The translations under genes and the position numbers were made by a program. A model generated the notes under the pieces. The model was not told where the DNA came from, searched no databases, and was given only the letters and a program-made list of their open reading frames with translations. Positions 1 to 42,136 of a DNA stretch of 42,136 nt are shown one piece after another. The DNA is taken from assembly GCA_020726085.1 (NCBI GenBank), contig DYTG01000002.1:1-42136 (forward strand), written 5' to 3'. The stretch's first letter is position 1. Every line of letters starts with the position of its first letter. The DNA comes from Sulfurovum sp. (GTDB taxonomy: Bacteria > Campylobacterota > Campylobacteria > Campylobacterales > Sulfurovaceae).

Positions 1-238
1 CCGTAGGGGATTTTTTTCATGGTTTTGCTCTTTTTTTATTGTTTTGCTTTTTGGGGTTGATTATAGCATAGTTTGGATTGTAAATTAAATATTTTTTCGT
101 CATTGTGTGCTTAAGTCTCGAATTGCAAATAGAGTCGGCAAATGGAAATATTTTGAAAGCAATAAAAACCAACTATTAACCAAAAATAAGCTACAATTCA
201 TCAAAATTTAATAAAGAATTTATAAGACAGGAGAATAG

Positions 239-1471
239 ATGCAAGAGTTTTTGCAAAAAGCCAAATCTTCAACCAGGGTACTCAACGCCCTAAGCGGTGC
301 CAAAAAAAATCAAATGCTTTTGGAGATGGCGCAAGCGTTGCGTAGCAGTAGTCAAACCATCATCGAACACAACGCACTTGATATGGAAAATGCCCATACC
401 AGTGGACTTTCAGATGCTCTAAAAGATAGATTGTTGCTCAATGAGAGTCGCATTGAAGCCATGGCGATAGCCCTTGAAGAGATAGCCGCACTCAAAGACC
501 CTATCGGGCGTGTACTTGAGGGGTGGGTGAATGAAAATGGGCTAAAAATCGAAAAAGTTACCATTCCTATCGGGGTCGTTGGGATTATTTATGAATCTCG
601 CCCCAATGTCACGAGTGATACGGCAGGACTTTGTTTCAAAAGCTCCAATGTGTGCGTACTCAAAGGCGGAAAAGAGGCGGATAACTCCAATAGAATTATT
701 GCCCAAATCTTACAAGATGTACTCCAAAAAAATGGCTTACCCAGAGAGATTATCGCTTTATTGCCCGATGCTTCTCGCGAGGGAGTTGCGTGGCTTATTA
801 AACAAGATAGGTATGTTGATCTTATCGTCCCACGAGGAGGGCAAGGATTGATTGATTATGTGAGTCAAAACGCAACTGTCCCTGTAGTCAAACACGACAA
901 AGGACAGTGTCACACCTACATCGACAAAGATGCCAATCAAGACCAAGCCATTACTATTGCTATCAATGCCAAATGCCAACGCCCTGGAGTCTGTAACGCT
1001 ATGGAGACTTTGCTTGTCGATAGTGCCATTGCTCAAGAGATTTTGCCCCGTCTCAAAAGTGCTTTTGATGCCTATCATACCCAGCTCAAAGGGTGCGATA
1101 CCACCCAAAGCATTATTGAAGTAGCCCACGCCAATGATGAGGCGTTTCATACGGAGTATCTTGCCAATATTCTTAATATTCGTGTGGTTGAGGGAGTCGA
1201 GGGGGCTATTAGCCATATCATTGAGTACGGTTCGGGACACTCGGAGGCGATTATTACCCAAAACATTGCAACAGGTGAGCGGTTTTTAAACGCCGTTGAT
1301 GCTGCTGCGGTCTATATCAACGCTTCGACACGGTTTACCGATGGAGGCGTTTTTGGGTTTGGTGCTGAGGTGGGAATTAGTACCAACAAACTCCACGCAC
1401 GAGGACCTATGGGCGTTGAGGGGCTTACGACCTATAAATACAAAATCTACGGCGATGGGCAGATACGTTAG
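239..1471 (+). CDS. proA: gamma-glutamyl phosphate reductase
   Basis: 410-aa ORF with ProA-type ALDH signatures (LIVPRGGQGLI, GHSEAIIT, YINASTRFTDGGVFGFGAEVGISTNKLHARGPMG). A GGAG RBS lies a few nt before the ATG. Confidence 0.93.
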   Translation: MQEFLQKAKSSTRVLNALSGAKKNQMLLEMAQALRSSSQTIIEHNALDMENAHTSGLSDALKDRLLLNESRIEAMAIALEEIAALKDPIGRVLEGWVNENGLKIEKVTIPIGVVGIIYESRPNVTSDTAGLCFKSSNVCVLKGGKEADNSNRIIAQILQDVLQKNGLPREIIALLPDASREGVAWLIKQDRYVDLIVPRGGQGLIDYVSQNATVPVVKHDKGQCHTYIDKDANQDQAITIAINAKCQRPGVCNAMETLLVDSAIAQEILPRLKSAFDAYHTQLKGCDTTQSIIEVAHANDEAFHTEYLANILNIRVVEGVEGAISHIIEYGSGHSEAIITQNIATGERFLNAVDAAAVYINASTRFTDGGVFGFGAEVGISTNKLHARGPMGVEGLTTYKYKIYGDGQIR

Positions 1472-1474
1472 GAT

Positions 1475-2422
1475 ATGGAGAGTTTTGTAGCCCAAGAAAC
1501 AGGACGACTCGATAAGATTTTAACCCAACATCTCAATCAAAGCCGTAATCAAATCGAAAAACTTATCAAAGAGGCTCTTGTGAGTGTAAATAATAGAGCC
1601 GTAACAAAGCCGAGTTTCAAAGTACTAGAGGGGCAAATCGTAGCCTATAGCTTCAAAGAGGCAATCATCTCAGCACCCCAAGCGGTTGATTTTGATGTAG
1701 CTATTCTCTACGAAGATGAAGATATTTTAATCCTCAACAAACCCGCCCATCTCGTCGTCCACCCCGCCCCTAGCGTCAAAGAGCCTACATTGGTAGATTG
1801 GCTTATAGCTAGAGGTATTTCGCTCTCTACTCTTAGCGGTGAGGAGCGTCATGGGATTGTACATCGTATCGACAAAGAGACGACAGGGGCGTTGGTAGTA
1901 GCCAAAAACAACGAAGCCCATCAAAAATTAAGCCAACAACTCCAAGATAAAAGCATGGGTCGATACTATTTGGCAGTGATTGACTATCCTCTCAAAGAAG
2001 ACACTATCGTCAAACAACCCATCGGAAGAAACCCCAATAATCGTCTAAAGATGAGCATCAATAGCCACGGCAAAGAGGCAAAGAGTGCTTTTGTCAAACT
2101 CCTTGAGGGCAAAGATCATTTGGAACTTATCGTTGCCAAGCTCTACACAGGACGAACCCACCAAATACGAGTGCATCTTTCGCATTTGGGACGGCATATT
2201 GTAGGCGATACGCTCTACGGATACCAAAGCCAAAATGCATCGTACAGAGTGCAACTTCATGCCTATTTGCTCTATCTCATTCATCCACGAACGGGTAAAA
2301 AAATTGAAGTAGTAGCACCGCTTTTTGAGGATATGGAGAGACTATTGGAAGCTAAATTTGACTCTTATCAAAAGACCATAGAGTCTCTCAAAGAGAGATT
2401 TATAGATACACCCTCTATCTAA
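1475..2422 (+). CDS. rluD: RluA/RluD-family 23S rRNA pseudouridine synthase
   Basis: 315-aa ORF with an S4-like N-terminus, the catalytic motif HRIDKETTGALVVAKN and GRTHQIRVHL. It starts 3 nt after the proA stop. Confidence 0.85.
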   Translation: MESFVAQETGRLDKILTQHLNQSRNQIEKLIKEALVSVNNRAVTKPSFKVLEGQIVAYSFKEAIISAPQAVDFDVAILYEDEDILILNKPAHLVVHPAPSVKEPTLVDWLIARGISLSTLSGEERHGIVHRIDKETTGALVVAKNNEAHQKLSQQLQDKSMGRYYLAVIDYPLKEDTIVKQPIGRNPNNRLKMSINSHGKEAKSAFVKLLEGKDHLELIVAKLYTGRTHQIRVHLSHLGRHIVGDTLYGYQSQNASYRVQLHAYLLYLIHPRTGKKIEVVAPLFEDMERLLEAKFDSYQKTIESLKERFIDTPSI

Positions 2423-2476
2423 CTCTCAATCACAATAGGTTATAATATATGCCAATAAAACAAAGAGAATATCGCA

Positions 2477-3646
2477 ATGCCACATATCAAAAGCAAACCG
2501 TTTAATAGAGAGATTTTAAGCCATCATCAAGAATTTAATGATTTTATTACTTTTCGTGCTACCGATGAGCATGAGGAGCTTTGGGGTATATGCTATGAGG
2601 GGGTGGAGTTTTTGCTCCATCTCAAAATCGATAGCGATGGAAACTACCTCTTGAAATACGACAAAGTTACCCGTCCGCTCAAAGTTGATTTGCTCAAAAA
2701 GAGTATTGCCGCCCTTGCCGATATACTTAAGCTTGAAATTTTAAGTGCCAATATCGTTTCATACAAAACCCAAGCACCTTTGGCTTCAATGTATCAAAAA
2801 AGCATCAAAGATTTTGAAAATATTGAGTTTGGAAACCAAAAAGTTTCACTCGAAGTAGGCTTTGGAAGCGGTAAACATATCTTGTATCAAGCCACCCAAA
2901 ACCCCGATAAACTCTACATCGGCATTGAGATACACACCCCCTCAGCCCAGCAACTTCTCAAACAAATAGGATTGCAAAACCTTACTAATATTTGGGTGGT
3001 CAATTATGATGCAAGGCTTCTATTGGAGATGTTTGCTTCCAATAGTTTAGAGGAGATTTACGTCCATTTTCCTGTACCGTGGGATAAAAAACCCCATCGC
3101 AGGGTTATTGGTCCTAATTTTTTGACCCAATCGATGCGTACGCTCAAAATCGGAGGGACTTTGGAGCTACGAACCGATAGTGACAACTACTTTTGGTATG
3201 CCTTGCAAACCTTTTTTGCTTATCCAAAGATTGAAGTAAAGGTACACAAAAACAGAGACCTAGAAGTAGTGAGCAAATACGAAGCTAGATGGCGACGACA
3301 AGCCAAAGATATTTACGATGTTTGGGTGGTATCGCACGAAAACTCTCCACAAGATAGACGAGATTTCAAGTTTGATTTTGATACGATTGGGTACAATAAT
3401 GGTTTAAAAAATACTCTCCCCAGTGAAAGTCAAATGTTTGAGGAGTATTTTATTCACTTTGAGCGAATCTATAGCGTCGTTGGGGGTGGGTGGTTGGTAC
3501 GTGTGGCAATGGGAAGTTTTGATAGACCCGAACATAAATTTATTTTAATGACACCCAAAGAGATACGCTATATGCCCTCACCGCCCGTAGCAACGCTCAC
3601 CAACTATCGTGTACACCAAAAATTGCAGGAGTTTTTAAATGAGTAA
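2477..3646 (+). CDS. trmB: tRNA (guanine46-N7)-methyltransferase with long N-terminal extension
   Basis: 389-aa ORF. The C-terminal half has TrmB motifs (LEVGFGSGKHI, YIGIEIH, VHFPVPWDKKPHRRV). The ~115-aa N-terminal extension is typical of epsilonproteobacterial TrmB. Confidence 0.85.
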   Translation: MPHIKSKPFNREILSHHQEFNDFITFRATDEHEELWGICYEGVEFLLHLKIDSDGNYLLKYDKVTRPLKVDLLKKSIAALADILKLEILSANIVSYKTQAPLASMYQKSIKDFENIEFGNQKVSLEVGFGSGKHILYQATQNPDKLYIGIEIHTPSAQQLLKQIGLQNLTNIWVVNYDARLLLEMFASNSLEEIYVHFPVPWDKKPHRRVIGPNFLTQSMRTLKIGGTLELRTDSDNYFWYALQTFFAYPKIEVKVHKNRDLEVVSKYEARWRRQAKDIYDVWVVSHENSPQDRRDFKFDFDTIGYNNGLKNTLPSESQMFEEYFIHFERIYSVVGGGWLVRVAMGSFDRPEHKFILMTPKEIRYMPSPPVATLTNYRVHQKLQEFLNE

Positions 3647-4319
3647 CACCAGTGTCATAAATGCCTCTTACCTTAATCTCTCCTATCATGATGAATCAAG
3701 TGAGATTATCAAAGATGCCTCGTTTGCTATCAATAAAGGTGACTTTGTTTTTATCACAGGGCCTAGCGGAAGCGGTAAATCGACATTACTCAAAGCACTC
3801 TATGGCAAACTTAAGCCTTTTAGCGGTGAACTCAATGTGGGAGGACTTGATATGAATGAAATATCCAATAAAAACCTCCAAAAGTTGCGTCAAAATTTGG
3901 GCATTATCTTCCAAGACTACAAATTAATCAATGAGTGGAGTGTCGAAAAAAACGTCGCTTTGCCTTTGATTATCGCAGGTTACTCCAAAGATATTCAACA
4001 CACACAAGCCAAAAGGTTACTAACCCATGTCAAATTGCTCGAACATATCTACAAAACCCCTTTAGAACTAAGCGGTGGTGAACAACAACGAGTAGGAGTA
4101 GCACGAGCTTTATCCAAAAATCCTTTTTTAATCCTTGCCGATGAACCCACAGGAAACCTCGATGAGTACTCCTCTAATGTCATTTGGGATTTGATGGAAA
4201 ACACCTGCGAACAGCTTAATACCACCGTAGTGGTTGTCACACACAAAATCCCCAATATTTTCTCCATTCCTTATCGTCATCTCATCATCGAAAATAGGGG
4301 TATCTATGAAATTCATTAA
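3639..4319 (+). CDS. ftsE: cell-division ABC ATPase FtsE
   Basis: 226-aa ORF with Walker [10 protein letters not shown], the ABC signature [15 protein letters not shown] and Walker [12 protein letters not shown]. It overlaps trmB by 8 nt and is followed by an FtsX-like permease. Confidence 0.85.
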
Positions 4320-5118
4320 AAATCATATCACCTTTATCTTGCCACTCATGGCGGTTTTGATTGGTTTGGAGTTCTATTTCGTCTTTGAACGAACCACCAA
4401 AAACTACGAAGAGGGACTCAAAAACAACTACTCTATGCTTATCGTTGCCCACGATAAAGTCGATATTGAGTATTTGCAATCGCTTAATTCGCATATTGCT
4501 ACCATAGAAGAGGTCAAAAAAGACTCCATTGTCGATGAGATTTCCAAAGGACTCAAAGACTCTAGCAAAGCTTCACTCTCTAAAATTTTGCCCCATTTTT
4601 ACAACACCAAACTCGATACCTATCTAAGCATGGATGATATTAGCACTATCAAAGCCGATCTTGAAAAGAGCAACAAAATCAAAAGTGTCGAAACCTTTGA
4701 CAACTCGCACAACTCTACTTACAAACTCTTTGTCTTTTTAAAATTTATCTTTAAGATTTTTATTTTGTTTATAGGTATCGTAAGCTTCTTTTTGATATTT
4801 AAGCAGATGGAGGTGTGGAGCTTGACGCACAAAGACAGAATGAATATCATGGAGATATTTGGCGCACCGCTCTTTTTGCGTAGTGCCGTGATGTATCGTA
4901 TCGCCGTTACTGATGCCTTTTTTTCATCCATTTTTATCTCGCTTGTTTTTGTCTATCTTAAGTACAACTGGGCTAGTAGTAGTGGCATTGAGATACTTAT
5001 GCGCAATCGAGAACTTATATTTGAGTTTGGTGATTTTTTCAAGATGCTGGGTATCTCATTGGCTATCGTTATCACATCGGTCTATTTGGTTGTTTCCAAT
5101 ATGAAGGATGAGCGTTGA
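4306..5118 (+). CDS. ftsX: FtsX-like cell-division permease
   Basis: I chose the ATG at 4306 ([10 protein letters not shown]...), which overlaps the ftsE stop. The topology is 1 TM, a ~130-aa periplasmic loop, then 3 C-terminal TMs. Its position directly after ftsE supports the call. Confidence 0.7.
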   Translation: MKFIKNHITFILPLMAVLIGLEFYFVFERTTKNYEEGLKNNYSMLIVAHDKVDIEYLQSLNSHIATIEEVKKDSIVDEISKGLKDSSKASLSKILPHFYNTKLDTYLSMDDISTIKADLEKSNKIKSVETFDNSHNSTYKLFVFLKFIFKIFILFIGIVSFFLIFKQMEVWSLTHKDRMNIMEIFGAPLFLRSAVMYRIAVTDAFFSSIFISLVFVYLKYNWASSSGIEILMRNRELIFEFGDFFKMLGISLAIVITSVYLVVSNMKDER

Positions 5119-6323
5119 GGATACTCTTTGGCCTATGGTTGGCTCTAAGTTTGAGCTTTGCAACCAATCTCAATACCAAAATCAACGACTCCAAAAAGCA
5201 ATTAAGTCAAGTCGAACAGACCAAAAGTGCCACGAGTGCAAAGCTTGCTCAGATCGTCCAAAACATCAAGAAAGCCAAAAATCAAAGCAAACTCTACGAT
5301 GCACGTATCGAAAAACTCTCCAAAGAGAAAAACCAAAACGAAGAACTCTATCAAAAATCAAAAGTCCAACTCAACGACTACAACAAGCTCTACCGTGATA
5401 CCGACAAGGAGATAAAGCTCAAAAATATGCGCTTTTTATCCCTGCTCTCCAATCAATTTGGTGTGATTTTTGCGATGCAAAAAGTCAAAAAAAATACTCA
5501 AAAATCGATTATCTACAAAGAGATATATGAGTACTACAAAGTCCAAAACATCAAAGAGCTTCAAGAGCTCAAAGTCGAAATCGAAAAGTGGCAAACCAAA
5601 CAAAGCGACATCACTCAAAAGCGAAAAAATATCCAATCCACCATGACAAAAATCGAAAAACAACACAACGAGTATAAAAAAGAGAAACGAAACAAAAAAG
5701 TACTCTTAAACAAACTCGCCCAAGATGAGGAAATTTACCGCAAAAAACTTCAATCCATCGTCGATAAACAAAGCTCACTTCGTTCGACACTTGCCAAGCT
5801 CAATATTCTCCAAACCAAAGAGGTAGAAAAGGCTCGTGCCGAGGAGATAGCAAGAAGCAACGCACTCAAAACCAAACAGTTCAAAGACTACAAAGGCTCC
5901 AACCAATCCTCCTACTACATGACCAATGTCACCGCCTATCAAGGTCAAAAAACCCTCTCGCCCATTCAAGGGGCTAGGGTTGTCAAACGCTTCGGAACGC
6001 ACATCGACCCCATCTATAAAATCAAAATCTTTAACGACTCCATTACGCTCAAAGCACCCAATAGGGACTCCAAAGTAAGCAGTGTGCTTTCGGGCAAAGT
6101 GGTCTATTCGGGAAGCAACTCAATGCTAGGAAATGTCGTCGTCGTAGCCCATGATCAAAAACTTCATACCATTTATGCAGGATTGTCGCATATCGCCCCA
6201 ACCATTCGAGTAGGCAAACATCTATCCACGGGCGAAGTGATTGGGCGAGTCTCTAGTAAACTCATCTTTCAAGCTACCAAAAATTCAAAACATATCAATC
6301 CTTTGCATTTAATTCAGATTTAA
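5115..6323 (+). CDS. EnvC-like coiled-coil protein with degenerate M23/LytM domain (murein hydrolase activator type)
   Basis: The TTG start overlaps the ftsX TGA, with an AAGGA RBS upstream. It has a signal-like N-terminus (ILFGLWLALSLSFA), ~250 aa of K/E/Q-rich coiled coil and a C-terminal LytM fold (SGKVVYSG, GNVVVVAH, GEVIGRV). The HxxxD and HxH metal ligands are replaced (FNDSITL, YAGL, KLIFQ). Confidence 0.75.
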   Translation: MRILFGLWLALSLSFATNLNTKINDSKKQLSQVEQTKSATSAKLAQIVQNIKKAKNQSKLYDARIEKLSKEKNQNEELYQKSKVQLNDYNKLYRDTDKEIKLKNMRFLSLLSNQFGVIFAMQKVKKNTQKSIIYKEIYEYYKVQNIKELQELKVEIEKWQTKQSDITQKRKNIQSTMTKIEKQHNEYKKEKRNKKVLLNKLAQDEEIYRKKLQSIVDKQSSLRSTLAKLNILQTKEVEKARAEEIARSNALKTKQFKDYKGSNQSSYYMTNVTAYQGQKTLSPIQGARVVKRFGTHIDPIYKIKIFNDSITLKAPNRDSKVSSVLSGKVVYSGSNSMLGNVVVVAHDQKLHTIYAGLSHIAPTIRVGKHLSTGEVIGRVSSKLIFQATKNSKHINPLHLIQI

Positions 6324-6397
6324 AGAAGAGAAGTAGTAAATTTTTCTTAATTTGGATATAATTGTAAAAGATAATAGATTCCAAAGAGAGGTTGCCT

Positions 6398-8830
6398 ATG
6401 AGAATATTAATAGTTTTATTGCTCTGTATCGCATTTTCTTATGCCAAGCAGAGTGACTCCATCATACTAAGCAGCCACCCATCGCCCAGTGAGGCAACAG
6501 TAGCACTTGCCAAAGCCAACCAAAACCTCCTTATTCAAGAGCTAATCAAACGTTTTGAATTTAAAGCAACCATTGAAAAAAACGATAATGAACTCCTGAT
6601 TGTTCTTACAGATTTTAGCAATCCCAAAACTATTCCATTGGTTTATGAAGTTCTCAAAAGAGATTACCATACACTCAAAACCAATTATCGTGTTATCAAA
6701 AACAACACAGGATTCGATATTGTTTGGTTGGCGGTTATATTTGTGATGTTTGGCACAATTGGTGTTATCTTTATTGTGCGTTCTTCCACAAAATACAATG
6801 AACTTGAAACGGAGTATAAAAAACTTAAAAAAATCAAAGATTCGCTCTCTGACAAACACGATGAAGTCCTAAACAATTTGGGTTACAAGATAGAGAAAAC
6901 TGCCCTTAGTATGATTAGTGCAAGAGATGAGATTATCAATGAACCCATCCAAGAATACACCAAAGAAGTCGTTCAAAGAAAATTTCAATCCATTCAAGCA
7001 ACCGATAAAATCTTAATTGACACAACCGAACAAATCATCAACTTTCTCAAAGCCAAATCGGGCAAACTTAAGTTGCAACACGAATCTTTTGATCTCAATA
7101 AACTTTTGGATGAAATCACTGCATTTGTTTTTCAAAACTTCAAAGGCAAAGCCGTAGAGCTTATTTACGATATCAATATCGACGTACCTCGCTATATCAT
7201 GGGAGATAGAAATCGCTTAAGTGAATTGCTTATGAATATTTTGGATTACTCCCTTAGGCACACTTCAAGGGGCTATATCAAATTGGTAATCGCAAAATTT
7301 GACCATGTGCGAGTCGATACAGCTTTGATAGAGTTTAAAATCGTTGATACTAGTACGGGGGTAAAAAAAGAGCAAGAGGATGCTATCTTCACCCCATTTA
7401 GCAACAACGACAACCAAAGAGGACTCTTTATTACCAAAGAGTTGGTTCGACTCATGAAAGGAGATTTGGAGTTTGTATCACGCTACGGCAAAGGCAACAC
7501 TTTCTCGATAACCATTCCGCTGAGTGTTGATGATAAACGCAAACAATCCTATACACTCTCAACTGACTCCATCTCGCTTAAAGAGCTTGAAAAACGCTAC
7601 ATTGGTATTATCGACAAAGATGAAGAGAGTGCCATGGCGCTTAAAAAATCCTTTTTACACTTTACCAAAAACGTCTCCACTGTTGCCGACTACAGCTTAA
7701 ATGATTACGATGTTCTCAATCGCTTTGATTTGCTTTTGATTGATCACAGTATGCTCTACAATGAGACCTTTGAACTCATTAAAAAGATACAAAAACACAA
7801 AGAACTCAAACTCATAATTACACACTCAATGCTCAACAGTGACTACGTCGAAGTTGTGGATGAGCAAATCGAACGCTACATCTCAAAACCCCTAACACCC
7901 TCTTATGCGCAAAAGATATTTTTGGACATCTTTAGCCAACTCAAAGTGGTTTCCAACGAAGATGAGATGATCTACATGGAGAAGATGAGAGACAAGTGTT
8001 CAAGTACTCTACCCAAGCAATACCCCAAACCAATGATAGATACCAAAGATGCAACTCCTGAGTTTTTCAAAGAGTTTGCACGAAGCTCTATTTTGATTAT
8101 TAGTGACGATAAAATGACACTCAACATCTTAATGGAGACAATAGGTAACAGTGGCATTCGTTGTGCTTTGGCATCCAATAACCAAGAGGCTTTTGAACAA
8201 TTGGGCAAATACTATCACAACTTTGATCTCATTCTCCTCAATATGGAAAAAGAGTGTACAAACGGCTATCTTTTGACCAAAATGATACGATCATCGCACA
8301 CTTACGACAAAATACCCCTTGTTGCTATTATCAATACACAATACAACCAAAGTGAAATTCTCAAAGCAGGTATCAATGCCTATATCATCAAACCCATCCG
8401 TTTGGCAACGATATACAGTGCTTTTAACCTCTTTTTAGACAAAGTTAATCTAGGCTCTCCCTATGTACGCTTTAGTCAAAGTGAACAGATACTTGACATT
8501 ACACGAGGTATCATGCAGACTCAACACGACTACCAAGTCTATCTTGAACTTGTCAAAGAGTTCAAAGATGCCTACGGTAATAGTGCCGTGCAGTTTAAAA
8601 CCCTTATCCAAAACCAACAATACGACAGGCTTAAAGAACTTGTCAATAATATGCTGGGATTGAGCGATATTTTGGGTGCTAACAATATGTTTGCATTGCT
8701 CAAAAGACTTGTCCAAGATGTTCGCAACAAAGAGTATGCCAAAGTCACTGAGTCTATTGATGAGTACATCGAGGAGCTTGAAGCGCTCAATACCAATATA
8801 GAAATCTATATCCGAAGCGTTAAATCCTAA
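6398..8830 (+). CDS. membrane-anchored hybrid histidine-kinase-like protein (DHp-like + HATPase-like + 2 receiver-like domains + HPt-like) with degenerate phospho-sites
   Basis: The ATG at 6398 follows an AGAGAGG RBS (the ORF track starts at a TTG at 6392). It has a signal/TM segment, then a second TM (IVWLAVIFVMFGTIGVIFIV). The HATPase_c-like block includes MGDRNRLSELLMNILDYSL, VDTSTGV and GLFITKELVRLMKGDLEF. Receiver-like blocks include LLLIDHSM...ISKPL and ILIISDD...LILLNME...IIKPI. The C-terminal four-helix HPt-like block contains VNNMLGLSDILGA. Confidence 0.75.
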   Translation: MRILIVLLLCIAFSYAKQSDSIILSSHPSPSEATVALAKANQNLLIQELIKRFEFKATIEKNDNELLIVLTDFSNPKTIPLVYEVLKRDYHTLKTNYRVIKNNTGFDIVWLAVIFVMFGTIGVIFIVRSSTKYNELETEYKKLKKIKDSLSDKHDEVLNNLGYKIEKTALSMISARDEIINEPIQEYTKEVVQRKFQSIQATDKILIDTTEQIINFLKAKSGKLKLQHESFDLNKLLDEITAFVFQNFKGKAVELIYDINIDVPRYIMGDRNRLSELLMNILDYSLRHTSRGYIKLVIAKFDHVRVDTALIEFKIVDTSTGVKKEQEDAIFTPFSNNDNQRGLFITKELVRLMKGDLEFVSRYGKGNTFSITIPLSVDDKRKQSYTLSTDSISLKELEKRYIGIIDKDEESAMALKKSFLHFTKNVSTVADYSLNDYDVLNRFDLLLIDHSMLYNETFELIKKIQKHKELKLIITHSMLNSDYVEVVDEQIERYISKPLTPSYAQKIFLDIFSQLKVVSNEDEMIYMEKMRDKCSSTLPKQYPKPMIDTKDATPEFFKEFARSSILIISDDKMTLNILMETIGNSGIRCALASNNQEAFEQLGKYYHNFDLILLNMEKECTNGYLLTKMIRSSHTYDKIPLVAIINTQYNQSEILKAGINAYIIKPIRLATIYSAFNLFLDKVNLGSPYVRFSQSEQILDITRGIMQTQHDYQVYLELVKEFKDAYGNSAVQFKTLIQNQQYDRLKELVNNMLGLSDILGANNMFALLKRLVQDVRNKEYAKVTESIDEYIEELEALNTNIEIYIRSVKS

Positions 8831-8848
8831 CAAGAGATTTAACTACAA

Positions 8849-8876
8849 TTAACCTTTATGGGTTAAAATTTTTTTT
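8849..8876 (+). terminator. candidate rho-independent terminator after the hybrid kinase-like gene
   Basis: A TTAACC / GGTTAA 6-bp stem (8849-8854 and 8861-8866) is followed by a run of 8 T (8869-8876), 19 nt after the stop codon. The stem is short and AT-rich. Confidence 0.4.
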
Positions 8877-8924
8877 GAGTCGCAAAGGCTTAGACTGAAC
8901 ATAACCTTACAAAGGAGTACACTT

Positions 8925-9416
8925 ATGAAAAAAATTTTCAATACGATGACTGGAGTTGTATTAGCGGGCGGTTTGCTTCATGCTTCACCTTACGATAGCA
9001 ACGACTTTGACGATGAGTTTAGACGCATGCAACACTACATCAATACTGTTTTTAATTCGCACTTCTCTTCTTCTTATCGTCATGGACTCTACCCCAAAGC
9101 AAACTTCTATGACAAAAACGATCAATATCTCTTAGAGTTTGAGTTGGCGGGAGTTGATAAAAACGATATTAATGTCTCAATTGTCAAGGATAATTTGCTT
9201 ACCGTCGAGGGCAATAAAAAACGAGAAATCAAAACCAACAATCGAACATCGTTTCAAGAAGAGATTTACTTTGGCAAATTTAAACGTGTCGTACAACTAC
9301 CCAAAAACTCTGATACGCAAAAGATTGATGTCAAACACACCAATGGGGTATTAACCGTAACCATACCCAAAAAAGCTCCCGAGATTGAGCAATCCAAAGT
9401 CTTGCCTATCAACTGA
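8925..9416 (+). CDS. Hsp20/alpha-crystallin family small heat-shock protein with N-terminal signal peptide
   Basis: 163-aa ORF after an AAGGAG RBS. The alpha-crystallin domain includes ANFYDKNDQYLLEFELAGVDKNDINVSI, LLTVEGNKK, GKFKRVVQLP and NGVLTVTIPKK. The N-terminus MKKIFNTMTGVVLAGGLLHA/SP looks like a Sec signal. Confidence 0.85.
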   Translation: MKKIFNTMTGVVLAGGLLHASPYDSNDFDDEFRRMQHYINTVFNSHFSSSYRHGLYPKANFYDKNDQYLLEFELAGVDKNDINVSIVKDNLLTVEGNKKREIKTNNRTSFQEEIYFGKFKRVVQLPKNSDTQKIDVKHTNGVLTVTIPKKAPEIEQSKVLPIN

Positions 9417-9495
9417 CCTCCTATCTTCACTCCTTCTGGAGATGGAAACTTTTTCACTGCACTTTAAATTAAGAGTTATTTTATCTTAAATTGGT

Positions 9496-9524
9496 TATAA
9501 TCTCTTTGTTAATAAAAATTATTA
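9496..9524 (+). promoter_or_regulatory. candidate ahpC promoter -10 box plus 6-3-6 palindromic operator (Fur/PerR-box-like)
   Basis: TATAAT lies at 9496-9501. The palindrome TAATAA-aaa-TTATTA at 9510-9524 sits between the -10 box and the AAGGA RBS of ahpC. AT-rich inverted repeats of this kind are typical Fur-family operators. Confidence 0.4.
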
Positions 9525-9537
9525 CTAAGGAATAAAA

Positions 9538-10134
9538 ATGTTAGTGACAAAAAAAGCTCCAGATTTTACAGCAACCGCCGTATTGGCAAACGGTTCAATT
9601 GTAGAGAATTTTAATCTTTATGAAAATTTAGGCTCAAAGGGTGCGGTGCTCTTCTTCTATCCACTTGATTTTACTTTTGTATGCCCATCTGAAATTATTG
9701 CCTTTTCGCACAGAATTGAAGAGTTTGAATCAAGAGGTGTCAATGTTATTGGTTGTTCGGTTGATTCTCAATTTAGCCACTTTGCATGGAGAGAGACTCC
9801 TGTAGAAAAAGGCGGGATTGGCAAAATCAAATATCCACTTGTAGCCGATTTGAACAAACAAATCTCAAGAGATTACGATGTGCTTTTTGGTGAGTCTGTA
9901 GCCCTTAGAGGAAGCTTTTTGATTGATGCTGATGGTACTATTCGACACGCTGTAATCAATGATTTGCCACTAGGAAGAAACATCGATGAGATGATTAGAA
10001 TGGTTGATGCAATGCAATTTACCAACGAACACGGTGAAGTATGTGCTGCAGGTTGGCAAAAAGGCGATGAGGGCATGAAAGCCTCAACAGAGGGCGTAGC
10101 GGAGTATCTTGCTAAACACGAAAAAGATCTGTAA
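9538..10134 (+). CDS. ahpC: typical 2-Cys peroxiredoxin (alkyl hydroperoxide reductase C / TsaA)
   Basis: 198-aa ORF with the peroxidatic Cys motif FYPLDFTFVCPSEI and the resolving Cys in GEVCAAGW. Confidence 0.93.
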   Translation: MLVTKKAPDFTATAVLANGSIVENFNLYENLGSKGAVLFFYPLDFTFVCPSEIIAFSHRIEEFESRGVNVIGCSVDSQFSHFAWRETPVEKGGIGKIKYPLVADLNKQISRDYDVLFGESVALRGSFLIDADGTIRHAVINDLPLGRNIDEMIRMVDAMQFTNEHGEVCAAGWQKGDEGMKASTEGVAEYLAKHEKDL

Positions 10135-10145
10135 GATAGATTGCT

Positions 10146-10175
10146 TTTCCAATGCACACAACTTTGCATTGGAAA
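10146..10175 (+). promoter_or_regulatory. 11-bp-stem inverted repeat between ahpC and the Fur-family gene
   Basis: TTTCCAATGCA (10146-10156) pairs with TGCATTGGAAA (10165-10175) across an 8-nt loop. There is no downstream T-run. It ends 12 nt before the regulator ATG, next to its GGGAGA RBS. Confidence 0.4.
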
Positions 10176-10187
10176 GTGGGAGAAACA

Positions 10188-10601
10188 ATGAAAGATTACG
10201 AAAGCCTACTTAAGACACATGGACTCAAAAGTACATTTCAACGAGTCAGTATCATAAAAGCCATTGATAAAGCAGGGCATATGAGCATTGATGATATTTA
10301 CAAAGAGATTGTTGTCTATCACTCCTCTATCTCGTTGGCTACGGTTTACAAAAATATATTAACAATGAAAGAACTGGGCTTGGTAGTCGAAGTTCCCATC
10401 GCCAATGCCAAATCCAAATATGAACTTATCAAAAACGACCATATTCACTTCATTTGTCAAAAATGCGGCAGTATTGAAGATAAACCAATCACCGCCAAAA
10501 TTCAACATTTTTTTGAAGAGTTGGTAGCTCAAGATGCGTTTAAACTTCTCTCTACTCAAAACAATCTCTACGGAATATGTCACCGTTGTCATACTTCCTA
10601 G
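10188..10601 (+). CDS. Fur-family transcriptional regulator (PerR-like by context)
   Basis: I chose the ATG at 10188 after a GGGAGA RBS. It has a winged-helix N-terminus (TFQRVSIIKAI...HMSIDDIY...ISLATVYKNI) and a C-terminal Zn site (CQKCG...CHRCH). It lies immediately downstream of ahpC. Confidence 0.8.
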   Translation: MKDYESLLKTHGLKSTFQRVSIIKAIDKAGHMSIDDIYKEIVVYHSSISLATVYKNILTMKELGLVVEVPIANAKSKYELIKNDHIHFICQKCGSIEDKPITAKIQHFFEELVAQDAFKLLSTQNNLYGICHRCHTS

Positions 10602-10614
10602 ACTTCTTCTTGCT

Positions 10615-13197
10615 TTAATAAAACTCCAATGGATTGTACTCTATATAGGTTGGTAGCGAATAGTTTGGCACATTGTCGTAACTAAATACCGAGTAGTACT
10701 TTCTTTTGTCAAGTGAGCCAAAATTGTCGTAGGTATAGGTATCTTTTCCTCCGTAAATTTTCACTCCATCGGAGAAGTTTTTAGGTACATGAAAGCTGTT
10801 GCGTACGACATAATAGCCTACTAAATCGTTGTGTTCAACTTCGTCCCATGTGAGCTTCACTAAGCCATTGACTTTGGTAATTTTGACATTTTGCACGGGG
10901 TCAAGAGGTTTTCGTCTTCGGTTGATATATTTGAGTTGAAGCTCTACATGGTTGTCCCATTTGAGTATTCTATCTTTTATTTTGTTATCGGGCGAAGTGG
11001 CTTTGATGGCAAGTTTGAGCGTTTTACCCTCTTTGTGTAGATTGCTTAGTGTCATTTTGGAGAGCGTATCAAATATAAAGTAGTTATCGTTTTTGAGAGT
11101 CAAATCACTTTCGGCTACCTCATAACCGATATACTCAATCTTATCACGATGCCTAATATCATCATAACTTGTGACACTATCAACCTCAATAAGCTCGACA
11201 TAGTAGCGTGTATCTCGATTTTTTTTGAAGCTGTTTTTGTTTTTGATTTTCAAAATAGCCGAGGTAATGATATGGGTCTCATACTGGGGCATAGCATCAA
11301 GATTGAACTCCATATAGCCATAAACCCTATCGCTATTGGCATCAAAACCACTCGTAAGAGATTCTGCAATCCCCTCTTTGGATATGCTAAGCATTCGATT
11401 GGGCGTTAGGGCAATACGACTCTCTTGAATGGTGTATTTAATATCAAGCATCGGACGATAGTGAATCCCTCCACCAAAGCGACCGTACCCCATATCAAAT
11501 TGCATGATTTGCGAATCCTCTCCATCGGGCAAAGTTTTGGGGCCATCGATGCGAAAATGTACCTTTTTTTTGGCAATTTGGGCTTGAAGCAGTTGGCATT
11601 CATGTTTGGAAAACTGCCAAACGTTCCAAATCCCTTGGGTGAGATTGTGTGATTCAATGGCATTTCCTACCGTGCCTGTCACTTTGGCGTGAATTACTTC
11701 ATCGTAATCTGTAATCTCCCCAAAGCTTTCGCTATCCAAAATAGAGGCATTCCACTCTCCGTATTTTTCTATTTTAGCACCCACACGATTCATAGGATAG
11801 AGATAGAGCTTAGCCGATTTGATGGTGGCGTGGTTGGATGGAATAGTATCCAAACCAAAACTAATCACGCTACAACATATCCCTTTGGCATGGCTAATAC
11901 CCGCAAAGAGTGAATTTTCACCAAAATGGGAACGATTTTGCTCTTTTGAATTCTCACCCAAATAGCCCGTTTCGCTCTTAGAAGCAAAGATAATCTTATA
12001 AAACTCATCATTTTCCAACCTCGTACGCACTTTGACGACGGGTGCAAAAGGGGATTTGTAACCGCTCTTTTTATTGACTGCACGTAGGGTATAAAAGTAG
12101 GGTGTAGCAGAGTTGAGATTGGAATCCTCATAATGTTTTTCGCCTACAATAGCGATACAAGTACGCTCATTGCACGCATCTTTGTCTTGTGTGCTTCGAT
12201 AGATTTCAAAATAAATGCCGTCTCGAATCTCGTAATCCCACGCAAGTGAGACACCGTTGAAAGTAACGTTATCAATTGTGAAATTATCCACTCGCTTGGG
12301 TGCATTGTGCGAATAGTTAATGACCTCTGAAAATACCATTTTAAGAGCTGGGATATTCTCTTTGATAGAGGAACTCATGCTTTTCATATAGTCTGGAATA
12401 TTTTTCGTACCCACCTCTACGACGGTTGCAATAATGCCTTTGGAGTAGTAGTACTCTCTCCCGCTTCCCGAAATAAGTGCTGCGGGCGGTTTGCCTCGAT
12501 GAATGCCATATCGTCGTCCTGTCACTTTGTGTATCTCGTCGTTCATATTGGCACACAAAACATTCATATCGGTTCCATCAATTTCGGCTTCATGTTTGAA
12601 TTTGTGTGCGGGAAAAAAGACGTTGCCTTGCGAGTGGTAATCAAAGGCGATAGTGATATTGGGATGAGTATCAACAAAGGCTTTGATAGCTTGGGTTTCG
12701 GCTTCTGAAAAAGGATGCTCTCCGCCGTAAACATTGGAGCTAGTACTGCTCTCTTTTTTGAATCCTATAGAGAAGTTGCGATTGAGATCAACTCCAATAG
12801 TGCCGTCGTGATTGGGGCGGCGGTTTTTACGCCAAAAAGAGAAGTGCTTCCTTGAGTACTCGTATCCATCAGGATTGAGACAAGGCACCATATAAATAGT
12901 GGCCTCATCAAGAGATTTTTCAAGTACGGGGTCAATGTGTTGATTTTTGGCGACAAATAACATAAAATCAAGGGCTAATTCATTGCCAATCCACTCTCTA
13001 GCGTGAATGCTTCCTGTGTAGAGCATGGCGGGTTTGGTATCGGCTTTGGAGACATTTTGAGACATTTTTGCTAAAACAATGTCTCTTTTTTCGTACGTTT
13101 GACCAATTTTGATGATTTCAATGAGATTGGGGTAGTTTTTTTGTAGATTGTAAAGCGTCTCTAGGCTCTCTTGATAGGAACGGTATTGATTTTTCAT
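10615..13197 (-). CDS. large cytoplasmic M14-family zinc carboxypeptidase with FN3-like modules
   Basis: 860-aa ORF. The N-terminal M14 domain has YTGSIHAREWIGNE, NPDGYEYS and DYHSQGNVFFP. FN3-like segments occur around residues 300-395 (VDNFTIDNVTFNGVSLAWDY...YFYTLRAVN) and 765-860 (VQNVKITKVNGLVKLTWDEV...YYSVFSYDN). There is no hydrophobic signal sequence at the N-terminus. Confidence 0.85.
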   Translation of the reverse strand: MKNQYRSYQESLETLYNLQKNYPNLIEIIKIGQTYEKRDIVLAKMSQNVSKADTKPAMLYTGSIHAREWIGNELALDFMLFVAKNQHIDPVLEKSLDEATIYMVPCLNPDGYEYSRKHFSFWRKNRRPNHDGTIGVDLNRNFSIGFKKESSTSSNVYGGEHPFSEAETQAIKAFVDTHPNITIAFDYHSQGNVFFPAHKFKHEAEIDGTDMNVLCANMNDEIHKVTGRRYGIHRGKPPAALISGSGREYYYSKGIIATVVEVGTKNIPDYMKSMSSSIKENIPALKMVFSEVINYSHNAPKRVDNFTIDNVTFNGVSLAWDYEIRDGIYFEIYRSTQDKDACNERTCIAIVGEKHYEDSNLNSATPYFYTLRAVNKKSGYKSPFAPVVKVRTRLENDEFYKIIFASKSETGYLGENSKEQNRSHFGENSLFAGISHAKGICCSVISFGLDTIPSNHATIKSAKLYLYPMNRVGAKIEKYGEWNASILDSESFGEITDYDEVIHAKVTGTVGNAIESHNLTQGIWNVWQFSKHECQLLQAQIAKKKVHFRIDGPKTLPDGEDSQIMQFDMGYGRFGGGIHYRPMLDIKYTIQESRIALTPNRMLSISKEGIAESLTSGFDANSDRVYGYMEFNLDAMPQYETHIITSAILKIKNKNSFKKNRDTRYYVELIEVDSVTSYDDIRHRDKIEYIGYEVAESDLTLKNDNYFIFDTLSKMTLSNLHKEGKTLKLAIKATSPDNKIKDRILKWDNHVELQLKYINRRRKPLDPVQNVKITKVNGLVKLTWDEVEHNDLVGYYVVRNSFHVPKNFSDGVKIYGGKDTYTYDNFGSLDKRKYYSVFSYDNVPNYSLPTYIEYNPLEFY

Positions 13198-13227
13198 TTT
13201 AATGTCCCATTTGTAAGTTTTGTGCGA

Positions 13228-13236
13228 ATTTTAACA
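13228..13236 (-). promoter_or_regulatory. candidate extended -10 promoter of the M14 gene (TGtTAAAAT on minus strand), part of the shared 15-mer
   Basis: The minus strand reads TGTTAAAATTCGCACAAA, 22-39 nt upstream of the M14 ATG. The 15-mer TTTGTGCGAATTTTA (13219-13233) recurs at 15814-15828. Confidence 0.4.
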
Positions 13237-13393
13237 TATAGAAGATTACATTCAAGTGATTTTGAGCATCTGCGATGCAAATTGAGACTCAGGCAAGATA
13301 TTTTTTCTCTTTTGAAAGCGACGGTATTGCTTCGTATCTTGGAGGAGGTCAAAGCCTCATCTCCTGTTGGTTATAAAATTATGGTATCTTCCC

Positions 13394-14818
13394 TTATTCA
13401 AGTTGGCTTTTGAACTTTTGCCAATTTTTATTGAGTTTTTCTGCCGTCTTGTCGTTAAACCATCTGAAGTTCTCTTCGAGGGCTTGGCACTTATCTTCCA
13501 AATCTTCAATAAGTTCTATCATGGAGAATTTTTCATTGATTTTTGCAAGTTTTTTATTACCAATTCCTTTGATTTCAAGCAACATGGCGTTGATTTTATC
13601 TTCTGTGATAGTAATCTCCTCATCCTCAACCTCTTGGGTTTCATCATAAGCTACGGCATCGGCAAGTGTAATGGGTACTTTCATTGTATCTTTGTAGTTG
13701 TCTTGAAAATTCCACTTGCGACTTGGCCACTCTTCAAACTCTCTATCGGTAGTGACAAGCATAGGAAAGAGTTTATCAAGATGATGGAGATAAAACTCCC
13801 CGCCCTCTGAATCGATACGCTTTTGATTCATAAAAAACTCCGCATCGTAGCTAGGGTTGTAGCGTCCAAAGGTGATGTATCGCAATGTACGTAATATGGA
13901 GCTATCCATCTTACCCAACTCCTCCCAGTTATACATCGGTATGTGAGGAAGCGGGAAGAGACCGTTGCTAAATTTGTGCATCAAATATTGTCCTATCCAA
14001 TCTCGAATATAAGGAAACGCCGCAAATGCCGTGGCACACTCTAATATTCTATACTTGCCATCTTTACCTACGGCTATATCACATGCCCAATACTCAGCGT
14101 TGGCAGATTTGGAGACTTTGACGGCTAAATCAAGCAGCTCTTTGGGTACTTTTTGATAATCCATCGTACCACCTTGAGAGGTATTAGTCAGCCATGCTCC
14201 CTCAGGCGGTCGTCGCCAAAAGGCACACACAGGTTTATGACCAATAAGCATCACCCGTACATCGGCATCCATGGGTACAAAATCTTGTATATAGATAGGA
14301 TAGTATTTTTTCTTGGCGAGTAAATCTTTGGCTTCAGCAATGGAATCGACTTTATGCACAAAGTAGCCTCCGTAGTTGGATGGACCGTAGCTTTTTTTGA
14401 TAATCTTTGGATAGCTTGTCGTCTCAATAAACTCATTGGCTTTGTTTCTATCGTAAAAGATATAGGTTTTGGGTACAGGAATGTCGTATTTCCATGCAAA
14501 ACGGGTTACGTTCTCTTTGGATTTGTTGGCAAATTGAGTATCAAGCGAGGGAATAAATTGCACATTGGGCAACTCTTTGGCAATCTCTCGAAAGGTCTCA
14601 TACGCCGTTGCGGGAATGTTGCCGACTAAAATATCAATTTTTTTGCGTTTGACTTCATTGATGAAGCGTTGTTTATCGTTTTTCCAGTGATAAACCACGC
14701 TCTCAATCTTATCTGGCCATCCTTGAAAGTTGGAATGGTCAAAAAATCTCAATACATAATCAAGGTATAAAAATCCTATTTTTGGCAGTTTGGATTTGGT
14801 TATTGCTTTTTGAGTCAC
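13394..14818 (-). CDS. ATP-grasp domain ligase with long acidic / HhH-like C-terminal extension
   Basis: 474-aa ORF. The ATP-grasp core resembles the RimK/GSH-synthetase type (YPKIIKKSYGPSNYGGYFVHKV, YIQDFVPMDADVRVMLIG, WLTNTSQGGT, ILECATAFAAFPY). The C-terminal ~170 aa are acidic (ETQEVEDEEITITEDK) and contain a helix-hairpin-helix-like segment, LLEIKGIGNKKLAKI. Confidence 0.75.
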   Translation of the reverse strand: MTQKAITKSKLPKIGFLYLDYVLRFFDHSNFQGWPDKIESVVYHWKNDKQRFINEVKRKKIDILVGNIPATAYETFREIAKELPNVQFIPSLDTQFANKSKENVTRFAWKYDIPVPKTYIFYDRNKANEFIETTSYPKIIKKSYGPSNYGGYFVHKVDSIAEAKDLLAKKKYYPIYIQDFVPMDADVRVMLIGHKPVCAFWRRPPEGAWLTNTSQGGTMDYQKVPKELLDLAVKVSKSANAEYWACDIAVGKDGKYRILECATAFAAFPYIRDWIGQYLMHKFSNGLFPLPHIPMYNWEELGKMDSSILRTLRYITFGRYNPSYDAEFFMNQKRIDSEGGEFYLHHLDKLFPMLVTTDREFEEWPSRKWNFQDNYKDTMKVPITLADAVAYDETQEVEDEEITITEDKINAMLLEIKGIGNKKLAKINEKFSMIELIEDLEDKCQALEENFRWFNDKTAEKLNKNWQKFKSQLE

Positions 14819-14833
14819 GTCTTATTTCCTTTG

Positions 14834-15733
14834 TTATTTTTGTGTTTTTCTATCGATTAGCTCTACTATAGCGTCTATTTTTCTATCGTTAAAATCCAAT
14901 CCCATCTCCTCTTGAGCGGGGGTTGCAAAAGCGGGGATACCGTTTACCTCTAGTACTACATACTCTTGTTTTTCTTGGTCATAGATAATATCGACACCGC
15001 CAATATCAATCTTGCAAATTTCACACGCTTTTATAGCCAAATTGACCACTTCGTCATTAGGCTCTCTTAAAAATACGCTTCCACCGCTTGTGACATTGGT
15101 ACGCCAATCGCTACCCCCAGCTCTTCTACCGTAACATCCAATAAATTTGCCATCTACTATATCAACCCGAAAATCGGTTTTATCGTATTGGATAAATTTT
15201 TCAACATAAAAAAATCGCAAATCCATTTGATTAAGAAAAGGTATGAGCATATCAAGTGCTGATTCATCTTCGATTTTGGTAAGCCCTACCCCACCCCATC
15301 CATCGGTTGGTTTATAGATTATTTTGTCCCATTTTTTGATGATTTTTCTAAGCTTATCGCTATCATCACGGTGACACAATTTAAAATCAGCCGTCGCTAC
15401 ACCGTGATTTCTAAGCAAAAATGAGGTTTGGAACTTATCTTCCGTGAGTGCAAAGGCTTCATAAGAGTTAATCATAGGAATGACACGGTTGAGTGCTTGA
15501 TACAAAAAAACTTGGTATTGAGTCTGTTCACCCGCATTGTAGGAGAAAAAAAGATCCAGTTTATCAAGCTTGACATCATTGTGGATAATGTGACCGTTTT
15601 TGCCAATAGCATGTCTCAGATTAATATCCGTAATCGCCTTAATATCTCTCTCTTGTAATTTTTTAATAAGCTTCTCTTGAACCTTATCACCGCCACTATT
15701 TGAATAGATCCACATACCAATTTTGCGTGACAT
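14834..15733 (-). CDS. RimK-family alpha-L-glutamate ligase-like ATP-grasp enzyme
   Basis: 299-aa ORF with IIYKPTDGWGGVGL, FYVEKFI, DFRVDIVDGKFIGCYGRR, DWRTNVTSGG, GGVDIIYD and VLEVNGIPAF. It lies 15 nt upstream of the second ATP-grasp gene on the same strand. Confidence 0.85.
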   Translation of the reverse strand: MSRKIGMWIYSNSGGDKVQEKLIKKLQERDIKAITDINLRHAIGKNGHIIHNDVKLDKLDLFFSYNAGEQTQYQVFLYQALNRVIPMINSYEAFALTEDKFQTSFLLRNHGVATADFKLCHRDDSDKLRKIIKKWDKIIYKPTDGWGGVGLTKIEDESALDMLIPFLNQMDLRFFYVEKFIQYDKTDFRVDIVDGKFIGCYGRRAGGSDWRTNVTSGGSVFLREPNDEVVNLAIKACEICKIDIGGVDIIYDQEKQEYVVLEVNGIPAFATPAQEEMGLDFNDRKIDAIVELIDRKTQK

Positions 15734-15813
15734 ATATAACTCCTACTTGTAGTTAAAGGTTTTTGTTTCCTTTTTGTAATTATAGCTTTAAAGGTGTAAA
15801 ACTCTCGCTCTTC

Positions 15814-15831
15814 TTTGTGCGAATTTTACAC
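15814..15831 (-). promoter_or_regulatory. candidate -10 promoter of the ATP-grasp operon (TGTAAAAT on minus strand) with shared 15-mer and an 8-bp inverted repeat partner
   Basis: The minus strand reads GTGTAAAATTCGCACAAAG. The 15-mer is identical to 13219-13233. GTGTAAAA (15794-15801) and TTTTACAC (15824-15831) form an inverted repeat with a 22-nt spacer. Confidence 0.4.
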
Positions 15832-15870
15832 TTTTTGGCTATAAATTAGCATAGCCTATAGTTATCAAAA

Positions 15871-15879
15871 TGTTATAAT
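15871..15879 (+). promoter_or_regulatory. candidate extended -10 promoter (TGtTATAAT) of the M20 peptidase gene
   Basis: TGTTATAAT lies 60 nt upstream of the ATG at 15940, in the divergent intergenic region. Confidence 0.35.
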
Positions 15880-15939
15880 CATTTCACATCATTTTTAGAG
15901 TAAAATAGCATTATTATTTTATTACAAAGGTGGTTTAAA

Positions 15940-17049
15940 ATGCAAAGGTTCGATTATACAAAATTGTCACAATTGATTGAGATTAACTCATGGACAAAAA
16001 ACAAAGTAGGGGTTGATCAAAACGGCACGATTATGGTTACATGGATGGAGTCGCTGGGGTTTGAAGTAGCACGTCACGCAAGAGAGGAGATTGGCGACCA
16101 TCTCCATTTTGTTTCACCCTCCAAAGAGGGCAAACGGTTGTTGCTTTTGGGGCATTTGGATACGGTTTTCCCACCTCAAAGCTTTGAAGGTTTTAGAGAA
16201 GATGAAGCGTGGATTTACGGTCCAGGGGTGTGCGATATGAAAGGGGGCAACATGATAGCCTTTCATGCACTTGAAAATTTGCATCATGAATTGGGAAGTC
16301 TTTACAATATCGATATGTTGCTTGTAAGCGATGAGGAGACGGGAAGCGACGATAGCAAACATCTCACAAGAGCGTTAGCCTCACGCTACGACTACTGCAT
16401 GGTCTTTGAGGCAGCGGGTATCCATGGGGAGGTAGTGGAAGCACGCAAAGGCGTAGGGACATTTTTTATTGATATTACAGGCAAAGCCGCACACGCAGGC
16501 AATCACTACATCGATGGGATTGATGCCAATGCCGAAGCAGCCTTAAAACTGCTAGAACTTAAAAAACTAACCGATCTTGCAAAAAGCACAACCGTCAATG
16601 TGGGCAAAATCGAAGGGGGAATTGGGGCTAATACCATCTCTCCTAGTGCCAAACTCACTTTTGAGCTTCGCTACACCTCTACCGATGAGCGTGATAGGGT
16701 ATTGCAACGGATAGACAAAATTGTAGCTACCTCTTACATAGAAGGGAGTGTTGCAACGCTAAGCGGAGGCATACAACGAGATGTCATGGAACCCAGCGAC
16801 AAACAAAGAGGATTTATTGCCAAAATCAATGAGCTTTGCAATATCAATTTACCAACAGAGAGAAGAGGCGGCGTAAGCGATGCCAATATCATCTCTTCCA
16901 GCGGTGTAGCCACACTCGATGGTTGGGGGCCTTTTGGCGATGGTGACCACACGATACACGAAAGAGCCTCAAAAGAGAGCTTTGATGAACGATTGCAATT
17001 GGTAACGGATATTTTACGACACTTTAGCCATGGAGCCTTTGAGCAATAA
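15940..17049 (+). CDS. M20-family metallopeptidase (carboxypeptidase G2 / glutamate carboxypeptidase-like)
   Basis: 369-aa ORF with LLLLGHLDTVFP, GPGVCDMKGG, LLVSDEETGS and a dimerisation lid region. There is no signal peptide. It is divergent from the ATP-grasp operon. Confidence 0.8.
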   Translation: MQRFDYTKLSQLIEINSWTKNKVGVDQNGTIMVTWMESLGFEVARHAREEIGDHLHFVSPSKEGKRLLLLGHLDTVFPPQSFEGFREDEAWIYGPGVCDMKGGNMIAFHALENLHHELGSLYNIDMLLVSDEETGSDDSKHLTRALASRYDYCMVFEAAGIHGEVVEARKGVGTFFIDITGKAAHAGNHYIDGIDANAEAALKLLELKKLTDLAKSTTVNVGKIEGGIGANTISPSAKLTFELRYTSTDERDRVLQRIDKIVATSYIEGSVATLSGGIQRDVMEPSDKQRGFIAKINELCNINLPTERRGGVSDANIISSSGVATLDGWGPFGDGDHTIHERASKESFDERLQLVTDILRHFSHGAFEQ

Positions 17050-17071
17050 ATCAATCTTAGCCATTTATTTA

Positions 17072-17080
17072 TGGTATAAT
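17072..17080 (+). promoter_or_regulatory. candidate extended -10 promoter (TGgTATAAT) for the MCE-domain gene
   Basis: TGGTATAAT lies 20 nt upstream of the TTG start. An AGGAG RBS is at 17091-17095. Confidence 0.35.
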
Positions 17081-17100
17081 ATTTTCATTTAGGAGTCGAT

Positions 17101-18009
17101 TTGTACAGCAAAGTAAACTATACAATTGTTGGATTTTTTGTTGTGTTGTTTACTCTTGCTTTGATAGCGTTTGCTTTTTGGCTTAGCAAAAAGGGGTTGG
17201 GCAAAGAATATACATACTATCAAACCCACATCAAAGAGTCTGTAGGTGGACTCTCTATCGACTCAGCTGTGAAACTAAGAGGGATTAATGTAGGGAGTGT
17301 AAGCGATATGTACATCGACTCCAATGATATTCAAAAAGTCATTGTAACGCTCAAAATCAATCAACACACCCCCATCAAAGAGGATATGGTCACCATCATC
17401 AAATCGCACGGAGTGACGGGACTCTCCTATATCGAAATCACGCAAGGGAGCAACGACTCCCAAGCACTACTCTCCAAAGATGGCGAAATGGCACTTATTG
17501 ACAACAAACCCTCACTCATTGAATCCTTTAGCAACAACATCGACCCTATCACCCACAATCTCAAACTTGCTATTGAGAAGTTCAATCAAACCCTCTCGCC
17601 CAAAAATATCGAAACGTTTTCGCAAATTTTGCAAAACATTGAGACTATGACACTCAAAGTGGTGACTATCGAAGAGCAGACAAACACCACACTTATAGCC
17701 ATTGAAAAGAGTGCCAACAAGATTGATACCACACTCAATCTTAATGAGATAAACACCTCACTACAACACCTTGCCAAAACATTAAAAGAGTACAATCTAC
17801 TCGCCCAAAATCTCAACCGTACCACCAAAGATTTTCACTACACCCTTCAAAGAGGCGATTATAACTTCAAAGATATATTCGAGCCTATCAAAGTCGATGT
17901 CAAAGAGAGTGCTTACAGCTTCCAAGAGTTGCTCTACTACCTCCAAAAACTCTCACGAAGCCCCGCTGACCTAATACAACGCCAAACACCCAAAAAGTTT
18001 GAGGAGTGA
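17101..18009 (+). CDS. MlaD/MCE-domain protein (outer-membrane lipid asymmetry type substrate-binding component)
   Basis: 302-aa ORF with a TTG start after an AGGAG RBS. It has an N-terminal TM (IVGFFVVLFTLALIAFAFWL), an MCE domain (GLSIDSAVKLRGINVGSVSDM...GLSYIEI) and a helical C-terminus. Confidence 0.75.
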   Translation: MYSKVNYTIVGFFVVLFTLALIAFAFWLSKKGLGKEYTYYQTHIKESVGGLSIDSAVKLRGINVGSVSDMYIDSNDIQKVIVTLKINQHTPIKEDMVTIIKSHGVTGLSYIEITQGSNDSQALLSKDGEMALIDNKPSLIESFSNNIDPITHNLKLAIEKFNQTLSPKNIETFSQILQNIETMTLKVVTIEEQTNTTLIAIEKSANKIDTTLNLNEINTSLQHLAKTLKEYNLLAQNLNRTTKDFHYTLQRGDYNFKDIFEPIKVDVKESAYSFQELLYYLQKLSRSPADLIQRQTPKKFEE

Positions 18010-18210
18010 CGATTGTGATACTTCCTAAATTGAAAATAAATATTTTAAAAGCAACAAGATGCCTCCTCGTGAATCAGTGAAAAAGCAGATACTTTGTAAA
18101 TGGCTTCGTCAATTAAAACTTCGTCGACTTTATGTCCATATATTTTTAATACTTCCCTTGTGTATCGCCCAGCCATAAAGAGAGCTTTGATGTCATTGAC
18201 AGAGTAATTG

Positions 18211-18750
18211 TTAAAATAGCTCTCTTTGTAAATACGATTTGGTCTCCAAATCTTTGATCCAGATTGCTCCTTGGGATAGCTCATTTTCGCCTATGACGGC
18301 ACAATAACGAGCATTTATTTTATCGGCATTTTTAAGGTGGGCTTTGAGCGATTTTGCTTCGTATTCTATCTCTACTTTGATAGTTTGTCTCTTTTGGGAG
18401 GCTATAGCAAAGAGTTTATCCATAATATTTTCTTGTACCATCGAACCCAAATAGATACCCTCTCCTTGAGATTGTGGCATTTTTACCAAATCCAAAATAC
18501 GCTCAATCCCTGGTGCGAAACCAACAGCAGGTACGCTTTTGCCATCCAAAAACTCTACCAATCTATCGTATCGCCCACCCCCTGTGATAGCCGATTGAGA
18601 GCTAATCTTATTGCTAACAAACTCAAAAGCACTCTTGTTGTAGTAATCAAGCCCTCGTACCAAATGGGTATCATTGAGAAGTTTTTTGAGTATTTCAAAA
18701 TCGCTATCGCAATTTGGACATAAGTTGTGTGTAAGTTTGGGAGAGTGCAT
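18211..18750 (-). pseudogene. hisS: 3' half of histidyl-tRNA synthetase gene (motif 3 + anticodon-binding domain only)
   Basis: The 179-aa ORF begins in the insertion domain ([16 protein letters not shown]). It then runs through [23 protein letters not shown] and [10 protein letters not shown] into the anticodon-binding domain (IYLGS...[27 protein letters not shown]). An in-frame TAA lies 4 codons upstream of the first ATG. The ~220 N-terminal residues (motifs 1 and 2) are absent, and the upstream DNA is unrelated. Confidence 0.7.
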
Positions 18751-18782
18751 TAAGAGAGTTTAACAATGCTCATTTTTGCAAT

Positions 18783-18875
18783 CTAGCACTCAGATAGGAT
18801 TGGTTTCTGCACGGCGGTTGCAATCTTCGCATAGCGTATCGTGGGGTGGAAAACTATATCTTTCATAATAGTCAT
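18783..18875 (-). pseudogene. possible truncated RelE/ParE-like toxin remnant (30 codons)
   Basis: The ATG overlaps the downstream TGA of the upstream small ORF (ATGA). It translates as MTIMKDIVFHPTIRYAKIATAVQKPILSEC and then stops. The IVFHP start resembles toxin N-termini, but the length is about one third of a normal toxin. Confidence 0.25.
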
Positions 18876-18928
18876 CGAGTGATACCCAACTCTTCTTTAA
18901 AAAACCTATCCATTTGCTTCTCGTACTC

Positions 18929-19153
18929 CTATTGGGTGAGAAATTCCCCCTCTTCGATACGCTTCTCTGCTTCATAAACCCGTCTTCGTACCTCTTCGAT
19001 ACTGCTTACTACTGCACTTTGGGGGGGGTAGTAGTTTTCGTAGTCGTACTCATCTTCAATGACCTCAATTTTATGCTCTTTGCTTAAATTGGCTATGATA
19101 GCTTGAAATTGAGCCAAAAAGCTATCTTCAATCCGTAAATTTATCGTTTGCAT
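18929..19153 (-). CDS. small acidic antitoxin-like protein; the in-frame TAG is followed by 18 more in-frame codons, so it is possibly a pseudogene
   Basis: A strong AAGGAGA RBS lies 5 nt before the ATG at 19153. It translates as MQTINLRIEDSFLAQF...EEGEFLTQ, then TAG, then in-frame EYEKQMDRFFKEELGITR ending at TGA 18872-18874. A C8 tract (G8 on the plus strand, 19021-19028) sits inside the ORF. Confidence 0.4.
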   Translation of the reverse strand: MQTINLRIEDSFLAQFQAIIANLSKEHKIEVIEDEYDYENYYPPQSAVVSSIEEVRRRVYEAEKRIEEGEFLTQ

Positions 19154-19185
19154 TGTTTTCTCCTTTGTGGTATTGTAGCCCATCT

Positions 19186-19452
19186 CTAGCAATCATCCAA
19201 AGCAATGGCGGGGCTAAAGTAGGGGTTGCTTAGTTGAAATTTGCTTAGTATTCGACTGTAGAGTACGCTGTTGCCAAAGAGATTGCCCATCATGATAAAG
19301 TGCGAGATAGTGAATTTGGTTTTGAGTTGATGGCAGATACCTATTGTCATATCTCCCAACGCCTCAAAAATAGAGTAGGCAAGGTAGTGTCTCTCAACAC
19401 CTGCAAGTCTAAAGCTCACAATAGAACCCAAAAAATTGGCATAATCAAAATC
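19186..19452 (-). pseudogene. C-terminal fragment of a hydrogenase-accessory (HydE / HypF-C-terminal-like) gene, tentative
   Basis: The reading frame is open from 19470 but has no credible start. Its C-terminus (MMGNLFGNSVLYSRILSKFQLSNPYFSPAIALDD) has the shape of the HypF/Kae1-like C-terminal segment (GGVFQN...PPNDGG). It lies downstream of the hydD remnant, as hydE does in hydABCDE operons. Confidence 0.3.
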
Positions 19453-19676
19453 GCCCTCATCATACTCTTTTTATCCAAAGAGGGAGCATGGATACAGTGG
19501 GGGTGGACGAGTTTGAAACTTTGCATCAAAGAAACATGGGTATCCAAAGGAGTTTGGCAGATATAGCAATGCTCTTGGTGATAGATACGCCCCTCAAATG
19601 TAAGCAGCTCCAAATAGCTCTCGACAACTACCCGTTTGGTGTTTTGTTTGGTCATTCTTTGGGCTGATTTTTGCAA
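19453..19676. repeat. direct repeat copy A (duplicate of recO 3' coding segment)
   Basis: 19453-19661 is identical base for base to 20258-20466 (209 bp, offset 805). The match continues with 3 mismatches to 19676 / 20481. Confidence 0.95.
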
Positions 19677-20122
19677 AAGCTTACATTGGAGTGTGAAAGC
19701 TCCGCCATGATAGCTTCGATAAAGTCATAAAATTTAGCCTTAAGTTCGTCGCTCAATCCTACGTTTACGCTTTGTATATCTTTGGGTACAATGCCTATGA
19801 TGCTCACCTGTGCCATCTTTTCAAGCAGTGAGCAGATTTCGAGCATCTCGGCTACTTCGACTTCGTGGGCGGTTTGTTTGTAGCTCCCCAATCCCAAAAG
19901 CTCTTGTGCGGGAAGATTGTAGATAGCCCCCACTTCATCGTCAATCGTAAGGGCATCAAGAATCAAAACCCTATCGTAATCTTGATAGTAGCTCATAAGT
20001 CCAAAACCCAACACGCCCCCATCCACAAGCGTCACATCGCCCTCAAAGGTGTAGTTTTGTTCAATATACTTTTGAGCATAAACCCTACACCCACTATCGC
20101 TGTTGTCATTGCTTTCCTTTAT
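19652..20122 (-). pseudogene. hydD: hydrogenase maturation endopeptidase (HyaD/HybD/HydD family) lacking its 5' end
   Basis: It translates as ...NDNSDSGCRVYAQKYIEQNYTFEGDVTLVDGGVLGFGL...RVLILDAL...QTAHEVEVAEMLEI...IIGIVPKDI...GLSDELKAKF. An in-frame TAG at 20123-20125 removes the usual MxxLVLGIG start, and there is no ATG/GTG/TTG with an RBS. The last 9 codons read into repeat copy A. Confidence 0.6.
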
Positions 20123-20178
20123 CTATGCTTCTTTATTGCTAATGTTTATTTGGTATTGTATCAAACAAATCCATTGGT

Positions 20179-20796
20179 TTACAATCCTCTTTGTATGACA
20201 CCCATAAGGTAATCAACATCACTATCATCCAAATGAATGGTACTGCCAGTCTCAAAAGCCCTCATCATACTCTTTTTATCCAAAGAGGGAGCATGGATAC
20301 AGTGGGGGTGGACGAGTTTGAAACTTTGCATCAAAGAAACATGGGTATCCAAAGGAGTTTGGCAGATATAGCAATGCTCTTGGTGATAGATACGCCCCTC
20401 AAATGTAAGCAGCTCCAAATAGCTCTCGACAACTACCCGTTTGGTGTTTTGTTTGGTCATTCTTTGAGCTGATTTGAGCAATAGATTGTAGTAAAAGCTA
20501 TCAATCTCCTCAATCTCTTTGAGATGCCTAGCCAAAGCTTGAATCCACTGATGCCACAAAAGCCATTTGGCATTGTTCCCTAGCCAATCAAAAGAGATAT
20601 GAGAGACACCACGAAGCCTGGGCATAAATCTCCCATCCTCTCCCTCGGTCTCAAAATCAATCAAAAATCCCAAAGCAATCACCGAATGCCTCGCCCCATA
20701 AAAGCGATAGTAGGTACCTATTCGATGGGAAGAAAGAACAGTGACGATGCAATCCTCATCTCGAACGGGTTGAATATGGAGAATAAAACCTTTCAT
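20179..20796 (-). CDS. recO: epsilonproteobacterial-type DNA repair protein RecO
   Basis: 205-aa ORF. The N-terminus MKGFILHIQPVRDEDCIVTVLS...YYRFYGARHS and the Cys/His cluster CYICQ...HPHCIH match short Campylobacter/Helicobacter RecO proteins as I remember them. Confidence 0.6.
   Translation of the reverse strand: MKGFILHIQPVRDEDCIVTVLSSHRIGTYYRFYGARHSVIALGFLIDFETEGEDGRFMPRLRGVSHISFDWLGNNAKWLLWHQWIQALARHLKEIEEIDSFYYNLLLKSAQRMTKQNTKRVVVESYLELLTFEGRIYHQEHCYICQTPLDTHVSLMQSFKLVHPHCIHAPSLDKKSMMRAFETGSTIHLDDSDVDYLMGVIQRGL
20258..20481. repeat. direct repeat copy B (inside intact recO)
   Basis: This is the partner of 19453-19676. It encodes recO residues ...KSAQRMTKQNTKR...DKKSMMRA. Confidence 0.95.
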
Positions 20797-20803
20797 GTAC
20801 GCC

Positions 20804-21019
20804 TCAAATCAAAAGCAATTTTAAATCACCCAAAAGTTTTTTGTGCGATAGAGTCGCACTGCAAATGCATACTCTCAATTCATAATGTTTTTTTAAATTA
20901 ATAGAACCACTTGTAAATTCCACAACCCTCTCTAATAACTGTTTTTTTATCATAGCTCTTTTTGACTTTAAAAACTCATTCATGTCCAGTTTCACCACGT
21001 TATAGTTGCCTAGTTTCAT
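20804..21019 (-). CDS. hypothetical small protein upstream of recO
   Basis: 71-aa ORF ending 7 nt before the recO start. It has no clear RBS and no recognisable motif. Confidence 0.2.
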   Translation of the reverse strand: MKLGNYNVVKLDMNEFLKSKRAMIKKQLLERVVEFTSGSINLKKHYELRVCICSATLSHKKLLGDLKLLLI

Positions 21020-21136
21020 AAATACAAGCGATACATCAAGGTAGCTCTTGTCTTTAAGAGGTGGTAAAATGAAAAAGATAAATTGGGTTAAATTATAATT
21101 TAGATACTATTAGACAATAAAAAAGGAGAAAATTGT

Positions 21137-21808
21137 ATGAACAAACAATTGCAAAAAAATATAGAAGATGTTATCCAAAAGATTGAAAAAGCACGTTTGA
21201 GTGTAAGCGGACACCATATTGTTAAGCTTGTGGGTGTGGGCAAATACTCCGATACAAACTCTATCAAAACATTGTATCAACTGGGTCAAAGAGCCTTTGG
21301 GGAAAATCAAGTACAACAACTTGAAGCTCGAAGCGTGGAGCTTGAAGCGTTGCCGTTGGAGTGGCATTTTATAGGGCGGTTGCAAAAAAATAAGATTAAT
21401 AAATTGATTGAAATTAATCCTTTTTTGATACACTCCATTGATTCACTTGAACTGGCTTTGGCAATAGAGCAACGTTTGGCTCAAAAAAATGCACAATGCA
21501 GTGCTTTGCTTCAAATTAATTCCGCCAATGAAGAGCAAAAAGCAGGAGTATCTATTGAGCAAGCCAAAGATATTTACTCGCAAATCCTCAAACAATGCCC
21601 CCATATCACGCTCAAAGGGGTGATGAGTATCGGAGCTATAGAGGCTCAATATACTCAAAAGAGCTTTGAAGCAACTTATAGCATCTATGAAACTCTCCCT
21701 CATGCAACGATTTGTTCTATGGGAATGAGTGGGGATTATGAACTAGCTATTCGATGCGGTTCAAACCTTGTGCGTGTTGGCTCTGCTCTTTTTGAGGGAG
21801 AGGCGTAA
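21137..21808 (+). CDS. yggS: YggS-family pyridoxal-phosphate homeostasis protein
   Basis: 223-aa ORF after an AAGGAG RBS, with KLVGVGKYS (PLP Lys), AFGENQVQQL, WHFIGRLQKNKI, MGMSGDYELAI and VRVGSALF. A candidate TATAAT is at 21094-21099. Confidence 0.88.
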   Translation: MNKQLQKNIEDVIQKIEKARLSVSGHHIVKLVGVGKYSDTNSIKTLYQLGQRAFGENQVQQLEARSVELEALPLEWHFIGRLQKNKINKLIEINPFLIHSIDSLELALAIEQRLAQKNAQCSALLQINSANEEQKAGVSIEQAKDIYSQILKQCPHITLKGVMSIGAIEAQYTQKSFEATYSIYETLPHATICSMGMSGDYELAIRCGSNLVRVGSALFEGEA

Positions 21809-22731
21809 TGTCACCGCAAAAAAAAGCAACCGTTGTTTCCAGTAGCGTTGCGGTTATTTTGGTTTTTGCGAAGTTGATTGTTGCTTTGCTGAGCGGTTCT
21901 GTTGCCCTTTTGGCATCGACTATTGATTCGTTGCTTGATAGTCTTGTCTCGATTTTAAACTTTTTTGCTATCAAAAAAGCCGAAGAGGATGCTTCTAGTG
22001 AGTATCAGTACGGCAAAGGCAAGGTTCAAGCCATTACAGCGGTGATAGAGGGGACGGTTATTACCATTTCGGGACTCTACATCATCTATGAATCAATCCA
22101 AAAAGCATTGCACGGCACAACCACAACAATGCTTTTGCCCTCTATTGGCGTGATGCTATTTTCTATTATCATTACCTACGCTTTGGTAAAATATCTCATA
22201 AAAGTAGCCCGTGATACGGATAATATTGTCATCAAAGCCGATGCGTTGCATTACAAAACTGATCTTTGGAGTAATGCAATTATTTTATTAGCATTGGTGC
22301 TTGTCTATGCGACAGGACTTGATATAATTGATGCTATTTTTGGTTTTTTTATAGGGTTTTACATTATCTACAGTGCCTATGAGATTATTATTAAGGGGTT
22401 TGAGATACTCCTTGATAAGGCTCTCGAAAAAGAGGTGGTTGATGGGATTGAAGCGATTTTAAGTTCGCACAAAGAGATTACAAGCCACCATTGGCTCAAA
22501 ACTCGAACCGATGGAACGACCAATTTTGTAGAGTTTCACATGGTGCTTAGACCCAATATGCTGTTGCTTGAAGCCCATAGGATTGCCGATGAGGTCGAAG
22601 AGGCGATGATGAAACTCCAAAAAAATAGACGCTGGATTATCACCCCGCACTTTGACCCCTACGATGATGAAGATATCAACGAAGCCCTGCTTCATGGCAC
22701 AAAACATAGCCTTGTCAAAAACCATGAATAG
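21808..22731 (+). CDS. cation diffusion facilitator (CDF) family metal efflux transporter
   Basis: 307-aa ORF whose ATG overlaps the yggS TAA. It has six TM segments, DSLLD in TM2, HYKTDLWSN in TM5 and a cytoplasmic C-terminal domain (HHWLKTRTDGTTNFVEFHMVL). Confidence 0.85.
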   Translation: MSPQKKATVVSSSVAVILVFAKLIVALLSGSVALLASTIDSLLDSLVSILNFFAIKKAEEDASSEYQYGKGKVQAITAVIEGTVITISGLYIIYESIQKALHGTTTTMLLPSIGVMLFSIIITYALVKYLIKVARDTDNIVIKADALHYKTDLWSNAIILLALVLVYATGLDIIDAIFGFFIGFYIIYSAYEIIIKGFEILLDKALEKEVVDGIEAILSSHKEITSHHWLKTRTDGTTNFVEFHMVLRPNMLLLEAHRIADEVEEAMMKLQKNRRWIITPHFDPYDDEDINEALLHGTKHSLVKNHE

Positions 22732-23368
22732 AGCTATCTATCTACTCTCCCCTACTCCCCATGAGGGGGTTGAAAATCTACCTATTATTGAATTTAAAAG
22801 CACAACCGATACGATAAATTTAAAAGATAGAGATACCCTAATCTTCACCTCCAAACAAGCCGTAACAACCGCCTTTTCGATTAATCCCCACATTATCGAC
22901 TACCCTACCCTCTCGATTGGTAAAGCCACGACGCAAACGCTTCTTGATTTGGGATTTGAAGTGATACACAGTGCCAAAGAGTTTTACGGTGAAGTTTTGA
23001 TAAACGATATTGTAGAGCGATTTTTTGATAAAAAACTTCTCTATTTGCGTCCTCAAGAGGTATCAAGTGATATTGCAAAAATTTCAAGAGAGATGCGTAT
23101 TGATATTGAGGAACAAATTATCTATCAAACCCAATGCAAAGCCTATTTGCCTAGCCAAAAACCACCCAAAGGCTCTATTATCATCATTACCTCTCCTTCA
23201 ACACTCAAGTGTTTTATTCAAAATTTTGGTTGGGATAGTAGCTATGTAGTGGTTGCCATTGGAGAGGTTTCAAGCCACTATTTGCCCCAAAACAGCATCT
23301 ATCACCTCGCTTCTCAACCGCTTATTGAGGCGTGTATTGCAAAAGCTTTGGAGATACAAAAGAGCTAA
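22724..23368 (+). CDS. hemD: uroporphyrinogen-III synthase
   Basis: I chose the ATG at 22724 (MNRAIYLLSPTP...), which overlaps the CDF stop by 8 nt. It has the HemD-like pattern of two half-domains (LIFTSKQAV, IIIITSPSTLKCF, VVVAIGEVS). The length of 214 aa is typical for this clade. Confidence 0.6.
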   Translation: MNRAIYLLSPTPHEGVENLPIIEFKSTTDTINLKDRDTLIFTSKQAVTTAFSINPHIIDYPTLSIGKATTQTLLDLGFEVIHSAKEFYGEVLINDIVERFFDKKLLYLRPQEVSSDIAKISREMRIDIEEQIIYQTQCKAYLPSQKPPKGSIIIITSPSTLKCFIQNFGWDSSYVVVAIGEVSSHYLPQNSIYHLASQPLIEACIAKALEIQKS

Positions 23369-23895
23369 TTTTTGATTTTGTCTTTAAATTTTTCATTGGC
23401 TTTGGCTACTTTTGGGGTGATAACTGCCATACAATAACCTTGCGTTGGATTGTGGCGATAGTAGTCTTGATGATAGGCTTCGGCTTCATAAAAAGCATCA
23501 AGTTTCTCTACAACGGTGACGATTGTATCTTCAAAATCTTTCTGTATTGCTTCGATGATGGTATGCGTTAGCTCTTGCGTTTGAGCCTCTTCAAACAAAA
23601 CCGTTGAGCGGTATTGTGTTCCTCTATCGGCTCCTTGGGCATTGAGCGTTGTGGGATTGTGCATGGCAAAAAAGATTTCCAAAAGTTCTCTGGTTGAAAC
23701 CACGCTATCGTCGTAGGTGATTTTGACAACCTCGGCATGACCCGTGTCGCCCGAACAAACAGATCGATAATCAGGGTTTGGCGTAGAGCCATTGGCATAG
23801 CCACTAACGGCATCTTCGACCCCTTCAATCCTCTCAAATACCGCTTCAAGACACCAAAAGCACCCTCCACCCAATACAAGTTGTTTGTGTGCCAT
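23365..23895 (-). CDS. msrA: peptide-methionine (S)-S-oxide reductase
   Basis: 176-aa ORF with GGGCFWCLEAVF, GHAEVVKITYD, DRGTQYRS and YHQDYY. Confidence 0.93.
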   Translation of the reverse strand: MAHKQLVLGGGCFWCLEAVFERIEGVEDAVSGYANGSTPNPDYRSVCSGDTGHAEVVKITYDDSVVSTRELLEIFFAMHNPTTLNAQGADRGTQYRSTVLFEEAQTQELTHTIIEAIQKDFEDTIVTVVEKLDAFYEAEAYHQDYYRHNPTQGYCMAVITPKVAKANEKFKDKIKN

Positions 23896-23897
23896 GA

Positions 23898-24461
23898 CTA
23901 TTTGGCCTTTTCGAGATATTTACCCTCTACTGTATCGACTTTGATCTTCTCACCAATAAGGACATGGAATGGGACTTGTACGACTGCACCGCTTTCAAGA
24001 GTGGCGGGTTTTTTGCCCCCTTGCGAATCGCCTTTGAAGTTAGGCGGTGTATCAACCACTTCAAGCACCACCGTTTGCGCTATCTCGACGGCAATAGGTG
24101 AACCGTTGTGAAACAAAATATCCGCTTCCATTCCATCAATCATATAATCAAACACCTCGCCTACTTGCTCATGCGTTAAACCGATTTGTTCGTAGCTTGT
24201 TGTGTCCATAAATTGCAAAAAATCACCATCATCGTAGAGGTATTGCATTGTTTTTTGTACCAAATTGGGAACTTCAAACTTGTCTCCCGCATGCACCGTC
24301 TTCTCAATTACTTTGCCTGTACCCAAATTTCTAATTTTCATGCGTACAAAAGCAGCACCTTTTCCTGGTTTGACGTGTTGAAATTCAATGACCTTAAAAG
24401 GGTTGCCATCAATTTCAAGTCGTACGCCTTTTTTGATATCACCCATTGATAGTGTAGCCAT
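23898..24461 (-). CDS. efp: translation elongation factor P
   Basis: 187-aa ORF with [20 protein letters not shown], the KOW/OB domain pattern and [10 protein letters not shown]. Confidence 0.95.
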
Positions 24462-24499
24462 AGTAGCTCCTCTAATTTTTGCGTCATTATACCCAAAGG

Positions 24500-25006
24500 C
24501 TATTTAGGCTCTAGTAAATAGCGTGCAACTTTGTGGAATTTTTTGTTTTTTTTCTCAACACCCTCTTTTTCAAATGCCAATTCAATAGTGTTTTGATTGA
24601 TGGGGTTAAATGCAATCAGATAATAACTGCTCCACGAATTGAGCATGGGAATAGTGAGCAAGAGTTTATTGCTGTTCTCAACTTTTTTTATCGCAATGGG
24701 TGATTGATTATTGAGCGTGATATTAAGATCTTCAAAGGTGGCGTTTGTATCACCAAAAAAGATACCCACAACAAATCTCTCACTTATCCCTTTGTTGCTG
24801 TTTTTGGCACCATAAGCCAATGATTGTTTCTCTAGGAGATAAGTAGCACTAATTAATGTATCTACTTCACCCTCTTTTAGGAGTGCAATTTGTTTGGTTT
24901 GTTGCAAAGCGGCAAAGGTGGCTTTGTGGGTCTTAAAGCGATCAATGGTTTTGTTGTGACATCCCATTAGGAACAAGAGGGTTAAGATAAAGAGTAATGG
25001 CTTCAA
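24500..25006 (-). CDS. lipoprotein of unknown function
   Basis: I chose the TTG at 25006, which overlaps the TGA of the upstream GGDEF-EAL gene (cTTGAag). This gives [16 protein letters not shown] with the lipobox LMGC. The longer track ORF (to 25102) would run inside the upstream gene. Confidence 0.55.
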
Positions 25007-26799
25007 AGATTTAAACCTTTTGATGGGAGTAGCGTTAGATAGTTTTGCATATCTTGATAATTGAGTGCTTTTGAGAAGTAGTAGCCTTGCATGGTAGAAC
25101 ATCCATGCTCAACCAAAAAATCAACTTGTGCTTTAGTCTCAACCCCCTTGGCTATCACTTTGAGTTTAAGGTTTTTGGCCAAACCGATAATGGTAGTTGC
25201 AATCACGGTATCATCGACATTGTGGGGCAAATCTTCTACAAAGGAGCGGTCAATTTTGAGTTTGCTTATGGGTAACTTTTTGAGATACGCCAAGGAGGTG
25301 TAGCCCGTTCCAAAATCATCAATAGAGATGGTTAAACCAAAAGATTTAAGCGCTTCAAGTACTTTGATTGAGCGGTTTTGACTAAGCATAATTTGCGTCT
25401 CTGTCACTTCGAGTTCGATAGAGTTTGGATAATGTTCCAAAACAGGATTAATGTTTTTGCGTACAAACTCCAAAAAAGAGTTATCTTCGATTTGGCGACT
25501 CGAAAGATTAAACGAAATAGTACCGCTATAGAGTCCAAATTTTTGCCATTTTAGATAGAGTTTGAGCGCTTTTTGCATAATAAGTCTATCTATGGTTACA
25601 ATCATCCCTGTATCTTCGGCGAGTTGCAAAAATGTATCGGGTGCAATCACACGGCTTCCATTAATCCACCGCATCAAGACTTCCATGCCTATAATCTCAC
25701 CCGTAGTTGCATCTATTTGAGGTTGAAAATAGGGTTCAAACTCCTCTTGATGCAAAGCCTTTCGCAACGCACTCTCCAAACCGATTCGTTGTTTTGATTG
25801 GAGTGTCATACTGGGATTGTAGAAGCTGTATCGGTTTCTTCCGTTGTTTTTGGCACTGTACATCGCAGCATCGGCATTTTTGAGCAGTTCATCGGGGTCG
25901 GAGCCATCACTAGGCGATATAGCAACACCAACACTTATACCGATATAGAGCCAATGTCCTTCAACATCAAAAGGCTCATTTATCAGCTCCTTAAGCCGCA
26001 TTATAACACTATCAATCTCCTTGAGATCGTCAATATTGCCAAGGATAAGACAAAACTCATCGCCTCCTAGCCGTGCTAATAGATTCTCTTTGGTAACCAT
26101 AGGATGAATGCGTTTTGCAAATTCAATCAAAAGCCTATCGCCGATATAGTGTCCCAAAGAGTCGTTAATCTCCTTAAAATGATCCAAATCAATAAACAAT
26201 AAGGCTGAATTTGTGCCGTTGTGTAGATTTTTAGTGATGACTTGCGAAAGTCTGTTCATAAATTGCGTTCGATTAGGCAAATGGGTGAGATAATCATAAT
26301 TGGCTTGATACTCCAATATCTCCCGTTGGGCTTGAAGCTCTTGAAGTGTTTTGCTTAAATCAAGTTGAATGTTTTTGAGTTGAGTAATATCCCTACCCGC
26401 ACCTACCGTGCCGATAATCTTGCCGCTTTTATCATAAAAAGGGGCTTTGTAAACCTCCAAATAGAGCATTTCTCCCTTGACGTTTCCATACTCCTCAAAT
26501 TTCATCGCTTTGCCGTTTTCAATCACCGTTTTATCAGAATCAAAACAAAGCTCACCAAAAGTATGCCACTTTGGATTCTCTTTGTGTTTGAGACGCTCTC
26601 TGTGTGCAAAATAGAGGTCATTTTTACCAATAGGCTCTTGGGTATCGTTTGCCATTAGCAGTTCATCGCAAATAGCCTTATTGGCGTAGATATAATTTCC
26701 ATTCAAATCTTTAACCCAAAGCATATCAGACAACGTTTCGGTAAGAAGATTGAGGAGGTCGGAGTGGTGGGATTTAAGACGATCAAGATTAAAAGGCAT
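25003..26799 (-). CDS. PAS-GGDEF-EAL c-di-GMP turnover protein
   Basis: I chose the ATG at 26799 (MPFNLDRLK...) after a GAG RBS. The upstream in-frame ATGs overlap a TATAAT box at about 26843-26848. It has a PAS region, a GGDEF domain (RLGGDEFCLIL, no RxxD I-site) and an EAL domain (EVLMRW, ELEVTE, DDFGTGYTSL, KIDRSFV, KGVET, QGYYFSKA). Confidence 0.85.
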   Translation of the reverse strand: MPFNLDRLKSHHSDLLNLLTETLSDMLWVKDLNGNYIYANKAICDELLMANDTQEPIGKNDLYFAHRERLKHKENPKWHTFGELCFDSDKTVIENGKAMKFEEYGNVKGEMLYLEVYKAPFYDKSGKIIGTVGAGRDITQLKNIQLDLSKTLQELQAQREILEYQANYDYLTHLPNRTQFMNRLSQVITKNLHNGTNSALLFIDLDHFKEINDSLGHYIGDRLLIEFAKRIHPMVTKENLLARLGGDEFCLILGNIDDLKEIDSVIMRLKELINEPFDVEGHWLYIGISVGVAISPSDGSDPDELLKNADAAMYSAKNNGRNRYSFYNPSMTLQSKQRIGLESALRKALHQEEFEPYFQPQIDATTGEIIGMEVLMRWINGSRVIAPDTFLQLAEDTGMIVTIDRLIMQKALKLYLKWQKFGLYSGTISFNLSSRQIEDNSFLEFVRKNINPVLEHYPNSIELEVTETQIMLSQNRSIKVLEALKSFGLTISIDDFGTGYTSLAYLKKLPISKLKIDRSFVEDLPHNVDDTVIATTIIGLAKNLKLKVIAKGVETKAQVDFLVEHGCSTMQGYYFSKALNYQDMQNYLTLLPSKGLNL

Positions 26800-26881
26800 A
26801 TTGGACTCTTTTTGAAACATTATTGCAAAACATTGATATCTATTATACAAATAGAAAAATTAATTTTAAGTAAAATGGAAC

Positions 26882-26919
26882 AAAACAACACAACAGAGTC
26901 GTTTTGCTGTGTTGTTTTT
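26882..26919 (-). terminator. candidate rho-independent terminator after tolC
   Basis: An imperfect hairpin forms with AAAACAAC(aca)ACAG pairing to CTGTGTTGTTTT. It abuts the tolC stop, and the minus strand reads a stem followed by TTTTGTT. Confidence 0.45.
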
Positions 26920-28114
26920 AGATTACCTTAGCATACAACAAAAGGAGTTGCAGCTCTCTATCGATAGCGAAAATTTGTTGATCGTATTTTTTGATAGTGA
27001 GGGAGTTGTACATGAGTTGGGTATCCCACTTCGTCTTCTCCCCTGCTTTTTCAAGATTTTTGGTGAGCTGATAGAGGCGTGTGTAGAGTTGTTGGTCTTT
27101 GTAAGCCAAATTGATTTTTTTGTTGAGAATATCAAGATTGGTCAAAGCCAATTTGTACTCATTGTCAATGGCTTTGCGTTTTTCAAAGAGGTGTGTTTGG
27201 GCTTCGAGATAGGCTACTTTGGCCGATTCTACATCTTTGAAGGAGTTGATACTAAAAGGCATAGAGATGGTAAATCCATAGGTATGATACGCCTCTTTGA
27301 GAGGAGCATTGGCAAGCATGGGGTTGAGGTCTCCGTCGCTATATCTTGCTTGTACAGAGATAATAGGAAGATATTTTGTCCATGTCAATTTGGAGCCGTA
27401 TTGCTTCTCTCGTGCTTCAAATTGTTTTTTGACCAACTCTAAATTTTGCCCTTTGTAGCGTTTGGCTTGAATGAGTTTGAGCTTGGGCAGCTTGAGACTA
27501 TTGGGATTTTTATCGCTTAGAAGTGAAAAATCATTTTTGAGTTTAGCAATGGTGAGGTCAAGCTCCAAAAGTTGCGTCTCATCGGAGTTCTTTTTGAGGA
27601 TAGCTTGATCCAAAAAGCTACTATCAATCAAGCCGTTGTTGTAGCTATCACGCTTTTGTCGTATATCAATCTCATCGTTTTTGACGAGTAGTGCCAATTT
27701 GGCTTTTTGTAATGTGAGTTTTTTGATATTGTAGAGAATAGAGAGGGCATTGACAATCATCTCTTTTTGGGCTATATCAATCGTTACGCCGTTAAGGTCA
27801 CGAACCGCATCAGAGTATTTGATAGCAAAGTAGATACCCCCCGATTTAAAGATAGGCTGATCTATCCCGACACTAAAGCTCCCCGTATCAACCCTACCCG
27901 TTGTGTATTGCTCCGAGTAGGTTTTGGTATAATTCACCATTACAGGCGAAACCCAACTGTTGCTTAGTTTATCGCTTTCGAGTTCATTTTTCTTTTTTTG
28001 GTACTCAATGATTTTTTGGTTATTGGGAGAGAGTAAATTGAGCAACTCATCCTCTTTGGCGTTGAGCAATCCCAAAGTTAGAACACCAAAGAAAACTATT
28101 TTCCGCATTGACAT
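26918..28114 (-). CDS. TolC-family outer-membrane efflux protein
   Basis: 398-aa ORF with the signal peptide MSMRKIVFFGVLTLGLLNA. It has the two-repeat OEP architecture with coiled helical segments. No adjacent pump genes are present. Confidence 0.8.
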   Translation of the reverse strand: MSMRKIVFFGVLTLGLLNAKEDELLNLLSPNNQKIIEYQKKKNELESDKLSNSWVSPVMVNYTKTYSEQYTTGRVDTGSFSVGIDQPIFKSGGIYFAIKYSDAVRDLNGVTIDIAQKEMIVNALSILYNIKKLTLQKAKLALLVKNDEIDIRQKRDSYNNGLIDSSFLDQAILKKNSDETQLLELDLTIAKLKNDFSLLSDKNPNSLKLPKLKLIQAKRYKGQNLELVKKQFEAREKQYGSKLTWTKYLPIISVQARYSDGDLNPMLANAPLKEAYHTYGFTISMPFSINSFKDVESAKVAYLEAQTHLFEKRKAIDNEYKLALTNLDILNKKINLAYKDQQLYTRLYQLTKNLEKAGEKTKWDTQLMYNSLTIKKYDQQIFAIDRELQLLLLYAKVI

Positions 28115-28163
28115 GGTAGCTCCAAGAGTAATTTTTGGTTGTATTCTAGCATAGAAACTTCAA

Positions 28164-29492
28164 TTAGAGCATCAAAAAGAGTCTAAAAATTCGCTTTTTT
28201 ATTTTAATCTTCACTTGTTTAAGCTTTAGGGTTCGATGAATGGCTACATAAGTGCGTTTTTGACGCAGCTCAATCTCGCCAATCATCGTATTATCAAGAC
28301 CCAACTCCCCGCAAAAAGCCCCTACGATGTCCCCTTTGCGTAGTTTATCGCTTTTGCCGCCATCTATAATAATGGTTTGCATGGTTGCATAAGTTGGCAC
28401 AATGGGGGTATTGAGTAGATTGCCTTCTTCTATCACGCCTACTATCTCTTCAAGTTTTCGCACCTCATGGGGAGTATAGAGGCTAATGCTAAGCGATTGC
28501 CCCCCATTGCGACCACCCCGCCCTACTCTGTGGGTATGGATTTGAGGTTTGTCGGCTATATCGTAGTGAACAACCATTTCAACCCCCTCAATATCAATGC
28601 CTCTTGAAACAATATCTGTAGCTACTAACACAGAGATTGAGCCATTTTTAAAGGCTATAAATATCTCATCTCTTGCGCTTTGATCAAAATCACCGTGAAA
28701 AGCCAAAACGCTAAAACCGTACTCCAGCAACATATCGTAGAGCCTATTAACCTCTATTTTGGTATTGGCAAAGATGATGGTTGAATGGGCTTGATAGTGC
28801 GAAAGAACTTCAAGAAGCGTTTGGTCTTTGTTGTGTGTTTTGTAGGCAAGAGAGCGAATATTTTGAAGGTTCTCATCGAGCTTAATAGAGGCTCTGTTAG
28901 TGGTAATACGTTCGATAAGAGCGTCGAGTTTGCTTGAAAAAGTGGCACTAAAAAGCAAAGTTTGCTTTGTTTTGGGCAAGATTGAGGCAATTTTGACAAT
29001 CTCATCACGAAATCCCATCTCTAGCATCTTATCGCCCTCATCAACGATAAGCATACTTACTTTTGCAAGATCCACGCTCTCACGCGCAATATGATCCATC
29101 AATCTCCCCACGGTTGCTACTACTATATCGGTTTTGTTTTGGAGCGACGAGCGTTGAACGCTAAGGGGTTCTCCTCCGATAAGCGTTGTGACGTTGAGAT
29201 TGTGAATGTACCTGCCTACCAAACGTATCTCATGGGCAATTTGTACAACCAATTCACGAGTAGGGGCCAAAATAAGAATTTGGGGTTGATTGTGGGTTTG
29301 CGTGAGCCTAAGAAGCGAAGCGATAGCAAATACAAGGGTCTTGCCCGATGCCGTGGGGGCTTGAATAACACTGTCTTGTTGGGTTAATACAATAGGAAGA
29401 GCTTTTTGCTGGATAGGTTTAGCCTCAACAAAGCCTAATTTTTCAAGATTCTCTATTAGATCAGAAGGAAGAGAAAGCTCTTTGAAGGTCAT
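28164..29492 (-). CDS. dbpA: DEAD-box ATP-dependent RNA helicase, DbpA-like (C-terminal RNA-binding domain)
   Basis: 442-aa ORF with a Q-motif region, motif I APTASGKT, motif II VDEGDKML (DEGD), SAT, HRVGRGGRNG and a C-terminal DbpA-type RRM (KLRKGDIVGAF...IGEIEL). Confidence 0.85.
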   Translation of the reverse strand: MTFKELSLPSDLIENLEKLGFVEAKPIQQKALPIVLTQQDSVIQAPTASGKTLVFAIASLLRLTQTHNQPQILILAPTRELVVQIAHEIRLVGRYIHNLNVTTLIGGEPLSVQRSSLQNKTDIVVATVGRLMDHIARESVDLAKVSMLIVDEGDKMLEMGFRDEIVKIASILPKTKQTLLFSATFSSKLDALIERITTNRASIKLDENLQNIRSLAYKTHNKDQTLLEVLSHYQAHSTIIFANTKIEVNRLYDMLLEYGFSVLAFHGDFDQSARDEIFIAFKNGSISVLVATDIVSRGIDIEGVEMVVHYDIADKPQIHTHRVGRGGRNGGQSLSISLYTPHEVRKLEEIVGVIEEGNLLNTPIVPTYATMQTIIIDGGKSDKLRKGDIVGAFCGELGLDNTMIGEIELRQKRTYVAIHRTLKLKQVKIKIKKRIFRLFLML

Positions 29493-29529
29493 TGCTCACT
29501 CCAAAGGAGTGATAGGTTTGGAACGTTTG

Positions 29530-29754
29530 CTATTGGTTAGCCTTTTTGTACTCCATAATCATATGAAGTGCCTCATCTTTGAGCAACAATTTCTCTTTTT
29601 TGATTTGCTCTCTTTCAACATCGCTAAGGTGCAATCTACCCTCGTCAGCATCTTTTGCTTTTTGATCCAACTCATTGTGTCTCTCAAAAATTTTTGCAAA
29701 GTGTGCGTTTTCTTGCTTTAAGGCTGAAATTTCATCTCTGTATTCATGTAACAT
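29530..29754 (-). CDS. YdcH/DUF465 family small protein
   Basis: 74-aa ORF with LKQENAHFAKIFERHNELDQKA...KKEKLLLKDE, the typical DUF465 coiled pattern. Confidence 0.75.
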   Translation of the reverse strand: MLHEYRDEISALKQENAHFAKIFERHNELDQKAKDADEGRLHLSDVEREQIKKEKLLLKDEALHMIMEYKKANQ

Positions 29755-29814
29755 GGACGGCTCCGACTGTAATTTTTTGAAAGTAATTATAGCTATTGTT
29801 TGCGTAAAATAGGA

Positions 29815-30738
29815 TTAAATTTTGGTTGCAATCAAAAAGATATACTCTTTTCCAAAGATTTTGACTCGATATCGGTGCTGTTGGAGGTATTTTTTGCAAA
29901 AATAGATATCTTTGATAAGCGTTGAGAGATCAGAGCCTTTGGAGTGTGGCACTCTTGCACCGTAGATAAGTTCGCCATTAATCCAACGTGAATTGGGAAA
30001 TCCCATGATGATAGAGGCCTCTTGTGTCAAAAGCTGTTGCACCAAATCCATAAAGAGTTTTTTGAAATTTGAATCAACACTTTGAAGCGTAGCGATGGTA
30101 ATAAGCAAATCAAAGCGTCCCAAGCTAGCGTCCAATTTGCCAATATCTTGCACAAAAAATTGCACGTTGCTATGGTTTGCAAAGACTCTTGTGGCATACT
30201 CTATTGCCGATACGGAGTAATCAACCCCTACAAACTCAATAGCATCAAATTGCTTAGCACTAATTCTCTCTTGAATCGCTACAAACTCATCGCCACGATT
30301 GATGCCTAGATTGATAATGCGTTTGATAGAGTCAAAATCAATCGCTTTGAGTGCCTCATGATAGTAGTATTCGAAGGCAAATTCACCAGATTTGTTAATT
30401 TTGGCAAAGCTACTCTCTACGCCGTACTTCTCATAAGCGTCGTGAAGATGATGAAAGGAGTCCTCAAGGCTGAGTGCCTCAAACGTAAGCTTTGCAAAAT
30501 AGGGTGGAAGAGCTTGAGGAAGATGCATTTTGCAATGTAAAATATTGGACAAATCAAGCCAACTTTTAAGTGAACGATAACAATACTTCTCGCCCTCAAC
30601 CTCTACCATGCTTCCACTGTAATAGGTGCCAATATCGGGAGAGAGAATTTCAAAGGTTGTCCTCCCCTCTTTGGAAAGTTGCCGTTGCAGCGTCTCTATA
30701 ATTTGCTTTGAAGTTTCAAGCTTAAATCGCATCATCAA
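29815..30738 (-). CDS. class I SAM-dependent methyltransferase-like protein
   Basis: 307-aa ORF. The C-terminal half has a Rossmann-MTase pattern (IINLGINRGDE, FVGVDYSVSAIEYA, VQFFVQDI, FDLLITIATLQ). The N-terminal ~130 aa are unassigned. Confidence 0.5.
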   Translation of the reverse strand: MMMRFKLETSKQIIETLQRQLSKEGRTTFEILSPDIGTYYSGSMVEVEGEKYCYRSLKSWLDLSNILHCKMHLPQALPPYFAKLTFEALSLEDSFHHLHDAYEKYGVESSFAKINKSGEFAFEYYYHEALKAIDFDSIKRIINLGINRGDEFVAIQERISAKQFDAIEFVGVDYSVSAIEYATRVFANHSNVQFFVQDIGKLDASLGRFDLLITIATLQSVDSNFKKLFMDLVQQLLTQEASIIMGFPNSRWINGELIYGARVPHSKGSDLSTLIKDIYFCKKYLQQHRYRVKIFGKEYIFLIATKI

Positions 30739-30747
30739 AAACTAGCT

Positions 30748-31575
30748 TTACCACGAGAGTTTCACGTAGCGTCTGCCCCAACGTATCGCTTTGCGTTTAT
30801 CGACTCCCATGTAAATGTCAATCTTGTTGCAAAAGCGTTCGTTCATTTTGTCTCGCACAATATAGGTCTCTGGAAGTCCTGTGATGCGTACTTTTGTGCC
30901 GTTTTTAAGCCCGTGTTTACGAATAAGGTCACGAGAAACGGCAATGATTCGCATTCCTGGACCAATGCGGTTGCCCCATGCGGCTACAAAAGGGGTGGAA
31001 TCGGTTTGATTGCGATGCGACGTATAGGCGGTGGCTACCACACTGAGACTTTTTGGGGAGTTTGGTTCGACGATTTTATACTCTTTGGGTTTTTGTACTA
31101 TCTTTTTAGGTTTGGCTTGTTTGGCATAAATACTCTTTTTGTCTTTATCCCAATTTTCAATAAAGCTAACAAGTTTGTCTTTTTTGGGTTGTATCTTTTT
31201 TTTGGTTGCAACGGTTGGTGTTTTGGTTAAATTGTTATCTCTTATTTTTTGGGTGCTATTGGACTTAGCGTAAATGCGTTTGCTTGAGGTTCTAAATCGT
31301 ACTGAATCATTGATGTGAATATGGTTTTCGATAAATTTATCAATCGTAACGACTTTAACTTTTTTCTTTTGGAGTAGTGGGAGCGTTTTGGCAGTAATAA
31401 TTTTTTTGCGGTCTTGATACTTTACGGGTTTAACTTTGCAAAGCAGCTTAGCACCATAGGTATCACACCCCACACTGCTACGTGCGAGGTTGCGACAATC
31501 CGCCTCTTGAGCTTCAAGAGAGGAAAAGAGCAACGAGACAACAAATACTATTGTAAAGTTTGACTTTTTCATCAT
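30748..31575 (-). CDS. exported 3D-domain (MltA/RlpA-like double-psi beta-barrel) protein
   Basis: 275-aa ORF with the signal peptide MMKKSNFTIVFVVSLLFSSLEA, a Lys-rich linker and a C-terminal 3D domain (VATAYTSHRNQTDSTPFVAAWGNRI...IAVSRDL...YIVRDKMNERF...IDIYMG). Confidence 0.7.
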   Translation of the reverse strand: MMKKSNFTIVFVVSLLFSSLEAQEADCRNLARSSVGCDTYGAKLLCKVKPVKYQDRKKIITAKTLPLLQKKKVKVVTIDKFIENHIHINDSVRFRTSSKRIYAKSNSTQKIRDNNLTKTPTVATKKKIQPKKDKLVSFIENWDKDKKSIYAKQAKPKKIVQKPKEYKIVEPNSPKSLSVVATAYTSHRNQTDSTPFVAAWGNRIGPGMRIIAVSRDLIRKHGLKNGTKVRITGLPETYIVRDKMNERFCNKIDIYMGVDKRKAIRWGRRYVKLSW

Positions 31576-31587
31576 AGGATATTAAGG

Positions 31588-33054
31588 TTACAAAAACCTC
31601 AACATCTCCTGAGCGATACCCTCTTTTTCGACGACGGTATCGTGAATAATCTCTTTGTTTAGCAGTGCTTTTATCATAGGTGGAACCTCTAAATGGGTTT
31701 GTGTTGCAATGTACTCCAACGCCTCCCTGTCGTGTGCAATCTCTTTGCCAAGGGCTTTGGCGACAACGGGACTAAATTTCGTCCACTCTGCTGTAGAATA
31801 GATTACAGTTGTGAGCTTTTTGTCTCGTAAATTTTTATAGGATTTGATACATGTGGCGGTATGAGTATCCATAATATATCCCTTTTGGGCATACTCTCTA
31901 ATGGTTGCCACACACTCGCTATCGTCGCTAAAAGAAGCATCAAAATCCTCTTGAAGCGATGCTATTTCCTCTGCATTGAGTTGGTATTTGCCGTGTTGCT
32001 CCAGTGCTTCCATGAGTTCTTTGGTTCGATTAGCACCAAATTTATCAAAGAGTATCCGTTCAACGTTGGAGCTTTTTAAAATATCCATTGCAGGAGAGTT
32101 GGTTTTGGCAAGTTCTCTGGTGGTTAAATCGTAGCTTCCGTTGGTAATCCAATCGGTTAAAATATTATTAATATTGGAAGCTATCAAGATTTTTTCGATA
32201 GGCAATCCCGCTTTTTTAGCGTAATACGCCCCCAAAGCATTGCCAAAGTTTCCACTAGGAACAACCAAATAGATTTTTTCATTAAGTTGGATTTGTTTGC
32301 CTCGTAGCAACTCTAAATAGCTGTAGATGTGATAGATAATCTGAAAAATAATACGTCCAAAGTTTACCGAATTGGCAGCGGAGAGCTTCATATTTTTGCT
32401 ATCAAGCTCATCTTTGAAATCTTTGGAAGCCAATAGTGATTTGAGGGCGTTTTGGGTGTCGTCGAAGTTTCCTTTGACACCAATGACTTTGAGATTACTT
32501 CCCGATTCTGTGACCATTTGGAGGCGTTGTACGTCGCTTGTGCCGCCCTCTGGATAGAGACAGACGACTTTGACATTGGCTTGATTTTTAAAGGTTTCCA
32601 ATGTCGCTGGACCCGTATCGCCACTTGTTGCAGCCATAATGAGATAGTTTTCGTTTCGCTTTTGAGCCAATTGGGACAAAATGTAGCCAAAGGGTTGGAG
32701 TGCCATATCTTTGAAAGCTCGTGTGGGTCCATGATAGAGTTCGCTTACAAAGCAATCCTCTTCTATTTGGCTAAGTTCCACAGGCTTATCACTTTTATCA
32801 AAGGCATCGTAACGATTAAGGGCCTCTTGCAAAATGGATGAATCTATATCGATCCCAAAACGTACCAAAAAATCAAGTGCCAACTCTTTGTAGGAGCTAC
32901 TCAAATGTTTGTTCAAAAAGGTTTCATCCAGTCGTGGCAAAGAGGTGGGCACATAAAGTCCTCCAAAACTTGCACTTGGGGCTAAGATGACTTGCGAAAA
33001 AGAGAGGCTTTGAGCCTTAACTCCATCATTTCCTCGTGTTTCAATAAATTCCAT
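31588..33054 (-). CDS. thrC: threonine synthase (long form)
   Basis: 488-aa ORF with the PLP-lysine motif GPTRAFKDMALQ, plus ATSGDTG and VPSGNFGN. Confidence 0.9.
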   Translation of the reverse strand: MEFIETRGNDGVKAQSLSFSQVILAPSASFGGLYVPTSLPRLDETFLNKHLSSSYKELALDFLVRFGIDIDSSILQEALNRYDAFDKSDKPVELSQIEEDCFVSELYHGPTRAFKDMALQPFGYILSQLAQKRNENYLIMAATSGDTGPATLETFKNQANVKVVCLYPEGGTSDVQRLQMVTESGSNLKVIGVKGNFDDTQNALKSLLASKDFKDELDSKNMKLSAANSVNFGRIIFQIIYHIYSYLELLRGKQIQLNEKIYLVVPSGNFGNALGAYYAKKAGLPIEKILIASNINNILTDWITNGSYDLTTRELAKTNSPAMDILKSSNVERILFDKFGANRTKELMEALEQHGKYQLNAEEIASLQEDFDASFSDDSECVATIREYAQKGYIMDTHTATCIKSYKNLRDKKLTTVIYSTAEWTKFSPVVAKALGKEIAHDREALEYIATQTHLEVPPMIKALLNKEIIHDTVVEKEGIAQEMLRFL

Positions 33055-33062
33055 TTGCTTTC

Positions 33063-33458
33063 CTACTCCTCCATATTTTCTAACAATACATTAACAATAT
33101 CGCTCATTGTTAAAATGCCCTCAAGTTCATTGTTGTCAATCACCAATAGTCTCTTAATACCGCTATTAACCATCATGCGTGCAGCGTATTTAATGTCCAT
33201 TTTTTTGGATACGGAAATAGCAGGAATGGTGGAAACGTCGTAAATGTTGAGCAACTCAATATCGCCATCTTCCGATACGATAGCTTGGAGTATATTGTTG
33301 AAAGTAACAAGCCCATAAGCACCACTGGGCGATGCTTTATCGACTATTACCGTCTTCACACGATGTTTTTTCATCCTTTGCAAAGCCACTTTCAAAGCAT
33401 TCATTTGCGAAACAATAACCAATTTATCTTTTGCTGTCATAATATTTTCTACTAACAT
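33063..33458 (-). CDS. CBS-pair domain protein
   Basis: 131-aa ORF made of two CBS motifs (IMTAKDKLVIVSQ...HRVKTVIVD and ...GIKRLLVIDNNELEGILTMSDI). Confidence 0.8.
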   Translation of the reverse strand: MLVENIMTAKDKLVIVSQMNALKVALQRMKKHRVKTVIVDKASPSGAYGLVTFNNILQAIVSEDGDIELLNIYDVSTIPAISVSKKMDIKYAARMMVNSGIKRLLVIDNNELEGILTMSDIVNVLLENMEE

Positions 33459-33488
33459 AAAATCCCCTTTGTGTTTTGATAGATACGC

Positions 33489-33839
33489 TTAGAGCATATT
33501 GCGTACTTCTTGTTCAAACTTATGCAGTTCACTCTTATCCAAACCTGTCACATGAGCCAATGGGAAGGTAAATGCCATTCCAGGGCTTTCAGGATTGTCC
33601 AAATCAAAATTGCTTCGTAAAGCTTTCATTACCTTGAGCGAGGTTCGTCGTGGCAAGATAAAAAACATCACCGAAACATTCTCTTCAAGTGTGAGACCAA
33701 AAAAGACCTTTTTCTCTTTGAGTCCGATATTGCGACCGTGCGTAATGGTCACGCCTCCCGCACCAGCCTCCTTTGCCACCTCAATGGCTCTCTCTTCATC
33801 TTTGTCTTGCACGACGGCGATTAATGCTGTAAATTTCAT
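33489..33839 (-). CDS. P-II-like small signal-transduction protein
   Basis: 116-aa ORF with the beta-alpha-beta ferredoxin-like pattern of the PII superfamily ([38 protein letters not shown]...). Its ATG overlaps the stop codon of the upstream DUF1538 gene by 4 nt. Confidence 0.65.
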
Positions 33840-35344
33840 TCCATATTCCTCTTTTTATCAATGTGATACTGTGCATAAATTCCATAACCCATAACCGTAA
33901 TCATAGGAAAAAGCGATGCGAAAGCGATGAGTCCAAACCCATCTATCAAGGGATTTCTCCCCTCAATGTTTTGAGCTAGTCCCAATCCAAGGGCAGCTAC
34001 TAGCGGAACCGTTACCGTAGAAGTCGTTACCCCGCCGCTATCGTAAGCGATGGGAATAATAAATTTGGGAGCAAAATAGGTCATAATAACAACGATAATA
34101 TAACCTACAATAATATAATAGTGAATGGGGTCTCCCACAACAATTCGATACGAACCCAACGCAATACCAACCGCAACGCCCAAAGCTACAATGGCTCGAA
34201 GCACAAATTGTTTGATGTTGCCTTGACTAATCTCTTGTGCTTTGATAGCAATTGCCAGAAGTGCGGGCTCTGCCATGGTGGTCGAAAAACCAATCAAAAA
34301 GGCAAAGAGATAGATAAGTAGATTGTTGGACATCGATGTGAGTTGAAAAGCTATCGTCTCGCCAATCGGAAAGAGTCCCATCTCTAATCCAACGATGAAA
34401 GCATAAAGTCCCAAAATCACCATAGCGATACCCGAAATGATTTTGTGTAGGTGTTCAACGGGTTTGCGAATAATAATGTATTGAAAAAAGAAAATCACAA
34501 TCAAGATAGGGGCGACATCTTCAATCACCCCAAAAAGCCCCAAAATGCTCTCTTTGAGATCAAACTCATAGGCTTTAGCAGCACTCTTAACCGTTTCACT
34601 CACTACTGTAGCGATACTGCTTGTTTGTTCTACAAAATTGTAAACGTAAATCCCATAAGCTTGAACAAAAATCATGGGCGTTAGAGAAGCAAAAGCAATC
34701 AGTCCAAATCCATCTATAATAGGATTGCGTCCCTTGATACTCGAAGCTAGTCCAATCCCCAAAGCTGCTACAAGCGGTACAGTGACTGTTGAAGTGGTCA
34801 CCCCACCGCTATCGTAAGCGAGTCCAATAATCTCTTTGGGTGCAAAAAATGTCATTGCTACTACCATTATATAACCCGATATAATGTAGTATTGAATAGG
34901 GTGTCCTAATAGGATACGCAATACCCCCAATGCAATAGCAGATCCAACCGAAAGTGCTACGGTGATACGTAAAAATAGGGCATCAATCTTACCCTCACTT
35001 ATCGCTGCAGCTTTATCGGCGATAGCAATAAGGGCAGGTTCGGCAATGGTTGTCGAAAAGCCTATCGTAAAAGCAAAAATAAGCAACCAAAACAAAGAGC
35101 CTTTACGGGCAAAATCGGTCGCCAAATTCTCACCGATTGGAAAAATCCCAAGCTCAAGTCCACGGATAAAAAGAGCCAATCCAACGGCTACAATAATCAA
35201 TCCCACAACGATAGAGCTTAACCCCTCGGGGACGGCTTGAATAATGGCTATTTGAAAAAAAGCAACCACCAAAACAATAGGAAGTAGGTCTTTGAAAGAG
35301 TTTTTCAAATCACCGTAAAATATTTTTAAAGTCTCATACATCAC
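33836..35344 (-). CDS. DUF1538-family integral membrane protein (tandem duplicated domain)
   Basis: 502-aa polytopic ORF with two homologous halves. Each half ends in [20 protein letters not shown](I/L)GLA...GRNP(I/L)[12 protein letters not shown]. Confidence 0.75.
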
Positions 35345-35389
35345 AAAATTATACCTTATTCAATCTAATAATTGCTTATCTATTCCAAA

Positions 35390-36241
35390 CTAGAGTTCAA
35401 TACAGCTTCCAACACCCGCACTTGTAAGTATCTCCAAAAGTACCGAATGCTCCAAGCGTCCATCAATAATATGAGCCTTTTTGACTCCCCCTTTGAGGGC
35501 ATGGATACACGCATCGACTTTGGGCACCATACCGCCGTGGATTGTCCCGTTGGCTTTGAGGGCGTTGCACTCTTGAATGCTTAGATTAGTGAGAAGATTT
35601 TTATCGTTATCAAGCACCCCTGGTGTATCGGTCAAAAAGAGAATCTTTCTAGCCCCCATCGCTACCGCCAAATGACTTGCTGCCAAATCAGCGTTGATGT
35701 TAAATCCACCGTATTGCGTACTAGCACTTCCTGCAATGGGTGCAATGACGGGTACAAAATTATCATTGATAATCTTATTGACTATTTCGGGATTGACGTG
35801 TTCTATCACTCCTGTGTAGCCAAAATTTTCAAAATCTTTGGGCATGGCTTCAAACAAATTGCCATCTTTTCCTGAAATACCAATCGCTTTGGTGCCTTGA
35901 TTGCTAAGCAAAGTGACGATCTCTTTGTTGATTTCACCGCTAAGTACCATCTCGGCAATTCTTAATACCTCTTTGGTAGTGACGCGTTGTCCATCGACAA
36001 ATTTTGTTTCGATATTGAGTTGGGTGAGCAAATCGGTAATGCTTTTGCCTCCTCCGTGTACGATGATAGGTTTTAGCCCCACAAGATGCAACAAAGCAAT
36101 ATCTTTGGCAAAGCTAAGCTTAAGCTCTTCACTTGTTTGAGCCGAACCGCCGTATTTGATGACGATTTTTTCATTGGAAAATTTTTTGATAAATGGCAAT
36201 GCCTCAAAAAGAGTTTTGACCGTTTCTATTTTGCTTTTCAA
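35390..36241 (-). CDS. argB: acetylglutamate kinase
   Basis: 283-aa ORF with IVIKYGGSA, PIIVHGGG, INADLAA, LFLTDTPGV and GGMVPKV. Confidence 0.93.
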   Translation of the reverse strand: MKSKIETVKTLFEALPFIKKFSNEKIVIKYGGSAQTSEELKLSFAKDIALLHLVGLKPIIVHGGGKSITDLLTQLNIETKFVDGQRVTTKEVLRIAEMVLSGEINKEIVTLLSNQGTKAIGISGKDGNLFEAMPKDFENFGYTGVIEHVNPEIVNKIINDNFVPVIAPIAGSASTQYGGFNINADLAASHLAVAMGARKILFLTDTPGVLDNDKNLLTNLSIQECNALKANGTIHGGMVPKVDACIHALKGGVKKAHIIDGRLEHSVLLEILTSAGVGSCIEL

Positions 36242-36810
36242 TCACGCTTCCTTAAATCAGATAAAATATGTATTTAATTATAGCATATCAGAGGAGGAGT
36301 TATCTTAAATTTACGGCTGAGGTGTTTTTTTATGAGTATATTGATGATCCCACTTCATTGTGCTATAATTATTTCTTCTCGTTCCACCTCTCCATTTCCA
36401 CCAAGCCTTGCATACCCTCATGATCTCTAGTGCTACTGTATCTCTAGTGTTTAGCCTCATCTACATAATGATTTGCTTTTTTATAAAACTATAATACCCC
36501 AACAAATAAAAACAACTTTTAATCAACACTCTAGCCAAAAAAACCTAGCTAAAGTGAAGATATTATAGTATTCTAACTACCATGAAAAAAACTACAAAAC
36601 ATAGTAATAAACCTATCCCCAATATTAGATAAAAACACTCAAACAACTGCTCTCTATGTTTATGAACCCACTCACGTATCGTATTTACAAATAAAAGTGC
36701 GTAACATCAGCTATAACTTCTCATTTGATAATTTTTTCTTACTTTCAAGTGAGTATCAAGGTAGCAAAATGTATAATTTCGTTACAATTTATGGGAAAAT
36801 AGGAGTATAT

Positions 36811-37941
36811 TTGTCTGATATAACCGTGATACTGCTTAGTGCTGGGAACGCAACACGTTTTCGTAGCGATAAAACGACACACTATCCCAAAAAGCAGTGG
36901 CTCTACAGTGGCAACCAACCCTTATGGTTGCACGTTGCCAAAGAGTTTGAGGCATTAGGATTTGATGATATTGTGGTAGTTGCAGCACAAGAGGAGCTTG
37001 AGTATATGCAAAGTTTTGCAACCTATCGCTTTGTGAAGGGCGGTGACACTCGTCAAGCTTCGCTTACTTATGCTCTCAAAAACGTCGAGAGCGACTATGT
37101 GCTTGTCAATGACACAGCTCGATGTTGTATTGATGGGGCAATGATAGAGCGTATTATGTATGCCAAGGGCGATTGTGTTGTGCCTGTACTCAACGCTGTC
37201 GATACACTCTACTACGATGCAAAGCCACTGGAGCGTGAACGTGTAAAAATGATACAAACTCCTCAAAAAAGCAACACCCAACGACTCAAAGAGGCATTGG
37301 CACAAGGGAGAGACTTTAGCGATGAGAGTTCGGCTATTGCTTCTATGGGTGGAGAGGTTGTCTTTGTGGAGGGCTCACCTCTTGCTCATAAACTCACTCT
37401 CATCAGTGATTTAAGCCAACTCCCCTGTCTTAGCGTACCAGCTCCTACACAATTTGTAGGTTTTGGAGTCGATATTCACCCCTTTGAAGCGGGTAAAACG
37501 ATGAAATTGTGCGGTGTTGCCATTGATAGCGTTGATTTTGGCTTCCAAGCCCACAGCGATGGCGATGTGGCGATTCATGCACTTATTGATGCCCTTTTGG
37601 GAGCTTGTGGGATGGGTGATATTGGAATGCTCTATCCCGATAGCGATCATCAATACGCCAATATCGATTCAACGATTTTGCTTGTCGATACGGTGGCTAA
37701 GATACGCTCCGTTGGCTTTGCAATTATCAATGTCGATATGACGATTATGGCACAAACACCCCGACTTCTACCCTACAAAGAGGCGATGAAGCAGAGGCTT
37801 TCGCAACTCCTAGCAATCGAAAAACGCTACATCAATATCAAAGCTACCACAGCGGAAAAACTGGGCTTTGTGGGACGAAAAGAGGGAGTAATGGTACAAG
37901 CTGTTGCCAATCTACACTATTTTGATTGGAGTAAGATATGA
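36811..37941 (+). CDS. ispDF: bifunctional 2-C-methyl-D-erythritol 4-phosphate cytidylyltransferase / MEcPP synthase
   Basis: I chose the TTG at 36811 after a GGAG RBS, giving 376 aa (the track ORF starts at 36697). The IspD part has VILLSAGNATRF and VNDTARC. The IspF part has GFGVDIHPF, GFQAHSDGDVAIHAL and TTAEKLGFVGR. Confidence 0.88.
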   Translation: MSDITVILLSAGNATRFRSDKTTHYPKKQWLYSGNQPLWLHVAKEFEALGFDDIVVVAAQEELEYMQSFATYRFVKGGDTRQASLTYALKNVESDYVLVNDTARCCIDGAMIERIMYAKGDCVVPVLNAVDTLYYDAKPLERERVKMIQTPQKSNTQRLKEALAQGRDFSDESSAIASMGGEVVFVEGSPLAHKLTLISDLSQLPCLSVPAPTQFVGFGVDIHPFEAGKTMKLCGVAIDSVDFGFQAHSDGDVAIHALIDALLGACGMGDIGMLYPDSDHQYANIDSTILLVDTVAKIRSVGFAIINVDMTIMAQTPRLLPYKEAMKQRLSQLLAIEKRYINIKATTAEKLGFVGRKEGVMVQAVANLHYFDWSKI

Positions 37942-38819
37942 AAATAGTAATAGTAGAAAATGAGCTTTATTTGGCTCAAAGTATCGCTTCAAAGCTTCTT
38001 GATAGCGGATTTAATACCGAGATTTTTACTACCGTCAAGGAGGCGTTGGAGTCTAGTGGGGATATCTATCTGCTCTCTACCAATCTCCCTGGGCAAAACT
38101 TCTTTCCGCTTATTACCAAATTTAAAAACAAAATCATCATTTTGATGGTCAATTACATCAACAACAACACCGTAAGCGAACCTTTGGAACTAGGAGCCAA
38201 GGATTATATCGTTAAGCCCTTTAAAATCGAAGAGTTGTTACGCAAAATCAACCACTATCAAGAGTATCAAAAGCATCAAATCAAAGGAGAACTATTTGTA
38301 TCTTATACCGATAATTTACTCAAAGAATTGACGTACAATTTTGATATTGATAGTGTTGGACTACCGCTTGTCATTGAGACCAACTACCAACGCCTTGCCG
38401 ATAAGATAGTTTTTGATTACGCCAAAGCCCACAACTACACCCTTATCTATATTCCACTCACCCATCCCAATTGGGTCAAAATGATAGAAAAAAGCAACCC
38501 CCAATACATGCTTTATATTTGCGATATAGAAATTCTCAAAAAAGTTGAAAAAACCCAACTCTTTAAAACATTAGATGGGTATAATTTTATTATATCAACC
38601 ACTTCTGGCGTGGAGACACCCTATCGTTGTGTCTCTATCATCAGTGAATCAAAGCTCTACGATCAAAATGAGATATTAACCATTGACGACTATGTTAAAT
38701 TCATCGTTACCAATTTTCAATATCAATTTCCCGATACAGAGCTATCCAAACAATTAGGCATATCACGCAAAAGTTTATGGGAAAAGAGAAAGAAGTATGG
38801 AATCTTCAAGAAAAAATAG
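37938..38819 (+). CDS. atypical (phosphoacceptor-less) response regulator, HP1021/CemR-like
   Basis: The ATG overlaps the ispDF TGA (ATGA). The receiver-like N-terminus has Ser at position 47 (YLLSTNLPG, codon 38076-38078) where Asp is expected, and ENE instead of the acidic pair. KPF is conserved. There is a C-terminal Fis-type HTH (ELSKQLGISRKSLWEKRKKYGI). Synteny with ispDF upstream matches HP1020-HP1021. Confidence 0.8.
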   Translation: MKIVIVENELYLAQSIASKLLDSGFNTEIFTTVKEALESSGDIYLLSTNLPGQNFFPLITKFKNKIIILMVNYINNNTVSEPLELGAKDYIVKPFKIEELLRKINHYQEYQKHQIKGELFVSYTDNLLKELTYNFDIDSVGLPLVIETNYQRLADKIVFDYAKAHNYTLIYIPLTHPNWVKMIEKSNPQYMLYICDIEILKKVEKTQLFKTLDGYNFIISTTSGVETPYRCVSIISESKLYDQNEILTIDDYVKFIVTNFQYQFPDTELSKQLGISRKSLWEKRKKYGIFKKK

Positions 38820-39987
38820 TTCAATTTATATCGATACTGAAGCCCTATCGACTTTGGCACTCGTACAAGAGGGGCTTATTGCTCCTGTGGAGGGGCTTAT
38901 GAGCAAAGCCCAAGCTGATAAGGTCAATGAGACCAAAATATTCAAAGGCGTTCCGTTTCCTTTTTCGTTTATTTTGGCTCCTAGTGGAACGCAAAACAAA
39001 AAAACATTGGCAAAGCTCAAAAAAGCTCAAACCATCGATTTGGTTTCCAATAAGAAAAAAGTAGGAGAGCTTCAGGTGCAAGAGACCTTTGCCATCGACC
39101 CTACCCAACGTCTCCACCGAATCTACGGCACAAGCGACCCCTCGCATCCTGGAGTCAAAAATACCATGGCACGGCTAGGTGAACGGGCGTTGTGCGGCAA
39201 ATACCGTGTGGAGTATCCCATGATAAGCGATACCAAATACAAAGTCACGCAAGTGATAGAGCGAACGGGAGCTAAAAAAATATCCGCCATAATGCTCGCT
39301 GCCAATCCGCTCAATCGTGCGCATGAACGCATGATACGCCAAACGCTCAACGGTTGCGATTTACTCATTATCTTTTTGCGTAAACCCTTCACTAAAGAGG
39401 GGCTTGATTACGCTATTCGTGAAAAGGCCCTCAATGCCTTTATCGACAACTATTTGCCTCGTGACAAAGTCATTGTGATACCTTTTGAAAATACCTATAT
39501 CTTTGCAGGATACAATGAGCTGATTTTGGATGCCCTACTTGCCAAAAACTACGGATGCAATAAGCTCGTAGTAGGAAGAAACCACGCGGGATTGGGGCTG
39601 CACTTCGATAAAGATGGATTCAATACCATTTTTGATACATTCAAAACCATTGATATAGAGATTGAGATGGTCGATGAGTACGTCTATTGCAATATTTGCA
39701 ACACTTTGGTGAGTCTCCAAACCTGCCCTCATGGGCAACACCACCATGTCCACTACCACTCCGATTCGATCATGAAGCTTATCCAAAGCGGTATCATTCC
39801 TCCTACTATCTTGGTACGCAAAGAGGTGAGTGCGAGTATCCTAGTGGCACTTTTTCCCAATCGCTTTGAGAACCTACTTGATCTCTACTACTCACTTATG
39901 CCCGATAATGGACTCATCGAAGAGAAAAAGGAAGAGGAGTTTTATATCAAGCTTATGGAGCTGTATAAAACGACATCGTTAAGCTAA
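38797..39987 (+). CDS. ATP-sulfurylase-like (sulfate adenylyltransferase family) protein
   Basis: 396-aa ORF that overlaps the regulator gene by 23 nt. It has ATP-sulfurylase motifs AANPLNRAHERM (for QTRNPxHRAH) and VVGRNHAGLG (for GRDHAG), plus a C-terminal Cys/His cluster CNICNTLVSLQTCPHGQHHHVHYH. Confidence 0.7.
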   Translation: MESSRKNSSIYIDTEALSTLALVQEGLIAPVEGLMSKAQADKVNETKIFKGVPFPFSFILAPSGTQNKKTLAKLKKAQTIDLVSNKKKVGELQVQETFAIDPTQRLHRIYGTSDPSHPGVKNTMARLGERALCGKYRVEYPMISDTKYKVTQVIERTGAKKISAIMLAANPLNRAHERMIRQTLNGCDLLIIFLRKPFTKEGLDYAIREKALNAFIDNYLPRDKVIVIPFENTYIFAGYNELILDALLAKNYGCNKLVVGRNHAGLGLHFDKDGFNTIFDTFKTIDIEIEMVDEYVYCNICNTLVSLQTCPHGQHHHVHYHSDSIMKLIQSGIIPPTILVRKEVSASILVALFPNRFENLLDLYYSLMPDNGLIEEKKEEEFYIKLMELYKTTSLS

Positions 39988-39998
39988 AGGAGTCTTGA

Positions 39999-40490
39999 TT
40001 GAACGTACAAAAACTATTTCTTACCTTTTTTGGTTCAGGTCTAGCACCCAAGGCACCTGGTACTTTTGGGACGTTGGCGGCTTTGCCTTTTGGGGTTGTT
40101 GTGTTGTACTATTTGGGTATGGATTCGCTTTTTATGCTTACGTTTGCTGTGACGATTATTGGAGTGCTTGAAATCAATAAATACGAAAAATTGACAGGCA
40201 AACATGATCAAAAAGAGATCGTCATTGATGAAGCCGTAGGGATATGGATAACGCTTATGATAGCCTATGCAACGCTTGAACAACACTCCTTTGCCTATGC
40301 CAAGCCCTTTGCTATTGTGCTAAGTTTTGCTCTTTTTAGGCTCTTTGATATATGGAAACCCTCGACGATAGGGTGGATTGATAGAGAAATCAAGGGGGGT
40401 TTGGGTGTCATGGGCGATGATATTTTAGCGGGAATTGCTGCGGGTGTGATGAGTGCTTCGATAATTATCGGAGTTGCCAAAGCTCTTTAG
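39999..40490 (+). CDS. pgpA: phosphatidylglycerophosphatase A
   Basis: 163-aa ORF with a TTG start after a GGAG RBS. Motifs include FFGSGLAPKAPGTFGTLAALP, VIDEAVG, RLFDIWKP and GVMGDDILAG. Confidence 0.88.
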   Translation: MNVQKLFLTFFGSGLAPKAPGTFGTLAALPFGVVVLYYLGMDSLFMLTFAVTIIGVLEINKYEKLTGKHDQKEIVIDEAVGIWITLMIAYATLEQHSFAYAKPFAIVLSFALFRLFDIWKPSTIGWIDREIKGGLGVMGDDILAGIAAGVMSASIIIGVAKAL

Positions 40491-40501
40491 GGAGGGGTGG
40501 A

Positions 40502-41554
40502 ATGTTTGAAAAACCCAAATTAACCGAATATGTAATGGCACGAGTGATTAGTATTGCTATTTTTATTATCATCATTGCAGGGATATTTGCCTCTATTGTT
40601 TTCCCTGAGCGTTATATCGTACTTGATTTGTTGTTTTTAACGGTTGCACTTAGCATTCTTATTTATGCTGTCTATATTATGATTGAGCGATTGGAGTTTA
40701 AGCTCAACCGTATCAATCGCCACCTTGTCGAACTTACAGACAACAGCGACCCCGATAATCATACCTTTTTTTTCACCCGTGAGTTTGAAAATATCAACCA
40801 AAACCTCATTGAGATACTCAGACAAGCCCGTAAACGCTACAGTGACAAACAAAAATACAATCTCAAACTCAAAATCAAAAATCAACAACGCAGCGACATT
40901 TTAGCCGCCATTGCACATGAGTTTCGCAATCCTATCTCCTCGATTATGGGATACTCGCAAACGCTTATCGAAGATGAGATGATAGCCCCTGTACTCAAAA
41001 AGAAGTTTTTGCAAAAAATCTACAACAATTCAACCAAAATTGAAGAGATTTTGAGTCGTTTGCTACTCTGGAATCACTTTGAGAGCGGACAAATGCAGTT
41101 GCAAATCTCCCATTTTGATTTGTTTAAACTTACCCAAGATACCATTACCCAACTCCAAGAGAAATACAAAGAGCGTGAGGTTGCCATTGAGACACCCCAG
41201 AGCATCAAGATGAGGGCTGATCGCACCATGATAGAGATTGTATTGAAAAATTTAATCGAAAATGCACTAAAATACTCCAAAGAAAAAGTATGGGTTCGTA
41301 TCGACAATGTCTCTATTTTTGTTATCGACCAAGGAATAGGTATCTCTCCTACCAAAATCAAAAAGGTAACCAAGAAGTTTTACCGTACAGGTGACCATGA
41401 TTGGGACAACTCAATGGGATTGGGACTTTCGATTGTCAAAAATATCCTCAAAATGCACGGATGGAAGCTCCAAATCCAAAGCCAAGAGGATAGAGGATCA
41501 AAATTTGGCTTTGATTTTAGCACCCCAATACTCTACGAAAAGGAAAAATCGTGA
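40502..41554 (+). CDS. two-TM sensor histidine kinase (intact catalytic motifs)
   Basis: 350-aa ORF with H-box IAHEFRNPISSIMGY, N-box NLIENALKYS, G1 IDQGIGI and G2 MGLGLSIVKNIL. Confidence 0.88.
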   Translation: MFEKPKLTEYVMARVISIAIFIIIIAGIFASIVFPERYIVLDLLFLTVALSILIYAVYIMIERLEFKLNRINRHLVELTDNSDPDNHTFFFTREFENINQNLIEILRQARKRYSDKQKYNLKLKIKNQQRSDILAAIAHEFRNPISSIMGYSQTLIEDEMIAPVLKKKFLQKIYNNSTKIEEILSRLLLWNHFESGQMQLQISHFDLFKLTQDTITQLQEKYKEREVAIETPQSIKMRADRTMIEIVLKNLIENALKYSKEKVWVRIDNVSIFVIDQGIGISPTKIKKVTKKFYRTGDHDWDNSMGLGLSIVKNILKMHGWKLQIQSQEDRGSKFGFDFSTPILYEKEKS

Positions 41555-41841
41555 TTATTCACATTGTAATGTTTAAATTTAACAAAACCAACAAAGAAGC
41601 ACACATCAATAAAGCAACTCAAATGCTTAGCGATTTGGCTTACAGCGTACCAACGCTCAACTCCATAGAGATAGGCAAAGATTTCTCCAACCAAGAGCGT
41701 TCGATGGATCTTGTCATTACAACTACGTTTGATACCCAAGAGGCTCTAAACGCCTATGCCATCCACCCCGCACATCTCAAAGTCGTAGAGTTTATCAAAG
41801 CCGCCACGGAGTACTCTAGGGTGGTTGATTATGAGAGGTAG
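41551..41841 (+). CDS. Dabb (stress-responsive alpha/beta-barrel) domain protein
   Basis: 96-aa ORF with IIHIVMFKF...EIGKDFS...DLVITTTFDTQEALNAYAIHPAHLKV. It overlaps the kinase stop by 4 nt. Confidence 0.8.
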   Translation: MIIHIVMFKFNKTNKEAHINKATQMLSDLAYSVPTLNSIEIGKDFSNQERSMDLVITTTFDTQEALNAYAIHPAHLKVVEFIKAATEYSRVVDYER

Positions 41842-41882
41842 TTGTTGCCCTCGTTCTCATTATCTAAGGGCATGAAGCAACT
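41840..41882 (+). terminator. candidate operon-end hairpin
   Basis: AGTTG..TGCCCT pairs with AGGGCA..CAACT around a 15-nt loop. It starts at the Dabb stop codon and is followed by ATTTT. The stem is interrupted. Confidence 0.35.
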
Positions 41883-41962
41883 ATTTTAAACAATCTCTTT
41901 TGGATTTGGTGAAAGAATGAGAAAACAATAGGATAAAATTTATTTAAATCAAAAGGGAGTTT

Positions 41963-42136
41963 ATGCCGTATATTGACTGGATGGGGAAAGAAGATGTTGT
42001 AAATCATCACAAAAATATCCCCTACAAAACGATTGAATGCCTTGAAGAGATAGGCGATGTGGATACAGAGAATATGATTATCAAAGGGGATAATCTCTTA
42101 GCTTTGAAATCACTTTTGCCTTATTATGCAAGTAGT
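41963..42136 (+). CDS. 5' end of a site-specific DNA methyltransferase (type III Mod / type IIG-like N-terminus), truncated by the window edge
   Basis: An AAGGGAG RBS precedes the ATG. The translation MPYIDWMGKED...NMIIKGDNLLALKSLLPYY matches the conserved N-terminal block that precedes the IDPPYN motif in N6/N4 methylases. Confidence 0.6.
   Translation, partial: MPYIDWMGKEDVVNHHKNIPYKTIECLEEIGDVDTENMIIKGDNLLALKSLLPYYASS

What the first reader, a model, noticed from the sequence alone, without database searches (positions are those of the whole stretch)
10615..17049. Cytoplasmic two-ligase / two-carboxypeptidase cluster: candidate reversible amino-acid tailing or peptide-polymer system
Four adjacent genes encode only peptide-bond-forming and C-terminal-trimming enzymes, and none has a signal peptide.
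- An 860-aa M14 zinc carboxypeptidase (HAREWIG, DYHSQGN). It is fused to two FN3-like modules and roughly 350 aa that I cannot assign.
- A 474-aa ATP-grasp ligase. Its ~170-aa acidic tail ends in a helix-hairpin-helix-like segment, LLEIKGIGNKKLAKI.
- A canonical 299-aa RimK-type ligase.
- A divergently transcribed M20 peptidase of the carboxypeptidase G2 / glutamate carboxypeptidase type.

RimK-family ligases add Glu tails to ribosomal protein S6 or to cofactors (F420, methanopterin derivatives). In eukaryotes, M14 cytosolic carboxypeptidases erase polyglutamate tails in the TTLL/CCP cycle.

Writers and erasers together at one locus, with a shared promoter motif (see next finding), suggest one of two things. 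It could be a reversible C-terminal tailing system, or a system that makes and degrades a small poly-amino-acid or peptide metabolite. No substrate gene is evident in the window. I do not recognise this four-gene arrangement as a characterised system.
Basis: partly seen in the sequence, partly recalled or inferred. Interest (0 to 1): 0.78.

Follow-up and report, generated by a model that had tools for sequence, protein, structure and literature searches.

The report
Conserved ligase–carboxypeptidase four-gene cassette
Four neighbouring genes (two RimK-type peptide ligases, one of them atypical, and two zinc carboxypeptidases) form a cytoplasmic cassette that travels as a unit among marine bacteria and most likely adds and removes chains of glutamate on a target that is still unknown.

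Summary
All four ORFs exist at the stated coordinates, belong to the stated families, and lack signal peptides or membrane segments.

The cassette is a real unit. It recurs in about 110 loci from Campylobacterota, marine Gammaproteobacteria and Magnetococcales, always with different flanking genes.
- Anchored on the second ligase: RimK-like gene adjacent in 62/62, M14 in 57/64, M20 in 35/38.
- 0 of 53 generic M14 loci carry any partner.
- One Magnetococcales MAG fuses M14 and M20 into a single protein.
- No fifth gene is conserved.

- The 299-aa ligase belongs to the RimK family but is not the S6 RimK orthologue.
- The 474-aa paralogue has E-C-A in place of the ATP-grasp E-x-N magnesium site (107/107 loci). 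It is missing from some cassettes, and its HhH tail is optional.
- The unassigned ~350 aa of M14 are two tandem DNRLRE-type β-sandwich domains.
- The M14 domain is CPA/CPT-like, not CCP- or Csd4-like. It carries a family-specific Arg at the S1' position 255, which predicts specificity for acidic residues.

My best reading is a writer/eraser cycle for α-linked glutamate chains, analogous to Pseudomonas RimABK but using metallocarboxypeptidases. The chemistry and the acceptor are inferred, not shown.

The parts
14834..15733 (-). RimK-family ATP-grasp ligase, 299 aa (first gene of the minus-strand unit). Predicted catalytic alpha-L-glutamate-type ligase.
   Evidence: Pfam RimK 66 bits. NCBIfam: MptN 146 bits, rimK_fam 135.9 bits (cutoff 143.4), S6 RimK equivalog only 44 bits. 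PDB: ArgX/RimK at ~3e-12. The E-V-N metal motif is kept in 91/91 loci. Adjacent to the 474-aa paralogue in 62/62 metagenome loci.
13949..14818 (-). Second ATP-grasp paralogue (474 aa), residues 1-290: pre-ATP-grasp plus ATP-grasp core, with E-C-A in place of E-x-N.
   Evidence: Pfam RimK 54 bits over residues 109-256. 27% identical to the 299-aa ligase. L-E-C-A in 107/107 loci. Residues 1-375 are about 79% identical across 20 homologues. Absent from cassettes L024 and L026.
13694..13948 (-). Residues 291-375 of the 474-aa protein: family-specific conserved extension of unknown function.
   Evidence: Many invariant columns, for example NWEELGKMD..LRTLR..FG and EEWPS..WN.QDN. Present in gammaproteobacterial orthologues too. 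No Pfam match.
13397..13693 (-). Residues 376-474 of the 474-aa protein: variable acidic linker (376-412) followed by a helix-hairpin-helix-type helical module (413-474). This tail is optional across lineages.
   Evidence: Weak PolX HhH hit, E 0.003. PF14520 precomputed in several homologues. G-I-G-K-K is conserved. AF2 pLDDT is 79-90 here only. The tail is absent in Magnetococcales and Halarcobacter and is replaced by DUF1643 in Cycloclasticus.
12313..13197 (-). M14 protein, residues 1-295: CPA/CPT-type zinc carboxypeptidase domain without propeptide or signal peptide. Arg247 sits at the S1' specificity position (CPA 255).
   Evidence: PF00246, 180 bits. CPA4/CPT at E 1e-28, with the alignment SGSGREYYY against SGSSIDWAY. 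H65, E68, R123, N139, R140, H188 and E261 are invariant. Among 67 M14 domains, Arg at this position is essentially confined to this family. Found in 86 loci.
12022..12300 (-). M14 protein, residues 300-392: FN3 domain.
   Evidence: Pfam fn3 in 14/15 family members, best E 2e-7. The profile hits FN3 structures.
10918..12006 (-). M14 protein, residues 398-760: two tandem homologous DNRLRE-type beta-sandwich domains (398-590 and 593-760).
   Evidence: NCBIfam NF033679, E 4e-11, two stretches. hhalign of the two halves: probability 97.6%, E 3.6e-12. Weak TGFb_propeptide and Disaggr_repeat hits. The AF2 model is beta-rich here, pLDDT 70-90 for 580-760.
10618..10905 (-). M14 protein, residues 765-860: C-terminal beta module (FN3-like, not proven).
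   Evidence: Conserved across the family. The same module occurs in tandem arrays in unrelated proteins of the representative library (P0257, P0286, P0336). The AF2 model is poor here.
15940..17049 (+). M20 dimeric zinc peptidase of the carboxypeptidase G2 type, 369 aa. Divergent here, co-directional or fused to M14 in other lineages.
   Evidence: Peptidase_M20 plus M20_dimer. PRK07338 216 bits, glutamate carboxypeptidase PRK06133 181 bits. CPG2 at E 1.6e-28, with the HxD, D, EE and E metal/catalytic motifs aligned. Present upstream in 35/38 loci. Fused to M14 in P0242/L003.
13220..13233 (+). Copy 1 of the 14-mer TTGTGCGAATTTTA, 23-36 nt upstream of the M14 start codon. Read on the gene's strand it begins TAAAAT, a -10-like hexamer.
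   Evidence: Exact match. Overlaps a promoter-like site at 13255-13228 on the minus strand that has a TG-extended -10.
15815..15828 (+). Copy 2 of the same 14-mer in the divergent intergenic region, 82-95 nt upstream of the RimK-like start. Same orientation relative to the minus-strand genes as copy 1.
   Evidence: Exact match. Two exact copies of a 14-mer in 42 kb are not expected by chance. Not conserved in other loci.

Best explanation
The four genes are one self-contained cytoplasmic module that builds chains of alpha-linked acidic residues, most likely L-glutamate, and takes them down again.

**Proposed roles**
- The 299-aa RimK-family enzyme is the ATP-dependent ligase.
- The 474-aa paralogue keeps the nucleotide- and substrate-binding motifs but has lost the Asn of the E-x-N magnesium site. 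It acts as an accessory, targeting or regulatory subunit, or as a second ligase with altered chemistry. In some lineages it carries an HhH or a DUF1643 tail.
- The 860-aa M14 enzyme is a propeptide-less CPA-type carboxypeptidase with Arg in the S1' pocket. It is held on its substrate by FN3 and tandem DNRLRE beta-sandwich modules and strips acidic residues one by one from the free C-terminus.
- The CPG2-type M20 enzyme removes the last residue(s) that a carboxypeptidase handles poorly.

**Acceptor.** The acceptor is not encoded in the module. I slightly prefer the reading that the cell makes free, self-primed oligo- or poly-alpha-glutamate from the glutamate pool and remobilises it completely to monomers, as a store or osmotic buffer of glutamate. 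Reversible tailing of a housekeeping protein is the close second.

**Shown:** gene content, co-conservation, the fusion, intact catalytic residues, the family-specific Arg, and cytoplasmic location.
**Inferred:** glutamate as the residue, alpha linkage, the division of labour, and the acceptor.
For: **Functional unit**
- The cassette is complete in 22 of 32 genome-derived loci, with different flanks, in Sulfurovum and other Campylobacterota, Photobacterium, Pseudoalteromonas, Paraglaciecola, Agarivorans, Veronia, Endozoicomonas, Cycloclasticus and Magnetococcales.
- With the 474-aa gene as anchor: RimK-like adjacent in 62/62, M14 in 57/64, M20 in 35/38.
- 0 of 53 generic M14 loci have any partner.
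- Divergences of the four proteins are correlated (rho 0.49-0.72).
- M14 and M20 are fused in a 1243-aa protein of a Magnetococcales MAG.
- The four genes are co-directional in L015, L019, L023, L025 and L027.

**Chemistry**
- The best family matches of the 299-aa ligase are all alpha-L-glutamate or aminoadipate ligases: MptN, rimK_fam, LysX, CofF.
- M14 has all the zinc, catalytic and carboxylate-binding residues, plus Arg at CPA position 255. That Arg is confined to this family among 67 M14 domains. Arg255 marks acidic specificity in CPO and the CCPs (PMC4230590).
- The nearest structure to M20 is the glutamate-releasing CPG2.

**Cytoplasmic location.** No signal peptide or TM segment in any of the four. 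N-termini are conserved across phyla.

**Free polymer preferred**
- No acceptor gene is conserved in any locus.
- An M20 'finisher' fused to M14 suggests degradation to monomers.
- RimK enzymes are known to make free poly-alpha-glutamate (PMC11957791).
- DNRLRE/CBM-like tandem modules are typical polymer-binding appendages (my own knowledge).
Against: - No experiment or direct computational test identifies the amino acid, the linkage or the acceptor.
- All NCBIfam equivalog scores are far below their cutoffs, so specificity cannot be transferred safely.
- The Arg255 assignment rests on sequence alignments in a divergent part of the domain. That part on its own finds no M14 structure, and the AF2 model is unusable there.
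- The family lacks the Tyr248 equivalent that 56 of 67 other M14 domains keep. The substrate's C-terminal geometry may therefore be unusual.
- Large accessory domains and an HhH tail fit a macromolecular (protein or nucleoprotein) target at least as well as a free polymer.
- Writers and erasers in one operon imply a futile cycle unless they are regulated, and no regulator is evident.
- The M14-M20 fusion is known from a single MAG contig.
Confidence: 0.4

Rival explanations
1. Reversible C-terminal polyglutamylation of a protein encoded elsewhere, either ribosomal protein S6 or another ribosome- or nucleoid-associated protein. The 299-aa ligase writes the tail. The 474-aa paralogue, with its HhH tail, targets the complex to a nucleic-acid-bound substrate. 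M14 erases the tail. This would be a metallopeptidase version of RimABK and a functional analogue of TTLL/CCP.
For: - RimK-family membership.
- Precedent of RimK/RimB acting on RpsF (PMC11957791, PMC7343187).
- Arg255 in M14.
- 570 aa of non-catalytic modules on M14 suggest docking on a macromolecule.
- The HhH module is kept in Campylobacterota, Photobacterium and Pseudoalteromonas.
- No acceptor gene lies in the module, which fits a housekeeping target.
Against: - The ligase is not orthologous to the S6 ligase (44 bits against a 331 cutoff).
- The HhH tail and even the whole 474-aa gene are dispensable in some lineages.
- A CPG2-type M20 enzyme has no obvious role in erasing a protein tail, yet it is as conserved as M14 and is fused to it.
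- The C-termini of S6 in carrier genomes could not be examined.
Confidence: 0.3
2. Glutamylation and de-glutamylation of a small molecule, such as a cofactor, a compatible solute or a signalling peptide (as with MptN/CofF on methanopterin/F420, or RIMKLA/B making N-acetyl-aspartyl-glutamate). M20 and M14 would act as the catabolic enzymes.
For: - The best single NCBIfam hit of the 299-aa ligase is MptN (146 bits).
- CPG2-type M20 enzymes act on N-acyl-glutamates (plus general knowledge).
- No acceptor protein gene is present.
Against: - No biosynthetic gene for any acceptor molecule and no transporter is co-conserved.
- An 860-aa multi-domain carboxypeptidase is oversized for a small-molecule substrate.
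- Scores are far below the equivalog cutoffs.
- The carriers share no obvious special cofactor.
Confidence: 0.12
3. Cell-wall peptide metabolism. M14 would act as a murein peptide carboxypeptidase or amidase (Csd4/Pgp1- or MpaA-like), M20 as a DapE-like enzyme, and the ATP-grasp proteins as Ddl-like ligases, together recycling or remodelling peptidoglycan stem peptides.
For: - All three enzyme superfamilies have peptidoglycan-related members.
- Campylobacterota use M14 enzymes for cell shape (PMC3310797, listed).
- DapE and Ddl models give weak hits.
Against: - No signal peptide.
- No Csd4, Pgp1 or MpaA structure appears among the 54 PDB hits, and the nearest are CPA4/CPT.
- Ddl models score 29-32 bits against cutoffs of ~245. 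DapE scores 92 against 284, while CPG2-type models score 181-217.
- The module is also present in Gammaproteobacteria without helical shape.
Confidence: 0.03
4. Amino-group-carrier-type biosynthesis (LysX/LysK-like). The ATP-grasp enzyme would attach an amino acid to a carrier's C-terminal glutamate, and the M20 enzyme would release the finished product.
For: - LysX/ArgX are among the closest solved structures of both ligases.
- LysK-type M20 models give weak hits (PRK04443, 41 bits).
Against: - No LysW-like carrier, kinase, reductase or aminotransferase gene is found in any locus.
- LysX scores 101 against a 276 cutoff.
- M14 has no place in that pathway.
Confidence: 0.04

Closest known systems
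RimABK of Pseudomonas fluorescens (RimK ligase, RimB retropepsin-like protease, RimA phosphodiesterase)
   Same: A RimK-family ATP-grasp ligase is co-transcribed with a dedicated peptidase that removes the glutamates it adds. Ligase-peptidase or peptidase-peptidase fusions occur. Distribution is patchy and looks horizontally transferred. The system also produces free poly-alpha-glutamate (PMC11957791, PMC7343187).
   Different: The erasers here are two zinc exopeptidases (M14 and M20), not an aspartic endopeptidase. There is a second, atypical ATP-grasp paralogue. There is no RimA or c-di-GMP component. The ligase is not the S6 RimK orthologue. The target is unknown.
Eukaryotic TTLL polyglutamylases and cytosolic carboxypeptidases (CCP, M14D)
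   Same: An ATP-grasp writer is paired with a cytosolic M14 eraser that has Arg at position 255 and accessory beta-sandwich domains (PMC4230590).
   Different: M14 here is CPA/CPT-like (M14A-type) by sequence. No bacterial CCP structure is among its PDB hits. The ligases belong to the RimK clade, not the TTL clade. The resemblance is one of function, not descent.
Carboxypeptidase O, the acidic-specific M14A enzyme without a propeptide
   Same: CPA-type fold, no prodomain, and a basic residue at position 255 that predicts acidic P1' preference (PMC6214572, listed).
   Different: CPO is an animal membrane-anchored digestive enzyme. The present protein is bacterial and cytoplasmic, lacks the Tyr248 equivalent, and carries 570 aa of FN3 and DNRLRE modules.
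Carboxypeptidase G2 (Pseudomonas sp. RS-16), M20
   Same: The closest solved structure (E 1.6e-28). It has the same two-domain dimeric architecture and aligned metal ligands, and it releases C-terminal glutamate.
   Different: CPG2 is periplasmic with a signal peptide and acts on folates. The present enzyme has no signal peptide and scores below the NCBIfam glutamate-carboxypeptidase cutoff (181 against 349).
MptN / CofF (archaeal cofactor alpha-L-glutamate ligases) and LysX/ArgX
   Same: These are the best-scoring characterised relatives of the 299-aa ligase. All ligate glutamate-like substrates at a terminal carboxylate.
   Different: Scores are far below the equivalog cutoffs. The carriers are bacteria with no known methanopterin or F420 link, and no LysW pathway genes are nearby.
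Cyanophycin synthetase / cyanophycinase
   Same: Conceptually the same: an ATP-grasp polymerase and a dedicated hydrolase (plus a dipeptidase) for a cytoplasmic poly-amino-acid store.
   Different: The CphA model scores 32 against 850. Cyanophycinase is a serine peptidase (S51). No Mur-ligase-like domain is present.

Membership tests
RimK, ribosomal protein S6--L-glutamate ligase (NCBIfam PRK10446 equivalog) | Whole-protein score at or above the curated cutoff (331 bits) | tested here: not met
   The 299-aa protein scores 44.2 bits and the 474-aa protein 16.6 bits.
RimK family alpha-L-glutamate ligases (TIGR00768 subfamily) | Score at or above the cutoff of 143.4 bits | tested here: inconclusive
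   The 299-aa protein scores 135.9 bits, just below the cutoff, with full-length coverage. The 474-aa protein scores 76.3 bits.
ATP-grasp ligases (catalytically competent) | Three-residue Mg2+ site: D ... E-x-N | tested here: met
   In the 299-aa ligase these are D248, E262 and N264. The E-V-N motif is kept in 91/91 loci.
ATP-grasp ligases (catalytically competent), 474-aa paralogue | Three-residue Mg2+ site: D ... E-x-N | tested here: not met
   D247 and E260 are present, but Asn is replaced by Ala (L-E-C-A) in 107/107 loci. The Lys, D-x-R, R, T-N and G-G motifs are kept.
RimABK system | Retropepsin-like RimB (and RimA) encoded next to the ligase | tested here: not met
   No such gene appears in the window or in any related locus. 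The only conserved neighbours are M14 and M20.
RimABK system | RpsF (S6) with a C-terminal Glu as the acceptor | not testable with these tools
S6 C-termini of carrier genomes were not examined.
M14 metallocarboxypeptidases | Pfam PF00246 above the gathering score, and the residues H69, E72, R127, N144, R145, H196, E270 (CPA numbering) | tested here: met
   180.1 bits against 21.6. H65, E68, R123, N139, R140, H188 and E261 are invariant in the family.
M14 metallocarboxypeptidases | Tyr248 (substrate carboxylate / P1 amide contact) | tested here: not met
   The aligned position is Ala or variable in this family, whereas 56 of 67 other M14 domains have Tyr.
Cytosolic carboxypeptidases (CCP, M14D) | Closest similarity to CCP-type domains, including the bacterial CCP structures | tested here: not met
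   The 54 PDB hits are CPA, CPB, CPT, CPO, CPD, CPN and CPM. No bacterial CCP entry is among them.
Cytosolic carboxypeptidases (CCP, M14D) / carboxypeptidase O | Basic residue (Arg) at S1' position 255 | tested here: met
   R247 aligns with CPA4 Ile255. Arg is present in 86 loci and is nearly confined to this family among 67 M14 domains. The alignment is by sequence only.
Csd4 / Pgp1 peptidoglycan LD-carboxypeptidases | Sec signal peptide with periplasmic location, and sequence similarity to Csd4/Pgp1 | tested here: not met
   The longest ORF has no signal peptide. No Csd4 or Pgp1 structure appears among the PDB hits. The protein is fused to the cytoplasmic M20 in L003.
M20 glutamate carboxypeptidase (CPG2 type; NCBIfam PRK06133) | M20 catalytic plus dimerisation domains with aligned metal ligands, and an equivalog score at or above the cutoff | tested here: inconclusive
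   The domains are present. The H, D, EE and E motifs align with CPG2 at E 1.6e-28. PRK06133 scores 180.8 against 349, and PRK07338 216.7 against 357.
LysW amino-group-carrier pathway (LysX/LysK) | LysW carrier and LysZ/Y/J genes nearby, and the LysX equivalog score | tested here: not met
   None of these genes is in any locus. LysX scores 100.7 against 275.6.
Cyanophycin synthetase | CphA equivalog score (850 bits) and a Mur-ligase-like second domain | tested here: not met
   31.8 bits, with no second domain.
Known anti-phage defence systems (PADLOC) | Any component model hit | tested here: not met
   No hits for any of the four proteins. No relative in viral contigs.

The most novel reading that the evidence does not exclude
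The cassette is a bacterial, horizontally mobile 'glutamylation code' module built from parts different from both RimABK and TTLL/CCP. A RimK-clade ligase and a pseudo-ligase adaptor (with an HhH or DUF1643 tail in some lineages) put poly-alpha-glutamate tails on a ribosome- or nucleoid-bound protein. A CPA-type carboxypeptidase that has independently acquired the Arg255 'acidic' pocket, coupled to an M20 enzyme, erases the tails. Alternatively, the same enzymes run a previously unrecognised cytoplasmic poly-alpha-glutamate store that marine bacteria use to buffer their glutamate and osmotic pool.
Probability: 0.3. Interest if true: 0.8.

Novelty: new variant of a known kind. Interest (0 to 1): 0.6.

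Why it matters
**What would be new.** Reversible polyglutamylation is a major regulatory modification in eukaryotes. In bacteria it is known from a single system, RimABK acting on ribosomal protein S6. Free poly-alpha-glutamate has only recently been seen as a RimK product. This cassette would be a second, mechanistically distinct bacterial writer/eraser set, or the first dedicated synthesis-and-mobilisation system for poly-alpha-glutamate.

**How widespread and testable it is.** It occurs in hydrothermal-vent Sulfurovum populations (more than 2,000 protein clusters in public data) and in cultivable marine Gammaproteobacteria such as Photobacterium, Pseudoalteromonas and Agarivorans, where it can be tested genetically.

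**Enzymology on offer.**
- A natural example of convergent evolution of acidic specificity in a CPA-type carboxypeptidase.
- A conserved ATP-grasp paralogue lacking a metal ligand.
- A new cytoplasmic role for DNRLRE/FN3 modules that are otherwise typical of secreted proteins.

Tried and rejected
- **Structure prediction.** AlphaFold2 models of M14 (pLDDT 59) and of the 474-aa ligase (pLDDT 52), built from shallow alignments, were too poor to use. Foldseek only re-found CPA/CPT and generic ATP-grasp folds, so the S1' pocket could not be checked structurally.
- **C-terminal half of the M14 domain alone.** Searching it against PDB sequences gave no M14 hit.
- **C-terminal 570 aa of M14.** A profile search against PDB gave only marginal FN3 hits.
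- **A fifth conserved gene (substrate, regulator or transporter).** All-against-all ORF clustering of 33 loci found only shadow ORFs and generic ABC/response-regulator paralogues.
- **Shared promoter motif.** It is real in this window but absent from equivalent positions elsewhere, so it is not part of the conserved system.
- **Other scans.**
  - No riboswitch or other Rfam family in the region.
  - No tRNA in the window.
  - No PADLOC hit.
  - No viral-contig relative.
  - Among plasmids, only a 2.1-Mb Photobacterium replicon, without annotation.
- **DUF1643.** The domain fused to the Cycloclasticus paralogue has no informative literature or structure.
- **Literature.** The 2009 amidoligase survey by Iyer et al., which might mention this neighbourhood, is not held in the library. 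Full-text searches for the gene combination found nothing.
- **Rejected on evidence:** Csd4/Pgp1 or MpaA-type murein peptidase, S6 RimK orthologue, LysW pathway, cyanophycin, defence system.

Full report
**1. What is in the window**

Region 10615-17049 holds four ORFs exactly as described:
- an 860-aa protein, 10615-13197 on the minus strand;
- a 474-aa protein, 13394-14818 on the minus strand;
- a 299-aa protein, 14834-15733 on the minus strand;
- a divergent 369-aa protein, 15940-17049 on the plus strand.

The 299- and 474-aa genes are 15 nt apart. A 196-nt spacer separates the 474-aa gene from the 860-aa gene, and 206 nt separate the divergent starts.

The flanks are unrelated housekeeping genes. 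On one side lie Hsp20, AhpC and a Fur-family regulator. On the other lie MlaD, a decayed hisS, HycI and RecO. Base composition is unremarkable.

By best protein matches the window comes from an uncultured Sulfurovum-like member of the Campylobacterales.

**2. The four proteins**

*The 860-aa M14 protein*
- Residues 1-295 are a Peptidase_M14 domain (180 bits).
- The closest solved structures are human CPA4 and Thermoactinomyces carboxypeptidase T (E about 1e-28). This is the M14A type. No bacterial CCP, Csd4/Pgp1 or MpaA structure is among the 54 hits.
- The profile match begins at residue 14 of the longest possible ORF, so there is room for neither a signal peptide nor a propeptide.
- The zinc ligands and catalytic or carboxylate-binding residues (H65, E68, R123, N139, R140, H188, E261) are invariant in the family.
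- In the HMMER alignment to CPA4 the segment ISGSGREYYYSKGI matches ASGSSIDWAYDNGI. This places Arg247 at CPA position 255 and a non-aromatic residue at Tyr248.
- I aligned 67 M14 domains from the 50%-identity representative library. Position 255 is D, T, I, V or L in generic members. It is Arg only in this family plus two others. Tyr248 is kept by 56 of the 67 domains but not by this family. The G-S-G-R-E-Y-Y motif is present in 86 related loci.
- Position 255 lies at the base of the S1' pocket. Arg there marks the acidic-specific carboxypeptidase O and the deglutamylating CCPs (PMC4230590). I therefore infer a preference for C-terminal Glu or Asp.
- This inference rests on sequence alignment only. 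The AlphaFold model was too poor in this part of the domain (pLDDT below 50 for residues 108-277).

*The rest of the 860-aa protein*
- It continues with an FN3 domain at residues 300-392 (14/15 family members hit Pfam fn3).
- Next come two tandem homologous beta-sandwich domains of the DNRLRE type, at 398-590 and 593-760 (NCBIfam NF033679, E 4e-11; hhalign between the two halves gives probability 97.6%, E 3.6e-12).
- Last is a C-terminal beta module that occurs as tandem repeats in other proteins.

*The 299-aa ligase*
- It is a RimK-family ATP-grasp enzyme. Its best matches are MptN (146 bits), rimK_fam (135.9 against a 143.4 cutoff), LysX (101) and CofF (58).
- The E. coli-type S6 ligase model gives only 44 bits against a cutoff of 331.
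- It keeps the D...E-x-N magnesium site.

*The 474-aa paralogue*
- It is 27% identical to the 299-aa ligase over the ATP-grasp core.
- It keeps the Lys, D-x-R-V, R, W-x-T-N and G-G motifs. In place of E-x-N it has L-E-C-A in all 107 loci examined.
- After the core come an 85-aa extension that is nearly invariant, a variable acidic linker, and a helical HhH-type module.

*The 369-aa M20 protein*
- It is an M20 peptidase with a dimerisation domain.
- Its nearest structure is carboxypeptidase G2 (E 1.6e-28), with the metal and catalytic motifs aligned.

*Location.* None of the four has a signal peptide or a membrane segment.

**3. Is it a unit?**

Yes. The 860-aa architecture is a narrow family. 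In a library of 1.8 billion representatives only three other full-length clusters exist below 50% identity. There are more than 2,000 90%-identity clusters, mostly from Sulfurovum-rich vent metagenomes.

*Neighbourhoods.* Loci fetched for members from Sulfurovum, a Sulfurimonas MAG, Cycloclasticus, Endozoicomonas and Magnetococcales all show the same four genes with different flanks.

*Genome scan.* A scan of one genome per species returned 27 full-length loci. These came from Sulfurovum, Halarcobacter, Poseidonibacter, Sulfurimonas sp. CS5, Hydrogenimonas, other Campylobacterota, Photobacterium, Veronia, Pseudoalteromonas, Paraglaciecola, Agarivorans and Magnetococcales. I searched them by tblastn with the four window proteins.
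- 22 of the 32 genome-derived loci have all four genes.
- Two (L024, L026) have M20-RimK-M14 without the 474-aa paralogue.
- Two (L006, L007) lack M20 nearby.
- One (L013) has a 5-kb insertion between the paralogue and M14.
- Most of the rest are truncated contigs. In L020 and L032 the available flanks carry no partner gene.
- M20 is divergent in most loci but co-directional in five.
- None of the 53 generic M14 loci from the same scan has any partner.

*Second anchor.* Using the 474-aa protein as anchor in metagenome contigs, the RimK-like gene is adjacent in 62/62, M14 follows in 57/64, and M20 precedes in 35/38 of the loci with enough sequence.

*Co-inheritance and fusion.*
- The divergences of the four proteins across loci are correlated (rho 0.49-0.72).
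- In one Magnetococcales MAG, M14 and M20 form a single 1243-aa protein followed by the two ligase genes. This is a Rosetta-stone link, though it is known from a single contig.

*No fifth component.*
- Clustering all ORFs of 33 loci found no fifth conserved gene.
- The cassette is not in the viral contigs.
- It is not a known defence system.
- It has no Rfam element.

**4. What varies**

- The tail of the 474-aa paralogue is optional. The HhH module is present in Campylobacterota, Photobacterium and Pseudoalteromonas. It is absent in Magnetococcales (349 aa), Halarcobacter and Endozoicomonas. In Cycloclasticus a DUF1643 domain takes its place (E 7e-38).
- The 14-mer TTGTGCGAATTTTA occurs exactly twice in the window. 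One copy lies 23-36 nt upstream of the M14 start and the other 82-95 nt upstream of the RimK-like start, both in the same orientation relative to those genes. Read on their strand it starts with a -10-like TAAAAT.
- This suggests that the two minus-strand transcription units share a promoter or operator in this organism. The motif is not found at equivalent positions in other loci.

**5. How it most likely works**

*Shown:*
- A cytoplasmic, co-inherited set made of one canonical RimK-family ligase, one atypical paralogue, one CPA-type carboxypeptidase with a family-specific Arg in the specificity pocket, and one CPG2-type M20 peptidase.
- No acceptor gene is encoded with them.

*Inferred:*
- The ligase adds alpha-linked glutamate, or another acidic residue, to a terminal carboxylate.
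- M14 strips such residues from the C-terminus while held on its substrate by its beta-sandwich modules.
- M20 removes the last residue(s).
- The 474-aa paralogue is an accessory or targeting subunit, or a ligase with altered chemistry.

I put about 0.65 on this general chemistry.

*The acceptor.* I slightly prefer free, self-primed oligo- or poly-alpha-glutamate that is made and then fully remobilised (0.4). Three points favour it:
- A dipeptidase-like M20 partner fused to M14 points to degradation to monomers.
- No acceptor gene exists in any locus.
- RimK enzymes are known to make free poly-alpha-glutamate (PMC11957791).

Reversible tailing of a housekeeping protein is close behind (0.3). 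It is favoured by the RimK/S6 precedent, the large docking modules on M14 and the HhH tail. Cofactor or small-molecule glutamylation (0.12), a LysW-type pathway (0.04) and murein-peptide metabolism (0.03) fit the data poorly.

**6. Comparison with known systems**

- The closest characterised system is RimABK of Pseudomonas. There a RimK ligase and a co-transcribed retropepsin-like RimB add and remove glutamates on RpsF and also yield free poly-alpha-glutamate (PMC7343187, PMC11957791).
- The present cassette works like that system in outline but is not a member of it. It has different peptidase families, an extra paralogue, no RimA or RimB, and a non-orthologous ligase.
- It resembles the eukaryotic TTLL/CCP cycle only functionally.

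I found no description of this gene combination in the searchable literature. The 2009 amidoligase survey that might mention it could not be read.

**7. Verdict**

Linkage, cytoplasmic location and a predicted acidic-residue eraser are supported. Glutamate, tailing and the acceptor remain inference. 'Two ligases' and the HhH tail need qualification.
- I rate it a new variant of a known kind (RimK-type writer/eraser), with moderately high interest. It is directly testable in cultivable marine carriers.

Noticed in passing
window 18211-18950 (- strand): hisS survives only as a decayed 3' remnant. A 179-aa ORF holds just the last part of the catalytic domain and the anticodon-binding domain. The frame just upstream still reads HisRS-like text (…LCEDC…NPI*VLDCKNEHC*…) but is interrupted by stop codons. 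No N-terminal half is present anywhere in the window. It is either a pseudogene or sequencing errors, and a functional copy must lie elsewhere.
   Followed up: partly
window 13220-13233 and 15815-15828: An exact 14-mer direct repeat, TTGTGCGAATTTTA, lies upstream of the M14 gene and upstream of the RimK-like gene, in the same orientation relative to both. On the genes' strand it starts with a -10-like TAAAAT. It is specific to this genome and is not found at equivalent positions in 32 related loci.
   Followed up: yes
L003:559-4290 (Magnetococcales MAG, GCA_015232395.1): A natural fusion of the M14-FN3-DNRLRE protein with the M20 peptidase gives one 1243-aa ORF. The gene order is rearranged to M14-M20, RimK-like, then a short 349-aa paralogue. 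Only one contig is known. A second Magnetococcales MAG (L023) has the genes unfused.
   Followed up: partly
L004:8146-9795 (Cycloclasticus MAG): Here the second ATP-grasp paralogue is 549 aa and carries a C-terminal DUF1643 domain (E 7e-38) where the Sulfurovum protein has the HhH module. DUF1643 is otherwise known from phages and SCC elements and has no assigned function.
   Followed up: partly
L024 and L026 (Campylobacterota MAG109; Sulfurimonas sp. CS5 chromosome): A three-gene variant of the cassette, M20-RimK-M14, all co-directional and without the 474-aa paralogue. This shows that the paralogue is not essential to the module.
   Followed up: partly
L013:2869-7862: A ~5-kb block encoding an MMPL transporter, a LolA-like protein and a TetR regulator is inserted between the 474-aa paralogue and M14 in one Campylobacterota MAG. 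In seven metagenome loci M14 is not adjacent at all, and unrelated genes such as MurJ and a Pal/TPR pair follow instead.
   Followed up: partly
L031:8001-10194 (Veronia nyctiphanis): The M14 gene matches the query in three separate pieces with overlapping or offset coordinates. This may indicate frameshifts, and so a pseudogene, in this strain.
   Followed up: no
window 9538-10601: A peroxiredoxin (AhpC) gene and a Fur-family (PerR-like) regulator gene lie directly next to the 3' end of the M14 gene, convergent with it. This adjacency is not conserved in other loci, so it is probably unrelated to the cassette.
   Followed up: partly
window 18929-19431 (- strand): Two small ORFs (87 and 81 aa) without Pfam matches sit between the hisS remnant and the hydrogenase maturation protease gene. 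They may be related to whatever event disrupted hisS.
   Followed up: no
L016, L017, L018, L003 (Photobacterium, Paraglaciecola, Magnetococcales): Response-regulator genes lie next to the cassette in several gammaproteobacterial and Magnetococcales loci. They do not form one orthologous group and may be coincidental.
   Followed up: partly
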